Below are positions 1-64,000 of a DNA stretch of 64,000 bases, piece after piece. Under the pieces are notes generated by a model. That model made no database searches, was not told the origin of the DNA, and was given only the letters and a program-made list of their open reading frames with translations. The number at the start of each line of letters is the position of its first letter. The stretch's first letter is position 1. This DNA is from an uncultured Candidatus Izemoplasmatales bacterium (GTDB lineage: Bacteria; Bacillota_I; Bacilli_A; Izemoplasmatales; Hujiaoplasmataceae), in NCBI GenBank assembly GCA_964483655.1, contig CAZABW010000003.1, forward strand, positions 12,252 through 76,251, in the 5' to 3' direction. A program made the position numbers and the translations under genes.

Positions 1-281
1 CATTCAATCAAATTCAAGCAGATGTCTTTAATAAAGCTGTGAGTGTTTATGATTCCGCCGAAGCGACTGCTTTGGGCGCGTTAATTGGATCATTAGTTTC
101 CGTTGGGGAATACGCCAGTCATGATCAAGCATTTGAAGCTTTACGTGGAAAAGCAAAGAAGAAGACCTTCCATGCGAATCCCAACCATATTCCTCTGTAT
201 ATCAAACTGATCCGAACGAAGAAACATTTGTATCAAGCCATCAACGATTCGCACATTTATACGTATATGACCTTAAAGTGA
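1..281 (+). CDS. gntK: FGGY-family carbohydrate kinase, C-terminal fragment (gluconokinase-like); 5' end outside window
   Basis: Frame 3 is open from base 3: FNQIQADVFNKAVSVYDSAEATALGA..., a typical FGGY C-terminal motif. A GntP permease gene follows directly, hence the gluconokinase guess. Confidence 0.6.
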   Translation, partial: FNQIQADVFNKAVSVYDSAEATALGALIGSLVSVGEYASHDQAFEALRGKAKKKTFHANPNHIPLYIKLIRTKKHLYQAINDSHIYTYMTLK

Positions 282-390
282 GTGTTCATTTGTAAACATA
301 AATTTATTCTTAACGAACACAATAAAACATATAAAAGTGTAAAAAACTTGTGAAAAGAACAAAAAATAACAAAAATATGTAAAAAAGCGC

Positions 391-418
391 TTGCATTATC
401 GAAATTCTTTGGTAGAAT
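391..418 (+). promoter_or_regulatory. sigma-A-type promoter for the permease gene
   Basis: TTGCAT (391-396), 16-nt spacer, TGg-TAGAAT extended -10 (410-418), about 40 nt upstream of the ATG at 459. Confidence 0.5.
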
Positions 419-458
419 ATGGATTAGTATAAAAAAAATATAAAAGGAGAAGTAAAAC

Positions 459-1883
459 ATGTTAAACGCATTACTTAGCTTAACAGTAACCTACAATGCA
501 ACACAAATGCTAGTTGGTCTTGTTGTCGGTGTCATCGTTTTAATCGTGATGGTTACCATGACTAAGATTCCCGCGTTCGTTGCAATCATCCTTGCAGCAG
601 CATTGGTAGCATTAGTTGGTGGCGTCCCAGGAGGAAGCATTCCTGGAATGATTTCTGGCGGATTCGGTGGAACCCTTGGAACCATCGGGATCATCATTGG
701 ATTTGGTGTCATCATGGGACAAATTTTCGAAGTCTCAGGCGCCGCAGAAAAAATGGCAAGAACCTTTATCAAATTATTCGGTAAAGGCAAAGAAGAATTA
801 GCGCTTGCTCTCACAGGATTTATCGTATCGATTCCAATCTTCTGTGACTCTGCATTCGTCATCCTCTTCCCAATTGCCAAAGCAATCTCCAAAAAAACTC
901 GGAAAAACTTAGTCATGTTAGCTGGAGCTTTAGCTATGGGTCTTGTTGTTACCCACACCATGGTTCCTCCAACTCCTGGCCCTCTAGCTGTCGGTGGATC
1001 CTTCGGCGTTGAAATTGGTACGCTTATTCTTTGGGGTCTCGTACTATCCATCCCAATGACAATTGCTGGACTTCTTTACATCAAATGGGTTTCTAAGTCT
1101 ATCAATATCGTTCCCAATGAACAAGGCGAGTTAGTGCGCTTAGAAGTAGCTGGAGAAAAAGTGTTCGATTTTGACATCAATGAACAACCTTCTCAAAAAT
1201 TACCAAGCACGTGGTTATCCTTCGCTCCGATTTTAGTTCCGATTATTTTAATCGTGTTGAATCAAGTATTAAAAACAGCGGTAACCGGATTTGCATCGAC
1301 TTGGATCGGTGGCGCGTTTGCCTTTATCGGTAGCCCCATTCCTGCGGTTGCTGTCGGGGTCTTAATTGCGATTTACGGACTTGGCTTTGGAATGAAAAAA
1401 GAAGAAGCGTTAAAACATATGGATGCTGGTGTACGTCAAGCTGGGATTATCCTTCTTGTAACGGGTGCTGGTGGATCATTAGGCCGCGTTATTCAAGATA
1501 CAGGCGTTGGCGCAACCATCGCGAATGGAATCGCTGGTTGGGGAATTCCACTTATCTTATTACCCTTCTTAATTGCGACAATCGTTCGTTTCATTCAAGG
1601 TTCTGGAACCGTTTCGTTGGTCACTTCCGCTTCGATTAGTGCTCCGATTTTATTAGCTGCTGGTGCGAACCCTGTGTTCGGTGCTCTCGCTGCGATGGTC
1701 GGTGGAGTCTTCTTCGGATACTTCAATGATTCTTACTTCCATGTTGTCAATCGTTCGATTGGTATTACAGTACCAAAAGAACAACTCAAATTCTGGTCAG
1801 GCGCTACAACTGCTGCTTGGGCCGCTGGATTTATCACTCTTATCATCCTCAATGCCCTTTTAGGTGGCGTTGTCGGCGTATAA
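459..1883 (+). CDS. gntP: GntP-family gluconate:H+ symporter
   Basis: 474 aa, very hydrophobic with Gly/Ala-rich multi-TM segments and a central hydrophilic loop, matching GntP length and architecture. RBS aaaaggaga upstream; next to the kinase fragment. Confidence 0.8.
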   Translation: MLNALLSLTVTYNATQMLVGLVVGVIVLIVMVTMTKIPAFVAIILAAALVALVGGVPGGSIPGMISGGFGGTLGTIGIIIGFGVIMGQIFEVSGAAEKMARTFIKLFGKGKEELALALTGFIVSIPIFCDSAFVILFPIAKAISKKTRKNLVMLAGALAMGLVVTHTMVPPTPGPLAVGGSFGVEIGTLILWGLVLSIPMTIAGLLYIKWVSKSINIVPNEQGELVRLEVAGEKVFDFDINEQPSQKLPSTWLSFAPILVPIILIVLNQVLKTAVTGFASTWIGGAFAFIGSPIPAVAVGVLIAIYGLGFGMKKEEALKHMDAGVRQAGIILLVTGAGGSLGRVIQDTGVGATIANGIAGWGIPLILLPFLIATIVRFIQGSGTVSLVTSASISAPILLAAGANPVFGALAAMVGGVFFGYFNDSYFHVVNRSIGITVPKEQLKFWSGATTAAWAAGFITLIILNALLGGVVGV

Positions 1884-1913
1884 CAATCTTCACACTCCCC
1901 ATAATTCAAGAAG

Positions 1914-1955
1914 AAAAACCTGTTTACACCCCCAAAGTGAACAGGTTTTTCTTTC
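1914..1955 (+). terminator. intrinsic terminator
   Basis: AAAAACCTGTTTAC / GTGAACAGGTTTTT stem (one G-U) with a 9-nt loop and a T-run. Confidence 0.8.
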
Positions 1956-2231
1956 TCTAGGAAATTCTAAGTGCTTATCAATACAAGATACATGTGGGAT
2001 CTGAGAAAGAGCGTAATTCTTCAAACATGATTCAAAATGTTCCCCAGTGCTCTAAGGATAGGGACTATGGGTGTAAATCCACCCAAAAGAACATGCCTGT
2101 TTGGCGTGGAAACGTCTCCAACATGGTGAACAATTGATTCGCTGAGGGGGAAATATGCACCCTTTGTTCTTTTGTGCATTTTGGTTGTGAATGTGTCTAT
2201 TTCATAGTAGAATGAGTTCGAGGTGGTCATC

Positions 2232-2969
2232 ATGAAAAAGCGATCGATGGTTAAAAAAATTATTATCATTTCTTTTGTTGTCGTTATAGCAATTGCCATT
2301 CAATATTTACTTTCAGAAACCAAAGCAACAACGGATGCAATGGTGTATCTCGAATCGAGTGAAACGGTATTCGTAGAAACGAGAAGATTGAATCAAACAG
2401 AGTATGTTTATTTTGAACCGACTGAACTTCCTAATCAGTCCAGTATCATTATTTATCAAGGGGGAAAAGTATCTCATTTAGCCTACGCTAGATTAGCTTT
2501 TTCTTTAGCAGAAGCCGGATTTACAGTATATTTACCGAAGATGTTGTTTTCATTAGCATTTTTTCAAGTTAATCTAGCTGATCAGTTTCTTGATGCGTTT
2601 GAAGCGACTTCTTGGATTGTGTTGGGACATTCCTTAGGAGGGGTAGCCCTGTCCAATGTTGTCGTCGATAATCCTCGATATTCAGGCGCGATTTATTTGG
2701 CTAGTTATCCTTTTGCTAAAGGAAGTTATGATCATCTAACCAGTTTACTCATTCATGCAGAGTTGGATGGACTGACAAGTCAAGAAGATATCGAGTCCAG
2801 ACTTTCCCTTTTACCAGAGGAAAAGCGCCGTTTTGAAGTTATTTTAGGCGGAAATCATGCTGGATTTGGGGATTATGGTTTACAAAAGGGGGATGGATTT
2901 GCTACTATAACAAATGAGGAACAAATCCAACAAACAGTACAACTCATTCTCGATACATTTGGAAGGTGA
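2232..2969 (+). CDS. membrane-anchored alpha/beta-fold hydrolase
   Basis: N-terminal TM helix and a nucleophile elbow GHSLGG. ATG at 2232 sits 6 nt after gaggtgg; the tracked GTG at 2223 is less likely. Confidence 0.65.
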   Translation: MKKRSMVKKIIIISFVVVIAIAIQYLLSETKATTDAMVYLESSETVFVETRRLNQTEYVYFEPTELPNQSSIIIYQGGKVSHLAYARLAFSLAEAGFTVYLPKMLFSLAFFQVNLADQFLDAFEATSWIVLGHSLGGVALSNVVVDNPRYSGAIYLASYPFAKGSYDHLTSLLIHAELDGLTSQEDIESRLSLLPEEKRRFEVILGGNHAGFGDYGLQKGDGFATITNEEQIQQTVQLILDTFGR

Positions 2970-2976
2970 CCATTCC

Positions 2977-3945
2977 ATGAATTTAGTTAAACATCCCATT
3001 TTATTTCAAGGACGAAATAAATCCAAACGCTATTTTGAGGGTTGGTATTATAAATTAGTGAATCGGAAGGCGAATACAACATTAGCTTTGATTCCGGGAA
3101 TTTCTTTGGAAGAGACCAATCCCCATGCATTCATCCAAGTGATATATCAAGAAGGAAAAAGCAAACACCCCCAAACATGGTATTGTCGATTCGAAAAGGA
3201 TGAGTTCCATTATCAAGATCAGCCCTTCATGATTGATATTGGGGGGACTCGTTTTTACCAAGATCGGATGGAACTGGACATTCATGAGATGGATATCGCT
3301 TTAAGTGGAGTCTTGACGTTTACACAGCTGACACCCATCAAAACCAAATTCGGAGAGCCTTCTATCATGGGGCCCTATGCCTATCTATCGTTCATGGAGT
3401 GCTTCCATGGTGTTCTATCGATGAATCACATTATCAGTGGATCGCTCATTTTGAATAGTAAAACGATTGATTTTACAAACGGAAAAGGATACCTTGAAAA
3501 AGACTGGGGAATCTCATTTCCCAAGCAATATGTATGGATGCAATCCAACCACTTTCCAAGAGAAGATGTTTCCATCATGGCATCGGTTGCTCATATCCCC
3601 TTCTTATTTACTGCTTTTGAAGGGTTTATTGTTAATCTGACCATTGGATCAGAGGAATATCGATTTGCGACATACAATGGAGCGACGAAGAAGAAACTAT
3701 TTCAGACAGACCAAGAGGTTCATTTCGTCTTTAAACGAGGGTCGATTACTTTAGAGTTAAAGGCATGGAGTGATACATCAGTTGCGCTCAAAGCACCGAA
3801 AGAAGGGCAGATGGATCATGTGATTAAAGAAGGCATCTCAGGAAAAATCGCTATTACATTACGTGATAAAGAGAACATCATTTATGAAGGTATAGGCGAA
3901 CGTGCAGGCATTGAAATTGCCTTGCTTGAAAAAGCGATCAAATAA
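2977..3945 (+). CDS. tocopherol-cyclase-like family protein (function unknown in bacteria)
   Basis: N-terminal RYFEGWYYKLV resembles the FFEGWYFRV signature of plant and cyanobacterial tocopherol cyclases. ATG at 2977 lies just after the upstream stop; the tracked start at 2914 overlaps the previous gene. Confidence 0.5.
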   Translation: MNLVKHPILFQGRNKSKRYFEGWYYKLVNRKANTTLALIPGISLEETNPHAFIQVIYQEGKSKHPQTWYCRFEKDEFHYQDQPFMIDIGGTRFYQDRMELDIHEMDIALSGVLTFTQLTPIKTKFGEPSIMGPYAYLSFMECFHGVLSMNHIISGSLILNSKTIDFTNGKGYLEKDWGISFPKQYVWMQSNHFPREDVSIMASVAHIPFLFTAFEGFIVNLTIGSEEYRFATYNGATKKKLFQTDQEVHFVFKRGSITLELKAWSDTSVALKAPKEGQMDHVIKEGISGKIAITLRDKENIIYEGIGERAGIEIALLEKAIK

Positions 3946-3966
3946 CCCCAATGAATGGGGTTTTTT
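3945..3966 (+). terminator. intrinsic terminator
   Basis: ACCCCA-atgaa-TGGGGT followed by TTTTTT. Confidence 0.7.
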
Positions 3967-4046
3967 CTTGATTGAATAGGGGAAGTAAGGTATACTATAC
4001 CTGTTATTTGTTTGAACTTAAAAGCAATATTCTAGTGAGGGATCTC

Positions 4047-4526
4047 ATGACTTTTATCAAAGAACACTACAAGATATTCATCATCATGGCATCGTTTTGG
4101 ATTCTACTAACCATGGATTTTACCTTATTTAACATACTCATTGGTCTCGCCGTGAGTTTTTTCGTGAGTTTAGCGAGTAAACGAGTTCTTTTTGAAGAGG
4201 ATCAGTCCTTATTTAAAGGGATTAAAGGATACAAGCTCGTTCCATATTTGTTTAAATTATTTATTGAGATTTTCAAATCCGCCTTTCAGTATGTGCATAA
4301 CGTCATTTCCAGACATTATCAAGTAGTCGTTTTCGAAATGAAATTGAATACGGACGATCCTGTAGTGGTGGGGATTATTGCCAACTCGATTACCTTAACT
4401 CCAGGCACAATAACCATTGAAACGGATGGTTTTACCATAACTGTCATGCAACTAGCAAAACCAGGGATTACCCAAGCCGAGTTGGAACAACCAATTCGTG
4501 ATAACTTTGAAAAATATTTGAAATAG
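4047..4526 (+). CDS. mrpE: Mrp/Mnh-type cation:proton antiporter subunit E
   Basis: ~160 aa with two N-terminal TM helices and the ITLTPGT motif typical of MnhE; first gene of an E-F-G-B-B-C-D array. ATG at 4047 follows gtgaggg. Confidence 0.75.
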   Translation: MTFIKEHYKIFIIMASFWILLTMDFTLFNILIGLAVSFFVSLASKRVLFEEDQSLFKGIKGYKLVPYLFKLFIEIFKSAFQYVHNVISRHYQVVVFEMKLNTDDPVVVGIIANSITLTPGTITIETDGFTITVMQLAKPGITQAELEQPIRDNFEKYLK

Positions 4527-4534
4527 GTGATCAA

Positions 4535-4798
4535 ATGCAGTTTTTAGAGTATACCTTAATTCTTCTTGCGGTGATGATGGCGGTCGCATTTGTTCGTTTA
4601 GCCATTGGCCCGACGATTTGGGATCGTATTTTGATGTTAAATCTCATTTCGATTAAGGTCATTTTATTTGTCGTAATTTATGCTATTTTAAACGAAAACT
4701 TATTGCTTTTAGATATCGCATTGTCCTATGGCATTATTGGTTTCTTAACGATGACTCTATTAGCAAAATTCATTATGACAGGGGGACGTGAAAAATGA
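4535..4798 (+). CDS. mrpF: Mrp/Mnh antiporter subunit F
   Basis: 87 aa, three TM helices, position after subunit E, LAIGPTIWDRIL motif. Confidence 0.75.
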   Translation: MQFLEYTLILLAVMMAVAFVRLAIGPTIWDRILMLNLISIKVILFVVIYAILNENLLLLDIALSYGIIGFLTMTLLAKFIMTGGREK

Positions 4799-5103
4799 TT
4801 TGGATTGGCGTCGTCTTACTTGTCTTAGCTTGGATCTTTTTATTGTTTGGAATGATTGCGGTCTTTCGTTTAAAAAACATCTATGAGCGGATTATTTCCG
4901 CTACTACGATTGACACTGTTGCGGCTTTGTTAGTGATATTTGCCCTCTTTTTCTTTGTGCCTTCCTTTGCCTTCGCCATTCGTTTGATTTTATTAATCCT
5001 ATTCTTGTTTATTACAAATCCGATTAGTTCTCATGTGAATATTCGTTCTGCATTTTTAACCGGTATATCTACAGAGAAGGAAGGAGAAGAGCAACATGAT
5101 TGA
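4795..5103 (+). CDS. mrpG: Mrp/Mnh antiporter subunit G
   Basis: 102 aa, three TM helices, ATGA overlap with subunit F, NPISSH motif typical of MnhG. Confidence 0.75.
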   Translation: MIWIGVVLLVLAWIFLLFGMIAVFRLKNIYERIISATTIDTVAALLVIFALFFFVPSFAFAIRLILLILFLFITNPISSHVNIRSAFLTGISTEKEGEEQHD

Positions 5104-5644
5104 ACTGGTATCGTATCTTCTCCAAATCATCTTAATCGTGATTGCCATTTCGGTTGTTATTCACAAGCGTAATTTCACGATTATCATTTTAATTGCGACG
5201 TTTGGCTTGGTCGCAGCGAGTTTGTATATTATAAATAAAGCGCCTGATGTAGCGATTGCCGAGGTGGCGATTGGTAGCGCGATTATTCCCTTAATCTATG
5301 TCATTTCCATTTCTCGACAACGAGAATTTATTGTCCTCGATCGTACCAATGATGGGTTTATTGAGTATGGCTTTGAACTGTCTGGAGAAGGGTATCAAAT
5401 TTTGAGCGATTTTGTGAAGGAATTTGATTTAAGTTTAAATATTTGCGTTGATATTCAAGGACAAGCTAAAAAATTAATTGAGGAGTTAAATGTCGATTTG
5501 ATTGTAACGAAAGACAATCAAACCAATCAGTATGTGTTTTATGGAAAAGCTTCCAGTGTTTTAATGACGAAACTAAAAAACCAAGTAAAGGACAAACCCC
5601 ATATCAAAATCATCACATTGAAAGAGGAGAAGAAAAATGATTAG
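5096..5644 (+). CDS. DUF4040/MrpA-C-terminal-like membrane subunit (MbhD-like) with a ~105-aa soluble C-terminal extension
   Basis: The N-terminal ~75 aa form three TM helices containing NKAPDVAIAEVAIGSAI (the APDVAxTEAAVG-type signature). The rest is hydrophilic and unassigned. Confidence 0.6.
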   Translation: MIELVSYLLQIILIVIAISVVIHKRNFTIIILIATFGLVAASLYIINKAPDVAIAEVAIGSAIIPLIYVISISRQREFIVLDRTNDGFIEYGFELSGEGYQILSDFVKEFDLSLNICVDIQGQAKKLIEELNVDLIVTKDNQTNQYVFYGKASSVLMTKLKNQVKDKPHIKIITLKEEKKND

Positions 5645-6329
5645 AAGAATCTCCTTGATCGTCTTGCTCGTCGTCATCTTTTTTGGTTTTTTATATTCTG
5701 TTATTGATTTAGAAGCGTTCTTCTCGACCTATGGGAAAGATTATTTCTTTGCGAACGGGTATTTAGAGACTGGCTCTTTAAATCTTGTAACGGGTATTTA
5801 TTTAGATTATCGGTTGTTTGATAGTCTTTTTGAAGCCGGGATTTTAATTGCGGCGGTATCGGGGGTTACCTGGATTTCCCAACATGAGATTACCGAGAAA
5901 AATGCATCCTTCATGCTCGATAAGCAAATCACTCCGGGATTATTCATCACCTTTTCGAGAATGGTGTATCCCTTTATGTTGATGTTTGGAATCTATGTCA
6001 TCTTGTTCGGCCATGTTAGTCCTGGTGGAGGATTCCAAGGTGGCGCGATTGTCGCTACAGCGATTCTAATCTTGTATTATATTGATAGTAAGAAAGCAAC
6101 CTCCATCGACAAGATTCTAACGATTGAGAAGATTTTGTTTCTAACGATTTTAGCAGTAGGTTCGATTTCCTATTTTACGAAAGGCACCTTTTTTACAAAC
6201 CCCTTTGATTTATCTGCCTCAGAAGCAGTTAAATCAATCTATTTAATCACTCTGAATGTTTTAATTGGCATCAAAGTATCCTTAGGGCTTGTGGCGATAT
6301 TCACTGCCTTTCTCAAGGAGGGTCGCTAA
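5637..6329 (+). CDS. mrpB: Mrp/Mnh antiporter subunit B (MbhE/F-like)
   Basis: NLVTGIYLDYRLFDSLFEAGIL and GGGFQGG motifs characteristic of MnhB-domain proteins. Confidence 0.7.
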   Translation: MIRRISLIVLLVVIFFGFLYSVIDLEAFFSTYGKDYFFANGYLETGSLNLVTGIYLDYRLFDSLFEAGILIAAVSGVTWISQHEITEKNASFMLDKQITPGLFITFSRMVYPFMLMFGIYVILFGHVSPGGGFQGGAIVATAILILYYIDSKKATSIDKILTIEKILFLTILAVGSISYFTKGTFFTNPFDLSASEAVKSIYLITLNVLIGIKVSLGLVAIFTAFLKEGR

Positions 6330-6659
6330 ATGTCTCCCATTTTAACTATCATTGTTATATTAATTGGTCTTTATGGACTAGCAACATCTAAAAATATCAT
6401 TAAAAGTGTATTTTGTGTCACGATTATCGAGGCTGGAGTCATCTTGTTATTCTTAAACCTTGGTAATTTGGAAGGGGGATCTATCCCCATTCTTGGCAAT
6501 GTGATAGAAAACATCGTAGACCCCATTCCTCAAGCATTAATGATTACAACGATTGTCATCGGTTCCACCATTACTGCTTTAGCATTGATGCTTTGTATTA
6601 AGATTTTCCATAACTACGGTTCGGTAGAGTGGAAAGAAGTTCTTGGAAGGGAGGAATAA
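6330..6659 (+). CDS. mrpC: Mrp/Mnh antiporter subunit C (NuoK-like)
   Basis: 109 aa, three TM helices, NuoK/MnhC-like size and position. Confidence 0.7.
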   Translation: MSPILTIIVILIGLYGLATSKNIIKSVFCVTIIEAGVILLFLNLGNLEGGSIPILGNVIENIVDPIPQALMITTIVIGSTITALALMLCIKIFHNYGSVEWKEVLGREE

Positions 6660-6661
6660 TC

Positions 6662-8272
6662 ATGCCCTTTGCCTATCAACTTCCCATTTTCTTTGTTTTT
6701 ATCCCAGTCATTTTTGGCGTCATTATTTACTTGTTTAAAAAGCCATGGATCACTTCTCTTTCCTTTCTTGCGCAAATAACTCTCTTCATTGCATTCTTCG
6801 TTTACCATCAATTTTGGTTGACGAATCCTGAGCATCACTTGATTGTCTTTGGGGGGTGGAGTGAACGCATCGGGATTAGTTTTTATGCCGATTCGCTCAA
6901 TTTGACTTTTACCTTATTATCGATTGTCATTTTCTCGATTGTGTTACTCTATTTATTCCAATTTCGTCGTAAAGATCACAAATTCTTATTTTTCTTCTTA
7001 TTTTTAGAAGGGGTTTTCCTCGGAATGATTCAAACGAATGACCTCTTCAATATGTTTGTTTTTTTAGAATTGGTTACCGTCATTGTAACAGTGCTGATTA
7101 GTTATCAAAAAACTGGTCCATCGTTTCAAGCGGGGATTTATTATCTCCTCTTAAATACGGTTGGTGCGCTTTTCTTCCTGATTGGGATTATCTTTTTATA
7201 CAATACCTTTGGAACGATTAATATTTTATTACTAAAAGACTTGATTCCACTTCAAGGTGACCGCACGGTCGTCCAATTTGCCTATATCATTATGATTTCA
7301 GGAATTAGTGTTAAAGCAGCGTTGTTTCCTCTTTTCACATGGCTTCCGAAAGCTCATGGGGTTGCTCAATCAGGCATTAGCGCTCTATTATCTGGTCTCG
7401 TTGTCAAAGGCGCACTTTATGTCTTTATCCGCTTGAATCGGTATATGTATGTGAATGTCCCGCTTCAGTTAAGTGAGTTGTTTTTCTGGTTAGGGGTGGT
7501 GACTGCTCTCGTCGGGGTTGCTTTTGCCATTAGTCAAAAGGATATGAAACAAATCTTAGCGTATCATACGGTATCTCAAGTAGGGATTATGATGATGGGT
7601 ATTTCACAATCCTACCTCACCGCTTATTATGGGGGCGTTCTTCATATAATCAACCATGCTTTATTTAAATCCTTACTGGTTCTAGCAGCTGGGGTATTGA
7701 TTAAACATTATCAAACCAAAAAAGTCTATGAAGTTCGAGGGGTCATGCGAACCTTCCCCTTGATTGGGATTGTCTTAATCGTTGCGATGCTTTCCATCAG
7801 TGGGGCTCCGTTATTGAACGGCTTTGTGTCGAAATCCATGGTCAAATATGCAGTCAAAGGAGATTTCATCAAAGAGTCCCTTTTCTTCTTGATTAACTTA
7901 GGAACGGTGACTTCCTTTATTAAATTCTCAACAGTCTTGTTTGGGCCGAAACAAAATCTAGTCAAACAAAAGAATCCGCTTCAAGATATTTCCATGATTC
8001 TTTTGGCAGTCGGATGTTTAGGAATTGGGCTTTTTTACAAAGAACTTGGTCAGTGGATTTATGGATTAAGCGTCACGGTCAAACTGTGGGAATGGGTGAA
8101 TTTGCTCGACTATGCTATTTTCCTTGCTATCGGTCTTGTTTTCTATCATTTTGTGGTCAAAAAAGATTACAAGCCTTTTCAGTTTTTACGCCACTTTAAA
8201 CTGACGTTTGAGTCGGCCAATTATTTGTTTGTTGCTTACTTAGTGGTTGTTTTACTCGTTGTATTTACATAA
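6662..8272 (+). CDS. mrpD: Mrp/Mnh antiporter subunit D (NuoL/M/N-family proton-conducting subunit)
   Basis: 536 aa, ~14 TM helices, with conserved WLPKAH and SQVG motifs of the NuoN/MrpD family. ATG at 6662 lies 2 nt after the mrpC stop. Confidence 0.8.
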   Translation: MPFAYQLPIFFVFIPVIFGVIIYLFKKPWITSLSFLAQITLFIAFFVYHQFWLTNPEHHLIVFGGWSERIGISFYADSLNLTFTLLSIVIFSIVLLYLFQFRRKDHKFLFFFLFLEGVFLGMIQTNDLFNMFVFLELVTVIVTVLISYQKTGPSFQAGIYYLLLNTVGALFFLIGIIFLYNTFGTINILLLKDLIPLQGDRTVVQFAYIIMISGISVKAALFPLFTWLPKAHGVAQSGISALLSGLVVKGALYVFIRLNRYMYVNVPLQLSELFFWLGVVTALVGVAFAISQKDMKQILAYHTVSQVGIMMMGISQSYLTAYYGGVLHIINHALFKSLLVLAAGVLIKHYQTKKVYEVRGVMRTFPLIGIVLIVAMLSISGAPLLNGFVSKSMVKYAVKGDFIKESLFFLINLGTVTSFIKFSTVLFGPKQNLVKQKNPLQDISMILLAVGCLGIGLFYKELGQWIYGLSVTVKLWEWVNLLDYAIFLAIGLVFYHFVVKKDYKPFQFLRHFKLTFESANYLFVAYLVVVLLVVFT

Positions 8273-8275
8273 AAT

Positions 8276-8308
8276 AAACAGCACATCGGTCGAATCGATG
8301 TGCTGTTT
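8276..8308. terminator. bidirectional intrinsic terminator between convergent genes
   Basis: Perfect 13-bp stem AAACAGCACATCG / CGATGTGCTGTTT, flanked by an A-run upstream and a T-run downstream. Confidence 0.85.
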
Positions 8309-8314
8309 TAATGT

Positions 8315-11095
8315 TTATAGTGTATCGCAACTCAATTTCAAATAACCTTCGATAAATTTCTGAACGAGCTTTTGATCAAACTGGGTTCCTGCACAACGTT
8401 TTAACTCTTTGGCGGCTTCCAGCGTCGTCAATTGCTTGGCATAGGGGCGCTCGGACGTCATGGCTTCATACGCGTCTGCTATTGCAATAATGCGAGCTCG
8501 TAAGGGAATTTTGTTTCCTTTTAAGCCTTTTGGATAGCCCGTTCCATCGATCCGTTCATGATGCGATAAGATATCCTCTGCGATTTCCATGTATTCAACT
8601 GTCGCAGCTAAAATCCGATATCCGGTTTCTGGATGTTTTTTAATTTCATGCCATTCAGAATCTGTTAAGGGCTCTGCTTTATTAAGGATTTGCTCATCAA
8701 TTGCAATCTTTCCAATATCGTGTAAGTTGCCCATCAACCGTAGTAGATTCAGTTCATCTTTCCGCATATTGAGGAGTTGACCCAGCGCGACTGCGTGATT
8801 GGCTACTTGCTTGGAATGAATCTCTTCTCTTGGGCTTTTTAAATATAATGTGGAGATAATCGCTTTCACAGTCTCAGAACGTTTACTAGAAAGTTCGTAT
8901 AACTTCTTATTGTACATGTCGATTTCCGCATGTTTGATGGTATCTTCAATATCCTTCGTGTCATAGCAAGTGGATACCCCGAATGAAACGGAAATCGTAA
9001 TGCCATTGAGAACCATTTTTTCTAACTCGAGGTTCATTCGATCAATCAATTGATTGGATTCTTCGGTGGTGGTTTTTGGAAGGATAAGAACAAACTCATC
9101 CCCACCAATCCGAGCGACGATATCTTGTTCACGTTGGAACTTGTTAAACAAATCCCGAACACGAAGAAGAAGCTGATCACCCGCACCATGGCCAAAGGCA
9201 TCGTTGGTAAACTTCAATCCATTGATGTCTGCCATAATAATGGAAAGCGGCATGTTTTTTACTTGGCGTAAATTCCAAATGCTTTGATCATAGAAGCGCC
9301 GATTATATAAGCCAGTTAAGGGGTCATGATAGGATAAAAACAAGATTTCTTCATCTTTTTTCTTGCGATCGGTGATATCAATGACCACATTCATTAAAAT
9401 CCGCTTATTCGTTTCTGATTTACCAATCACTGCAGAGTAGACATCACAAATAAGGGTCTCTTTATTTTTCTTCAGGATGTTAAACTCGCCAGCATAGCGA
9501 CGATGTTCTTGTTTGAATGAAGTTTCTAATTGTTCTTGGAAATCATCGGGTATCGCCCCAAAGGCGTGTAACCACCAGTCTTCTATCCGTCTTAATTCAT
9601 TGGATGTATATCCCAGTAATTGTTGAAAACGATTATTGATTTGGATGATACTTCCATCCTCATCGGTCATCATTATCGCGATAGGAGCTTCATTGACGGC
9701 ATTTCGAAGTCGGGTTTCACTGGCTTCTAGGCGTTGAAGGGATTCGATTCGTTCGGTGATGTCTGTGATAATAGCCGCGCACTGATTCGGTTTGGGAGAG
9801 TAGAAGGAGTAATGTAAATGACGTTTGGCGACTTGAGAGTAGGCTTCAAACTCCATCGGGCTACCCGTTAGAGCAACGACCGCTAAGGTATCTTTCCATT
9901 TATTATCACTAGTAGGAAACACCTCTTCGCGTGTCTTTCCAATCACATCTTCTAATTTTAAATGAAAGGTTTCTAAGAAAGCATCATTGACGGATAAGAA
10001 ACGAAAACTAATGGGGTTATTTGAATGATCTAAAATCAACTCATGTAAAGCAAGAGATTGTTTCATCCGAGAGATGAGTAAACGATAATCTTCTTCCTTT
10101 TCAAGTAACATTGTCTCCAACACTTTTTGTTGGGTTATTTCTGTCGCGACTACGGCTAATCCGATTATTTTGTTCTGGTCATCAAAAACGGGGCCATAGT
10201 TGTTTTTATAGTAAAGCATCGTTCCATCGACTTCAAATTGACGGAAAATGGTAAATGCTTCACCGCTTAACGCACGATCGTATAATGATTTTGTTTCACT
10301 ACGATCTTCGATATCTTTGATTTGATCTAACAAATTCATTCCAGGATAAACATCGACCAAATCATGTTTGCTCATGAAATCATGATGGTACTTATTAAAG
10401 AAAAGATACTCATATTTCATATTTAAAGCAAAGATAGACGTTTGCTCAGGAGCATCTAATGAGGCTTTCATGAGACTTTGTAAGGTTTTCATTGTCGAAT
10501 CCGCATTGATTCGCTTGAACTGGTTATTCATCGAAATGGAAAGTAATACAGTCAAAATCGGATAAAGCAATAGGACAGGTAAAATAATCCTTGGGACATT
10601 CGTAATCCAGGTACTATAGGGTAGTAAAAATTGGGAAACAATCATAAATATTGATGCGAGAACACCAAGTAAATAATAATAAAGGATGTTGCTCATTTTA
10701 TGAATTTTTTTCCGCAATACTCGCATCGCAATGCCGGCAAGAAGAGCTGTAAAAATGGATGAAATTCCTGCAAATCGTCCGACTCCTCCAATAAAGAAGT
10801 AGCGGTAAACGCTTGCGACTACTGCCGTCGAAATTGCTGTTTCCACAGGGAAGAAAAAGGCGACGACACTGACTAAAACAGTACGTGTATCATAGATTAA
10901 TCCATCCCCAAAATTGAGCGCATTATAGATTATCACAATGACGAAACCACCAAGAAGAAGACCAATAAGAATTTTCTTGACAATGTGCTCTTGTTTAGGA
11001 TTGATGTTTAATGTTGAGATTAAGAACGAACTGGCAAACAATAATAATGCATTGGCCAGTAATTGAACAAAAACTCGAACAAAATCAGGATTCAT
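8315..11095 (-). CDS. membrane sensor: multi-TM N-terminal domain, PAS repeats, GGDEF diguanylate cyclase and HD-GYP phosphodiesterase
   Basis: 926 aa. The N-terminal ~190 aa are hydrophobic (LytS-type 5TM-receptor-like). Contains an intact RIGGDEF with an RxxD I-site (REQD) five residues upstream, plus HDIGK and HHERIDGTGYP (HD-GYP). Confidence 0.85.
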   Translation of the reverse strand: MNPDFVRVFVQLLANALLLFASSFLISTLNINPKQEHIVKKILIGLLLGGFVIVIIYNALNFGDGLIYDTRTVLVSVVAFFFPVETAISTAVVASVYRYFFIGGVGRFAGISSIFTALLAGIAMRVLRKKIHKMSNILYYYLLGVLASIFMIVSQFLLPYSTWITNVPRIILPVLLLYPILTVLLSISMNNQFKRINADSTMKTLQSLMKASLDAPEQTSIFALNMKYEYLFFNKYHHDFMSKHDLVDVYPGMNLLDQIKDIEDRSETKSLYDRALSGEAFTIFRQFEVDGTMLYYKNNYGPVFDDQNKIIGLAVVATEITQQKVLETMLLEKEEDYRLLISRMKQSLALHELILDHSNNPISFRFLSVNDAFLETFHLKLEDVIGKTREEVFPTSDNKWKDTLAVVALTGSPMEFEAYSQVAKRHLHYSFYSPKPNQCAAIITDITERIESLQRLEASETRLRNAVNEAPIAIMMTDEDGSIIQINNRFQQLLGYTSNELRRIEDWWLHAFGAIPDDFQEQLETSFKQEHRRYAGEFNILKKNKETLICDVYSAVIGKSETNKRILMNVVIDITDRKKKDEEILFLSYHDPLTGLYNRRFYDQSIWNLRQVKNMPLSIIMADINGLKFTNDAFGHGAGDQLLLRVRDLFNKFQREQDIVARIGGDEFVLILPKTTTEESNQLIDRMNLELEKMVLNGITISVSFGVSTCYDTKDIEDTIKHAEIDMYNKKLYELSSKRSETVKAIISTLYLKSPREEIHSKQVANHAVALGQLLNMRKDELNLLRLMGNLHDIGKIAIDEQILNKAEPLTDSEWHEIKKHPETGYRILAATVEYMEIAEDILSHHERIDGTGYPKGLKGNKIPLRARIIAIADAYEAMTSERPYAKQLTTLEAAKELKRCAGTQFDQKLVQKFIEGYLKLSCDTL

Positions 11096-11251
11096 ATATT
11101 CACCCCCTCGTTTCTACAGAATTATTCTCTATTATATCAAAAAGATGAATTCAAATCGAGGTTTCCAAGGAAATCATTGAAAATGTTTCTGATTCATCTC
11201 ACCCTTTTCTTCTCCTATGATATGATAATGGTAACAAAAGGAGGGATTCTA

Positions 11252-12499
11252 ATGATCCAAGCATTGGTTTATGGAATGTTAGGTGTTGCATTCCTATACG
11301 AAACGATTTTAGCTTATTTAACATACCGCAATCGCCATCAACCCTTATCCCCTTTGGTTCAAGATATTTATGAGCCTGAGCGGTATAAAAAGTGGTATTC
11401 CTATTTAATGGATACTTTAAAATTTCAAATGGTTCAACGAACCTTACGGTATGGATGGATGCTTCTGTTACTTCTTTTAGGTGTCTTCCCACTGCTTTTT
11501 CAAGGTTTATCAACCCTTGGAGTTGTTCTTGATGTTCAAAATCTACTGTTTTTAGGAATCTATTATTTCTTGGTTTCCTGGTTAGATTGGGGGCTTGATT
11601 ATTATCGGCAATTTGTGATAGAAAAACGATATGGGTTTCATAAAGCCACCCATAAAACCTTCTTCCTGGATAAAGTAAAAGCCACCCTATTGATTTTTAT
11701 CCTCGGGGGTTTATTATCATGGGGAATTATGCGACTTTTAGCAGTGACCAACAATCCGTGGATCCTCATCCTTGTCGTTTGGGGGATTGGGATGATATTA
11801 CAAGTGGTCATCAATCTGCTTTATACCACCGTATTCGTACGAATCTTTAATAAATTAACACCTTTACAAGAAGGATCTTTAAAAGAGAAAATCGAAGCTG
11901 TTGCAGCTCAAACAAACGTTCAAATCAAATCGATTTCGATAATGGATGCATCGCGAAGGAGTGGCAAATTAAATGCCTTTTTCTCGGGCTTTGGCAAGCA
12001 TAAACATGTTGTTTTATTTGACACCCTCGTTGCGACGATGACGGAAGATGAAATCGTGAGTGTCCTAGCCCATGAAATTGGTCATGGGAAGTACAAGCAT
12101 GTGTTTAAAAACATGATTATCTCCGCTGTGATGATGTTGCTATATCTAAGTTTCTTCCTTTATTTAGTCACAAACCCCATCTTTTCTACCGCTTTTGGAT
12201 TTGATGCCACGACCTTTGGATTCGGCATTGTATTATTTAGTATCCTTGTATCTCCCTTTGATTCGCTCTTACAAATTCCTCTTTCGATGCTCAGTCGAAA
12301 ATTCGAATATCAAGCAGATGGTTATGCTGTCTTGATGGGTTATGGAGAAGCGATGCAAGCCGCTTTAAAACAGCTTGCTAAGGCGAATCTCTCCAATTTA
12401 ACCCCCCACCCCATTGTCGTGTCCTTAACATACTCGCATCCCCCGATTCATAATCGGGTTGTAGCGATTCAAGAAAAACTACGGCATATCCAACCATGA
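11252..12499 (+). CDS. M48-family (Ste24/HtpX-like) integral membrane zinc metalloprotease
   Basis: HEIGH zinc motif in a multi-TM protein of Ste24-like length. ATG at 11252 follows aaaggaggg; the tracked start at 11063 overlaps the divergent gene. Confidence 0.75.
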   Translation: MIQALVYGMLGVAFLYETILAYLTYRNRHQPLSPLVQDIYEPERYKKWYSYLMDTLKFQMVQRTLRYGWMLLLLLLGVFPLLFQGLSTLGVVLDVQNLLFLGIYYFLVSWLDWGLDYYRQFVIEKRYGFHKATHKTFFLDKVKATLLIFILGGLLSWGIMRLLAVTNNPWILILVVWGIGMILQVVINLLYTTVFVRIFNKLTPLQEGSLKEKIEAVAAQTNVQIKSISIMDASRRSGKLNAFFSGFGKHKHVVLFDTLVATMTEDEIVSVLAHEIGHGKYKHVFKNMIISAVMMLLYLSFFLYLVTNPIFSTAFGFDATTFGFGIVLFSILVSPFDSLLQIPLSMLSRKFEYQADGYAVLMGYGEAMQAALKQLAKANLSNLTPHPIVVSLTYSHPPIHNRVVAIQEKLRHIQP

Positions 12500-13293
12500 A
12501 AATTGCTATTTTATACTTTTCCGGAACGGGAAATACGTATTATGTCGCCAAAGAGTTTGAGAATCAGTTCCAACAACTCGGATTTCAGTGCGATTTGTTT
12601 CGCTTGGAGGATGGTAATCTCACTTCTGAAACCATTTCAACCTATGATTTGATTGGTTTTGGTGCTCCTGTTTATGGTTCCTCTTTTCCCCATATCGTGA
12701 AAACAAAAATCAAATCTCTTCAAGGACATCAAAGTTGTTTCACCTTTGTAACCCAGATGATGTTTTCCGGTGATGGTGCAGCATATCTTGGAAGACTGAT
12801 CCAAAAGCAAGGATTTCAAAGTCGGTACCAAATTCACATCAATATGCCCAATAATATTACCGATATTAGTTGGCTCACCCGGAAACATCCCCCCTATGAA
12901 GTCATCGCGAAACGCGTCCACCGAAAAGTTGCCTTTCTCATTCACCGCATTCAAACCAATCGACCCTATCGATTGGGATCAAATCCGTTTTCGTTGATGT
13001 TAGGGTTACTTCAACGGTTCCCTTATGAGCATTTTGATCAGCAATCGATGGCTAATCTCATCAAAATTGATGCGAAAAGCTGTATCCAGTGCATGCGTTG
13101 TATTGAACTGTGTCCCGTTCATAACCTCGATTTTGAAGAAAATCAAGTGATGACCAGAGGACATTGTGAAGTCTGTTATCGTTGCTTAAATCATTGTCCA
13201 ACCAAAGCAATCCGAATTGTAGGCAGAAAAGCCCCAAAGCACCCCTATCACGGTCCAACTGCAAACTTTCAAATAGACAATTTAAAAAAATAA
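12496..13293 (+). CDS. flavodoxin-like domain fused to a 2x[4Fe-4S] ferredoxin domain (EFR1-type)
   Basis: N-terminal MKIAILYFSGTGNT (flavodoxin FMN loop). C-terminal CIQCMRCIELCP and CEVCYRCLNHCP cluster motifs. ATGA overlap with the M48 gene. Confidence 0.7.
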   Translation: MKIAILYFSGTGNTYYVAKEFENQFQQLGFQCDLFRLEDGNLTSETISTYDLIGFGAPVYGSSFPHIVKTKIKSLQGHQSCFTFVTQMMFSGDGAAYLGRLIQKQGFQSRYQIHINMPNNITDISWLTRKHPPYEVIAKRVHRKVAFLIHRIQTNRPYRLGSNPFSLMLGLLQRFPYEHFDQQSMANLIKIDAKSCIQCMRCIELCPVHNLDFEENQVMTRGHCEVCYRCLNHCPTKAIRIVGRKAPKHPYHGPTANFQIDNLKK

Positions 13294-13314
13294 AAAAAAT
13301 TGAAAAATAGGTAT

Positions 13315-13360
13315 TGTGTTTTACACAGTAGTATGATATCTTAGTATTGTGCATTGCACA
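13315..13360 (+). promoter_or_regulatory. two 13-nt TGTG-N5-CACA palindromes (candidate PadR operators) overlapping a putative promoter
   Basis: TGTGTTTTACACA (13315-13327) and TGTGCATTGCACA (13348-13360), centres 33 nt apart. They bracket a possible -35 TTTACA and -10 TAGTAT, immediately upstream of the padR RBS. Confidence 0.45.
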
Positions 13361-13376
13361 GTAAGGAGGTGCTACT

Positions 13377-13688
13377 GTGAATTCTCAATTCAAAAAAGGA
13401 ATCATTGAATTATGCGTCATTGCTGTGATTGCGAAAAAAGACATGTACGGATATGAAGTCATCGATACCATTTCATCGGTGTTGGATGTGAATGAAAATA
13501 CCATCTATCCAATCTTACGTCGATTAACCGAACAAGATCTACTCGAGAATTACATAGTCACAACCGCCATTGGCGCGCCAAGAAAGTATTATCGATTAAC
13601 TCCAAAGGGCATCAAACGTTTCGAAGAACTTCGTCAAGAATGGGTTTCATTCTTAGGTGGGGTCGTTCAATTAATAGGGGGTGTATAA
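13377..13688 (+). CDS. PadR-family transcriptional regulator
   Basis: 103 aa winged-helix protein with MYGYEV...ENTIYPILRRL and the C-terminal helix typical of short PadR proteins. GTG start after taaggaggt. Confidence 0.85.
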   Translation: MNSQFKKGIIELCVIAVIAKKDMYGYEVIDTISSVLDVNENTIYPILRRLTEQDLLENYIVTTAIGAPRKYYRLTPKGIKRFEELRQEWVSFLGGVVQLIGGV

Positions 13689-13690
13689 CC

Positions 13691-14788
13691 ATGAAACGAA
13701 TTTTTTTAGAACAATTAGAGGAATTATTATACGAACGTGATTTTACCAACAAAGAAATTAAAGACATCTTAAGTGATTACTCACAAATGATTGATGATGC
13801 CATTGAAAGTGGCAAAACGGAATCAGAAGCGATTGCTAAATTAGGACAACCAAAATACATCGTCCAAGCGCTCGTAGAAGAAAAAAAAGCAACGATTGGT
13901 CCGAAGAAAAAAAGCAAAAATAAAGTGGTTGCGTTAATGCCCTTCATCGCCATTATCTTGTTCTTTGGAATTGGCTTTGGATTGCAAATTTGGCATCCGA
14001 CGTGGCTTGTGTTCTTTTTAATCCCGATGAGTGCGATTGTCTCAGACGCGATAACAAACAAGAAGAACAAGTACTGGTTTACGTCCCTAACTCCCTTTCT
14101 CGCGGTTACCGGATTTCTAGTATTAGGATTTTACTACCGTGCGTGGCATCCAGGATGGTTAATTTTCTTTTTAATCCCTGTTTCAGGGATTTTAGAGCAT
14201 CGTCATCGGAATCTCTTGCATATGCTTACCGCATTATCACCGTTTCTAGCAATCACTGCATTTTTCATCCTTGGAGAATTTGGATTATGGAATCCCGGAT
14301 GGTTAGTCTTCTTGTTGATTCCGATGTTAGGATTACTGAATAAACCCAATAAATCACATGTTTGGGTCGGCGAACTAGCATTCCTGATTGCGATTGGTCT
14401 GTACTTATATATTGGTTATACCTACCAAGCGTTTATGATTGCTTCTGCAGCTTTCTTGATTCCGGTTATTTATCTTGTTCTAGTAGGAGATATAAAAATT
14501 TCCCTATTCAAGGGTGGCTGGGTGGAGAAAATCACCTTTATCGTTGCTTTAATCGTGTATATCGGAATAGGATTATGGACTCAAACTACTTGGCCTTGGT
14601 TGTGGGTTGTCTTCCTAAGCGTTCCTGTTGTTGCGATTCTGAAAGGCGATTCCAAGCAAAAACTAGTAGCGATTTCACCCTTTATCGCCTTAACAATCTT
14701 CATTGTAGTTGGTTTCTTTTTCCAAGCATTCCATATATCATGGCTCGCATTCCTGCTAATTCCCATGATTTCCATCATCAAACAGTAA
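13691..14788 (+). CDS. DUF1700-like N-terminal domain fused to a repetitive polytopic membrane domain
   Basis: The N-terminus (FLEQLEELL...KEIKDILSDYSQMIDDAIESGKTE) resembles the PadR-associated DUF1700 family, followed by ~6 repeats of a TM-hairpin unit. ATG at 13691 lies 2 nt after the padR stop. Confidence 0.6.
   Translation: MKRIFLEQLEELLYERDFTNKEIKDILSDYSQMIDDAIESGKTESEAIAKLGQPKYIVQALVEEKKATIGPKKKSKNKVVALMPFIAIILFFGIGFGLQIWHPTWLVFFLIPMSAIVSDAITNKKNKYWFTSLTPFLAVTGFLVLGFYYRAWHPGWLIFFLIPVSGILEHRHRNLLHMLTALSPFLAITAFFILGEFGLWNPGWLVFLLIPMLGLLNKPNKSHVWVGELAFLIAIGLYLYIGYTYQAFMIASAAFLIPVIYLVLVGDIKISLFKGGWVEKITFIVALIVYIGIGLWTQTTWPWLWVVFLSVPVVAILKGDSKQKLVAISPFIALTIFIVVGFFFQAFHISWLAFLLIPMISIIKQ
13940..14785 (+). 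repeat. intragenic tandem repeats (~40-45 codons each) encoding W(H/N)PGWL(I/V)F(F/L)LIP hairpin units
   Basis: The DNA-level motif tggcatcc/tggaatcc...ttaatccc/ttgattcc recurs at ~13991, 14144 and 14288. Degenerate copies encode TWPWLWVVFLSVP and FHISWLAFLLIP further on. Confidence 0.7.
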
Positions 14789-14813
14789 AGAGGAAGTTTC
14801 TTCCTCTTTTTTT
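14788..14813 (+). terminator. intrinsic terminator
   Basis: AAGAGGAAG-ttt-CTTCCTCTT followed by a T-run. Confidence 0.8.
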
Positions 14814-14866
14814 CACCCTTAAGCGAGTGATTTAAGGAAATATCGAAGTGATTTTCGATCGCCCCT

Positions 14867-14895
14867 TTGAAATAATTGCAGCGGGATGCTACAAT
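14867..14895 (+). promoter_or_regulatory. near-consensus sigma-A promoter of the purine operon
   Basis: TTGAAA (14867-14872), 17-nt spacer, TGc-TACAAT (14887-14895). Confidence 0.6.
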
Positions 14896-14965
14896 AAGAA
14901 CAAATAAGTAGCTAAGACATCACGAATGACACGCCTCAAGAAGCCTTTTTCTAAGTCGAGGTCGT

Positions 14966-15538
14966 ATGATTACAGCCGTCATTCTCGCCGGAGGGAAATC
15001 CACCCGTACCGGTCGCAACAAACTCTTACTACCCCTTCATCATCAGTCTATTCTTCGTCATGCGATTCAATCCATGACGTCATTTGTCGATTCCATCGTG
15101 GTTGTCAGTGGTTTTTACGACCAAGAGATTCGTCAAGAATGCCAAGGCATCGACCGTGTGAAGGTTGTTTATAATCCAAACTATGAGCAAGGCATGTTCT
15201 TATCCGTTCGTCAAGGACTCACCCACAGTGAAGGGGATGTCTTCCTTCTGCCAGGGGATTGTCCCTTGGTACACCCAACTACCATCGAAGCTTTATTACA
15301 AGCGTCAGGTGAGTTACGTGTGCCAATGTATGCGAATCGGTATGGACATCCGCTTTTTTTATCTCAAAAAATGGTCAAGCTCTGTTTGCAAGAACCGCTT
15401 GACTCCAATCTACGAGCATTTCGAAACAAACACCAAGTGGAAACCGTTTCTGTCCTTGATGAACATGTTCTCGATGATATCGATACATTGGAAGAATATT
15501 TACAAATACAAGGGTCAACCTTGGAGGAGGTCGTATGA
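14966..15538 (+). CDS. mocA: MobA/MocA-like molybdenum cofactor nucleotidyltransferase (cytidylyltransferase type)
   Basis: N-terminal AVILAGGKSTRTGRNKLLLP nucleotide-binding loop, 190 aa, first gene of an XDH-family operon. Confidence 0.75.
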   Translation: MITAVILAGGKSTRTGRNKLLLPLHHQSILRHAIQSMTSFVDSIVVVSGFYDQEIRQECQGIDRVKVVYNPNYEQGMFLSVRQGLTHSEGDVFLLPGDCPLVHPTTIEALLQASGELRVPMYANRYGHPLFLSQKMVKLCLQEPLDSNLRAFRNKHQVETVSVLDEHVLDDIDTLEEYLQIQGSTLEEVV

Positions 15539-16335
15539 TTATTCAGGAATGGATTCGTCCAAAACACGTCGCAGAAGCGTATGAAGCATTCACCAAAGAG
15601 GACCGAAAAGCGGTTTTGTTTGGGGGAGGTGCGTGGTTAAAACTAACCCATAAACAGATTGATCTTGCCATTGACTTGCAAGATTGTGTAAAAAGCGAGA
15701 TTGAAGTAAAAGAGCACATGATTTCCATGGGAGCGATGACGCCGCTTGAGGGAATCACGACGCATCCCTACTTGAATGAGTTAGCCTCAGGAATCCTGCC
15801 CCAAGCCTGTAAGGTGGTGATGGGCCCATCGCTTCGAAATGTCGCAACGATTGGCGGGACCATTATGGGGAAATATGGTTTTTCGGATGTGATCCCCGTA
15901 CTACTAGCTTTCGATGCTATTTTGCAATTCCATAAACATGGCAATGTTTGGTTGCGTGAGTTTTTAGAAAGCGGCTTGGATAGCAAAGATATCCTCACTC
16001 ATGTGTTGATTCCGAAAGATTCCGCTATTGGGTATTTTCATTCTATGAAAAAAACGGCACTTGATTTTTCTATTCTCAACATAGCGATTTATAAAACCCC
16101 CCAAATGGATAAAATTGCGATTGGGGCGAGACCTCAAATCGCGATTCGTGCCTATCAAGCAGAGAATTTGTTAAATGAAGCCGACGTCATCGATGAAGCC
16201 TTCTTACAAGAGGTTGTCCAACAAATCATTCTCGAGTGCAAGGTCGGAGGCAATCAAGCAGCATCACAAGAATACCGAACGCAACTATTACAAACCCTTG
16301 CGATGCGAGGATTGAAGGAGGTTTATCATTTATGA
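15535..16335 (+). CDS. FAD-binding subunit of a molybdenum hydroxylase, YgfM-like
   Basis: 266 aa. The N-terminus and the motifs AVLFGGGAWL, MGAMTPL and RNVATIGGTI resemble my recollection of E. coli YgfM rather than canonical XdhB (AGGTD). Confidence 0.65.
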   Translation: MIIQEWIRPKHVAEAYEAFTKEDRKAVLFGGGAWLKLTHKQIDLAIDLQDCVKSEIEVKEHMISMGAMTPLEGITTHPYLNELASGILPQACKVVMGPSLRNVATIGGTIMGKYGFSDVIPVLLAFDAILQFHKHGNVWLREFLESGLDSKDILTHVLIPKDSAIGYFHSMKKTALDFSILNIAIYKTPQMDKIAIGARPQIAIRAYQAENLLNEADVIDEAFLQEVVQQIILECKVGGNQAASQEYRTQLLQTLAMRGLKEVYHL

Positions 16336-16787
16336 GTGTATCCTTTTGGTTGAATCAACGATTGGTTTCCCTCAATCCCGAACCGGGGGAAGTCTTATTA
16401 GATACCTTACGTACGCTAGGTCTTAAAAGTGTTCGCCGTGGGTGTGATCAAATTAGCTGTGGGGTTTGTACAGTCTTGCTCGAAGGAAACATGGTCCCTT
16501 CTTGTTCGGTACTGACTGTTCGAATCGCCAATCAACATGTCACGACTGTTGAAGGGATTGAAACAGAAGCGAAAAAGATTGCGAGTTATTTTGGTTCTGA
16601 AGGAGCCGATCAATGCGGATTTTGTAATCCAGCTTTAGCATTAGCTGTCTATTCTTTAAAACAAAGAAATCCCCAGGCATCTTTAGATGAGATTAAAGAG
16701 TACCTGGTTGGAAATTTATGTCGTTGTACGGGATATCAATCACAACATATCGCAATTCAACGATACTTACAGGAGGAGACGCTATGA
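16332..16787 (+). CDS. [2Fe-2S]-binding small subunit of a molybdenum hydroxylase
   Basis: RRGCDQISCGVCTV (plant-type cluster) and CGFCNP...CRCTGY (second cluster). ATGA overlaps on both sides. Confidence 0.85.
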   Translation: MSVSFWLNQRLVSLNPEPGEVLLDTLRTLGLKSVRRGCDQISCGVCTVLLEGNMVPSCSVLTVRIANQHVTTVEGIETEAKKIASYFGSEGADQCGFCNPALALAVYSLKQRNPQASLDEIKEYLVGNLCRCTGYQSQHIAIQRYLQEETL

Positions 16788-19096
16788 AAGTCGCATCGAA
16801 GCAACACGCATCGATAGATGGACTTGGTATTCTTTTAGGACGTCCTGCCTTTACAGACGATCTCATCGAAGCCAATGCCTTAACGATTGTTGTGAAACGT
16901 TCTCCTCATGCTTATGCACGGATCAAGCAAATTAACACGCTACCTGCAGAAACAATGCCCGGAGTAGAAGCCATTCTCACAAAAGCTGATTTTGCTCGCA
17001 TCGCTTATACTCGTGCTGGACAAGGATATCCAGAACCCTCTCCTCATGATAAATTTGTTTTCGATGATTATGTTCGATATATTGGGGATGAAGTGTGTGC
17101 GGTCGCTGCTATCAATCGTGAAATTGCTCAAGCAGCGGTTGACGCCATTGAAGTAGAATATGAAGTGTTACCTTCCGTCCTTGACTTTGAAAAAGCCATT
17201 GACCATCTCTGTGTCATTCATCCGGAAGAGGATATTTATGAAATGTTTCCCATTGGCTTTGAACCGAAACGAAACATCGCTGCCAGTTATCATATGCACA
17301 TTGGCAACGTGGAAGAAACGTTGGCTCAAAGTGAGATTGTCGTGGAAGAAACGTTCTATACCCAAGCCCAAGCTCACGCTATGATGGAACCCCATGCATG
17401 TAACGCGAGACTCGATTATTTAAATCGTTTAGTCGTCTATTCTACAACACAGACCCCTTTCCATGTACGGCGGATTATCGCGCAAGTTTTAGAGATGCCG
17501 TTGTCTCGTGTTCGTGTCATTAAACCTCGGGTAGGAGGTGGATTTGGGGGAAAACAAGCGATTCATGGGGACATTATTTGTGCCAAAATGACATTAAAGA
17601 CGGGAAAACCAACAAGATTAGTTTACACGCGAAAAGAGGTCTTTGAAGCGACCTATTCTCGTCATCCAATGAAAATCACGATGAAACTTGGTTCTAGTAA
17701 AGAGGGAGTTTTAGAGGCCATCGATTGTCATATTTTAAGTGACACAGGTGCCTATGGAGAACACGCTTTAACGGTCTTTATGGTGGCTGGTTCAAAGGTT
17801 TTACCCCTTTATAATAAAGTCAAGTCCGTTCGCTTTCATGGGAAAGTGGTCTATACCAATAAAACACCTGCAGGAGCATTTCGGGGATATGGAGCGATTC
17901 AAGGGAATTTCGCATTAGAATCGAGTATTGATATCATCGCAAAGAAATGTGGACTTTCCCCCATCGAGTTCCGCAAGAAAAATATGATGTTAGAACAGGA
18001 AACATCCCCAATCTTTGCGATTATGGGAGAAGGCACTGAAGGAACTGCCATGACGATGGAGACCTGTAAATTACCAGAGTGTATACAACGAGGTCACATT
18101 CTTATGGGATGGGATCAACCAAAAACCATTCCCCCCTATCCATACAAACGAGGAAGAGGAATGGCGATTGCGATGCAAGGGTCAGGAATTCCCTACATTG
18201 ATATGGGATCCGCTACGATTAAGTTAAATGATGATGGATTCTTTAACCTCTTAATTGGAGCGACAGAGATTGGCCAAGGAAGTGATACGGTCTTAGCTCA
18301 AATTGCGGCGGAAGGTTTGGAAACGTCTTTAGAGAATATTATCGTTTATTCCTCGGATTCCGATCTCACCCCATTTGATACAGGGGCGTATGCTTCCTCC
18401 ACCACGTATGTTTCAGGCAATGCAGTCCTGCAAGCTGCCCAAACAATGAAAAAACAATTGATCCATGAAGCTGCATTGGTCTTAGAGTGTGAGGATCAAC
18501 AAGTTCAATATGATGGCACCGTCTTTGTGAATCAAAGCAATCAAAATCAGATTACATTGAAAGAACTATCCTCCCGATTGTATTACAACCATGGTCAAAA
18601 ACAATTGATGGTTACGGAATCTTATGTAGGTCATAAATCCCCTCCGCCATTCATGGCTGGATTTTGTGAAGTATTAATCGACACGCAAACAGGTCATATC
18701 CAAGTCGAAAAATATACGAGCGTAGTCGATTGCGGCACCGTCATCAATCCGATGTTAGCGAGAGGACAAGTCGAAGGAGCGATACTCCAAGGAATGGGGA
18801 TGACGCTCTATGAGGAAGCAAATCGGAATGCCAGTGGAAAATTAATCGAAAATGATTTCTTACATTACCGGATTCCCACTCGAAAAGAACTTCCAACCTT
18901 ACTCACAGAGTTTATTGATAGTTATGAACCGTCTGGTCCTTATGGAGCGAAATCGGTTGGGGAAATCGGGATTGATACGCCTCCCGCAGCGATTGCCAAT
19001 GCCATCGAAGATGCGCTTGGCATTCGCTTAACAACATTACCTTTTAGCGCAGAAAAAATTTATTTCGCACTTCAATCAAAGGAGAAAAATCTATGA
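16784..19096 (+). CDS. molybdopterin-binding large subunit, xanthine dehydrogenase family (split XdhD-like)
   Basis: 770 aa with RVGGGFGGK, GAFRGYG and the C-terminal catalytic-Glu motif YGAKSVGEIG. Confidence 0.85.
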   Translation: MKVASKQHASIDGLGILLGRPAFTDDLIEANALTIVVKRSPHAYARIKQINTLPAETMPGVEAILTKADFARIAYTRAGQGYPEPSPHDKFVFDDYVRYIGDEVCAVAAINREIAQAAVDAIEVEYEVLPSVLDFEKAIDHLCVIHPEEDIYEMFPIGFEPKRNIAASYHMHIGNVEETLAQSEIVVEETFYTQAQAHAMMEPHACNARLDYLNRLVVYSTTQTPFHVRRIIAQVLEMPLSRVRVIKPRVGGGFGGKQAIHGDIICAKMTLKTGKPTRLVYTRKEVFEATYSRHPMKITMKLGSSKEGVLEAIDCHILSDTGAYGEHALTVFMVAGSKVLPLYNKVKSVRFHGKVVYTNKTPAGAFRGYGAIQGNFALESSIDIIAKKCGLSPIEFRKKNMMLEQETSPIFAIMGEGTEGTAMTMETCKLPECIQRGHILMGWDQPKTIPPYPYKRGRGMAIAMQGSGIPYIDMGSATIKLNDDGFFNLLIGATEIGQGSDTVLAQIAAEGLETSLENIIVYSSDSDLTPFDTGAYASSTTYVSGNAVLQAAQTMKKQLIHEAALVLECEDQQVQYDGTVFVNQSNQNQITLKELSSRLYYNHGQKQLMVTESYVGHKSPPPFMAGFCEVLIDTQTGHIQVEKYTSVVDCGTVINPMLARGQVEGAILQGMGMTLYEEANRNASGKLIENDFLHYRIPTRKELPTLLTEFIDSYEPSGPYGAKSVGEIGIDTPPAAIANAIEDALGIRLTTLPFSAEKIYFALQSKEKNL

Positions 19097-19728
19097 AAAA
19101 ACATCTATCTCTTATTCTTACTATCGTCTTTTTTGGTTCCATTTGGGGAATCATTGAAGCCACGATTGGGTATGTGCTTCATCTCGGGTTTGTTCCCCCC
19201 TTCCTAGCAGGAAGTCTGTTATTTCCTTTTGCCATGCTACTCTTATCAAAAGCATATCAAGTAACTCAAAATCGACTCTCTGTTGTAGGGATTGGCGTGA
19301 TTGCGGCCTTGATCAAAGGGGTGAATCTATTCTTCCCTTATACGAACGTTTTTAAAATCATCAATCCGATGATTATGATTGTGATGGAAAGTCTTCTTGT
19401 GTTCGTAGTCATTCAAGCTTTTCAAAAAGCATCTTGGCCCAAAAAGGTCGGCTATCTTCTTTTCGCTTCGATTGGATGGAGACTGCTCATGTGCCTTTAC
19501 TTTGGTGTTCAAACGTTGTTGAACCCCAGTTCCGTCGCATTTCAAATTCGTAGTTTCACGAATTTCATCCAATTCACAGTTCTCGAGGGGGGTATTTCAA
19601 GTCTTTTAGCACTCGGTCTGCTCGTGATTGATCATCGACTCCCTGTTCAAAAATGGAATTTTAGTAAGTCCTGGATTCTATCCCCCGCTGTCTTTGCATT
19701 TGCTATCATTTTAACGATACTGTTGTGA
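19093..19728 (+). CDS. uncharacterised 6-TM membrane protein embedded in the hydroxylase operon
   Basis: 211 aa, hydrophobic throughout. ATGA overlap with the Mo subunit, and its stop overlaps or abuts the xdhC-like start. I recognise no motif. Confidence 0.6.
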   Translation: MKKHLSLILTIVFFGSIWGIIEATIGYVLHLGFVPPFLAGSLLFPFAMLLLSKAYQVTQNRLSVVGIGVIAALIKGVNLFFPYTNVFKIINPMIMIVMESLLVFVVIQAFQKASWPKKVGYLLFASIGWRLLMCLYFGVQTLLNPSSVAFQIRSFTNFIQFTVLEGGISSLLALGLLVIDHRLPVQKWNFSKSWILSPAVFAFAIILTILL

Positions 19729-19736
19729 GGGATGCA

Positions 19737-20573
19737 ATGAATGCATTCATGGAGTCATTATATCAGTGGCAAAAAGAAGGACTCGGAGTGGTCATGATTA
19801 GTGTGGTTAAAAAACAGGGAGAAGGCCCAGTAGAAGTCGGTAAAAAACTCATTATCAATGAACTCCATCAAATGGTGGGTACCGTTGGGGGAGGAGCTTT
19901 GGAATACCGAGCCGTTGAAGAAGCGAAAATAATATTGAAAACCAAACAACCAAAACTGGAAACCTATCTCTTACATGAGGGAAAAGTGTATGCTGATCAA
20001 GTGACACTTCCGATGGTATGTGGGGGGGAAGTGAGTTTGTTTTATGAATACATGGGTCACCAAGCTCGCGTGTATTTATTTGGGGCGGGTCATGTGGCGA
20101 AAGCTACCGCAAAGATTTTAAAAACTTTACCCTTTCATATTACCGTGATTGATGATCGTCATGAGGTGATTCAAGGGTTTGAAGATTGTGATCAAGCCGT
20201 TGAAATGGCGTTTGTTCCATTTATTGAGACGATTGGAATCAAGGAAGATGCTTATGTAGTGGTTTGTACACCCAGTCATCAATATGATTATCATGTGATA
20301 AATAAAGTGTTAGAAAAGCAAATCAAACTGCGCTACATCGGGATGCTTTGTTCCCCCGCAAAACTCGCCGATTATTTGGAAAAAACAAAAGCACAGTTTG
20401 GTCCCTCGGTGGATTTAAGCCATTTTTATTCCCCGATTGGCTTAGATTTAGGAGGAGGGTCTCCCGCTGAGATTGCGATTTCAATCACCTCTGAAATCTT
20501 AGCAATTCATCATCAACGCAGCACTCTACGTCATATGCGAGAAAATCTCCATGATTCACTTCGTTACTGGTAA
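19737..20573 (+). CDS. XdhC/CoxI-family molybdenum-cofactor insertion/maturation protein (YqeB-like role)
   Basis: GGGALEYRA in the N-domain and a Rossmann-like LFGAGHVAKA in the C-domain. ATG at 19737 follows gtgaggg; an alternative GTG at 19725 would overlap the upstream stop. Confidence 0.75.
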   Translation: MNAFMESLYQWQKEGLGVVMISVVKKQGEGPVEVGKKLIINELHQMVGTVGGGALEYRAVEEAKIILKTKQPKLETYLLHEGKVYADQVTLPMVCGGEVSLFYEYMGHQARVYLFGAGHVAKATAKILKTLPFHITVIDDRHEVIQGFEDCDQAVEMAFVPFIETIGIKEDAYVVVCTPSHQYDYHVINKVLEKQIKLRYIGMLCSPAKLADYLEKTKAQFGPSVDLSHFYSPIGLDLGGGSPAEIAISITSEILAIHHQRSTLRHMRENLHDSLRYW

Positions 20574-21021
20574 GATTAACTCGGGGAAGACCACCCGACT
20601 CGTTGAACTTTATGAGCGTGATCAATTAGGGGATGGATTTATCGCTTTTAAAGTGATGAAAGGTCATCTTGTGGAACGGTATGATGCACGACAACTCTCT
20701 TCTCATGAAACGTTTCCTTATGTGATTCGTGATCAATTCGATACGGGAACGAAACCAATCCTTTGTCAAATTGGTCCTTACCGCTTTTATGAAGAAGCAA
20801 TCCGTCGGATTGAACGAGAAGTTCGACGGATGATTGAATACTCGATTGAACCGATTTATTTAGATGAAATCGGGATGTTAGAAATTCAAAAACAAGGCTT
20901 CTATTCCATTTTTCAGGAAATGGTCGATTCCCATTTAGATTGTGTGGTGTCTGCTCGACACGACTTAATTCCTCAAATTGTCGAAACGTTTCATATCAAG
21001 CAGTATAAAATCCTCTCTTAA
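20551..21021 (+). CDS. small P-loop NTPase (THEP1/DUF2478-like)
   Basis: 156 aa with Walker A GKINSGKT at residues 7-14 and Walker B IYLDEIG. 23-nt overlap with the xdhC-like gene. Confidence 0.6.
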   Translation: MIHFVTGKINSGKTTRLVELYERDQLGDGFIAFKVMKGHLVERYDARQLSSHETFPYVIRDQFDTGTKPILCQIGPYRFYEEAIRRIEREVRRMIEYSIEPIYLDEIGMLEIQKQGFYSIFQEMVDSHLDCVVSARHDLIPQIVETFHIKQYKILS

Positions 21022-21032
21022 AGGAGACACTT

Positions 21033-22322
21033 ATGTTTGATTCGGTGATTCGAAATGGGTTATGCTGGGTAAACCAAGCATTTATACCTACTCATGTATA
21101 TGTGAAGGATGGCAAAATTGCCAAACTCTCATCCACGGATTTCGAAGCGAAAACAGCCGTGGACGCGTCTGGATTTTTTGTCATTCCTGGCTTAATTGAT
21201 CCGCATACACATTTTGGATTAGTAGGTAAGAATCAAATCAGTAGTGAAGGATTCCATGAAGGGACCAAGAAAGCTCTTCGGGGGGGGATGACCACAATCA
21301 TCGATTTCTTAGAACCCAGTCAAAGTGTGAATGACATTCTGCAAGCTTTCCACATGCGCAAAGAAGCTGCGATGCATTCTCATTGTGATTACACCTTTCA
21401 TGCATGTTTGAAAGAACCCCAGGATTCTTTAGAGTCCATCGTTGAAACCGTTTCACGATTATCACTGAAAAGCATCAAAGTTTTCACAACCTATTCAGAA
21501 AGCAATCGCCAAATCAGTGATCCAAGTTTATATCAGTTATTAAAAGCGACGAAAGCGAAAGATATTCTCGTCACTGCTCATATTGAGAATGATGAACTCA
21601 TCATCAAAGATCCTATGCTTCCCTATCCGATGTTAGGACAGAGTCGCCCGACTCAAGCCGAAACCTTGGAAGCTTTAAAATTAGCTTCTTATGTCAAACA
21701 AACCCAAAGTCAGTTGTATATGGTTCATGTCTCTTCGGGTCAAACAGTCGTCGAATTGATAAAAAAGTATCCCGAACTCATCCATTCTTCGTTTCATCTT
21801 GAATCTTGTCCCCACTATTTTACGTTTCATGATTCCGTGTACACGAAGCCAAACGGATATTTATATGTCATGGCACCGCCCTTACGGAGCCCGTTGGAAC
21901 AGGAACTACTGATTCAAAATTTCCCTTCCATTGAAACGATTGGGACCGATCATTGTCATTATCCCGCTGAAACCAAACATAAAACCCATTTAGCAGAGAT
22001 TCCCTACGGTGTGGGGGGGATTGAACATAGTTTCGCAATGCTTTACACTCAGTTTGGAAACCAGGTGATTGACAAGATGAGCCGCCATGTGGCGAAGTTG
22101 TTTGGACTCCAACGAAAAGGTCAAATTGCAGAGGGGTTTGATGCCGATTTGGTGTTGTTTCAAAAAATCGACCCTACACCCATTCGATCATCAGAAGAAG
22201 ACATCTATGCGGGTCAAAGTGTCAATATCAAAATCCAACAAACGATATTACGGGGCATCACAGTCATGAAAGATGGTCGTGTAAATCCCCATAAAGGACA
22301 GTTTATTGGAGGGATGCGATGA
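21033..22322 (+). CDS. cyclic amidohydrolase, dihydropyrimidinase/hydantoinase family (HyuA-like)
   Basis: DPHTHF metal motif, SIKVFTTY (position of the carbamylated Lys), GTDH; 429 aa. Confidence 0.75.
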   Translation: MFDSVIRNGLCWVNQAFIPTHVYVKDGKIAKLSSTDFEAKTAVDASGFFVIPGLIDPHTHFGLVGKNQISSEGFHEGTKKALRGGMTTIIDFLEPSQSVNDILQAFHMRKEAAMHSHCDYTFHACLKEPQDSLESIVETVSRLSLKSIKVFTTYSESNRQISDPSLYQLLKATKAKDILVTAHIENDELIIKDPMLPYPMLGQSRPTQAETLEALKLASYVKQTQSQLYMVHVSSGQTVVELIKKYPELIHSSFHLESCPHYFTFHDSVYTKPNGYLYVMAPPLRSPLEQELLIQNFPSIETIGTDHCHYPAETKHKTHLAEIPYGVGGIEHSFAMLYTQFGNQVIDKMSRHVAKLFGLQRKGQIAEGFDADLVLFQKIDPTPIRSSEEDIYAGQSVNIKIQQTILRGITVMKDGRVNPHKGQFIGGMR

Positions 22323-23632
22323 AGACGCTCATTCATGCGACAAGCTATGATTTTGCTCAATATAAGGAAGATCAATATATTACATTTGATGAAACCATTC
22401 TTTCAACTGGACTAATGAAGGACTATATCCCTCAGGGAGAAGAAACCATCGATTGTCAAGGACACCTTGTGTTACCAGGTTTTTGTTTACTCCATACCCA
22501 TATTTACTCCACATTTGCTAGAGGGTTGGTGTTGCCCACCCAGATTAAAACATTTCAAGATACCTTAGATCAAATTTGGTGGAAACTTGATCGCAATTTA
22601 GACCTGTCGATGGTCTATCATAGTGGCATTGTTTTTGCCCATCAAGCCTTACGCCATGGGATTACAACCCTGTTTGATCATCATGCGTCTGGTGCGATTT
22701 TAGGAAGTTTAGATGCTTTGAACCAAGCGGTAGTGAAAACGGCTGGGATGCGTGGATGCTTTTGTTTTGAAACTTCCGATCGTTTTTCAATTCCTGAATG
22801 TATCGAAGAGAATCAGACGTTCTATCAACGTCATCAAGATGCTTTCTCTCGAGGAATGTTTGGACTTCACTCCTCCCTTTCTTTATCAGATGAAACCCTT
22901 TTAGAAGTGAAAAAACAATTACGGGAGATGCCCATTCATATTCATGTGGCGGAGTCTTCTTATGAACAAGCCATGGCGCAACATCATCATCACAAACGAG
23001 CTGTAGAACGCTTAGAAGAGTTTTCCCTCATTCAACCCCATTCGCTTTTAGTTCATGGATTATTCTTAAGCGAGAATGAGAAAAAAATTCTAAAACATAG
23101 ACAGGCTCATGTGGTTGTGAATCCGACATCGAATCAAAACAATGGGGTTGGCTTTCCGACGCCAATCGAATTAAACAATGAGGGCATTCCTGTATTGATT
23201 GGGAATGATGGAATGTCTCAAGCGATAACCCCAGAATATAAATCGTTATATCTTCTCACCAAATTAAAACATTTTTCTCCTGAAGCCTATTCATTGGACG
23301 ATTTGAAATCTTCGATTATTCAAGGATATGCTTATACCAGCCAGTGTTTTAACATTCAAGTTGGACGAATTCAGAGCGGGTATCACAGTGATTTGCAAAT
23401 CATTCCCTATGATTATCCCACGCCGTTGAATCAAGAAAATATCATGGGACATCTCGTCTATGGCATGTTTGATGATTGGCGCCCTCGTGATGTCCTCATT
23501 CAGGGAATCTTTCGTCTCAGAAACGGACAAAACGAGGTTTTATTAGAAACGCTCTATCACCAAGCAAAAGCAAGCGCAGTTGCTTGTTGGAATAAAATCA
23601 AGGAGGATCATCATGCTAACGACGAAATTTGA
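22319..23632 (+). CDS. ssnA: SsnA-like aminohydrolase (amidohydrolase superfamily)
   Basis: 437 aa with LLHTHIYS metal motif, HVAES and a C-terminal GNDG; size and context match SsnA of the E. coli ygf region. Confidence 0.65.
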   Translation: MKTLIHATSYDFAQYKEDQYITFDETILSTGLMKDYIPQGEETIDCQGHLVLPGFCLLHTHIYSTFARGLVLPTQIKTFQDTLDQIWWKLDRNLDLSMVYHSGIVFAHQALRHGITTLFDHHASGAILGSLDALNQAVVKTAGMRGCFCFETSDRFSIPECIEENQTFYQRHQDAFSRGMFGLHSSLSLSDETLLEVKKQLREMPIHIHVAESSYEQAMAQHHHHKRAVERLEEFSLIQPHSLLVHGLFLSENEKKILKHRQAHVVVNPTSNQNNGVGFPTPIELNNEGIPVLIGNDGMSQAITPEYKSLYLLTKLKHFSPEAYSLDDLKSSIIQGYAYTSQCFNIQVGRIQSGYHSDLQIIPYDYPTPLNQENIMGHLVYGMFDDWRPRDVLIQGIFRLRNGQNEVLLETLYHQAKASAVACWNKIKEDHHANDEI

Positions 23633-24704
23633 TGGATTCATATTACAAAACCCTTTGCTTCCGGCTTCAGGACCCTTAACAGGAGATGTTGAGAAACTCC
23701 TTTTCTTACAAAATGCAGGATGTGGAGCGTTAGTTACGAAAACCATCTCGACTGCATCTCCTCATATTCCGAAACCATCGATTTATGGAGATAAAGAGTA
23801 TGTTTTTAACTCTGAGTTATGGTCTGAAGTCGATTATCAAACATGGATTGATGAATATCTACCTGCTTTAGTCAAGCAGAAGAATCGCCCTCTCATCGTG
23901 AGTGTTGGGTATTCGAAAGAAGATATGGCGTTTTTAATTCCCAAACTTGATCCGTTTGCGGATGCTTTCGAAATTTCCACTCATTATGTCGGGATTGACT
24001 TATCTGTGATTGAAGCGATTGTAAAAACGATTCGTGCTCACACAGCCAAACCGATTTATATGAAGATTAGTCCCCATATTCCTTCCGTTGAAGCATTTGC
24101 AAAAGTGATTGAACAAGCTGGGGCGAATGGAATTGTGGCGATTAACTCCTTAGGACCTTCGATGAAAATCAACGTGAAGACTCGTTCGATTGAATATGCA
24201 TCAGACCACCATTTTGTTTGGATGAGTGGACCGGTCATCAAACCCATCGCATTAGCAACGGTGTATCGGATTAAACAGGCTTGTCCGAATTTAACTGTTA
24301 TTGGGGTTGGCGGGATTAAATCCGCTGAAGATGTCTTAGAATTTATCCTTGCTGGGGCGGATGCCGTGCAGATGCTCTCTGCTGCACTGATCAAGGGAAA
24401 AGGACTTTATAAAAAAATCATCAAAGATTTACTCCCGACGATGGAACTTCATGGGTTTCACTCCATGGATGAAGTGAAACAAGCTCGTCTTTCACAACGA
24501 CTTTCCTACGAGGGGGTTGTCCCTACCTTAGTCGAAGAAGAATGTATTCGCTGTATGTTGTGTAAGGAAGTCTGCCCTTATTATGCAATTTCCTATTCCA
24601 GCAAGATAGAAATTGACCCACTGATTTGTGCGCGATGTGGGTTGTGTGTGAGTAAGTGTCCGACCCATGCGTTAAAGGGGTATTATGATGAAATCAAAGA
24701 GTAA
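23613..24704 (+). CDS. PreA/dihydroorotate-dehydrogenase-like flavoprotein with a C-terminal 2x[4Fe-4S] domain
   Basis: N-terminal NPLLPASGPL and GVGGI TIM-barrel flavin motifs. C-terminal CIRCMLCKEVCP and CARCGLCVSKCP. Confidence 0.7.
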   Translation: MLTTKFDGFILQNPLLPASGPLTGDVEKLLFLQNAGCGALVTKTISTASPHIPKPSIYGDKEYVFNSELWSEVDYQTWIDEYLPALVKQKNRPLIVSVGYSKEDMAFLIPKLDPFADAFEISTHYVGIDLSVIEAIVKTIRAHTAKPIYMKISPHIPSVEAFAKVIEQAGANGIVAINSLGPSMKINVKTRSIEYASDHHFVWMSGPVIKPIALATVYRIKQACPNLTVIGVGGIKSAEDVLEFILAGADAVQMLSAALIKGKGLYKKIIKDLLPTMELHGFHSMDEVKQARLSQRLSYEGVVPTLVEEECIRCMLCKEVCPYYAISYSSKIEIDPLICARCGLCVSKCPTHALKGYYDEIKE

Positions 24705-26784
24705 TATTAGCGATTCCATTCCAAAACGGGACGCCTCGAGTAAAATCAAAGGACAAGCGAAGTATGTTGGCGATCTCGTCATGGATGGGATGCTCTACGC
24801 GAAGACCCTTCGATCGACGCAAGCTCACGCTCGCTTTACCTGTCATTACCCTTCTTTGCCGGAAGGGTATTTCATCGTCGATGAACAAGATGTTGTGGGT
24901 ACGAACATTGTTAAGATTATATATGATGACATGCCATTTTTTGCTTCTCAAGTTGTTCGTCATGTTGGCGAGCCAATCGCTTTAGTCATTGGCAAAGACA
25001 AGGAAGTCATTTTATCTATTCTTGCCCAAATTCAAGTCACGTATGAAGAACTCCCGGCTGTGTTTGAATGGACCCATTCTGTGGTCCACTATCAATTTCA
25101 AAAAGGAAACCCTGAGTTCGTTTTTTCTCAAGCACATGCCGTTTTTGAACGAACGTATCAAACGGACTATCAAGAACAAGCATACATTGAACCGCAAGGG
25201 ATGCTGGCATATCCGGAAGGAGACAAAATTACCCTGACAGGGTCCATCCAATGCCCGTATTATGTGAAAAACGCATGTCTCCAAGCATTGGGTTGTGAAG
25301 AACATCTTGTTCGTGTCATCCAAGCGGAGGTAGGAGGAGCATTTGGAGGGAAAGAGGAATATCCTTCCATCATTGCTTGTCAACTAGCTACGGCGGTTCA
25401 TAAAATAAAACAGCCGATCCAATTGTTGTTTGAACGAGAAGAAGACATCCTTTCAAGTACCAAACGACATCCCTCAAAGACGACAATGAAAGCTTATTTA
25501 GATGCTTCGAACCAATTGCTTGGACTTGAGGTTCATGTTGGCTTGGATGGGGGGGCGTATATTGGTTTATCTGGCGTTGTTTTAAGTCGCGCTATGATTA
25601 TATCCAGCGGCGTGTACACCATTGCCAACTTAAAAGTAAGTGGCGATGTTTACCAAACGAATACTGTTCCTACAGGAGCATTTCGGGGGTTTGGGGCCCC
25701 GCAAATGGTCTTTGCCATTGAGATGTTTATGGCTCATCTAGCAAAACACCTACATCAAGATATCGATGATTTTAAATATAAGTATTTAGCCAAACAGGGC
25801 GATAAAACATCTACGAGTGGCACGTATCGTGATCCCATTATTTTACCAGACTTAATCCAACAAGCCAAAATCTTAGCGGATTATGATCGTAAGAAAAGAG
25901 ACTACAACTTTTATCCCAAGGGTCATGGCATTGGGATGAGTTTAGTCTACCATGGATGTGGATTCACTGGAAGTGGAGAAGCAAAGCATATCCACGCAAA
26001 GGTACGTTTAGAAAAAGATGAATTCGATGATGTCTGGATTTATACAGCAGCTGTTGATATGGGTCAAGGGATTAAAACAACTTTACCCAAAATAGTCAGT
26101 CATATCTTAAATCGACCCTATGAAACGATTCATTTTGATGCGCCAGATACCGACTTTGTTCCCGATTCTGGACCAACTGTCGCTTCACGAACCACCATGA
26201 TTGTAGGAGGATTGGTGGCTCAAGCCGCAAAAGAATTACTCGATCAGTGGCAAACAGGCATCCGTCAAACAGTCGAAAAATCATATGTCCAGCCCAAGGA
26301 TATCGTTTGGGATGATGAAACCTTCCAAGGAGATGCTTATCCTGCTTATTCCTTTGGGGTTGTGATTGTGGAAGTTTTTGTCGATCCGGATACCTATCAA
26401 GTAGAAGTCAAACAAGTGTATTCGGCGTATGATATGGGGAAAGCGATTGATGAGCGAGTGGTGCTTGGTCAGATTGATGGAGGCCAACTACAAGGCATTG
26501 CCTATGGCTATCTTGAAGTAATGAATCACCAACAAGGTCGAATATTACAAAAGAATTTCACTGATTATATCATCCCCACCGCAGTCGACACGCCATCGAT
26601 GGAACGCGTGATCCTCGACAATCCTTATGCCTTTGGTCCCTATGGAGCGAAAGGAACGGGGGAGTTAACCTTAGTAGGAGGAGCGCCTGCGGTAGCGCTG
26701 GCGATTGAACAAGCGATTCAACGAGAAGTCAATCGAATCCCGATAACACCTGAACGGATTGGAGCGCTGATTCATGATGAGTAA
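24685..26784 (+). CDS. xanthine dehydrogenase molybdopterin-binding subunit (XdhA-like)
   Basis: 699 aa with EVGGAFGGKEE, GAFRGFGAPQ and YGAKGTGELT (catalytic Glu). Confidence 0.85.
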   Translation: MMKSKSNISDSIPKRDASSKIKGQAKYVGDLVMDGMLYAKTLRSTQAHARFTCHYPSLPEGYFIVDEQDVVGTNIVKIIYDDMPFFASQVVRHVGEPIALVIGKDKEVILSILAQIQVTYEELPAVFEWTHSVVHYQFQKGNPEFVFSQAHAVFERTYQTDYQEQAYIEPQGMLAYPEGDKITLTGSIQCPYYVKNACLQALGCEEHLVRVIQAEVGGAFGGKEEYPSIIACQLATAVHKIKQPIQLLFEREEDILSSTKRHPSKTTMKAYLDASNQLLGLEVHVGLDGGAYIGLSGVVLSRAMIISSGVYTIANLKVSGDVYQTNTVPTGAFRGFGAPQMVFAIEMFMAHLAKHLHQDIDDFKYKYLAKQGDKTSTSGTYRDPIILPDLIQQAKILADYDRKKRDYNFYPKGHGIGMSLVYHGCGFTGSGEAKHIHAKVRLEKDEFDDVWIYTAAVDMGQGIKTTLPKIVSHILNRPYETIHFDAPDTDFVPDSGPTVASRTTMIVGGLVAQAAKELLDQWQTGIRQTVEKSYVQPKDIVWDDETFQGDAYPAYSFGVVIVEVFVDPDTYQVEVKQVYSAYDMGKAIDERVVLGQIDGGQLQGIAYGYLEVMNHQQGRILQKNFTDYIIPTAVDTPSMERVILDNPYAFGPYGAKGTGELTLVGGAPAVALAIEQAIQREVNRIPITPERIGALIHDE

Positions 26785-27262
26785 AACAATCGATTTTTAT
26801 CTCAATGGGGTCTTAGTTCGTCATCCTTTTGAGCCCACTCTCCGTTTGATCGATGTTCTCCGTGACCATCACCATCTTCATGGAACCAAAGAAGGGTGTG
26901 GCGAAGGGGAATGTGGGGCTTGCTCGGTATTGATTAACAATGAACTTCATCTAGCTTGTTTAACGCCACTAGGAAATGTTCGCCAAGCCCATGTCCAAAC
27001 CATTGAAGGCTTTTCTACCCAACCGGAGTTTTCTATCATTGAGCAGGCGTTTATTGACGCCGGAGCGGTTCAATGTGGTATTTGTACCCCGGGAATGGTG
27101 ATGGCTGTTTATGCCCTTTTAAAGGAAAACCCTAAACCAACACAAGACCAAATCAAAATCGCCTTAAGTGGAAACCTATGTCGTTGTACAGGGTATAACA
27201 TGATTATTGAGGCGGTTCAACTCGCGATGAAAAGGGGGGAAACCTTATGGCAGAACATGTGA
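26774..27262 (+). CDS. xanthine dehydrogenase [2Fe-2S] subunit
   Basis: GCGEGECGACSV and CGICTPG...CRCTGY motifs; 162 aa. Confidence 0.85.
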   Translation: MMSKTIDFYLNGVLVRHPFEPTLRLIDVLRDHHHLHGTKEGCGEGECGACSVLINNELHLACLTPLGNVRQAHVQTIEGFSTQPEFSIIEQAFIDAGAVQCGICTPGMVMAVYALLKENPKPTQDQIKIALSGNLCRCTGYNMIIEAVQLAMKRGETLWQNM

Positions 27263-28104
27263 TTCCCAAGACCCTTTTAGAAGCGCTAGAATTATTAGAA
27301 CAATCGCCCTATACCATTCTAGCAGGGGGAACAGACGTATTGGTGAAAGCACGTAGATGGGCAGGAACGAAGCGAACCTTCGCTCATCCTGCGATGTTCT
27401 TGCGTGAGATTGAATCATTACACACGATTCAATCGGATTCCCACATCTTAGAAATAGGCGCTTGTGTGTCTTTATCGACAATTGCAAAACACCCTCTCAC
27501 TCCGGCTTTGTTAAAGGAAACCATCACGGAAATAGCCTCACCAGCCATTCGCAATATGGCGACGTTGGGCGGGAATATTGCCAATGCTTCTCCAGCAGCG
27601 GATGGGGTTTTAGCCCTTTGTGCTTTGCAGGCAAAAGTGTTTATCCAATCAGCACAAAAAACTCGACTAATAGCCGTCGAAGAGATTGCCCTAGGACCTG
27701 GAAAAACGCATCTTGCGGCGAATGAACTGATTACAGCGATACATATCCCTTTGCTGGTAGACGATTTTCATGCATTTTACAAAGTTGGAACGAGACGAGC
27801 GGATGCAATTTCGAAAGTTGCTTTGGCGGGATTCGCACAGTTTCATCATCATAAAGTTTCGGAATGGCGACTCTATTTTGGAGCGGTTGGTAAAACCATC
27901 CTTTGGGATCATGAGTTAGATTTTTCGATGTTGGGGAAAACCAAAGAGATGATTTATGACGAGATGGAGGACATCATTTCCAAGTATGCACAAGTTCCCA
28001 CTCCGATTGATGACCAGCGTTCCACGAAACAATATCGCCAACTTGTCGCACGAAACCTAGTCAAAAAATTCATTCGGGAATGTTTAGGTGAAGTAGATGG
28101 ATAA
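27247..28104 (+). CDS. xanthine dehydrogenase FAD-binding subunit (XdhB-like)
   Basis: ILAGGTDVLV and ATLGGNIANASPAAD motifs; 285 aa. Confidence 0.85.
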   Translation: MAEHVIPKTLLEALELLEQSPYTILAGGTDVLVKARRWAGTKRTFAHPAMFLREIESLHTIQSDSHILEIGACVSLSTIAKHPLTPALLKETITEIASPAIRNMATLGGNIANASPAADGVLALCALQAKVFIQSAQKTRLIAVEEIALGPGKTHLAANELITAIHIPLLVDDFHAFYKVGTRRADAISKVALAGFAQFHHHKVSEWRLYFGAVGKTILWDHELDFSMLGKTKEMIYDEMEDIISKYAQVPTPIDDQRSTKQYRQLVARNLVKKFIRECLGEVDG

Positions 28105-29806
28105 AACGACAAGAGACATTATTTTAGGATTACAACCAGCAAAACTTGTACTCAAACATGCCTCTGTGATTCATGTTCATGATGGCACGATTGAAGTTGC
28201 TGATATTGCCATTCATAAAGGAAAAATCGCGGGAATTGGGGAGTATTTTGGAATAAAGGAAGTGGATTGTACTGGTCTTTTCGTTGCGCCGGGGTTCATC
28301 GATGGGCACGTTCACATTGAATCTTCGATGCTCACTCCCAGTCGCTTTGCAGCGCTCGTTTTACCGTTTGGAACGACTTCGGTCATCGCCGATCCGCATG
28401 AAATTGCAAATGTGTGCGGAGTCGAAGGGCTTCGCTTTATGATCGAGGATGCAAAAAGAGCTAATCTCGACATTCACTTTATGATTCCTTCGTGTGTCCC
28501 AGCAACCCCCTTTGAAACAGCAGGGGGACAAATCCGAGTCCAAGATATCCAAGCGTGGAAACAAAAAAAGAAAGTCCTAGGCTTAGGAGAAGTCATGGAT
28601 TACCCGAGTGTCTTATCGCTAGAACCCACGATGATGGCAAAGATTAAAGCGATGAATTCTCGCGTGATTGACGGGCACGCTCCTTCCTTGCAAGGGAAAG
28701 AGTTATCGCTTTACCACGCGATTGGAATCCAAACCGATCATGAAGCCATCACGCAAGAAGAAGCGAAAGAGCGCGTGAAAATCGGGATGTATGTTCACCT
28801 TAGACAAGGATCTCAAACGCAAAATGTACTGGATTTACTTCCTGCCGTCACGCCGGATAACCATCATCGATTCTTATTCTGTAGCGACGATTATCATCCT
28901 GCAGACATACTCGCAAAAGGACATATCAATCACCATGTGAATCTAGCGATCGAGTTTGGAATTCCACCCATGCATGCCATCCGAATGGCAACCATCAATG
29001 CAGCTACTTGTTATGGACTTCATGATGTTGGTTCGATTGAAGTAGGAAAACAAGCGAATTTCATTTTGTTTGATTCCCTGACACACATCGTTCCTAAAGC
29101 CGTGTATTATCACGGAAAACAGGTGAACCAAATTCCTGAAGTACCTCCTTTAAAGAAACCAGATTTTCCAAGTGTCTTTGATACGATTCATCTACCGAAG
29201 CAACCCTTGGATTTTACCCTTCCAGTCTCTTCTCCTTATGTACATGTCATGGGATTGGAAAAGAATAATGTCACAACAACCAATGAAAAGCATCAAGTAA
29301 CCTTAAAAAATGGCTTCTTCGAAAGTGATATCTCACGAGATTTCCTGAAGTGTTGTGTGGTCGAACGTCACAGTGCTTCCGGGCGGATTGGAAAAGCCAT
29401 TGTCAAAGGCTACGGGTTAAAACAGGGAGCGATGGCGATGAGTATCGCCCATGACTCCCATAATATCATCACCATCGGTGTGGATGATGTCTCGATGGCC
29501 ACTGCAGTAAAGCAAATCGAGTCGATAGGTGGAGGGATTGTCATCGCCAATCAACAAGAGATTGTGGCCTTCTTACGCCTTGAAATCGCTGGGATTATGA
29601 CTCAAAAAGATGCCATCCAGGTTAGAAACACCCTCCAAAATATGGAAGAAATCATACGTGAGATGGGGGTCCATCCAGAGATTCAAGATCCCTTCTTACA
29701 ATTAGCATTCTTAGCTTTACCCGTGATTCCGAAGTTGAAACTGACCGATTATGGCTTATTTGATGTCGAAAGGTTTCACTGGACACCTTTAGAATGGGAG
29801 GATTAA
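28097..29806 (+). CDS. ade: adenine deaminase
   Basis: 569 aa with PGFIDGHVHIESS and the overall length of Ade/AdeC. 8-nt overlap with the FAD subunit gene. Confidence 0.8.
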   Translation: MDKTTRDIILGLQPAKLVLKHASVIHVHDGTIEVADIAIHKGKIAGIGEYFGIKEVDCTGLFVAPGFIDGHVHIESSMLTPSRFAALVLPFGTTSVIADPHEIANVCGVEGLRFMIEDAKRANLDIHFMIPSCVPATPFETAGGQIRVQDIQAWKQKKKVLGLGEVMDYPSVLSLEPTMMAKIKAMNSRVIDGHAPSLQGKELSLYHAIGIQTDHEAITQEEAKERVKIGMYVHLRQGSQTQNVLDLLPAVTPDNHHRFLFCSDDYHPADILAKGHINHHVNLAIEFGIPPMHAIRMATINAATCYGLHDVGSIEVGKQANFILFDSLTHIVPKAVYYHGKQVNQIPEVPPLKKPDFPSVFDTIHLPKQPLDFTLPVSSPYVHVMGLEKNNVTTTNEKHQVTLKNGFFESDISRDFLKCCVVERHSASGRIGKAIVKGYGLKQGAMAMSIAHDSHNIITIGVDDVSMATAVKQIESIGGGIVIANQQEIVAFLRLEIAGIMTQKDAIQVRNTLQNMEEIIREMGVHPEIQDPFLQLAFLALPVIPKLKLTDYGLFDVERFHWTPLEWED

Positions 29807-29807
29807 T

Positions 29808-31046
29808 GTGAACCTACAAGGATTTGTTTGTACAACCTGTGGAAAATTTTATTCTTCCTTACCTCAAGGAATGATTTGCGAGGATTGTACACAACAAGGT
29901 ATTTTGGATGTTGTGTATGATTATCAAGCAATCGCAAAGGAATTTCATCCAACAACTCTTCGGTTGAATCCAGATTCTTCGATGTGGCGTTATCTTTCCT
30001 TACTTCCCGTAAAAGAAAAACCAAAACAGGGATTACATGTCGGGGGAACTCCGTTGTATTCATCCCAAGCCTTCGCCAGCCAAGTAGGACTGAAGTCGCT
30101 TTACATTAAGGATGATGGGCTCAATCCTACCGGATCCCTGAAAGACCGTGCCTCCATCGTTGCTTGTGTGAAGGCCATCGAAGAAGGAAAAACGATTCTT
30201 TGTTGTAGTTCGACAGGAAATGCGGCGTCCTCTTTAGCTGGGAATGCGGCGAAACTGGGATTGCAAACCGTCATCTTCGTCCCGAAGCGCATCCCGATCG
30301 GGAAACGAACTCAATTGCAATTATTTGGTTCGCACGTGATTGTCGTAGATGGGGATTATAAGGCTGCATTTCAGTGTTCCAAACAAGCGATTGAGACCTT
30401 TGGCTTTTACAACCGCAACGCGGCAATTAATCCGTTCCTTGTCGAAGGAAAGAAGACAGTGGCTTTAGAAATTGCTGAACAAATGCAGTTTCAAAACATA
30501 GACTGGGTCGTTGTTTCAGTAGGCGATGGCTGTACCATTGCAGGAGTGTATAAAGGATTTTACGATCTGTTCCAGTTGGGGTTGATAAAATCGATTCCCA
30601 AACTTTTAGGGGTACAAGCATCCGGTTGTCGGCCTTTCGTGGATGCTTGGGAACATCAAAGAGATGTACAAGAAAGCGAAGAACAAACCTTAGCTGATTC
30701 GATTGCAGTCGGGATTCCTAGAAATCCCAAGAAAGCAATCCGAGCCATCCAAGAGTCGAAAGGATGTTTTGTGAGTGTTTCGGATGAGGCGATTCTTTCA
30801 ACGATGGCTTTCCTAGGAAAAACAGAAGGTTTATTCGTAGAACCAGCCAGTGCTGCCGGATTCGCAGGGTTAATCGAAGCGTTTCAAAAAGGCATCATCC
30901 GATCGGAAGAGACAGTGGTTGTAATTAATACTGGAAATGGATTAAAAGATATTGAAAATGCGAAAAAGGCGGTTTCAGAGCTCGATATCACACCAAATGA
31001 TTGGGAGTCTGTGAAGCAGCTTTTCCATAAAGAAGGGATACTATGA
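29808..31046 (+). CDS. threonine-synthase-like fold-type-II PLP enzyme with an N-terminal Cys4 zinc ribbon
   Basis: GTG start 1 nt after the ade stop. CTTCGKFY...CEDC ribbon and NPTGSLKDRAS (PLP-Lys motif of the ThrC family). Confidence 0.65.
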   Translation: MNLQGFVCTTCGKFYSSLPQGMICEDCTQQGILDVVYDYQAIAKEFHPTTLRLNPDSSMWRYLSLLPVKEKPKQGLHVGGTPLYSSQAFASQVGLKSLYIKDDGLNPTGSLKDRASIVACVKAIEEGKTILCCSSTGNAASSLAGNAAKLGLQTVIFVPKRIPIGKRTQLQLFGSHVIVVDGDYKAAFQCSKQAIETFGFYNRNAAINPFLVEGKKTVALEIAEQMQFQNIDWVVVSVGDGCTIAGVYKGFYDLFQLGLIKSIPKLLGVQASGCRPFVDAWEHQRDVQESEEQTLADSIAVGIPRNPKKAIRAIQESKGCFVSVSDEAILSTMAFLGKTEGLFVEPASAAGFAGLIEAFQKGIIRSEETVVVINTGNGLKDIENAKKAVSELDITPNDWESVKQLFHKEGIL

Positions 31047-32410
31047 GAACAATACCATTTGGCCCAACCTATGAAGAAATGTTGGACCCAAACAAACAAG
31101 ATCAACGAATCAAAGGGTTGAAAGAACAACACAAAAACGACGAACTACACCCGATTCATCTGTTCGACATCACCTGGAAAAATGCGGAAGGAATGGTTCG
31201 TAAAATCATCTTACCCAAAGAACTGACAGGCGTGGATTGCAATATCGTTGTCTTATTGGGATGCTACTTCCCATCTGGTTCTCACAAGGTGGGACCGGCT
31301 TACTCAACCTTAATTGAAGGATGTGTCGATGGAACGATCATTCCAGGCGAGCATACGATTTTAGGTCCTTCGACAGGGAATTTCGGGATTGGCGTATCGT
31401 ATATTTGTAATCTGATGAAATACGATGCAATTGTGATTATGCCAGATAATATGTCGAAAGAACGATATCTTCGAATTGAGAAGTATGGAGCGAAACTTGA
31501 CTTAACTCCTGGAACCGAAAGTGATGTCATCTTGACCCTTGAACGGACGTATGAGTTAAAGAAAAACCCAAAGAATCGGACTTTAGCTCAGTTTGAACTC
31601 ATGCCCAATTATCGCTTTCACCGTTATGTAACAGGCAATTCCTGTGTTGAAGCAGTGAAAGGCATTGGTAACTCGAGAATTGCATGTTTCACCTCCGCTC
31701 CTGGTAGTGCGGGAACCTTAGCGGCAGGAGATGAAATCAAAGTTCATTTTCCTGAAGCGAAAGTCGTCGCGATTGAACCTTATGAGTGTTCTACTTTAAC
31801 CGATGGCGGCATTGGCCAACATCGGATTGAAGGCATCGGGGATAAAATGTGTACCTTAATTCATAACATCATCAATACCGATTTTGTTTGTATGGTGGAA
31901 GATGATGACTGTGTGAAAGGATTAAAGATTCTTCATGACGCTCCTCATTTATTACAAGAAATTGGCATCTCAAAAGCGACATCATTGGCAATGGTTGACC
32001 TCTTTGGAGTTTCAGGAGTCTGCAATATTTTAGGCGCAATCAAAATGGCGAAATACTTAAAACTCGGCCCGAATGAAAACGTAGTTACAATCGCGACCGA
32101 CGGGTTTGACCGCTATGATTCAGTGATTCAAGATCTCAATCGACGCGTGTTAGAAACCGAAGATTTCGTCTTGCGTCGATGGTTGAAAGACGTCTTCTGG
32201 CAAGCGGACGTTTCCAAAATATTAGATACGAGATCAGAGGAAGCCAAAAACCGCTTATATCTTCAAAAAGAACGAGATTGGCTGAAGTTTGGATATACGT
32301 TGGATTATCTGAATGCAATGAAACACCTTGATTTTTGGAATCAAGAGTATGAAAAGATCCACCATTATAATGAAGCGATACTTTCCTTGCGAAAGGAGCC
32401 ACAAGAATGA
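31043..32410 (+). CDS. fold-type-II PLP enzyme, cysteine-synthase/TrpB/OrtB-like, 455 aa
   Basis: [11 protein letters not shown] (Lys motif), PSTGNFGIG (phosphate loop) and [12 protein letters not shown] overlap with the ThrC-like gene. Confidence 0.6.
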
Positions 32411-33639
32411 ACTATGCTCAAATCTTAGCTTGTGCAAAAAAATATGAAAAAGAAATGGTGAAGTTTCTTCGAGATATGATTGCGATTCCGAGTGAATCAT
32501 CCCAAGAAGAACGCGTCATTCAACGAATCAAAGAAGAAATGATTCATGTTGGCTTTGATCGTGTGGAAATCGATCCCATGGGAAATATCTATGGCTATTT
32601 AGGTTCAGGAAGCCATCTTATTGCGATGGATGCGCATATTGATACCGTTGGCGTTGGGTTATTAAGCAACTGGACTGTCGATCCCTATCTGGGAGCGGAG
32701 GATGAGCACTTTGTCTATGGACGCGGCGCAAGTGATCAAGAAGGCGGAATGGCTTCAATGGTCTATGCGGCTAAAATCATCAACGAACTCGACTTAAAAG
32801 AAGACTACACCCTACTCGTAGTTGGTTCTGTTCAAGAAGAAGACTGTGATGGACTTTGTTGGCAATACATCATCGAAGAACAAAAAATTCGTCCCGAGTT
32901 TGTGGTAATAACGGAACCAACTAGTCTGAATATCTACCGCGGTCACCGGGGTCGGATGGAAATCAAAGTCACAACACAAGGAGTGAGTTGCCATGGCAGT
33001 GCTCCTGAACGAGGCGATAATGCGATTTATAAAATGGCGCGTATCATTCAAGAAGTCGAGGCACTTCACCCTACCTTACAGAGTGACCCCTTTTTGGGAA
33101 AAGGAACGTTAACTGTTTCAGAAATTTTCTTTTCTTCGCCCTCTCGGTGTGCAGTAGCGGATGGGTGTTCGATTTCCATCGATCGACGCTTAACGAAAGG
33201 CGAAGATGATACTTTAGCTCTTTCTCAAATCCGAAATTTACCGAGTGTCAAACAGTATGGGGCTCAAGTGGAAATGTATGACTATGCCCGTCCCTCTTAT
33301 ACGGGATTGGTATACCCAACAAAGTCTTACTTTCCGACCTGGGTGTTAGAGGAAGAACACCTTGCTTGCCAAACCTTAAAACATAGTTATATCCAACTCT
33401 TTGAAGAACAACCTAAAATCGATAAATGGACGTTTTCTACGAATGCAGTATCGATTATGGGTCGATTTGGGATTCCTTGCATTGGCTTTGGTCCTGGACA
33501 TGAAGTCGAAGCCCACGCCCCCAATGAGAAAACCGTAAAACTTGAATTAGTCAAAGCCGCCGCGATGTATGCGACGATTCCCAGCCAGTATTTATCGATG
33601 CTTCAACCCAAAGGAGAGTCATATGGAACCACTATTTAA
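32407..33639 (+). CDS. ygeY: M20-family metallohydrolase, YgeY-like
   Basis: 410 aa with [15 protein letters not shown] and EEDCDG motifs of ArgE/DapE/YgeY-type peptidases; adjacent to a YgeW-like gene. Confidence 0.7.
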
Positions 33640-34606
33640 AGGAAGACACTTTATTACCCTAGAAGAATGGACAAAAGCAGAAATTGATACCTTACTCGAT
33701 GTTTCCAAAGATTTAAAATATAAGTTTCATCATAATGTCCCTACCCCTTATCTCACCAACAAAACAGCTTTCTTAATGTTCTTTGAGCAATCCACTAGAA
33801 CGCGTAATTCGATGGAATCGGGTCTCGCTCAACTAGGGGGTCATGCGACGTTTTTAGATACTTCGATGATGCAAATCTCTCATGGAGAGTCCGCAAAAGA
33901 TACCGCAATTATCTTATCTTCCTATGGTCATGGAATCGCATGTCGAAACTGTTTTTGGCAAGTTGGCAATCAATATTTACGGGAAATGGCAGCGCATTCG
34001 AGTGTGCCGATTATGAATTTACAGTGTGATTTATATCATCCTATGCAAGCGTTAGCAGATTTAATGACGATTCAAGAAGTAAAGAAAACAACACAAAACT
34101 TGAAAGTGTCGATTATTTGGGCCTACGCAACCAGCCATAAAAAACCGATTAGTGTACCCTTATCGCAAATCTTACTATTCCCAAGGTATGGCATGGACGT
34201 GACGCTTGCTTATCCAGAAGGCTATCCCTTACCCGATTGGGCAATCGAGAAAGCCCGGAAAAATGCACTTGAGAATGGCGGATCCTTCCGCATCACCCAC
34301 AACATGGAAGAAGCCTATCGTGACGCCGATATTGTCATTCCAAAAAACTGGGGTTCATGGGTTGCCAATCAATCGACTCAAGTGGTCGATGATCAACTAA
34401 TCAAAAATAAAGCATGGAAGTGTACCCAAGCGATGATGGATTTAGCTGCTCCAGATGTGTGCTATATGCATGCCCTTCCTGCAGACCGAGGCAATGAAGT
34501 CGAAGATGCCGTCATCGACGGGCCCCATTCGATTGTTTATCAAGAAGCAGAGAATCGTCTTCATACAGCGAAAGCGGTCATGGCGATGACGATGGGAAAT
34601 AAGTAA
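33623..34606 (+). CDS. ygeW: YgeW-like carbamoyltransferase (aspartate/ornithine carbamoyltransferase superfamily)
   Basis: STRTRNS carbamoyl-phosphate motif, and HALP in place of the canonical HCLP, near the C-terminus. ATG at 33623 follows aaaggagag. Confidence 0.7.
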
Positions 34607-34611
34607 CTCAT

Positions 34612-34650
34612 AAAAAATGGAGCTAACGGGGGACCGTTAGCTCTCTTTTT
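34612..34650. terminator. bidirectional intrinsic terminator
   Basis: GAGCTAACGG-gggga-CCGTTAGCTC, flanked by AAAAAA and TCTTTTT. Ends the 18-gene operon and the convergent deaminase gene. Confidence 0.85.
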
Positions 34651-35134
34651 AATAAATGGTTTTCGCCTGACTCTGGTACTCCTCAAACAGCACCAAGCAA
34701 TCCTCACGATGTTCGTTTTCTAAATCGAGGATGGTTCGATCTTGCATTCCACCGTTGATAAACTCATACATAAAGTCATCACGGAAACCGATATGAGCCG
34801 CATCCTTTGGCGTGGCGCCATAATAAACTTTCTTGATATTCGCCCAGATAATGGCGCCTAAACACATCGGACAGGGATAACAGGTGGTGTATAGGATACA
34901 ATCAGATAAATCATGAGTCCCTAAATTTTTACTCGCCAAACGAATGGCATTGACTTCAGCGTGAGCTGTGGGATCTTTATCTCCTAAAACGGAATTGGAT
35001 GCGACAGCTACTAAATCTCCATGTTTATCAATAATCGCTGCTCCGAAGGGTCCACCAATATTTAGATTCATGGTTTGACGTGCTTTTTCAATCGCGAGAC
35101 GAATGATTTCTTGGCCTTGGCTATTCGGTTTCAT
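34649..35134 (-). CDS. guaD: guanine deaminase (CDA-fold, GuaD-type)
   Basis: 161 aa with HAEVNAI and PCPMCLGA zinc motifs. Size matches B. subtilis GuaD; purine operon context. Confidence 0.7.
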   Translation of the reverse strand: MKPNSQGQEIIRLAIEKARQTMNLNIGGPFGAAIIDKHGDLVAVASNSVLGDKDPTAHAEVNAIRLASKNLGTHDLSDCILYTTCYPCPMCLGAIIWANIKKVYYGATPKDAAHIGFRDDFMYEFINGGMQDRTILDLENEHREDCLVLFEEYQSQAKTIY

Positions 35135-35279
35135 AAGGTCCTCTTTTCCTTTTTGAAAATGAAAGTGCTTTCAAGATATCTTCATTATACCGAATAAAAC
35201 CGTTTTCCACAATTTGCTGACTGTTTTTTTCTAAAAATTAGTGCTATAATGGATTTACTTTTCAATCAGGGGGATTCCG

Positions 35280-36083
35280 ATGTTCGAAACAAAGAAAGTG
35301 ATTGTGACGAAATACCAAAAGTTATGGCAAAGTCAATTCCAGACATTGGTCACCTTTTTAAAGCCCATTATCTATCCCCATTTCTTAACCATCGAACATG
35401 TTGGCTCGACTGCAGTGGTTGGACTACCGGCGAAACCAGTCATCGATTGTGATGTTTTCGTCCGTGAGGATCAATTCCCATTGATTGAAGCCGCTTTAAT
35501 ACAGGCAGGGTTTACGAATCGTGGCGATTTAGGAATTCCTAAACGAATTGCCTTTTCAGGCCCAGATTTAGGCTTTCGATATCATTTATACGTTTGTTAT
35601 GAAGATTCACCGAATGGTAGGGAACACTTATTATTACGAGAATATCTACGGATGCACCCCGGGGCGAAGAAACGGTATGGGGAATTAAAAGAGCAACTAG
35701 CTTTAATGTATCCCACCGATATTGAATCCTACCTTGACGGAAAAGCAAAGTTGATTCAACATTACTTGAAAAAAGCCCACGATGTCATTTTGTTGGAACG
35801 TCCTGCACGAATCGACGATTTGTTGATCATCCAATCGATTGCGAATCAAAATCATCGAACGTTCGAAGAAGGACATATACTGTCCCCCTCATTTGTCATC
35901 GAATTTCAAGGGAAAGTGATTGCTTATCTAGAAATTCATAGGAATCAAACTCTCGAAGGAATCGCATTTCAGTTTCACTCGATTGGGATTGACTCCAAGA
36001 TTCCGCCTTTACTCAGTCATAAAATCATGGATTTATTTGAAGCGCGACTTGTCACACAAAACCATTTATTTCAACGAATATAA
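35280..36083 (+). CDS. GrpB-family protein with a ~95-aa C-terminal extension
   Basis: IEHVGSTAVVGLPAKPVIDCDV and LLREYLR motifs of GrpB (UPF0157). Total length 267 aa versus ~175 typical. An extended -10 (TGcTATAAT) lies at 35242-35250. Confidence 0.65.
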   Translation: MFETKKVIVTKYQKLWQSQFQTLVTFLKPIIYPHFLTIEHVGSTAVVGLPAKPVIDCDVFVREDQFPLIEAALIQAGFTNRGDLGIPKRIAFSGPDLGFRYHLYVCYEDSPNGREHLLLREYLRMHPGAKKRYGELKEQLALMYPTDIESYLDGKAKLIQHYLKKAHDVILLERPARIDDLLIIQSIANQNHRTFEEGHILSPSFVIEFQGKVIAYLEIHRNQTLEGIAFQFHSIGIDSKIPPLLSHKIMDLFEARLVTQNHLFQRI

Positions 36084-36126
36084 ATCTGTTATCTGGCAAA
36101 GATGAAACAAGAAATGAGGACTCAAA

Positions 36127-36687
36127 ATGGAACGAAGGACATTACATCGTCAACTCTATGACCATGTCCGTGAAGATTGCGATACAGGCTTCTTTGAAAT
36201 AAAGGATCCGGGTTTTCTCTATTTCGACCAAGCAGTGGCCCTTTTAGCCTCCTCCATGCCCCCCTTTGTGAAGGAGAAACAAACGCATGCTCGAGCCGAA
36301 TTATTGTTTTACCTTCACAAACATCATCCCATTTTTTGTTATCTCGAAGGGGGAGTTGTTTTGTTTTTAGTAGGGTATAGTCCGATGGCACAACAACCCC
36401 ATAATTATGAGCTTGTGCCATTGGTTTTCGAATCCACGCTTCCAAGTGAGTTCTATCATACCTTTTTCTTAGAATGGATTGAAGAACGAATAATTTCGCT
36501 TCAAGGTCGTACGACGTTCCATGTTTTCGTCACAAAGCATGACGAAATCCCTCCTCCGATGAAAGCCATTTTGTTCCGTCATGGATATCAAATCATCGAA
36601 AAAGAGGTTGGTTATCAACATCAAATGGATTACCAAATGGAAACAGTGTCGAAACGTTTATTTTCTTCTATCCAATCGATTCAATAA
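36127..36687 (+). CDS. hypothetical protein (possibly a degenerate acetyltransferase fold)
   Basis: 186-aa ORF with RBS gaggactc upstream and no motif I can name. Confidence 0.35.
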   Translation: MERRTLHRQLYDHVREDCDTGFFEIKDPGFLYFDQAVALLASSMPPFVKEKQTHARAELLFYLHKHHPIFCYLEGGVVLFLVGYSPMAQQPHNYELVPLVFESTLPSEFYHTFFLEWIEERIISLQGRTTFHVFVTKHDEIPPPMKAILFRHGYQIIEKEVGYQHQMDYQMETVSKRLFSSIQSIQ

Positions 36688-36779
36688 GCAAATCGATTGC
36701 GAATTTCTCACAATCTTCATAAACTTATGGTATAATAACGCAAGATTGTTAAAATAACCGATGGATGGGAGGCGACAAG

Positions 36780-37448
36780 ATGAAAAAAGAAATGACCGAT
36801 AAGTATTTCCATTCGGATGAAGAGTTTTTTGAAGGAGTCGATGAGACCCTAATCCCAGAAGAAGTCAATCGTGTGGTTGCATTAGAAGAAGTGGAAGATC
36901 CCCACGATGGCTACTTCTTGGTGGAGCCTGAGGACCACCGGTTCTTAGAAGATGCAGCGATGCTCCTACAAATGGTTTATCCCCAATTACTTTATAGTCA
37001 AGAAGAAGCAGAAAGTGAACTACTACGAGTCCATCAAGAAGGTTCTGTTTTCTTAGTCTATTTAGATGCTGGCACCCTATCTGGTATGATTGGAGCGCGT
37101 TTAACCCATGGTTCTACTGGATATGAACTCTATCCCCACGTAGTCAGTCCGGAATACCAAAACAAAGGGATTGGAAGTACGTTGTTGAGTATGTTAGAAG
37201 AAGAGTTATCTCGTCGAGATGGGACCGTGTTATTCTGTGCAGTAGAAGATGAACTCGGTCAAACGAGTTTGTATGGAGAGCGTTTGTTTGATCAAACGAT
37301 CATGCCATTGCATGAAGTGAAAACCACTCAAGATCACCCCTTAGACTATTATCGAAAACGTGGTTTTAAAATTACTGGTGTCATCCCCGATGCATTTGGG
37401 GAAGGTCGACCCGACATTATTCTTTCGAAGACCTTAATCAAAAAGTAA
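36780..37448 (+). CDS. GNAT-family N-acetyltransferase
   Basis: QNKGIGSTLL (GNAT motif A) and a C-terminal YYRKRGF. ATG at 36780 follows gggagg. Confidence 0.7.
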   Translation: MKKEMTDKYFHSDEEFFEGVDETLIPEEVNRVVALEEVEDPHDGYFLVEPEDHRFLEDAAMLLQMVYPQLLYSQEEAESELLRVHQEGSVFLVYLDAGTLSGMIGARLTHGSTGYELYPHVVSPEYQNKGIGSTLLSMLEEELSRRDGTVLFCAVEDELGQTSLYGERLFDQTIMPLHEVKTTQDHPLDYYRKRGFKITGVIPDAFGEGRPDIILSKTLIKK

Positions 37449-37475
37449 AGCGACGCGCAGGCGTCGCTTCTTTTA
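37448..37475. terminator. bidirectional intrinsic terminator
   Basis: AAGCGACGC-gcag-GCGTCGCTT followed by CTTTT; sits between convergent genes. Confidence 0.8.
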
Positions 37476-39263
37476 TTGGATTTTGGAGAAAATACTGAAT
37501 TGATAGCCTGGAATTTGAACGCTTCCATCGCAAATGCAAGTCTCTTTTGTCCAATGATTCCACAGTTTCCCTTGGAAATTCCTGTGTTCAAACGTAGAAG
37601 GATTGGGACTGCGATTGAGGAAAAAGAAGACGTCTTCTTTTTGGAAAACAAGCAGCGAATCGTGTAAGGATAGAAAGGTTAAATCAAGCGATTGGAATGC
37701 ATCAAGTTGAGTATATAGACGATTTAAGGTTTGGAAAAAATGCTTCAGCTCTTGATGTTGCTTGCTTTCTTCCCACATCATGGGTCTTCTATTTTGGGGG
37801 TCTTTTCCACCCATCAGTCCCACTTCATCACCATAATAGACAGAAGGCATACCCGGTAAAGCATACATCATGAAAAACGCTTGCATGACGGAAGGGACAT
37901 GTTTTTCAAAAAGGGTCAAAATTCGTGCTAAGTCATGCGAACCAATGAGATTATACAAAACAACACGTTGTTTTTCTGGATAGTAGTGAAGGTAATCTGT
38001 TAGAGCATCTTGAAAATCAGGAATCCTCATTGTGGAATGCGGGTGAAAGAACTCGGTTAACAACGTTGTTATCGGATAGTTCATGACACTGTCCCATTGA
38101 TCACCTTGTAAAAAGGAGTTGGTTAGATCCCATGATTCCCCAATCAAACAAGCGTTTGGAGAGTGAGATTTGATTGTTTTTCGAAGCATTCGCCAAAAAT
38201 CATGACTAATTTCATTGGCTACATCTAAACGAAACCCGTCCACATTGGCTTGGTCTAGCCAATAAAGCGCGACTTCTTGGAAGGTTTTTTGGATAAGTGG
38301 ATGATCACAATTCACTTTTGGCATCCGATAACTAAAGGCAAACGTTTCATAGGGAATATGATAGTTGACTTCAAAGGGGTTCGTCTGTTTGAAATTTTCC
38401 AAAGATCTTAGATCGATGGTTTCTGATTTCATATAGAACGCTGAGTAATAGGGACTGTTCTTCCCCTTTTGAATCACATCTTGGAAGAAAGGGTGGTGAA
38501 TGGAAACATGGTTGAAGACCAAGTCTAATACAATGCGAATCCCACGGAAATGAGCTTGACGGGTCAGTTCTTGCAAATCTTCTAAACTACCAAAGAGTGG
38601 GTCAATCGTGAAATAATCGATGGTGTCATACTTGTGTGCAGACAAACTTTGAAAGATGGGTGTGAGATAAATCCCATTAAAACCCAACCCTTGAAGATAA
38701 TCGAGTTTGGCCGTGATTCCTTTGAGATTACCACCATAAAATTGATCATTTCGGGGTTCTTGTTGATTCCAGTCACAAAGTCCGACGAAGCGATTATCAA
38801 CATTACAAAATCGATCGGGAAAGATTGAATACCATATCGTTTTCTTCATCCATTCCGGCGCGAGAAAATCGTTTTGAGGGAGTACATAGGGGATATTGAA
38901 GTAATGACCAAGAAAATATTTCCTGTCGGGGTTAGCCCATGTATCGATAAAAGCAAGCGATCCCACTACATAACGACCATCGATGAAAAATGCATATTTT
39001 GCACGTTTGGTTGGTAGGGATACGGTAATTTCATAATAATCATACGTTTGAGTGTTCGCAATCAAAGAAAGCGGCGAACAAGGGTTCTGTTCGCCGCTCC
39101 AAACCATTTCATGATTCGATGTGCGGTGCCAATCAAAAGGATCGCCGTAGAGGAGTTCGACTTGAGAACAAATGGATGCTTTGGTTTTCAGTCGAATCTT
39201 GACGATATGATCCGTGACAATCCACGTGTCAACACGGGGATCATGAAAGAAATCAGAGAGCAT
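37473..39263 (-). CDS. cytoplasmic GH13 enzyme (neopullulanase/cyclomaltodextrinase/maltogenic amylase type)
   Basis: 596 aa with no signal peptide. GH13 regions VLDLVFNH, GFRLDVANE, IGESWD and SHD. Confidence 0.8.
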   Translation of the reverse strand: MLSDFFHDPRVDTWIVTDHIVKIRLKTKASICSQVELLYGDPFDWHRTSNHEMVWSGEQNPCSPLSLIANTQTYDYYEITVSLPTKRAKYAFFIDGRYVVGSLAFIDTWANPDRKYFLGHYFNIPYVLPQNDFLAPEWMKKTIWYSIFPDRFCNVDNRFVGLCDWNQQEPRNDQFYGGNLKGITAKLDYLQGLGFNGIYLTPIFQSLSAHKYDTIDYFTIDPLFGSLEDLQELTRQAHFRGIRIVLDLVFNHVSIHHPFFQDVIQKGKNSPYYSAFYMKSETIDLRSLENFKQTNPFEVNYHIPYETFAFSYRMPKVNCDHPLIQKTFQEVALYWLDQANVDGFRLDVANEISHDFWRMLRKTIKSHSPNACLIGESWDLTNSFLQGDQWDSVMNYPITTLLTEFFHPHSTMRIPDFQDALTDYLHYYPEKQRVVLYNLIGSHDLARILTLFEKHVPSVMQAFFMMYALPGMPSVYYGDEVGLMGGKDPQNRRPMMWEESKQHQELKHFFQTLNRLYTQLDAFQSLDLTFLSLHDSLLVFQKEDVFFFLNRSPNPSTFEHRNFQGKLWNHWTKETCICDGSVQIPGYQFSIFSKIQ

Positions 39264-39264
39264 G

Positions 39265-42057
39265 TTATGCAGGAAGGACTTTTCGTTTCAGAATCAAGAA
39301 TATCGCAACACCGATGACAGCGACGCCCCCACTGACGCCCCCGATAATCCAACCCACAGGAGAAGTATCGCCAATGGCCGGATCTTGAACCATCACGTAG
39401 CTTGCATTCGGTGTTAAGGTAATCCGTTGTCCTCCCTTGAAGGTTTCTAACGGTTCAACCCCAGCATCCTCGCCATTGACTAGGACTTGCCAGCCTCCGT
39501 TTTTCGGTAAGACGAGTTTGATCTCGGTTTGGTTTGCATTATGAATGACAAGTAGTGTTTGTGCATCTTCACTGGTAATCGTGTAAGCAATGATATTTTC
39601 TACATCAGGATAGACAAAGGTTAACCGATCGCGAATCGCTTGTGCGGTAGGTATCCGGAATGCATCGGTGGCTTTCCGTAAGGCAATTAAACCTTGGTAG
39701 TAAGCAAACATTTCTTGTCCATTCTCACTTGCTAAGTGATCCCAACGAAGTTGGTTCACGGAATCAGGAGATTCATAGGAGTTATGATCAAAGCCACGAT
39801 TGTTTTTCCCTGGTTTGGTACGGTTAAACTCATCTCCAGCATGCAAGAAGGAGATTCCTTGCGCGGTTAACACCATGGCGTTACCTTGTTTCATCAAGGG
39901 ATAGAGCAATTCTAATTTGCCCATTTCTTCTAAAGATTGATATAACTTATCATGTAAAGTGTTATTATCATGAGCCGTTACGTAGTTGAGCACTTTGGTA
40001 GGTTCCATATGCCAAACATTTTGAGTGGATAATCCTGTATTTGTGACTTGAGGATGTTGGATTCCACCGACGATTCCATATTTTACCCGATTGGTTCTTG
40101 AAGCATCCGTTAAACCATGAATGTATCCGCCTTCAGTCCGGTTAAAGACAGAACCTTTGACTGCATCGCGGAAATCATCATTAAACGCACCAATAAAAGG
40201 CATATTTTTTAAGTTACTCTTCCCAGCTTGTTGGCTCGCGGGTAATGGAGACGACCCGCCCATCCAAGGTTCACCAAAGATTAAGATGGTTGGATCAATT
40301 GCCCGTAAAGCCGTGGCGATTTGGTTCATCGTTTCGACATCATGAAGCGCCATTAAATCGAAACGGAATCCAGACATATTATATTCTTGAGTCCAGAATA
40401 GTAATGAATCGATCATGAACTTGCGCATCATAACGCGTTCAGAACTCGTTTCATTGCCAGTTCCAGACCCGTTCGAGAACGATCCATTGGCATTCTTCCG
40501 GAAATAATAGCCTGGAACGATTAAGTTAAAGTTCGAATCAGCGGTTAACCCATGATGGTTGTACACGACGTCCATAATGATGCGAATATCTTGGTCATGA
40601 TACGCAGCGACAACTTGTTTGAATTCATGAATTCTAACTAACCCATCATACGGATTTGCGGAGTATGCCCCTTCTAAAACATTGAAGTTTAACGGCATAT
40701 AGCCCCAGTTAAAGGAATTATATCCTTCGGTATTGATTTTGGTTTCATCTAAAACACCGAAATCAAAGAAAGGAATGAGTTGCACATGGGTTACCCCTAA
40801 ATCAATGATGTGATCGAATCCTGTTTTGATGCCTTGGTAGGTCGTTCCACGTTCCATTAAACCAAGGAAACGTCCCCGATTGATTTCCATGCCATTCCAG
40901 GAAGAATGGGTTGTTAAATCCCGAACATGGAGTTCATAAATAATTGCATCGGTCGCATTTGTCATATTATTCGGACGAACACCGTACTCAAATCCAGTTG
41001 GATTGGTTTGAGAAAAATCAACGACGAGGCCACGAATGCCATTGATTCCAGCACTTTTCGCATAAGGGTCAATGGTTTCATGAGTTGCGGAACCGTTGGT
41101 GACGGAATAAGTATAATACGTTCCGTGTAGATTTCCAGCGACTTCAGTATAGAAGGTTCCATTGACATCTTTTGACATGGTAATTTGTTGAGTGGGAACG
41201 TTGGAACCACCAAAATTGGCTGGAGTTCCAGTGTTATAAAGATTTAAAACGACATTCGTCGCAACCGGTGCCCACACCCGGAAACTGGTTTTAGTGGGGT
41301 GAACGACAGCACCTAAGTCATTACCCGTATATCCAAAGACATTTTCAAAAGCTTCTGTGGAATAGATCCCGTCGTAGGTAACAGCTAAGGAACGCTCTAC
41401 ATCATCGGAGAAAGTTCCAAAGAGTTCATAGTTCTTCGCAAAATCGAGTTCACCAGTGATGGTTATCACACCGGTTAATCCCGTAATCGCAACTGAAGTA
41501 ATGCCTACTGAAGCATTATCAGCTTTTACGGCTAGATCGGTTTCAACCATGGCTTCAGTAGCAGAAAAGTAGATTTTATTTAAATCAGTGAAATAAGCTT
41601 GTTTGAATTTTGGCAAATTACTGGGGCCATTCGGATCGTTTAGGAACGTTCCAATGGCAGGGTCGCCTTCCACTAAATAGGCATGGAAGATGCCGTCTGT
41701 TGAAGTGGCGGGGATATTGATGAACCGATCATTATCAATATCTTTTTGACTCCAGTCCGGTTTGCGAACAATAAAACCGATTCTCGTCGCGCCTTCCAGC
41801 GTACCAGTTAATGGCACTTTCGCAACCACACCACCGTAATTATATTCGACGCTGGTATCGTCTGCGACAAACGAGAAAGCAGAACCTTCTTCCGAAGTGG
41901 GCTCGTTTTTCCAAACCCAGATATCCCATGGGGAGTAATCGGCTTGGTAGCGGAAATAGTGGATGTACACTTCCGTTGTTGTTTGAGAAGCAGAAAGAGA
42001 GGGAATAAAGGGGATGGTCATTAAGACCAAAAATAGCGCTATCAATACTTTTTTCAT
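39265..42057 (-). CDS. secreted type I pullulanase (GH13) with N-terminal CBM-like modules and a C-terminal TM anchor
   Basis: Signal peptide MKKVLIALFLVLMTIPF. Motifs YNWGYMP, VVYNH, GFRFDLM, GEPW and AHDN. The C-terminus has a hydrophobic helix plus KRK with no LPXTG. ATG at 42057 follows aaggaggt. Confidence 0.85.
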   Translation of the reverse strand: MKKVLIALFLVLMTIPFIPSLSASQTTTEVYIHYFRYQADYSPWDIWVWKNEPTSEEGSAFSFVADDTSVEYNYGGVVAKVPLTGTLEGATRIGFIVRKPDWSQKDIDNDRFINIPATSTDGIFHAYLVEGDPAIGTFLNDPNGPSNLPKFKQAYFTDLNKIYFSATEAMVETDLAVKADNASVGITSVAITGLTGVITITGELDFAKNYELFGTFSDDVERSLAVTYDGIYSTEAFENVFGYTGNDLGAVVHPTKTSFRVWAPVATNVVLNLYNTGTPANFGGSNVPTQQITMSKDVNGTFYTEVAGNLHGTYYTYSVTNGSATHETIDPYAKSAGINGIRGLVVDFSQTNPTGFEYGVRPNNMTNATDAIIYELHVRDLTTHSSWNGMEINRGRFLGLMERGTTYQGIKTGFDHIIDLGVTHVQLIPFFDFGVLDETKINTEGYNSFNWGYMPLNFNVLEGAYSANPYDGLVRIHEFKQVVAAYHDQDIRIIMDVVYNHHGLTADSNFNLIVPGYYFRKNANGSFSNGSGTGNETSSERVMMRKFMIDSLLFWTQEYNMSGFRFDLMALHDVETMNQIATALRAIDPTILIFGEPWMGGSSPLPASQQAGKSNLKNMPFIGAFNDDFRDAVKGSVFNRTEGGYIHGLTDASRTNRVKYGIVGGIQHPQVTNTGLSTQNVWHMEPTKVLNYVTAHDNNTLHDKLYQSLEEMGKLELLYPLMKQGNAMVLTAQGISFLHAGDEFNRTKPGKNNRGFDHNSYESPDSVNQLRWDHLASENGQEMFAYYQGLIALRKATDAFRIPTAQAIRDRLTFVYPDVENIIAYTITSEDAQTLLVIHNANQTEIKLVLPKNGGWQVLVNGEDAGVEPLETFKGGQRITLTPNASYVMVQDPAIGDTSPVGWIIGGVSGGVAVIGVAIFLILKRKVLPA

Positions 42058-42197
42058 AGAGACCTCCTTGTTTTCGAACTCATTATAGCATGCGAAAAAA
42101 CAAGCGACAATCATTTTGAAATAGAAAAAGGCGTTTGGGAACTGACACCGTTACCATATTGTGTAATAGGTTACAATTTTAGTAAATTGCCAACTCC

Positions 42198-42226
42198 TTG
42201 CAATGAAAACCCTTTAGTGATAAGAT
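42198..42226 (+). promoter_or_regulatory. sigma-A promoter of the maltodextrin transporter operon
   Basis: TTGCAA (42198-42203), 17-nt spacer, TGa-TAAGAT (42218-42226). Confidence 0.55.
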
Positions 42227-42265
42227 AAACTCAAACAAATGTCAACAGACAAAGGAGAAAGACTT

Positions 42266-43603
42266 ATGAAAATGAAATCATTTTTACTACTAGCCTTACT
42301 AGCCATCGTTGCATTCGTCATCGTAGGGTGTACCCCCAAAGAAAAAGCTACGCTTACCATTTGGGTGGGTGCTGAAAGTGCCGATTTTTATCAACTTAAA
42401 ATGGATGAATATGTCGCTGAGTACAACGCAAACAACGACAAAGAATTCCCCTACATCATTGATGTAGTTGCTTCAGACACAGGTTCCGCAGCTGGACGAT
42501 TCTTAGATGACCCCGACGCTGGTCCTGATATTTTTACAGTTGCGCATGACAACTTAGGACGCTTAGTTGCCGGATCATCCGCTATCGCTCCTATTACCTT
42601 ACAACCCCTTTTAGACCAAATCAATGCAGATAACCCAGAAGGATTCTTAAATGTAATTAAGGCAACTGTGGGGGGAACAGAATATACCTTTGGTGTTCCC
42701 TATGTTGCTCAATCCTTAATTCTATACTATAACAAGCAATATTTGAATGAAACCCAAGTTCAAACATGGGAAGGCATTTGGGATGTTGCCAAGACAGAAA
42801 ACAAACGGGCTATGGTTGTAACCGGAACCGATGGATTCAATAACTCTTTCTTGCTCTTATCAAGAAGAGCGAATGATGGATTCACTAGTCTTCGGTTATA
42901 TGAAAATGGCGTTCAAGAAAACACTTTTGGTACAGGCGATGATACCATCTCCGTACTAAAATGGGGTCAACGGTTCTTCATGGACCCTAACGGCGCTGCT
43001 CAAGCATCCAGTTCCGGATGGGAAGTAGAATTAAAAGACGGATTAGCGTTATCGGTGATTGGTGGGGCTTGGCATTTCAATGCCGCTCAATCCGCTCTTG
43101 GAAGTAATTTAGGAATTGCGGTATTACCCCAATTTACCATTACCGCTCAAGATGCCTACGGCACTGTAACGGCTGGAACTGTTTATCAATCCGGTTCATT
43201 CACTGATACCAAGATGTTTGTCATGAAAAAAGGTTCGGATAAAGCCGATGTCTTACAACAAATTCTGCTCTATCTTTCTAGTAAAGAAATGCAAGAATTA
43301 TCTTTCAATGCAGCTGACAACTTACCAGCTTATAAAAACGCTGCTGTAGAGTTTGCCAAAATGCAAGAAAATACCATTGAAGCTGCATTAGCCGCAGCAC
43401 AAGTAGAAATGTTCGCAAACGGCATTCCTCAACCCTTCGGTTTCCAAGCAAGATATAACACCTATTATTATTCCAAAGGGGCTCCTGATTTGATCTTAGC
43501 GATTTTACGGAACACCACCGGTGAATTTTCGACTTTCGAACAAATCAAAGCTCAAATGACAATCGTTGAAACGATTTGGAAAACAGGAAATCAACCTGCT
43601 TAA
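42266..43603 (+). CDS. maltodextrin/oligosaccharide ABC transporter substrate-binding lipoprotein
   Basis: Lipobox VIVGC, ~445 aa, MalE/family-1 SBP-like features, followed by MalF/MalG-like permease genes. Confidence 0.75.
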   Translation: MKMKSFLLLALLAIVAFVIVGCTPKEKATLTIWVGAESADFYQLKMDEYVAEYNANNDKEFPYIIDVVASDTGSAAGRFLDDPDAGPDIFTVAHDNLGRLVAGSSAIAPITLQPLLDQINADNPEGFLNVIKATVGGTEYTFGVPYVAQSLILYYNKQYLNETQVQTWEGIWDVAKTENKRAMVVTGTDGFNNSFLLLSRRANDGFTSLRLYENGVQENTFGTGDDTISVLKWGQRFFMDPNGAAQASSSGWEVELKDGLALSVIGGAWHFNAAQSALGSNLGIAVLPQFTITAQDAYGTVTAGTVYQSGSFTDTKMFVMKKGSDKADVLQQILLYLSSKEMQELSFNAADNLPAYKNAAVEFAKMQENTIEAALAAAQVEMFANGIPQPFGFQARYNTYYYSKGAPDLILAILRNTTGEFSTFEQIKAQMTIVETIWKTGNQPA

Positions 43604-43646
43604 TTAAAACGTTCATGGTATTAAAAATAGAATAAGGGAGAAACGT

Positions 43647-45092
43647 ATGCAAAAAGCAAAAAAAGAACGCATTCGTCCCCTTCCCTTGAACGAGCAATGG
43701 AAGCAGATTGGCTCAAAAATCGCAAAAGGATTTTCCCGAATTGGGAAATCCTTTCAGCGTTTTATTGCCCGTTTTAAAGATGGAAGTGTTGGCACGAAAA
43801 TTAGCCATTTTATTTGTGGATTTGGGAATTTATCAAAAAAACAATACGCAAAAGGAATTTTGTTTCTTGGCCTGCAAGTGATATTTCTCTTATTTATGAT
43901 TTCTTCACCTGAAGTCAATAGTACCCCGTTTGGATGGAAATCGCTTGGAAATATGATTACTTTAGGTACCGAAGCAGGAGATTTATTTAATCCAACCGAT
44001 AACTCCATGTTAATGTTACTCTTTGGAGTTGTAACAGTTGGCGTAATTGCTGTCTTTGTGTTGGTCTACTTTTCGAATATTAAAAGTTCTTATGAAGGCG
44101 ACTTACTCATTCGAAAAGGGAAACGCGTCCCAACATTTAAAGAAGATATCGCTTCTTTGTTTGATTCGCGGTTCCATGTTTTGATGTTAACACCCGCCAT
44201 GCTAGGGGTGTTACTCTTTACTGTTTTACCAACGCTGTTCATGATTTTAATCGCCTTTACCAACTTTGATGCGGAACATGTTCCAGGGCAACATTTAATT
44301 GACTGGGTTGGATTTGCGAACTTCGCTGCGATTTTCCAAGGAACTGGAGAAATCTCAGCACGATTCTTACCTGTCTTAACTTGGACGTTGACGTGGGCGT
44401 TCTTTGCGACTTTCACCAACTACATCAGTGGAATCTTGTTAGCTCTACTCATCAATCGCAAAGGAATTAAGTTTAAAAAGTTATGGCGGACGGTTTTCAT
44501 TTTGACGATTGCTCTACCCCAATTTATTAGTCTCCTTGCGATGCGAAATCTGTTATCGCTTCACGGACCGATTAACTCTGCTTTGGTTCAACTTGGTTTA
44601 TTATCTTCACCGATTGAATTCTTGGGTCAAGCCACCAATGCGATGACAGCTCGAATTACCATTTTAGTCATCAATTTATGGATTGGGATTCCCTATACCA
44701 TGTTAATGACATCGGGAATTTTAATGAATGTGCCTACCGACTTATATGAAGCAGCGATGATTGATGGAGCGACGAAACGACAAGCATTCACAAACATTAC
44801 TGTGCCGTATATCTTATTCGTAACTGCACCTTATTTAATCACTTCCTTTATTGGCAATATTACCAGTTTCAATATTATCTTCTTACTCACCGGAGGAGAC
44901 CCAGTCGTACCTGGATTTAAAGCCGGGCAAACGGATTTATTGGTTACCTGGCTGTATTCTTTAACGATTGAAGAGTCAGAAGTCAATATTGGATCGGTTA
45001 TCGCGATTTTCACATTCTTGATTACCGCAACCGCAACGTTGATTAGCTATAGACGGTCGAAGTCGTATAAAGAGGAGGATGCGTTCCAATGA
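43647..45092 (+). CDS. ABC sugar permease, MalF-like (long N-terminal extension)
   Basis: 481 aa, multi-TM, with the EAA-loop motif EAAMIDGATKRQAF. Confidence 0.8.
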   Translation: MQKAKKERIRPLPLNEQWKQIGSKIAKGFSRIGKSFQRFIARFKDGSVGTKISHFICGFGNLSKKQYAKGILFLGLQVIFLLFMISSPEVNSTPFGWKSLGNMITLGTEAGDLFNPTDNSMLMLLFGVVTVGVIAVFVLVYFSNIKSSYEGDLLIRKGKRVPTFKEDIASLFDSRFHVLMLTPAMLGVLLFTVLPTLFMILIAFTNFDAEHVPGQHLIDWVGFANFAAIFQGTGEISARFLPVLTWTLTWAFFATFTNYISGILLALLINRKGIKFKKLWRTVFILTIALPQFISLLAMRNLLSLHGPINSALVQLGLLSSPIEFLGQATNAMTARITILVINLWIGIPYTMLMTSGILMNVPTDLYEAAMIDGATKRQAFTNITVPYILFVTAPYLITSFIGNITSFNIIFLLTGGDPVVPGFKAGQTDLLVTWLYSLTIEESEVNIGSVIAIFTFLITATATLISYRRSKSYKEEDAFQ

Positions 45093-45982
45093 TGACTACA
45101 AGTACTCCGAAATTCAAAAGTTATAAAGCGAGTGAGCGGACGGGAACGATTATTAGTTATATTATCCTCATCTTGATGTCTTTGATCTGGCTCTATCCGA
45201 TTTTATGGATTATCCTCAATGCATTTCGGACCGAGTTTAATGACCAAGGTCAATTGATTGGGGTGGTTGTATCTCACTACTTCCCAAAACAACTTGGATT
45301 GGATAACTTCATCAAGTTATTTACCGAAACAAGATTTTTGACATGGTTTTTGAATACGTTATTCGTTTCAAGTATTTCGTTTGTTTTATCGACACTTCTC
45401 GTGTTGTGTGTGGCTTACGTGATGAGTAAGTTGAAATTCAAACTTCGGAAGAAAATCTTAAACATTGCGATTATCTTAGGGTTATTCCCAGGATTCATGT
45501 CAATGATTGCGATTTATTACATCTTGAAAGCCCTAGGATTAACTCAAACACTCTTTGCGTTAATCTTAGTCTATTCCGCTGGATCGGGGCTTGGATTTTA
45601 TGTAGCGAAGGGATTCTTTGATATTATTCCGAACTCGCTGATTGAATCCGCTCGGTTAGATGGGGCGACAAATGCTAGAATTTTCACGAGCATTGTTTTA
45701 CCAATTTCGAAACCAATTATTATTTATACTGCTTTGTTATCCTTTACAGGACCATGGATGGACTTTATCTTCGCAAGGGTCATCTTGGGAGAAACCAACT
45801 CCCACTTACATACCGTTGCGGTAGGACTTTATTACATGATTTATGGTCAACGCGTCGACTCGAATGTCTTTACGATGTTTGCGGCCGGATGTCTATTGGT
45901 AGCGGTTCCGATTGTAACACTGTTCTTAGCGATGCAAAAATATTATATCGAAGGTGTCACCGCGGGAGCAGTCAAAGGTTAA
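45089..45982 (+). CDS. ABC sugar permease, MalG-like
   Basis: 297 aa, 6 TM helices, with the EAA-loop motif ESARLDGATNARIF. ATGA overlap with the upstream permease. Confidence 0.8.
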   Translation: MMTTSTPKFKSYKASERTGTIISYIILILMSLIWLYPILWIILNAFRTEFNDQGQLIGVVVSHYFPKQLGLDNFIKLFTETRFLTWFLNTLFVSSISFVLSTLLVLCVAYVMSKLKFKLRKKILNIAIILGLFPGFMSMIAIYYILKALGLTQTLFALILVYSAGSGLGFYVAKGFFDIIPNSLIESARLDGATNARIFTSIVLPISKPIIIYTALLSFTGPWMDFIFARVILGETNSHLHTVAVGLYYMIYGQRVDSNVFTMFAAGCLLVAVPIVTLFLAMQKYYIEGVTAGAVKG

Positions 45983-45986
45983 TCTT

Positions 45987-46015
45987 AAAAACAGACTTGC
46001 GATCAAGTCTGTTTT
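45987..46015 (+). terminator. stem-loop, weak terminator or processing site inside the operon
   Basis: AAAACAGACTTG-cgat-CAAGTCTGTTTT; only four trailing T. Confidence 0.45.
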
Positions 46016-46031
46016 CATTACGGAGGTTCAT

Positions 46032-47624
46032 ATGAAAAAATGGATTGTATTTGTTTTGATGGTGTTCGTTAGTTTCTCCTTAGTAAGTTGTTCTGGGGGG
46101 GAGGCTCGTCTCAAGGTCGGCGAGTTTGATCAAGAAATCCCGAAGGATCACTACCGAGTTTTTTACGAAATATTTGTCGGGGCATTTTCCGATTCCAATG
46201 AAGATGGAATTGGCGATCTGCAAGGATTGATTAATCGCTTGGATTATTTAAATGATGGCGATCCTACTTCGGGGAAAAGTCTCGGCGTGGAAGGGTTATG
46301 GTTGATGCCGATCATGCCTGCCAATAGTTATCATAAATACGATGTTCGTAATTATAAAGGGATTGACTCGAATTATGGTTCTTTAGAAGACTTTCAAACC
46401 TTATTGACCGAAGCAGAAAAACGGGGAATCAAGATTGTTATTGATTTGGTGATTAATCACACTTCCGATCAACATCCCTGGTTTAAAGCAGTACGGACAG
46501 CGATTCAAAACTCTAATATGGAAGAACCCTATATTGATTACTACACGATTGTAAGAGGATCAGAACGGATTCCAGGAAGAACCTATTATCTCATTGCGAA
46601 TGATTATTATTATGAAGGGAATTTCTCGTCCTCGATGCCTGAACTCAATATGGATAGTGACGCTGTGAAAGCGGAACTCGTCGATATCATGGCGTTTTGG
46701 TTAAATATGGGGGTTTATGGATTCCGTCTCGATGCGACGAAATATGTCTATTTTAATGAAACAGCTCGCAATCTCGAGTTTTGGAATTGGTTTATGGCAG
46801 AAGCTAGAAAGATTAAAGAAGATGTGTATGTTGTCGGGGAAACCTGGTCCGCTGATTCGCAAATCATCGATTATTATGAGGCGTTTTATAATTTTGATTT
46901 CGGGATGTCAGGTTCTGGGGGAGCGATTGCAGTTACTGCGAATGGCCGTGACTCCGTGAATTACTATACCCTCTATGTTCAAAATTATCGCAATCTAGCA
47001 AAAGCGAAAAATCCGAACGCTGTCTTGCATCCATTCATCTCGAATCATGATATGAACCGTGCTGCTGGATTCTTAAATCCCACCACAGGTGCGGCACAAA
47101 TGGCTGCCAATTTATACATTTGGAGTAGTGGCGCCCCCTACATTTATTATGGGGAAGAAATTGGTATGAAAGGCTTGCGAGGATCCGAACCGACCGATGC
47201 GAATCGACGGTTAGCGATGCTTTGGGGTGATAAAGATACGGTTCAAGATCCGGTGGGTTCGACGTTTGATCCCGCCAATCAAACCAATGGAACCGTCGCT
47301 GATCAAAAGAAAGACCTCGATAGTTTGTACAATCATTATAAACGTATCATCACTTTACGGTTACAAAATCCGGAAATCGCAAGAGGTCAATATCAATCCA
47401 TTCAATTCAATGGATACCAACAATTTGGTGGTTTCTTAGCCACTTATCAAGGAAGTACAGTTGGAGTCTTCCATAATACTGGCTCCGAACCTCTCACCAT
47501 TCAGCTGTCTCATTTTACTGCTCAAAGTTTTTCCGTGATTCGTGGCTACGCTGGAATGGGGAAAGCAACCTTGAACGGTCAAACTTTAACGATTGATGGA
47601 ATGACTTCCGTTATTATGAAATAG
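46032..47624 (+). CDS. extracellular lipoprotein alpha-amylase (GH13)
   Basis: Lipobox SLVSC. GH13 regions VIDLVINH, GFRLDATKY, GETWS and SNHD. ATG at 46032. Confidence 0.8.
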   Translation: MKKWIVFVLMVFVSFSLVSCSGGEARLKVGEFDQEIPKDHYRVFYEIFVGAFSDSNEDGIGDLQGLINRLDYLNDGDPTSGKSLGVEGLWLMPIMPANSYHKYDVRNYKGIDSNYGSLEDFQTLLTEAEKRGIKIVIDLVINHTSDQHPWFKAVRTAIQNSNMEEPYIDYYTIVRGSERIPGRTYYLIANDYYYEGNFSSSMPELNMDSDAVKAELVDIMAFWLNMGVYGFRLDATKYVYFNETARNLEFWNWFMAEARKIKEDVYVVGETWSADSQIIDYYEAFYNFDFGMSGSGGAIAVTANGRDSVNYYTLYVQNYRNLAKAKNPNAVLHPFISNHDMNRAAGFLNPTTGAAQMAANLYIWSSGAPYIYYGEEIGMKGLRGSEPTDANRRLAMLWGDKDTVQDPVGSTFDPANQTNGTVADQKKDLDSLYNHYKRIITLRLQNPEIARGQYQSIQFNGYQQFGGFLATYQGSTVGVFHNTGSEPLTIQLSHFTAQSFSVIRGYAGMGKATLNGQTLTIDGMTSVIMK

Positions 47625-47651
47625 GTTACCTATGTATTTTTGCTTGCTTGA

Positions 47652-47693
47652 TTGACGATTTTATGCATTAGTGATAAAATAAAAGCGCTAACA
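47652..47693 (+). promoter_or_regulatory. sigma-A promoter with an overlapping catabolite-responsive element (cre)
   Basis: TTGACG (47652-47657), 17-nt spacer, TGa-TAAAAT (47672-47680). TAAAAGCGCTAACA (47680-47693) matches 13 of 14 positions of TGWAANCGNTNWCA. Confidence 0.5.
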
Positions 47694-47728
47694 AAATAAA
47701 AAATATATCTTTAGAGGAGAAGAAGAAA

Positions 47729-48304
47729 ATGAAACGTATCGTTTTAATGTTCGTTGCTGTGTTTGCGGCATTAGCATTAGTTGCTTGTGCAACAACTACA
47801 ACAGAAGCACCAATCCTTGCTCGTGCTGACAAAGATTTTTATGTAACTGGAAACTTCAATGGCTGGGACACCAAAGCTGACTTCAAAATGGAAGCTATCC
47901 GTGTAACTGACGCTCGCGTTGCATCCATCGCTAGCCAATTAACAGGCGCAACTGCTCTTTATATTATGGAAATCACATTACCAGCTGAAGCTGCTGGATG
48001 GGATATTACCTACAAAATTGATGGCGTTGATACTGTATTCGATGGCAACCTCACCGTTAAAGTCATCCGTACTCCTATTGATGATCCTGACACCAGAGAT
48101 TTCTGGGCTCAAAATCCAGAAAGTGGCGCAATCACCAATTTAACACCAGCTACACTTTACATGCCAACATTCCAAGCTGAAAACACAGATGGAACTGGAG
48201 ATCACAACTCCAACCCCGTTGCTAAGGCTGCTGGAACCTATTATGCAGTATTTGCAGAATTTGGTTCAACTTCCAAAGCAATGGCTTTAATCGTAAAACC
48301 ATAA
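47729..48304 (+). CDS. small surface lipoprotein, possible glucan-binding module
   Basis: Lipobox LVAC followed by TTTT. FYVTGNFNGWD resembles the GSFNNW-type motif of starch/glycogen-binding modules. High-expression-like codon usage and a strong RBS ggaggag. Confidence 0.45.
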   Translation: MKRIVLMFVAVFAALALVACATTTTEAPILARADKDFYVTGNFNGWDTKADFKMEAIRVTDARVASIASQLTGATALYIMEITLPAEAAGWDITYKIDGVDTVFDGNLTVKVIRTPIDDPDTRDFWAQNPESGAITNLTPATLYMPTFQAENTDGTGDHNSNPVAKAAGTYYAVFAEFGSTSKAMALIVKP

Positions 48305-48323
48305 TCGAGACATTCAACTAGTT

Positions 48324-48354
48324 AGAACCTTGTTCGCAAGGTTCTTTCTTTTTT
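48324..48354 (+). terminator. intrinsic terminator
   Basis: AGAACCTTG-ttcg-CAAGGTTCT followed by TTCTTTTTT. Confidence 0.85.
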
Positions 48355-48433
48355 GGCGAATTTCGGCTTTCATCTTGTCTCAAAAGGGTCTCCTTGTTAT
48401 AATGGACTTGAATAAAAGAATAGGGGAGGTCCT

Positions 48434-48967
48434 ATGCGGTTATTTATTGCTATCCTGTTCCCAGAAGAAATAACTCAATATATTCAAGGGGTCCAAGAAG
48501 AGTTGCGTGCTCAAAGTAAACAAGGAAACTTTATTGAAATGAGTAATATGCATTTAACCGTTATCTTTTTAGGTGAAATGGAAGCGACTCGCCTAAACCA
48601 TGTGAAAGAAGCGATGCGGAAGATTACTGTACCGTCTTTTTCAGTGTTAATTCAAGATATTCAATCCTTTAAAACCCAAGAGGGAAGACTTTATTACCTC
48701 TCAGTGAAGAAGAATGACCAGTTAGAAACGATTGTCGAAGAATTAAATGATGCCTTGAGTAAGTTTGGATTTGATATTTCCGACAGAGAATATAAACCCC
48801 ATATTACTTTAGCAAGAGAAGTGCTCTTACTAGATGATTCCATTTCCTTAAAAAGCGAGCTGGTTCAACCGAAACGGATGGACGTCGAAAAAATCTCTTT
48901 AATGCGAAGTGATCGCATCGATGGAAAAGTGGTATATAAAGAAATTGCTTCCAAGCATTTACCTTAG
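48434..48967 (+). CDS. thpR: RNA 2',3'-cyclic phosphodiesterase (2H family, ThpR/LigT)
   Basis: Two HxT/S motifs, HLTVIFLG and HITLAR; 177 aa. Confidence 0.8.
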   Translation: MRLFIAILFPEEITQYIQGVQEELRAQSKQGNFIEMSNMHLTVIFLGEMEATRLNHVKEAMRKITVPSFSVLIQDIQSFKTQEGRLYYLSVKKNDQLETIVEELNDALSKFGFDISDREYKPHITLAREVLLLDDSISLKSELVQPKRMDVEKISLMRSDRIDGKVVYKEIASKHLP

Positions 48968-48975
48968 GAGTTCTT

Positions 48976-49338
48976 ATGCAAGATGTCATTCATTTTTATA
49001 AAACCCAAGATTTAACGAAAGTAAAGGCCTTCTACGAATCCATCCTAGGCCTTTCTCTTTATCTTGACCAAGGCAGTTGTTTGATTTATCATTTAAATGG
49101 ATATGGAAAAATCGGCTTTTGTCTTCACCATCCTAAAGAAATGAATGATTCGACTTGTATTACTTTTGTCTATTCATCAAAAGAAGAAGTCGATGATATG
49201 GCAGTTTCATTCACTTCTAAGGGCTTAGTTTGTACGGATTGCAAAGTCAATCCAACGTATCATATTTATCATTTCTTCCTTCGAGACAACGAAGGAAGAT
49301 TACTAGAGTTTCAAACATTTTTGGAGGGAAAACGATGA
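48976..49338 (+). CDS. VOC/glyoxalase-fold family protein
   Basis: 120 aa; beta-alpha-beta-beta-beta-like pattern and DNEGRLLEF near the C-terminus. Weak assignment. Confidence 0.4.
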   Translation: MQDVIHFYKTQDLTKVKAFYESILGLSLYLDQGSCLIYHLNGYGKIGFCLHHPKEMNDSTCITFVYSSKEEVDDMAVSFTSKGLVCTDCKVNPTYHIYHFFLRDNEGRLLEFQTFLEGKR

Positions 49339-49844
49339 AATTAATACCCTATAAAGGCATCTTACCGAAAATTGATCCCAGCGTTCTCATTCTAAACGGT
49401 AGTTTTATTAGTGGGGATGTCACGATTGAAAAAAACGTCAATATCTGGTTTAACGTATCAATCCGTGGGGATATGGACCGTATTACGATTGGAGAAAACA
49501 CGAATATTCAAGATAACGCGGTCATTCACGTCAATACCAATACCCCAACCGTGATTGGAAAAAATGTTACCGTCGGCCATAATGCCATCATCCATGGCGC
49601 AACAGTGGGTGATAACTGTTTAATTGGGATGGGTTCGATTTTACTCGACCATAGTATCGTTGAAGAAGGCGCTATGGTTGGCGCAGGGTGTTTGGTTCCG
49701 CCTGGAAAAGTCGTCCCAAAAGGGATGCTCGCGATTGGGAATCCAATGAAGATAGTTAGACCTTTAACCGAGGCTGAATTGCAAGCGAATCAACGGAATA
49801 TCCAAAGTTATTTGGATTTAGCGAGGGAATATGAAAAAACGTAA
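49335..49844 (+). CDS. gamma-carbonic-anhydrase-like left-handed beta-helix protein (YrdA/PaaY type)
   Basis: Hexapeptide repeats and NIWFNVSIRGD...IGENTNIQDNAVIH...VGHNAIIHG. ATG at 49335 overlaps the previous stop. Confidence 0.75.
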   Translation: MKLIPYKGILPKIDPSVLILNGSFISGDVTIEKNVNIWFNVSIRGDMDRITIGENTNIQDNAVIHVNTNTPTVIGKNVTVGHNAIIHGATVGDNCLIGMGSILLDHSIVEEGAMVGAGCLVPPGKVVPKGMLAIGNPMKIVRPLTEAELQANQRNIQSYLDLAREYEKT

Positions 49845-50457
49845 AATCGAACAAACTCCTCTCGAAAAGGAGTTAATTCGTTATGTCGAAGCACTCCATG
49901 CGGAAGACACTTCTGGGCATGATTTTTTCCACATTCAACGCGTGGTCCAAATGGCAAAACATCTTGCGAAGAAGCAGAACATTGATAATAAAAAATTATT
50001 GCTTTTATCGTATCTTCATGATGTCGATGATCCGAAGATGGTGGGGAATAGTCAAGGATCCTCACGGGCTTTGGACATTATGAAAACATGCAAAATCGAA
50101 GAAGTACTTGCCTTTAATATTCAATCTGAAATATCAAAGATGAGTTATAGCGCCCATCAAGCAGGCTCACGCGTAGAAAGTATCGAAGCGAAGATTGTTC
50201 AGGATAGTGACCGCTTAGATGCAATTGGCGCAATTGGGATTGCTAGAGCTTTTACGTATGGGGGGAGTAAACGCCGCGTGATGTTCGAAGGTAGTTTCAA
50301 TGATGAAACTTCCATTGCTCATTTCTACCGGAAGTTGTTACATCTTGAACAATTAATGAATACCAAACAAGCCAAAAAAATCGCTAAAAAGCGAACGAAA
50401 TTGATGAGAAAGTATTTAAAAGCATTTCATGAAGAGTGGTCGATTATTACCAAGTAA
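49831..50457 (+). CDS. HD-domain phosphohydrolase
   Basis: H...HD...D motifs (FFHIQRV, LHDVDD, DSDRLDA); 208 aa. Confidence 0.7.
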   Translation: MKKRKIEQTPLEKELIRYVEALHAEDTSGHDFFHIQRVVQMAKHLAKKQNIDNKKLLLLSYLHDVDDPKMVGNSQGSSRALDIMKTCKIEEVLAFNIQSEISKMSYSAHQAGSRVESIEAKIVQDSDRLDAIGAIGIARAFTYGGSKRRVMFEGSFNDETSIAHFYRKLLHLEQLMNTKQAKKIAKKRTKLMRKYLKAFHEEWSIITK

Positions 50458-50504
50458 TCCTCCCTTTTTTTTATTTTTCGAATCAAAAACGCGCTTTTGC
50501 TGGC

Positions 50505-50533
50505 TTGACAACGCTTTCATAATCCCTTATAAT
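50505..50533 (+). promoter_or_regulatory. consensus sigma-A promoter of the lysine fermentation operon
   Basis: TTGACA (50505-50510), 17-nt spacer, TATAAT (50528-50533). Confidence 0.7.
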
Positions 50534-50544
50534 GGAGGTACAAT

Positions 50545-50712
50545 TTCATGTTTCACAGAGGAGCGATTACTCTGGTAGATCATTGATGATAATAAGCTGA
50601 ACCTTAGAGGCAATGATTCAAGGAGGGTAGTCGCCGAAAGAGAAAAATCGTTCATATTTTTGCTCTTGGTGACGGTGCGAAGCACCCCCACTGCCATTTC
50701 GATGGAGCGCTG
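50545..50712 (+). promoter_or_regulatory. lysine riboswitch (L-box) aptamer-like leader
   Basis: Contains AGAGGAGCG (50557-50565), AAGCTGAA, GGGTAGTCGCCGAAAG, CACTGCCA and GGAGCGC, in the same order as the conserved L-box blocks. A 10-bp helix pairs 50563-50572 with 50625-50634. Local hairpins GGTGC-gaa-GCACC and CCAT-ttcg-ATGG. Confidence 0.7.
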
Positions 50713-50742
50713 TTATATTCAATTGAATATAGCAGTTTTTTT
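50710..50742 (+). terminator. leader terminator (riboswitch expression platform)
   Basis: CTGTTATATTC-aatt-GAATATAGCAG (one G-U) followed by TTTTTTT, 20 nt before the first ORF. Confidence 0.75.
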
Positions 50743-50762
50743 ATTATAAAAAGGAGGATCGT

Positions 50763-51191
50763 ATGTCATTTTACCCCATTGAAGCGATTGTATTGAACCA
50801 AAGCGGAACCGTCACGAAAACATTTTCTGAAGCGGATGTGATTGAGTTCGCTCGAGTTACCGGGGATCAAAACCCCGTTCACCTTCATGAAGAATACGCC
50901 AAAACCACGATGTTTCAACGTCGGATTGTTCATGGTTTTTTTGTTGGTAGTTTGTTCTCTCAAATTATCGGCACCAATTTCCCTGGTCTTGGGACAGTAT
51001 ATACGTTCCAAAGTATGAAATTTACTCGTCCTGTTTATTTGGACGATACCATTACAGCTACTGTCACTGCGAAAGAGATTATTCTAGAGAAGAATCGTGT
51101 CTTGTTAGAATGTGTTGCGAAAAACCAACACGGTGAGATTGTCATCATTGGTGAAGCGACAGTTATGCCACCAAAAGGAGTTCAACAATGA
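50763..51191 (+). CDS. MaoC-like (R)-specific enoyl-CoA hydratase/dehydratase (hot-dog fold)
   Basis: 142 aa with TGDQNPVHL and IVHG motifs. Confidence 0.75.
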   Translation: MSFYPIEAIVLNQSGTVTKTFSEADVIEFARVTGDQNPVHLHEEYAKTTMFQRRIVHGFFVGSLFSQIIGTNFPGLGTVYTFQSMKFTRPVYLDDTITATVTAKEIILEKNRVLLECVAKNQHGEIVIIGEATVMPPKGVQQ

Positions 51192-51835
51192 AGCACATCG
51201 ATTGGAATACATGTAAAGGACTTTTTAAAGACGGACAATCCATCTTAATCGGTGGTTTTTTAACCAATGGAACTCCAGAAGCATTGATTGATTGCCTACT
51301 AGAAAGCAATGTGAAACATTTAACCATCATCGCCAATGATGGGGGATACGAACATCAAGGAATTGGTAAACTGATTCAAAATGGCCAGGTAGACCATTTG
51401 ATGGCTTCCCATATTGGAACCAATCCTTTAGCAGGAAAACTGATGCAAGAAGGATCTCTCAAGATTACGCTCATCCCTCAAGGAACTCTGATCGAGCAAA
51501 TTCGTGCTGGGGGAGCGGGATTAGGGGGCATATTAACCCCTACGGGTATTCATACTATTGTCGAAGAGGGCAAACAAGTTATCCATGTCAATGGACAAGA
51601 TTATTTATTAGAGTTGCCCATTAAGGCAGATCTTGCCTTCATTGGGGGCTGTATCGCCGATCAGTATGGCAATTTAACCTATTTTGCTTCGCAACGCAAC
51701 TTTAATCCGATTTTAGCACTAGCCGCTGAAACGGTGATTGCATCACCGCTTTCAAGAGTTGATACCCATGACCCTGAATGTGTCATTACCCCTCATGTCT
51801 TAGTCGATTATTTGTTGGAGGTTCATCATGGATGA
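51188..51835 (+). CDS. atoD: 3-oxoacid/acetoacetate CoA-transferase subunit A
   Basis: 215 aa with ILIGGF...GTPEALI at the N-terminus. ATGA overlap; paired with a B subunit. Confidence 0.8.
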
Positions 51836-52466
51836 GAAAACGATTATTGCGAAACGGATTGCGAGAGAACTTCATGATGGCAACTTAGTCAATTTAGGTA
51901 TTGGCATCCCAACCCTTGTTGCGGATTATATTGAAAGCCACCAACATATTACCTTTCAAGCTGAAAATGGAATATTAGGGTTAGGACCCATCCAAGAAAG
52001 TCCGACAGGAATGGTCAATGCTGGAGGAATCCCAGCGAGTATCTTACCAGGTGGAGCCTTTATTGATTCTGCGATGTCGTTTTCTTTGATTCGCGGTGGT
52101 CACATTGATGTCACAGTTCTTGGTGCGCTCGAAGTGGACTCAGAAGGCTCGATTGCATCGTGGATTATTCCTGGAAAAAAAGTCCCCGGTATGGGGGGAG
52201 CCATGGATTTAGTCGTTGGCGCGAAGAAAGTGATTATCGCAATGACCCACACGAATAATGGCAAGCCAAAAATCCTAAAGAAATGCCAACTACCTTTAAC
52301 CGCCTATAAACAAGCCAACTTGATTGTAACTGAAATGGCTGTGATCGAGGTAGCTGAAACCGGATTGATCTTAAGAGAAGTCCATCCAGATAAAACAATC
52401 GAAGAAGTTGTCCAATTAACAGGCGCAACATTAGATATATCGAATGTAGGAGTGATGAATGTATGA
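51828..52466 (+). CDS. atoA: 3-oxoacid/acetoacetate CoA-transferase subunit B
   Basis: 212 aa with NLGIGIPT and the catalytic-Glu motif AENG. Confidence 0.8.
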
Positions 52467-52849
52467 ATGAAGTCGTAAAAATCCGGTTACGGATGTCTCA
52501 AGCAGATGCCCATTATGGTGGTGATTTAGTCGATGGAGCCCGGATTCTAGGGTTATTTGGGGATGTCGCTACCGAGCTTTTAATTCGCTTGGATGGCGAT
52601 GAAGGGTTATTTCGGGCCTATGAAATGGTCGAGTTTCTAGCTCCTGTTTATGCGGGAGACTATCTAGAAGTAGAAGGAGAGATTACCCATATTGGCAATA
52701 CCTCCCGTAAAATGAGTTTTATCGCAAAAAAAGTCATTGCGAAACGAAATGATATCTCTGTTTCTGCGGCGGATTTTCTAACTGAACCCATCCTGGTAGC
52801 GAAAGCCATTGGTACGTGTGTAACGCCCAAGGATGTCAAACGCAAATGA
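52463..52849 (+). CDS. kal: 3-aminobutyryl-CoA ammonia-lyase (hot-dog fold)
   Basis: 128 aa; size and position directly upstream of kce/kdd/kamA match the lysine fermentation kal gene. Confidence 0.65.
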
Positions 52850-53673
52850 TGGAGAAATTAATCATTACTTGTGCCATCACCGGGGCAGAAGTGACCAAAG
52901 AACAAAACCCAGCTGTTCCTTATACCAAAGAAGAAATTGCCTTGGCAGCGTATGAAGCTGCTCAAGCGGGAGCGGCGATTATCCATTTACATGCTCGTGA
53001 AGAGGACGGAACTCCTACCCAAAGAAAAGAACGATACCAGGAGTTTATCGAAGCGATTCGAAAGCGATGTGGTGATGTCATCATCCAAGTTTCAACTGGC
53101 GGAGCCGTTGGGATGAGTCGGGATGAACGGCTTGATGTTCTGAAGCTCAATCCGGAGATGGCAACTTTAGATTGTGGCACTTTAAACTTTGGGGGCGATG
53201 ATATTTTTGTCAACACTGAAAATGATATTATCTACTTCGCTGATATGATGCAAAAACAAGGGATTCACTATGAGTGTGAATGCTTTGAAAAAGGACATGT
53301 GGATACCGTCTTACGATTACAAAAATGGGGTCATATTACCCAACCCCTACGCTTTAGTTTTGTTTTAGGCGTACGCGGTGGGATGAGTGGCGAAAGCCGG
53401 GATTTCCATTTCTTACGTGAATCCATTCCTAGTGATGCGACCTTTAGTGTGGCAGGGATTGGTAAATATGAATTCTCACTAGCCGAAGAATCGATTCGTA
53501 GTGGGGGTCATGTTCGTGTTGGGCTAGAAGATAATCTCTTTATTGAAAAGGGTGTTCTAGCGAAAAGCAATGCCCAGTTGGTTCAAAAAGTCGTCGCAAT
53601 CGCTTCCAAGTATCATCGTGAGATTGCTTCTGTGGAAGAAGCAAGAGCCATATTAAAGTTGAGGAGGAATTAA
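52846..53673 (+). CDS. kce: 3-keto-5-aminohexanoate cleavage enzyme (BKACE/DUF849 family)
   Basis: N-terminal [23 protein letters not shown] and [11 protein letters not shown], typical of BKACE TIM barrels. ATGATG junction with kal. Confidence 0.8.
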
Positions 53674-53674
53674 G

Positions 53675-54718
53675 ATGCAAGGTTGTCGCTATGGAACCCA
53701 TCGGGTGATGGAACCCAAAGGAGTATTGCCTCAAGCTGCCCAAAAAATTGATTCCACGATGACGATTTATGATAATGAACTCCTCATCGATGTAGAGACT
53801 TTAAATATTGATAGTGCTTCTTTTACCCAACTAAAACAAGCTTGTGGAAACTCGATAGAAGCATTAAAAGAAATGATTATGGAGATTGTCTCTAGTCGCG
53901 GGAAAATGCAAAATCCCGTTACCGGTAGTGGCGGGATGTTGCTAGGGAAAATCGCTCAAATTGGACGAAATTTCAAAACTGATCTCCAACTTGGAGATGA
54001 AATCGCAACACTTGTTTCCTTATCCCTGACCCCGTTAAAAATCGATGAAATACTGGCCATTGATTTATCCAACGATCAAGTTCGGATTAAGGGCCAAGCC
54101 ATTCTTTTCGAAAGTGGAATTTTCGCAAAAATTCCTCAAGATTTAGATCGTTATGTTGTCTTAAGCGCTTTAGACGTAGCTGGAGCTGCGATGCAAACCA
54201 AGCACCTTGTAAAATCAGGTGATTCGGTCTTAATCCTTGGAGCGGCAGGGAAGAGTGGGTTACTTTGTTCCTTACAAGCGAAGCTCTCAGCAGGTCCCAA
54301 GGGCAATGTTATCGGGATTATTTATGAAGAAAAACAACGAGTTGAACTACAGACGCTTCAAGCGTGTGACCATATTATCGTCGCCGATGCACGAAATCCG
54401 ATTGCGATTTTAGAGGCAGTAAAAGCCGTAAATCACGGTGAAAAAGTTGATGTAACAATCAACGTTGTTAATGTACCTAATACCGAAATGTCATCCATCT
54501 TACCGACTAAAGATAGCGGGAAAGTCTATTTCTTCAGTATGGCAACCTCGTTTCAAAAAGCTGCTCTAGGTGCAGAAGGGATCGCCTCAGAAGCCACGTT
54601 ATTGATTGGAAATGGCTATTCCAGTGGACACAGTGAATGGACACTAAATTTACTACGCAATCATCCTACGCTTCTTAAAATCTTTCAAGCGCGTTATGGA
54701 AAGGAGTCTTCCAAATGA
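53675..54718 (+). CDS. kdd: L-erythro-3,5-diaminohexanoate dehydrogenase
   Basis: 347 aa. N-terminal MQGCRYGTHRVMEPKGVLPQ resembles known Kdd N-termini; Rossmann ILGAAGKSG; operon position. Confidence 0.75.
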   Translation: MQGCRYGTHRVMEPKGVLPQAAQKIDSTMTIYDNELLIDVETLNIDSASFTQLKQACGNSIEALKEMIMEIVSSRGKMQNPVTGSGGMLLGKIAQIGRNFKTDLQLGDEIATLVSLSLTPLKIDEILAIDLSNDQVRIKGQAILFESGIFAKIPQDLDRYVVLSALDVAGAAMQTKHLVKSGDSVLILGAAGKSGLLCSLQAKLSAGPKGNVIGIIYEEKQRVELQTLQACDHIIVADARNPIAILEAVKAVNHGEKVDVTINVVNVPNTEMSSILPTKDSGKVYFFSMATSFQKAALGAEGIASEATLLIGNGYSSGHSEWTLNLLRNHPTLLKIFQARYGKESSK

Positions 54719-55971
54719 TTATCACCAACGATTCTTATTTAGAACGAAAGAAACATTTATATCCTCATGTTACAGACGAACAATGGTCTTCTTGGCACTG
54801 GCAAGTCAAGAACCGACTTCAAACCGTGGAGGAACTGGAAGCCGTTCTCCCACTAACTGTAGAACAAAAGCAACATATCAAAGGGGTCTTAGGAAAATTC
54901 CGGATGGCGATTACTCCTTATTATCTTTCCTTAATTGATCCAAATAATCCTCACTGCCCCATCCGAAAACAAGCCGTTCCCGGTTTTGAGGAGTTAGTGA
55001 TTGGGAAACATGATATGACCGATCCCTTAGCAGAAGATATTGATAGTCCTGTACCTGGATTAACCCATCGTTATCCAGACCGGGTCTTATTCTTAATTAC
55101 CGATATGTGCTCGATGTATTGTCGCCATTGTACGAGAAGACGCTTTGCGGGACAAATGGATCATGCGATGCCGGAATCACGAATTGATCAAGCAATCGCT
55201 TATATTCGTGCCAATCCTCAAATCCGCGATGTATTACTGTCGGGGGGCGATGCGTTATTAGTGAGTGACGCCTTTTTAGAAAGTATCATCCAAAAACTGC
55301 GCCAAATCGATCACGTGGAAGTGATTCGAATTGGTACGAGAACCCCGGTTGTCTTACCGCAGCGGATTACCCCAGAACTGGTCAACATGTTAAAGAAATA
55401 TCATCCTATTTGGGTGAATACTCATTTTAATCATCCCGACGAGATTACCAAAGAAAGCAAAGCAGCGATTGATTTATTAGCGGACGCTGGCATTCCTTTA
55501 GGCAATCAATCGGTTTTACTAGCAGGTATCAATGACTGCGTCCATGTGATGCGTAAACTCGTTACCAAACTAGCGCACATTCGTGTTCGTCCTTATTACA
55601 TCTACCAATGTGACTTATCGATGGGAATCGAACATTTCCGAACGCCTGTTTCCAAAGGAATCGAAATCATTGAGGGACTTCGTGGCCATGTCAGTGGATA
55701 TTGTGTCCCAACCTTTGTGGTGGACGCTCCTGGCGGGGGAGGTAAAATCCCGGTTATGCCCAATTACCTTATTTCACAAGCGCCTGGAAAAACGATTTTA
55801 AGAAACTTTGAAGGCGTTATCGCTACCTATTATGAACCTACTCATTATGAAGAAACTTGCCAATGCGAAGCTTGCCAAGGGAAAGACGCTAACTTATCTG
55901 TTCCTCTCGGAGGCGAACATCATTCTTCACGATTAGAAAGAAGGGAAGAACTATCCAACAAGCATTCTTAG
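54715..55971 (+). CDS. kamA: L-lysine 2,3-aminomutase (radical SAM, PLP)
   Basis: CSMYCRHCTRRR cluster motif, LSGGDAL, PYYIYQCD; 418 aa. Confidence 0.9.
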   Translation: MIITNDSYLERKKHLYPHVTDEQWSSWHWQVKNRLQTVEELEAVLPLTVEQKQHIKGVLGKFRMAITPYYLSLIDPNNPHCPIRKQAVPGFEELVIGKHDMTDPLAEDIDSPVPGLTHRYPDRVLFLITDMCSMYCRHCTRRRFAGQMDHAMPESRIDQAIAYIRANPQIRDVLLSGGDALLVSDAFLESIIQKLRQIDHVEVIRIGTRTPVVLPQRITPELVNMLKKYHPIWVNTHFNHPDEITKESKAAIDLLADAGIPLGNQSVLLAGINDCVHVMRKLVTKLAHIRVRPYYIYQCDLSMGIEHFRTPVSKGIEIIEGLRGHVSGYCVPTFVVDAPGGGGKIPVMPNYLISQAPGKTILRNFEGVIATYYEPTHYEETCQCEACQGKDANLSVPLGGEHHSSRLERREELSNKHS

Positions 55972-55991
55972 ACCAAATCAAACCCTATCAT

Positions 55992-56987
55992 GTGATCTCG
56001 ATTGTCGGAAATGCGAAAAACGCAGGTAAGACAACGGTTTTAAACACGCTTATTGAAGCCTATCAACATGACCCGATTGCGATAACATCGATTGGTTTGG
56101 ATGGGGAAATGCTTGATCAAATCACACGTCTACCGAAACCGCGTATTACGGTTTACCCAGGAATGCTCGTCGCCACCGCAAAGGATACCTTGCGTCAAGC
56201 GACCGCGGATTACGATGTGATTGAAACGTTAGATATCTCCTCTGCCCTTGGGCCAATTGTGATTGTCTTGGTTCGAAGTCTTGGTCATATGATTTGCGCA
56301 GGACCCTCTCAAATACGACAATTAAAAAAACTCGTATGTCGATTGAAACAGATGAATTTAACCAAGATTTTCATAGATGGCGCGTTTGCACGCCAACAAT
56401 TAAGTCGACTTGGCGATGCGACCATTCTTTGTGTAGGAGCTTCGAGTGCTTACCAAGATGATCAAGTCATTCAAAAATCATTGACCCTGATACACAAATT
56501 TTCACTTCCGGGGTTGCCCATGAAGTATCAAAACTTACCCCCTGTGGAAGAGGTTGTTGGACTCGATGAAGGGGGAAATATTCTTGATTTACCGTTTGAC
56601 TCAACGATTTCGATTCAAGTGGAAACGGTAAAGAAAATTCCGGTTCATACCATCAAAGCAATCTATTTTCCTCATGCTGTGAGTGAATCCTTTTGTCAAG
56701 CATGGTTGAGTCAAAAGAAACTTCATACGATTGCTTGGATGATTCAAAGTCCATCTCACTTGATTTGTTCGGAGCGGACCTTTGAAAAACTCCGTCAGAT
56801 TGACCAATCGATTTTCTGTCAATACCCTGTCCATGTTGTTTGTGTCTGTTATAATCCCTTTCGCCCTAATGGCGAAGCAATGAACTCTCAGTGGTTTTAT
56901 CAGGAACTACGTAGTCAAATCGAGTATCCCGTCTATAATGTCTTACATCCCGAGGTATCTTATGAATCAATTGACTCTCTCTCATGA
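55992..56987 (+). CDS. uncharacterised protein with an N-terminal P-loop-like motif
   Basis: GTG start, 331 aa. Residues 5-14 are VGNAKNAGKT (Walker-A-like, MobB-style). Its 3' end overlaps the kamD start by 26 nt. Confidence 0.55.
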   Translation: MISIVGNAKNAGKTTVLNTLIEAYQHDPIAITSIGLDGEMLDQITRLPKPRITVYPGMLVATAKDTLRQATADYDVIETLDISSALGPIVIVLVRSLGHMICAGPSQIRQLKKLVCRLKQMNLTKIFIDGAFARQQLSRLGDATILCVGASSAYQDDQVIQKSLTLIHKFSLPGLPMKYQNLPPVEEVVGLDEGGNILDLPFDSTISIQVETVKKIPVHTIKAIYFPHAVSESFCQAWLSQKKLHTIAWMIQSPSHLICSERTFEKLRQIDQSIFCQYPVHVVCVCYNPFRPNGEAMNSQWFYQELRSQIEYPVYNVLHPEVSYESIDSLS

Positions 56988-58515
56988 ACGCATTCAAGAA
57001 TGTCGGAAACTAGCGAAGAAAATCGCAACCGATGTGCAATATTTTATCGACCAACATACCACGAAAACCGTTGAACGAGCGATTTTGCGGATGCTTGGTG
57101 TCGATGGGGTGGATGCGCAAGAAGTTCCCATTGTGAATCGTTTGGTCGATCACTTAGAAGAACAAGGAAAACTGGCAGATGGGATTTCCATTTGGATAGC
57201 GACTAGGATGAAATCTCAACGAAAAACCTTAGAAGCAGTGGTCCAGGATTTTATCGAACGCGATATCTCGTTCGTGGAAGGGGATCTAATCCCTCAAAGT
57301 GAAGCGATGAACTTGTTACTTCCTTATGTGGATCGTTCGCTAGATACTGTATTACGAAATAAACAAATTCGCCAAGAACAATTAGCAAAGTCCCCTAAAA
57401 AAACTACCGAGCTCTATGTTATTGTCGCAACAGGAAACATCCATGAAGATGTCAAACAAGCCAAGGCCGCTGCAGAAAGTGGCGCTGATATTATCGCTGT
57501 CATTCGGACAACCGGACAATCCCTCCTCGATTATGTTCCCTATGGGCTAACCACCGAAGGGTTTGGAGGAACATATGCAACCCAAGCGAATTTCAAACTC
57601 ATGCGCAAAGCCCTTGATGAAGTAGGAGAAACCTTAGGGCGTTATATCAAACTCGTCAATTATGCTTCGGGATTGTGCATGCCAGAAATCGCCGCAATGG
57701 CTGCTTTGGAACGTCTGGATGTGTTATTAAATGATTCCATGTATGGGATTATTTTCCGTGACATCAATATGAAACGGACCTTCGTAGATCAATTCTTTTC
57801 ACGCCGAATCAATGCGTTTGCTGGGATTATCATAAATACAGGAGAAGATAATTATTTAACAACAGCTGATGCCATTGACGAGGCTCATACGGTGTTAGCT
57901 TCTCAATTTATCAACGAACAATTTGCTTTTTTAGCGAAATTAAAAGAAGAACTGATGGGGTTGGGACATGCTTTCGAAATTGATCCTCATGTGAAAAATG
58001 GCTTTTTATATGAAATTGCTCAGGCGCAAATGGCCCGCCAAATCTTCCCGAAAGCGCCGTTAAAATACATGCCGCCAACCAAGCACATTAACGGAAATAT
58101 CTTCCGTGCTTATCAACAAAACACTTTATTTAATGTCGCAACGCAAATGACCAATCAATCGATTCATTTGTTAGGTATTTTAACCGAAGCCATCCACACG
58201 CCATTTTTAAGCGATCGTCATCTTGCCATTCAAAATGCTAAAATGATTCAAACAACGATGGCAGATTTCGCAGATGAGATCGAGTATAAGCGCGGAGGAA
58301 TCATCGAATCACGAGCGCAAGAAGTGCTTGAAAAAGCGCATGAGTTATTAAAGAATATCGCTAAAGATGGACTTTTCAACAGTTTAGAAAAAGGTGTTTT
58401 TGCGAATGTGAAACGATCTCCTGATGGAGGAAAAGGATTACTGGGAGTGAAGGAAAAAAGTCCACATTACTTCAATGTCATACTGGATCGAATGGAGGCT
58501 TACGATGCTAATTAG
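56962..58515 (+). CDS. kamD: lysine 5,6-aminomutase alpha subunit
   Basis: ~517 aa from the ATG at 56962. The N-terminus (...KLAKKIATDVQYFIDQHTT) resembles C. sticklandii KamD as I recall it; followed by the B12-binding subunit. Confidence 0.8.
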   Translation: MNQLTLSHERIQECRKLAKKIATDVQYFIDQHTTKTVERAILRMLGVDGVDAQEVPIVNRLVDHLEEQGKLADGISIWIATRMKSQRKTLEAVVQDFIERDISFVEGDLIPQSEAMNLLLPYVDRSLDTVLRNKQIRQEQLAKSPKKTTELYVIVATGNIHEDVKQAKAAAESGADIIAVIRTTGQSLLDYVPYGLTTEGFGGTYATQANFKLMRKALDEVGETLGRYIKLVNYASGLCMPEIAAMAALERLDVLLNDSMYGIIFRDINMKRTFVDQFFSRRINAFAGIIINTGEDNYLTTADAIDEAHTVLASQFINEQFAFLAKLKEELMGLGHAFEIDPHVKNGFLYEIAQAQMARQIFPKAPLKYMPPTKHINGNIFRAYQQNTLFNVATQMTNQSIHLLGILTEAIHTPFLSDRHLAIQNAKMIQTTMADFADEIEYKRGGIIESRAQEVLEKAHELLKNIAKDGLFNSLEKGVFANVKRSPDGGKGLLGVKEKSPHYFNVILDRMEAYDAN

Positions 58516-59239
58516 ACCTTATGGAGATACTTTAGATGATGGCAAGATTCAAATCAGTTTTAGCTTGCCATTGGAATTATCAGCTCATTCGATAGAAGTA
58601 GCGAAACAGTATTCGGAACAACTTCAACTTGTGGATGTAAGTATTGTTCATGCGGAATCATTAGGAAAAGGTTTTAGCTTTTACATCGTCTATGGAAGGT
58701 CAACAATCGCCATTGACCCAACCAAGATTACCGTTCAAGACGTGGAAACGACAGCCCTGAGTAAAGAAGAAATTGAACAACTCATTCAAGATAAAATTGG
58801 TCGTGATATCGTTATTATAGGGGCATCTACAGGCTCGGATGCTCATACCGTTGGAATTGATGCAATTATGAATATGAAAGGCTATGCCGGTCATTATGGC
58901 TTGGAACGATACCATCATATCCAAGCGCATAATCTTGGATCCCAAGTTCCAAATGAATGGTTTGTGAAACAAGCCAAAGAGCTTCATGCAGATGTTTTAT
59001 TGGTGAGTCAAACGGTTACCCAAAAAGAAGTTCATATTAAAAATTTAATCGAATTAGTCGAACTGTTAGAAGCCGAAAATATGCGTGATCAAGTCATCTT
59101 GATTTGTGGCGGAGCCCGAATTACCCATGAACTAGCCAAGGAACTTGGGTATGATGCGGGATTTGGACCAGGGAAATTCGCTGAAGATGTCGCTACATTT
59201 GCGGTCATGGAGCTCATTAAGAAGCAATCGAATTCATAG
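58505..59239 (+). CDS. kamE: lysine 5,6-aminomutase beta subunit (cobalamin-binding)
   Basis: RPYGDTLDDGKIQISFSLPL at the N-terminus and the DxHxxG base-off B12 motif (GSDAHTVGIDA). 11-nt overlap with kamD. Confidence 0.85.
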   Translation: MLIRPYGDTLDDGKIQISFSLPLELSAHSIEVAKQYSEQLQLVDVSIVHAESLGKGFSFYIVYGRSTIAIDPTKITVQDVETTALSKEEIEQLIQDKIGRDIVIIGASTGSDAHTVGIDAIMNMKGYAGHYGLERYHHIQAHNLGSQVPNEWFVKQAKELHADVLLVSQTVTQKEVHIKNLIELVELLEAENMRDQVILICGGARITHELAKELGYDAGFGPGKFAEDVATFAVMELIKKQSNS

Positions 59240-59279
59240 TTCGATGGATGGATTTTGTACCTTATTCACCGAATGACAG

Positions 59280-59308
59280 AAAAAAAACACGCAAAGTCGT
59301 GTTTTTTT
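59280..59308 (+). terminator. intrinsic terminator of the lysine operon
   Basis: AAAAAAACACG-caaagt-CGTGTTTTTTT. Confidence 0.85.
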
Positions 59309-59347
59309 CTTCGAGTTATCTTTTCAATCTCGATAGATGGGTATAGA

Positions 59348-59857
59348 ATGAAGAAGGATGTGATAATGATGAAACGACTCGTTCTTTGTTTGGGGTTGCT
59401 TTTGGTTTTATTCGGTTGTCAAACAACAACAACAACAACAACTGCTTCCTTAGAACCGACCTCCACTGGCATGTATGCAATCTATCGACAACAAGTTTAC
59501 CTTCATTTCAAAGATTTTAGTTTGGATGAGTTTACTTTGGATGTTTTTTGGGCTGAAGATTATGAAACGATTGTCATCGATTCACAGTTAGAAGCGTTGT
59601 GTCAAGCCACTTTAAATCCCTTCGTTACCGACTGGGACAGTTTACAATTTATGCCAGGGATGGCAGAGTTTGATGTGAAAGCTCGTTGGGTGTGGACCAA
59701 AGACAATCAAGTCGCTACAATCGAATATCAATTATCTTTTCAAGATATCTACTACCTTGTCATTAGCTATCAAAATCAGGACCTCATCACACATAGCGCT
59801 ACCTTAACAGGGGACATGATCCCTCGAGATTTATTATCTACCCTGTTGCCTGAATAG
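59348..59857 (+). CDS. lipoprotein of unknown function
   Basis: Lipobox LVLFGC followed by a poly-Thr linker. The start must lie after the terminator; ATG at 59348, 59366 or 59369 are all possible. Confidence 0.55.
   Translation: MKKDVIMMKRLVLCLGLLLVLFGCQTTTTTTTASLEPTSTGMYAIYRQQVYLHFKDFSLDEFTLDVFWAEDYETIVIDSQLEALCQATLNPFVTDWDSLQFMPGMAEFDVKARWVWTKDNQVATIEYQLSFQDIYYLVISYQNQDLITHSATLTGDMIPRDLLSTLLPE
59422..59442 (+). repeat. (AAC)7 trinucleotide microsatellite encoding the poly-Thr linker
   Basis: Seven perfect AAC units, read in frame as ACA/ACT Thr codons immediately after the lipobox Cys-Gln. Confidence 0.9.
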
Positions 59858-59884
59858 GTATCATAAAGTTCATTCAAGGAGGGG

Positions 59885-61195
59885 ATGTCATTGAGGCACT
59901 CTCGAAAAGAACGGTTTGAACAAACACAGCGTGCACGCTGGCTTTCGAATCTATTTACTGTGTCCATGAGCGTTGTTGTCGTCGCCGTTGTGTTATTACT
60001 TCCTGAAGCCAATGCCTATGCCCAGCTCATGGATGTGTTTGCTGATCAAAACTCGATTTACTACCAAGTCTATTCGGTTCAACTCCCTAGTGAAGCTAAA
60101 GTGCCTTCAGTCCGTTTAGTAGTGGAAAGTCAGTTTGAGACAATCACCGAAGAACTTCCCGATGGGGACGTTCAAGGACGAATATCTAATTTGCGAGAGA
60201 ACACCCAATATCAGGTAAAACTCGTCGGCAATAAGGGGTTTGGCGATTATCTCATGGATCAAATGACCATTCGTACCATCGCAAGTCCTCAAGTCCGGTT
60301 GTTTTTAGAAACGAGTTCACTCCCAGATTCAGAAGAAGTATGGGTAAGTGGTCATTTCATTGGAGAATTGCCCACCGATGGTACGTTGTCTCTTTGGATG
60401 GCTGTGGGATATGGCAATCAGGTTCCTTACAGAGACGATTATGAGCCGATTGACTTTACGGACTCCGCCTTTGAACTCTCTCCAATGTATGCTTATGGCC
60501 AAACCTTATTTTTTCTGCTAGACTGGACCAATTCTGAAAATGTGACAACCATCTTGGTTCAAAATACGTTGCGATTAGTTCAAGAATCGATGCACTCTTT
60601 GTATTTGAGTGCACTAGGACCCCATCATCTTGGTGTTCATGCATATCCTCCTTCTGATTTAGGGAGTCATGTTTCCCTTGAACTTCGTGTTCTTGAAAAA
60701 AGCCGGATCCTTCATAAAAAAGTGATTTCGTTCTCATCACAGGACCACTATGAATCCCCTGACCCCCATTTCTTTTTCGGTCTAAAACAAAATACTCTTT
60801 ATATTCTGGAACTATGGGCAAGGTATTATGACGCTATTTTAAATCGTCAGATTGAGAAGCGAATCGATCAAATCGAAGTATTTACCCCTCCCCTCTTTCA
60901 GATTCAAATTCTTGAAGTCTTTCAAGAGGGAGCGAAATGGGAGGTTATTGTCAATGACCCTTCTTCAGTGTTACAGGAAACTCAAGTCATGATCCACTTT
61001 CTTGAAACCAATCAACACTATTTTGCCTCCCTTGTATTGCAAGAACAAGTGGATGGAACGATGAAAGCCGTTATTCAGGTTCCAAACGCATCGGTAGGTG
61101 CGTATGAAATGCAGATTGTCGCTACGATAGCCCTTGAAAATGAAGTCAGTTATTTCATGGTTGAACTAACCAGGAAGGAAGGAATTTACGAATGA
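59885..61195 (+). CDS. single-pass membrane protein with about four extracellular beta-sandwich-like modules, function unknown
   Basis: Basic cytoplasmic N-terminus and one TM helix (VSMSVVVVAVVLLLP). Then ~95-aa segments with FN3-like endings (NTQYQVKLVG, NTLYILELWA). RBS aaggagggg. Confidence 0.55.
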   Translation: MSLRHSRKERFEQTQRARWLSNLFTVSMSVVVVAVVLLLPEANAYAQLMDVFADQNSIYYQVYSVQLPSEAKVPSVRLVVESQFETITEELPDGDVQGRISNLRENTQYQVKLVGNKGFGDYLMDQMTIRTIASPQVRLFLETSSLPDSEEVWVSGHFIGELPTDGTLSLWMAVGYGNQVPYRDDYEPIDFTDSAFELSPMYAYGQTLFFLLDWTNSENVTTILVQNTLRLVQESMHSLYLSALGPHHLGVHAYPPSDLGSHVSLELRVLEKSRILHKKVISFSSQDHYESPDPHFFFGLKQNTLYILELWARYYDAILNRQIEKRIDQIEVFTPPLFQIQILEVFQEGAKWEVIVNDPSSVLQETQVMIHFLETNQHYFASLVLQEQVDGTMKAVIQVPNASVGAYEMQIVATIALENEVSYFMVELTRKEGIYE

Positions 61196-62151
61196 AACAT
61201 TGGAAGGAAATGAGTCGGTCAAAACGAATCTGGATGATCGGGTTACTGGTGTTAATTTTACTTCTTTTGATTGCGAGTTCTTTAGCAAGTGTCTTGTTTC
61301 CAAATACGTTATTTTCTCAAGTGGTAGATCAAAGCATTGGCAAATTTTTTAATCTCTTTGGCTTTTTTGTGGACAATTATGTCAGACTTTTGGAAACAGC
61401 GACGATTATTTTCTTTGTTTGGTTGATTGCGAAAGTGATTCAATTTCTCATTCAAATCACCACGAACAAATCACAACGATCCCAAACCGTCGGTGCTTTA
61501 TTTTCCTCCATCATTAAATATGGATCGGTACTTCTTATGGTATTTTTGATTCTTGCTGCTTGGGGAGTTCAAACGCAAACGTTGTTAGCTGGTGCTGGGA
61601 TTTTAGGTCTCGCATTATCCTTTGGAGCACAAAGTTTAATTGAGGATGTCATTAGTGGTTTATTCTTAATCTTTGAGCGACAATTTCAAGTGGGCGATGT
61701 CATTCAGATTGATTCGTTTCGAGGAACGGTGATTGAAATCGGGATTCGAGCCACTCGATTTGAAGATTTGAATGGGGACATTAAAATCGTCAATAACTCA
61801 GATATTAGAGGAGCCATCAACACCTCAGCTCATTTATCTTTAGCGATTTGCGATGTCTCAGTTAGTTATGGAGCGAATTTAAAAGAAGTCGAGCAAGTCA
61901 TTTTAGATGCTCTACCAGACATCAAAAACCAAATTCCAGACATTCAGGAAGGCCCAACGTATCGCGGGGTTCAATCGTTAGGAGAATCCAGCGTCGTTTT
62001 ACGTGTCGTTGCGAAAGCCCCAGAAATGAAGAAATATCAAGTCACTCGGGATTTAAACCGTGCTATCAAACTACTTTTTGATGAAAAAGGCGTCCAAATT
62101 CCATTTCCCCAATTGGTGGTTCATATGGAGTCGGAAGTGAAAAAAGACTAG
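61192..62151 (+). CDS. MscS-family mechanosensitive channel
   Basis: 319 aa, three TM helices followed by GAQSLIEDVISGLFLIFERQFQVGDVI, the conserved MscS pore/beta-domain motif. ATGA overlap with the upstream gene. Confidence 0.85.
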   Translation: MKHWKEMSRSKRIWMIGLLVLILLLLIASSLASVLFPNTLFSQVVDQSIGKFFNLFGFFVDNYVRLLETATIIFFVWLIAKVIQFLIQITTNKSQRSQTVGALFSSIIKYGSVLLMVFLILAAWGVQTQTLLAGAGILGLALSFGAQSLIEDVISGLFLIFERQFQVGDVIQIDSFRGTVIEIGIRATRFEDLNGDIKIVNNSDIRGAINTSAHLSLAICDVSVSYGANLKEVEQVILDALPDIKNQIPDIQEGPTYRGVQSLGESSVVLRVVAKAPEMKKYQVTRDLNRAIKLLFDEKGVQIPFPQLVVHMESEVKKD

Positions 62152-62169
62152 CCCATGCTAGTTTTTTTT
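62141..62169 (+). terminator. intrinsic terminator
   Basis: AAAAAGACTAGC-ccat-GCTAGTTTTTTTT; the stop codon lies inside the stem. Confidence 0.75.
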
Positions 62170-62264
62170 CACATTGAGGTTTTCTGCTTTTTTCTCGAAC
62201 CGATATTTGATACAATATGTTAAACAAGATTTGATTAACGATTCCATCCAGAGAGGTAGACGCC

Positions 62265-62804
62265 ATGAAAAACGAACCCCTAATTCGAAATATTTCCACG
62301 ACGACCGGAGATAAAGGCACCACCCAAAATTATTCTTCTGAAACCCTGAAGAAAACTGATTTGTTATTTGAAGCGCTCGGTGCAATGGATGAGTTATCCA
62401 GCCATTTAGGATTGTGTTATCACTATACGCAAGAACTTGATTTGATGCAAATTCAACGAATCTTACAAACGATTAACTCCTTACTGGCTACAAATCCAAA
62501 AACCGACGCTTCTCGATATGAAAAACTAACGAAAGTAACAGAAGAAGATATTGCTTGGCTCGAGTCCTTAGGTGAAATGATGCTTCAAAAAAAACCTCTC
62601 GAACCTCGGTTTGTTTTGCCTGGTAGTGAATCGACACTTCCCGGAGCCTATGTTGATGTAGCGAGAGCGGTGTGTCGTCGCTGTGAGCGACAAGTGATTC
62701 GATTTCGCGATCAAGCAGAACGTGAGGATTTACATAAACCACTCATCTTCTTAAATCGTTGTTCGGATTATCTCTTTTTACTCGCTCGTTCATTCTTAGA
62801 ATAA
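62265..62804 (+). CDS. pduO: PduO-type ATP:cob(I)alamin adenosyltransferase
   Basis: TTTGDKGTT near the N-terminus, ALGAMDELSSHLG and LPG motifs; 179 aa. Confidence 0.85.
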   Translation: MKNEPLIRNISTTTGDKGTTQNYSSETLKKTDLLFEALGAMDELSSHLGLCYHYTQELDLMQIQRILQTINSLLATNPKTDASRYEKLTKVTEEDIAWLESLGEMMLQKKPLEPRFVLPGSESTLPGAYVDVARAVCRRCERQVIRFRDQAEREDLHKPLIFLNRCSDYLFLLARSFLE

Positions 62805-62812
62805 TAATCTTT

Positions 62813-62854
62813 GAACCGTCTTCATCTCTTTCGATGGAAGATGGTTCTTTTTTT
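62813..62854 (+). terminator. intrinsic terminator
   Basis: GAACCGTCTTCATC / GATGGAAGATGGTTC stem (one bulge, one G-U) followed by TTTTTTT. Confidence 0.75.
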
Positions 62855-62952
62855 AAATCGTCTCTGAAATGAATCGAATCAAGCGAAACGGTGGTATCTT
62901 TTACTATAGTAAAGTGGTATAATACTTTTTTAGTGGGTCTGTGAAATAGTCT

Positions 62953-62981
62953 TTGAAAGCCAAAATCCGCTGTGTTATAAT
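62953..62981 (+). promoter_or_regulatory. sigma-A promoter of the glutamate mutase operon
   Basis: TTGAAA (62953-62958), 17-nt spacer, TGt-TATAAT (62973-62981). Confidence 0.65.
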
Positions 62982-63021
62982 ATTATTATAAAAACGCTTA
63001 CAAACAAAGAGGTAGCTTATA

Positions 63022-63426
63022 TTGAAATCAATTGTAATCGGCGTCATTGGAGCCGATGTTCACGCAGTAGGAAACAAGATTATTGAATATACGTTAAATA
63101 ATGCCGGCTATAATGTCATTAACATCGGCGTGCTTTCATCTCAAGAAGATTTCATCAATGCGGCCATCGAAACCAATGCCGATTTAATCATGGTTTCTTC
63201 GCTTTATGGTCACGGTGAAATCGACTGTCGAGGCATGCGCGATAAATGTGTGGAAGCCGGCATTCCCAATATATTACTCTATGTTGGTGGGAATATTGTC
63301 GTTGGAAAACAAGATTTTGATGAAGTTCGGAAACGCTTTTTTGCGATGGGATTTAACCGCGTTTACGCCCCAGGAACCAACATTGATCAGGCTTTAGCTG
63401 ACATTCGTACGGACTTAGGAGAGTAG
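63022..63426 (+). CDS. glmS: glutamate mutase (methylaspartate mutase) small, cobalamin-binding subunit
   Basis: TTG start after aaagagg. 134 aa with [11 protein letters not shown] (DxHxxG) and [13 protein letters not shown]; close to clostridial GlmS/MutS as I recall it. Confidence 0.9.
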
Positions 63427-63427
63427 T

Positions 63428-64000
63428 ATGGCGCTCTATTTGCTTATTGATTTCGGATCAACATTTACGAAATTAACAGCAGTATCCACCGAAGTACGTG
63501 ATATCATCGCTACGTCGCAACACTATACAACCGTAGAGACAGATATCACCATCGGGTATCAACATGCTTTGGATATGCTTCACGAGCGGCTTGGCTACAA
63601 GCCGCATTTTGATGAAATCATTGCTTGTTCTTCCGCGGCGGGTGGCTTAAAAATGGCTGCGATTGGGTTAGTGGAAGAATTAACTGTCGAAGCAGCGAAA
63701 CGGGTTTGTCTAGGGGCTGGAGCGAAAGTCGATTTAGTCTTTAGTCATCACTTAAATAAAAGTGAAGTACGCTTAATCCAAGAAAAAAAGATTGATATCA
63801 TCCTCTTAGCGGGGGGCGCGGATGGTGGAAACAGTGAATGCGTTCTATTTAATGCCAACATGCTTGGGGAAATGGGTGTAGCGATTCCGATTGTTTATGC
63901 TGGAAATAAATCTTGTCAAGACGAAATCAAAGACATTTTTGAGAAGTATCATCTCGATGGGTATTTCGCAGACAATGTGATGCCTAAGATTAATCAGTTA
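63428..64000 (+). CDS. glmL: glutamate mutase accessory/reactivating protein GlmL (MutL), N-terminal part; 3' end outside window
   Basis: Frame is open from the ATG at 63428 to the window end. MALYLLIDFGSTFTKLTAV (ASKHA phosphate-1 motif), SSAAGGLKM, LAGGADGGN. Confidence 0.8.
   Translation, partial: MALYLLIDFGSTFTKLTAVSTEVRDIIATSQHYTTVETDITIGYQHALDMLHERLGYKPHFDEIIACSSAAGGLKMAAIGLVEELTVEAAKRVCLGAGAKVDLVFSHHLNKSEVRLIQEKKIDIILLAGGADGGNSECVLFNANMLGEMGVAIPIVYAGNKSCQDEIKDIFEKYHLDGYFADNVMPKINQL

Follow-up and report, generated by a model that had tools for sequence, protein, structure and literature searches.

The pathway by which lysine is fermented to butyrate and acetate is widespread under anaerobic conditions and in the gut. 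Among the helpers of B12 enzymes, DdrAB/GdrAB and EutA are actin/Hsp70-like (ASKHA) ATPases, while GlmL/MutL (PF13941) is the presumed helper of glutamate mutase. The B12-dependent aminomutase of lysine fermentation rapidly inactivates itself in vitro, which has held back studies of its mechanism as well as its use in biocatalysis, so that identification of its accessory proteins is of practical interest. In classical work, the E1 core of the aminomutase is assisted by a second component, E2, which is ATP dependent, is ~80 kDa in size, and has AdoCbl synthetase activity; recombinant KamDE alone is active, yet it suicide-inactivates to cob(III)alamin (2014 review, PMC3958899). In Fusobacterium nucleatum, the pair of genes that separates kamA from kamD was labeled "HP" and "mutS" (Perret 2011, PMC3149608).

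Two curated NCBIfam families bear on such genes: NF052386, an equivalog named "lysine 5,6-aminomutase reactivase subunit KamB," and NF052383, "reactivase ATPase KamC." The letters B and C reportedly go back to a C. sticklandii clone described by Chang and Frey in 2000, in which the genes run kamA-B-C-D-E. No experimental paper on KamB or KamC was found in the open full-text literature, and "reactivase" is thus a predicted, annotation-derived label. Since NCBIfam gives the ATPase label to KamC and not to KamB, KamB may not hydrolyze NTP alone.

The gene described here lies between kamA and kamD in the window, a stretch of 64,000 nucleotides from an uncultured Candidatus Izemoplasmatales bacterium. 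Its core assignment as KamB is already known and is of low novelty; what goes beyond it is a clade-wide form of the locus that lacks KamC and a conserved, probable noncanonical start codon.

RESULTS

The open reading frame at positions 55992 to 56987 of the forward strand, 331 aa from GTG to TGA, is present in the sequence as claimed in the first-pass annotation. GTG 55992 is the first ATG/GTG/TTG codon downstream of the in-frame stop, and the N terminus read from it is VISIVGNAKNAGKTT. An initial homology search returned 146 homologues at E≤1e-3, and an exhaustive profile search at the same threshold returned 2284 clusters at 50% identity, 1207 of them with E≤1e-30; the frame is therefore far beyond a chance one. 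The best 150 of the 2284 clusters ranged in length from 291 to 373 aa and matched mostly in one unbroken stretch.

The protein matched NF052386 with 258.5 bits (E=7.3e-77; curated cutoff, 210 bits), with residues 2 to 317 aligned to model positions 1 to 326 of 326, and the same KamB name is carried by Clostridium cadaveris WP_168972508.1 in RefSeq and UniRef. Judged by these sequence matches, the gene is kamB and its product a full-length member of the curated family, although its score (258 bits) is lower than that of KamB from KamC-containing genomes (312 to 320 bits). The description of the gene as uncharacterized and unassigned is out of date, as both NCBIfam and RefSeq already name KamB. 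The putative role proposed for it in the same annotation, that of an NTP-dependent reactivase or chaperone of B12-dependent lysine 5,6-aminomutase, agrees with the curated annotation (NF052386 and RefSeq WP_168972508.1). The KamB family has neither a Pfam model nor a solved structure. Pfam gave only subthreshold P-loop matches for the window protein (FtsK, MobB, and FeoB), and PDB sequence searches returned nothing meaningful, whether the query was the protein alone or the profile of its family. A P-loop described earlier as MobB style is indeed present, but the likeness to MobB (PF03205) is limited to that loop, with a score of 12.6 to 13.3 bits over residues 1 to 34 that does not reach the gathering score of 26.6.

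The VGNAKNAGKTT motif lies at nucleotides 56004 to 56036 and includes the Walker-A-like P-loop G6-N-A-K9-N10-A-G12-K13-T14-T15 (56007 to 56036, forward strand). Residues G6, K9, N10, G12, K13, and T14 were invariant in an alignment of 37 proteins and at least 95% conserved in KamC-less and KamC-containing groups alike, and the motif thus withstood the conservation check. The pattern G-x-x-K-N-x-G-K-T-T exceeds the classic GxxxxGK[ST] by one residue, and the HMMER alignment of the KamB P-loop to HflX requires a gap. After strand 2, the segment T32-S-I-G-L-D37-G-E39 (56085 to 56108, forward strand), in which conservation of S33, G35, D37, G38, and E39 reached 95% or more in both groups, may be regarded as a candidate Mg/switch region. 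A Walker-B-like segment, D129-G-A-F-A-R134 (56376 to 56393, forward strand), showed the same degree of conservation in both groups at D129, G130, A131, and R134; in the AlphaFold model, D129-G-A closes a hydrophobic strand (residues 125 to 129) in the fashion of a Walker B motif. The C-terminal domain contains the motif N288-P289-x-x-P292 (56853 to 56867, forward strand), with N288 and P289 invariant and P292 at least 90% conserved among the 37 proteins. Conservation of at least 95% in both groups extended to N288 and P289 and, elsewhere in the protein, to N18, D42, K49, P50, G87, and G104. A candidate KamC-binding patch was sought at sites conserved in the KamC-containing clade alone; five positions between 47 and 96 emerged at first pass, and only T58 and S96 were left after better alignment, too few for interpretation.

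AlphaFold gave a confident model of KamB (pLDDT 90.7, pTM 0.87) with three parts: a P-loop domain at the N terminus, an insert rich in beta structure at residues ~50 to 100, and a second alpha/beta domain at residues ~175 to 320. A Foldseek search of the PDB with this model found no match at E<0.001. The top matches were weak and not significant (best E=0.018, TM about 0.25 to 0.33) and almost all of the SIMIBI class (BcsQ, Get3, NifH, SRP54, FleN, and ParA). The structural check suggested in the first-pass annotation thus yielded a confident model and no close relative of known structure at that threshold, and the predicted fold resembles that of SIMIBI-class NTPases only weakly.

The first-pass annotation had the gene initiated at GTG 55992, which is probably wrong. 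The reading frame is open 5' of this codon, and the peptide encoded upstream of it, QQAFLDQIKPYH, resembles the N termini of ATG-started homologues, e.g., MNFLKDLAPYHTVGIIG. A start at the ATC codon at 55953 to 55955 would add 13 codons (55953 to 55991, forward strand; IQQAFLDQIKPYH) and would overlap the last 19 nt of kamA. A purine-rich, Shine-Dalgarno-like tract, AGAAAGAAGGGA, lies at 55935 to 55946 of the forward strand, in the 3' end of kamA and 6 nt before ATC 55953. When the protein was modeled with the 13 extra residues, AlphaFold placed a helix at residues 3 to 9 with a pLDDT of about 86.

The start was surveyed in the subclade of the window, comprising 33 loci (L001, L006 to L034, L037, L038, and L042). 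In all 33, an in-frame ATT or ATC codon was present 17 or 18 codons before the Walker-A Gly, and in 16 of the 33 the stretch from the last stop to the P-loop contained no ATG, GTG, or TTG codon at all. The ATY codon overlaps the end of kamA by 13 to 19 nt across the subclade, and AAAGAAGG(A/G) is conserved 5' of it in most loci, at a spacing of about 6 to 8 nt. ATY was kept in 33/33 loci while the overlapping KamA residue varied (Ser or Leu). The conserved N-terminal helix and the clade-wide in-frame ATT/ATC codon point to ATC 55953 as the probable start of kamB, with the scattered GTG and TTG codons near the P-loop, GTG 55992 included, probably being ordinary Val and Leu codons. A weak ATC/ATT start would hold KamB at substoichiometric levels, which, we infer, would suit a catalytic helper needed in small amounts. 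This result bears on annotation, as gene calls in the clade lose the N terminus: several database entries are truncated because of the noncanonical ATT/ATC start, some of them beginning at MGNAKNAGKTT, just before the P-loop.

As the kamB frame stays open over the 3' end of kamA, a KamA-KamB fusion produced by programmed −1 frameshifting was also considered. It was ruled out on three observations: no slippery heptamer occurs in the overlap sequences inspected, many loci have an in-frame stop 5 to 8 codons 5' of ATY, and the ATY codon is conserved in every subclade locus while the KamA residue that overlaps it is variable.

In the window, kamB is the eighth of 10 codirectional, tightly packed genes that form a lysine-fermentation operon in the order dehydratase-atoDA-kal-kce-kdd-kamA-kamB-kamD-kamE, all on the forward strand. 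The genes upstream start at 50763 (MaoC-type dehydratase), 51188 (atoD), 51828 (atoA), 52463 (kal), 52816 (kce), and 53675 (kdd), followed by kamA, encoding lysine 2,3-aminomutase, at 54715 to 55971 (TIGR03820, 622.5 bits). Downstream lie kamD (56962 to 58515; NF052384, 808 bits) and kamE (58475 to 59239; NF052385, 369 bits). The 26-nt overlap reported between the 3' end of kamB and the start of kamD was verified on the sequence; it runs from the kamD ATG at 56962 to the kamB TGA at 56985 to 56987. This kamD start is backed by an NF052384 alignment that begins at residue 4, and a Shine-Dalgarno sequence, GAGGT, lies at 56952 to 56956. As to kamE, the NF052385 alignment begins at residue 13 and the homologue in locus L001 has 243 aa, so that ATG 58505 is the likely start instead of 58475, leaving an 11-nt overlap with kamD. 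Translationally, kamB is coupled to kamA upstream and to kamD downstream, and it shares a lysine-riboswitch-controlled transcript with the pathway enzymes.

The control region (50505 to 50746, forward strand) consists of a sigma-70-type consensus promoter at 50505 to 50533 (12/12 matches), a lysine riboswitch aptamer at 50548 to 50720 (RF00168, 64.6 bits), and a terminator-like hairpin at 50709 to 50736 that is followed by a T-run. The 3' strand of aptamer helix P1 (CTGTTA, 50710 to 50715) lies within the 5' arm of the hairpin (50709 to 50720); ligand-stabilized P1 should therefore block termination, which would make this an ON switch. Lysine riboswitches are usually of the OFF type; the one described here stands before a lysine-catabolic operon.

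Further downstream on the forward strand are a gene for a PduO-type cob(I)yrinic acid a,c-diamide adenosyltransferase (62265 to 62804; TIGR00636, 113.9 bits), a possible partner in cofactor regeneration, and then glmS (63022 to 63426; PF02310) and glmL of the MutL family (63428 to 64000; PF13941, E=1.5e-71), which is cut by the end of the window. The earlier placement of GlmL at 63428 is borne out by the PF13941 match. Between kamE and this block, three genes occupy 59255 to 62151. Two of them, ORFs of 200 aa and 436 aa, have no Pfam match, the 200-aa product having a signal-peptide/lipobox-like MKRLVLCLGLLLVLFGC, and the third encodes an MscS-type channel. The three-gene stretch looks like an insertion, as relatives often have the block right after kamE. 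Sequence nearly identical to window positions 54700 to 59300 occurs in metagenomes from anaerobic digesters, sludge, wastewater, and groundwater; all of the runs with this sequence were DNA metagenome runs, and none was an RNA run.

To place the locus among its relatives, at least 581 of which were found in a scan of one genome per species, the 80 closest were taken and joined with loci from an exact protein look-up, giving 82 nonredundant loci with flanks of 10 kb to either side of kamB. Of the 82, 75 contained one or more genes of lysine fermentation, and kamA lay directly upstream of kamB in 68, so that the homologues are syntenic in the way that the first-pass annotation had expected. In the 73 informative loci, those with at least 2 kb downstream of kamB, kamD or kamC was found directly 3' of kamB in 69. 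A MutS-domain-V gene was present in 18 of the 73, directly after kamB in 17 of these 18, and its product in locus L004 matched NF052383 (KamC) at 429 bits. KamC was absent from the remaining 55 informative loci, and in 52 of the 55, kamD followed kamB immediately. No KamC was found in the 64-kb window, where the best tblastn match had E=3.3, nor was there a KamC-like match in the flanks (10 kb on each side) of the KamC-less loci.

In a neighbor-joining tree of KamB, the majority of the KamC-less loci fell into a single large clade, composed of Izemoplasmatales, Acholeplasmataceae, and related Bacilli MAGs. The KamC-less loci L055, L058, and L061 formed a second, small clade inside the KamC-containing, Clostridia-type branch. 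A PduO-type adenosyltransferase gene lay within 1.5 kb after kamE in 23 of 44 KamC-less loci versus 0 of 7 KamC-containing loci, the latter number being small.

Three kinds of unusual arrangement were also seen among the loci. The Riflebacteria locus (L004/L005, 4091 to 12515) has genes for a class III aminotransferase, kce, atoDA, kdd, kamA, kamB, and kamC, and the 8.5 kb downstream contain neither kamD nor kamE; there, the reactivase genes stand apart from their presumed client. Eight loci from Acholeplasmataceae and Mariniplasma (L040, L046, L048, L051, L052, L053, L056, and L059) have a second KamD/KamE-like cluster about 3 to 9 kb downstream of kamE, followed by a GlmL/MutL-like gene. This second cluster probably encodes ornithine 4,5-aminomutase and a helper of the MutL type; each of the two aminomutases of these genomes then has its own kind of partner, KamB in one case and a MutL-type protein in the other. 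In locus L075 (5065 to 11068), the gene of a KamB-like paralogue (188.7 bits, below the NF052386 cutoff) directly follows one for a 634-aa protein whose N terminus has a B12-binding domain; a 510-aa PLP-enzyme-like protein and an FCD-family regulator are encoded close by, and neither kam genes nor KamC were found nearby. L075 may represent an uncharacterized B12/PLP enzyme with its own KamB-type helper, and its context gives a hint that proteins of the KamB type can serve B12 enzymes alone.

DISCUSSION

From the family match, the conserved motifs, and the gene neighborhood, we consider it reasonably probable that KamB of this bacterium is a P-loop accessory subunit that keeps the AdoCbl/PLP-dependent KamDE active, with KamC most likely not needed in the clade. 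The mechanism that we envisage would be analogous to that of MeaB with its adenosyltransferase, for methylmalonyl-CoA mutase, or of DdrAB, for diol dehydratase. KamDE would self-inactivate in turnover and be left holding cob(III)alamin, and KamB would recognize and bind the KamDE that bears the damaged cobalamin. Binding and hydrolysis of NTP at the GxxKNxGKTT loop and D129 might then open the B12 domain so that the dead cofactor is released, after which the PduO-type adenosyltransferase encoded nearby could re-form AdoCbl and hand the cofactor over to KamDE. In this organism and its clade, reactivation would most likely proceed without the MutS-type ATPase KamC of Clostridia.

That KamB still requires KamC, as in a canonical KamBC reactivase, and that KamC is encoded elsewhere in the genome, would fit the NCBIfam terms "subunit" for KamB and "ATPase" for KamC, as well as the retention in window KamB of residues conserved in KamC-containing genomes; the search for KamC covered the 64-kb window and the 10-kb flanks of the other loci. 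The arrangement of the genes argues against it, however. Where kamC occurs it directly follows kamB (17/18 loci), and in KamC-less loci kamD takes that place (52/55) with no KamC-like match in the flanks. The loss is clade-wide, is stable over dozens of species-level genomes, and is seen in at least two separate clades. We therefore regard a KamC encoded at a distance as unlikely. Another candidate for the ATPase partner of KamB is GlmL, which would stand in for KamC and which is encoded 6.4 kb downstream, with glutamate mutase, from 63428 in the window; a GlmL-like gene was found downstream of kamE in 24 of 44 KamC-less versus 0 of 7 KamC-containing loci. Yet in those loci GlmL always lies either within its own glmS-glmL-glmE cluster or within an ornithine-aminomutase-like one, and in 20 of the 44 KamC-less loci, the searched sequence downstream of kamE contained no GlmL gene, which makes this substitution improbable.

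We give very little credence to a third possibility, in which KamB is a P-loop protein outside cofactor maintenance, either active in MobB- or CobA-like nucleotide transfer or left as a relic after the loss of KamC. Weak Pfam MobB matches do occur in 20 of 37 family members, one homologue is labeled "molybdopterin-guanine dinucleotide biosynthesis protein" by JGI, and the motif GN.K..GKTT loosely recalls the P-loop of CobA. The MobB matches, however, span ~33 P-loop residues at about 13 bits against a threshold of 26.6, and no match to the CobA or cobW families was found at threshold. KamB as a CobA-type adenosyltransferase was considered and dropped, no family or fold match having been found. 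The strict linkage to kam genes and the 20-odd invariant residues across the 2284 clusters disfavor a relic.

Returning to KamB as the accessory subunit of KamDE, a wider reading can be put forward tentatively and with less than even confidence. Throughout the clade, KamB alone would be a complete NTPase chaperone that acts with the PduO-type adenosyltransferase in the manner of a MeaB/ATR pair, and KamC would be dispensable. KamB would then represent a structurally undescribed P-loop chaperone family that may also serve other, uncharacterized B12/PLP enzymes, as at L075, and whose dosage may be set by the AUU/AUC start. Should KamB prove to work alone, such a single-protein system would be the simplest of reactivases for coexpression with KamDE. 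As the family lacks both a Pfam model and a solved structure, determining the structure of KamB would bring a new class to the few B12-enzyme chaperones known. The remaining interest lies in the KamC-less form of the clade, in a family without a structure or biochemistry that we could find, and in the noncanonical start.

Among known proteins, MobB shares with KamB an N-terminal strand-P-loop-helix with GKTT; unlike in MobB, the likeness ends after ~33 residues, and the molybdenum cofactor has no place in the context of kamB. GlmL/MutL resembles KamB as an accessory gene embedded in the operon of a B12 mutase but is of an unrelated family and fold, and KamB has no PF13941 signal. With DdrAB/GdrAB and EutA, the genes of which likewise lie inside the operon of their enzyme, KamB would share the proposed task of freeing a suicide-inactivated AdoCbl enzyme of its damaged cobalamin in an ATP-dependent manner; unlike them, it is a P-loop protein, and it had no match to them in PDB sequence and fold searches.

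MeaB/ArgK offers a further parallel by analogy, in that KamB, too, is a small P-loop protein devoted to a single AdoCbl isomerase. The pairing of MeaB/ArgK with a PduO-type adenosyltransferase is echoed by the adenosyltransferase genes near kamE in 23/44 KamC-less loci, and MeaB/ArgK is a G3E, SIMIBI-class GTPase, the class to which the best, if weak, structural neighbors of KamB also belong. KamB differs in the length of its P-loop, in having no NKxD motif that could be seen, and in its extra beta-rich insert and C-terminal domain. No sequence relationship of KamB to MeaB, ArgK, or CobW was detected; the window protein had no cobW or ArgK match, and only 2 of 37 KamB members matched the cobW family (PF02492), at E=0.024. 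The likeness to MeaB and DdrAB is thus one of functional analogy and not of family membership.

The KamB-KamC system (NF052386 and NF052383), with the classical E2 activating protein of Clostridium sticklandii, is that of the family itself. Window KamB is full length, above the cutoff, and identical in its invariant motifs, and its gene likewise stands after kamA and before the aminomutase genes. Unlike canonical kamB, however, it is not followed by kamC and adjoins kamD directly, its product has the lower family score, and, whereas kamB of the KamC-containing clade starts with ATG, the gene of the window has a probable noncanonical ATC/ATT start that overlaps kamA.
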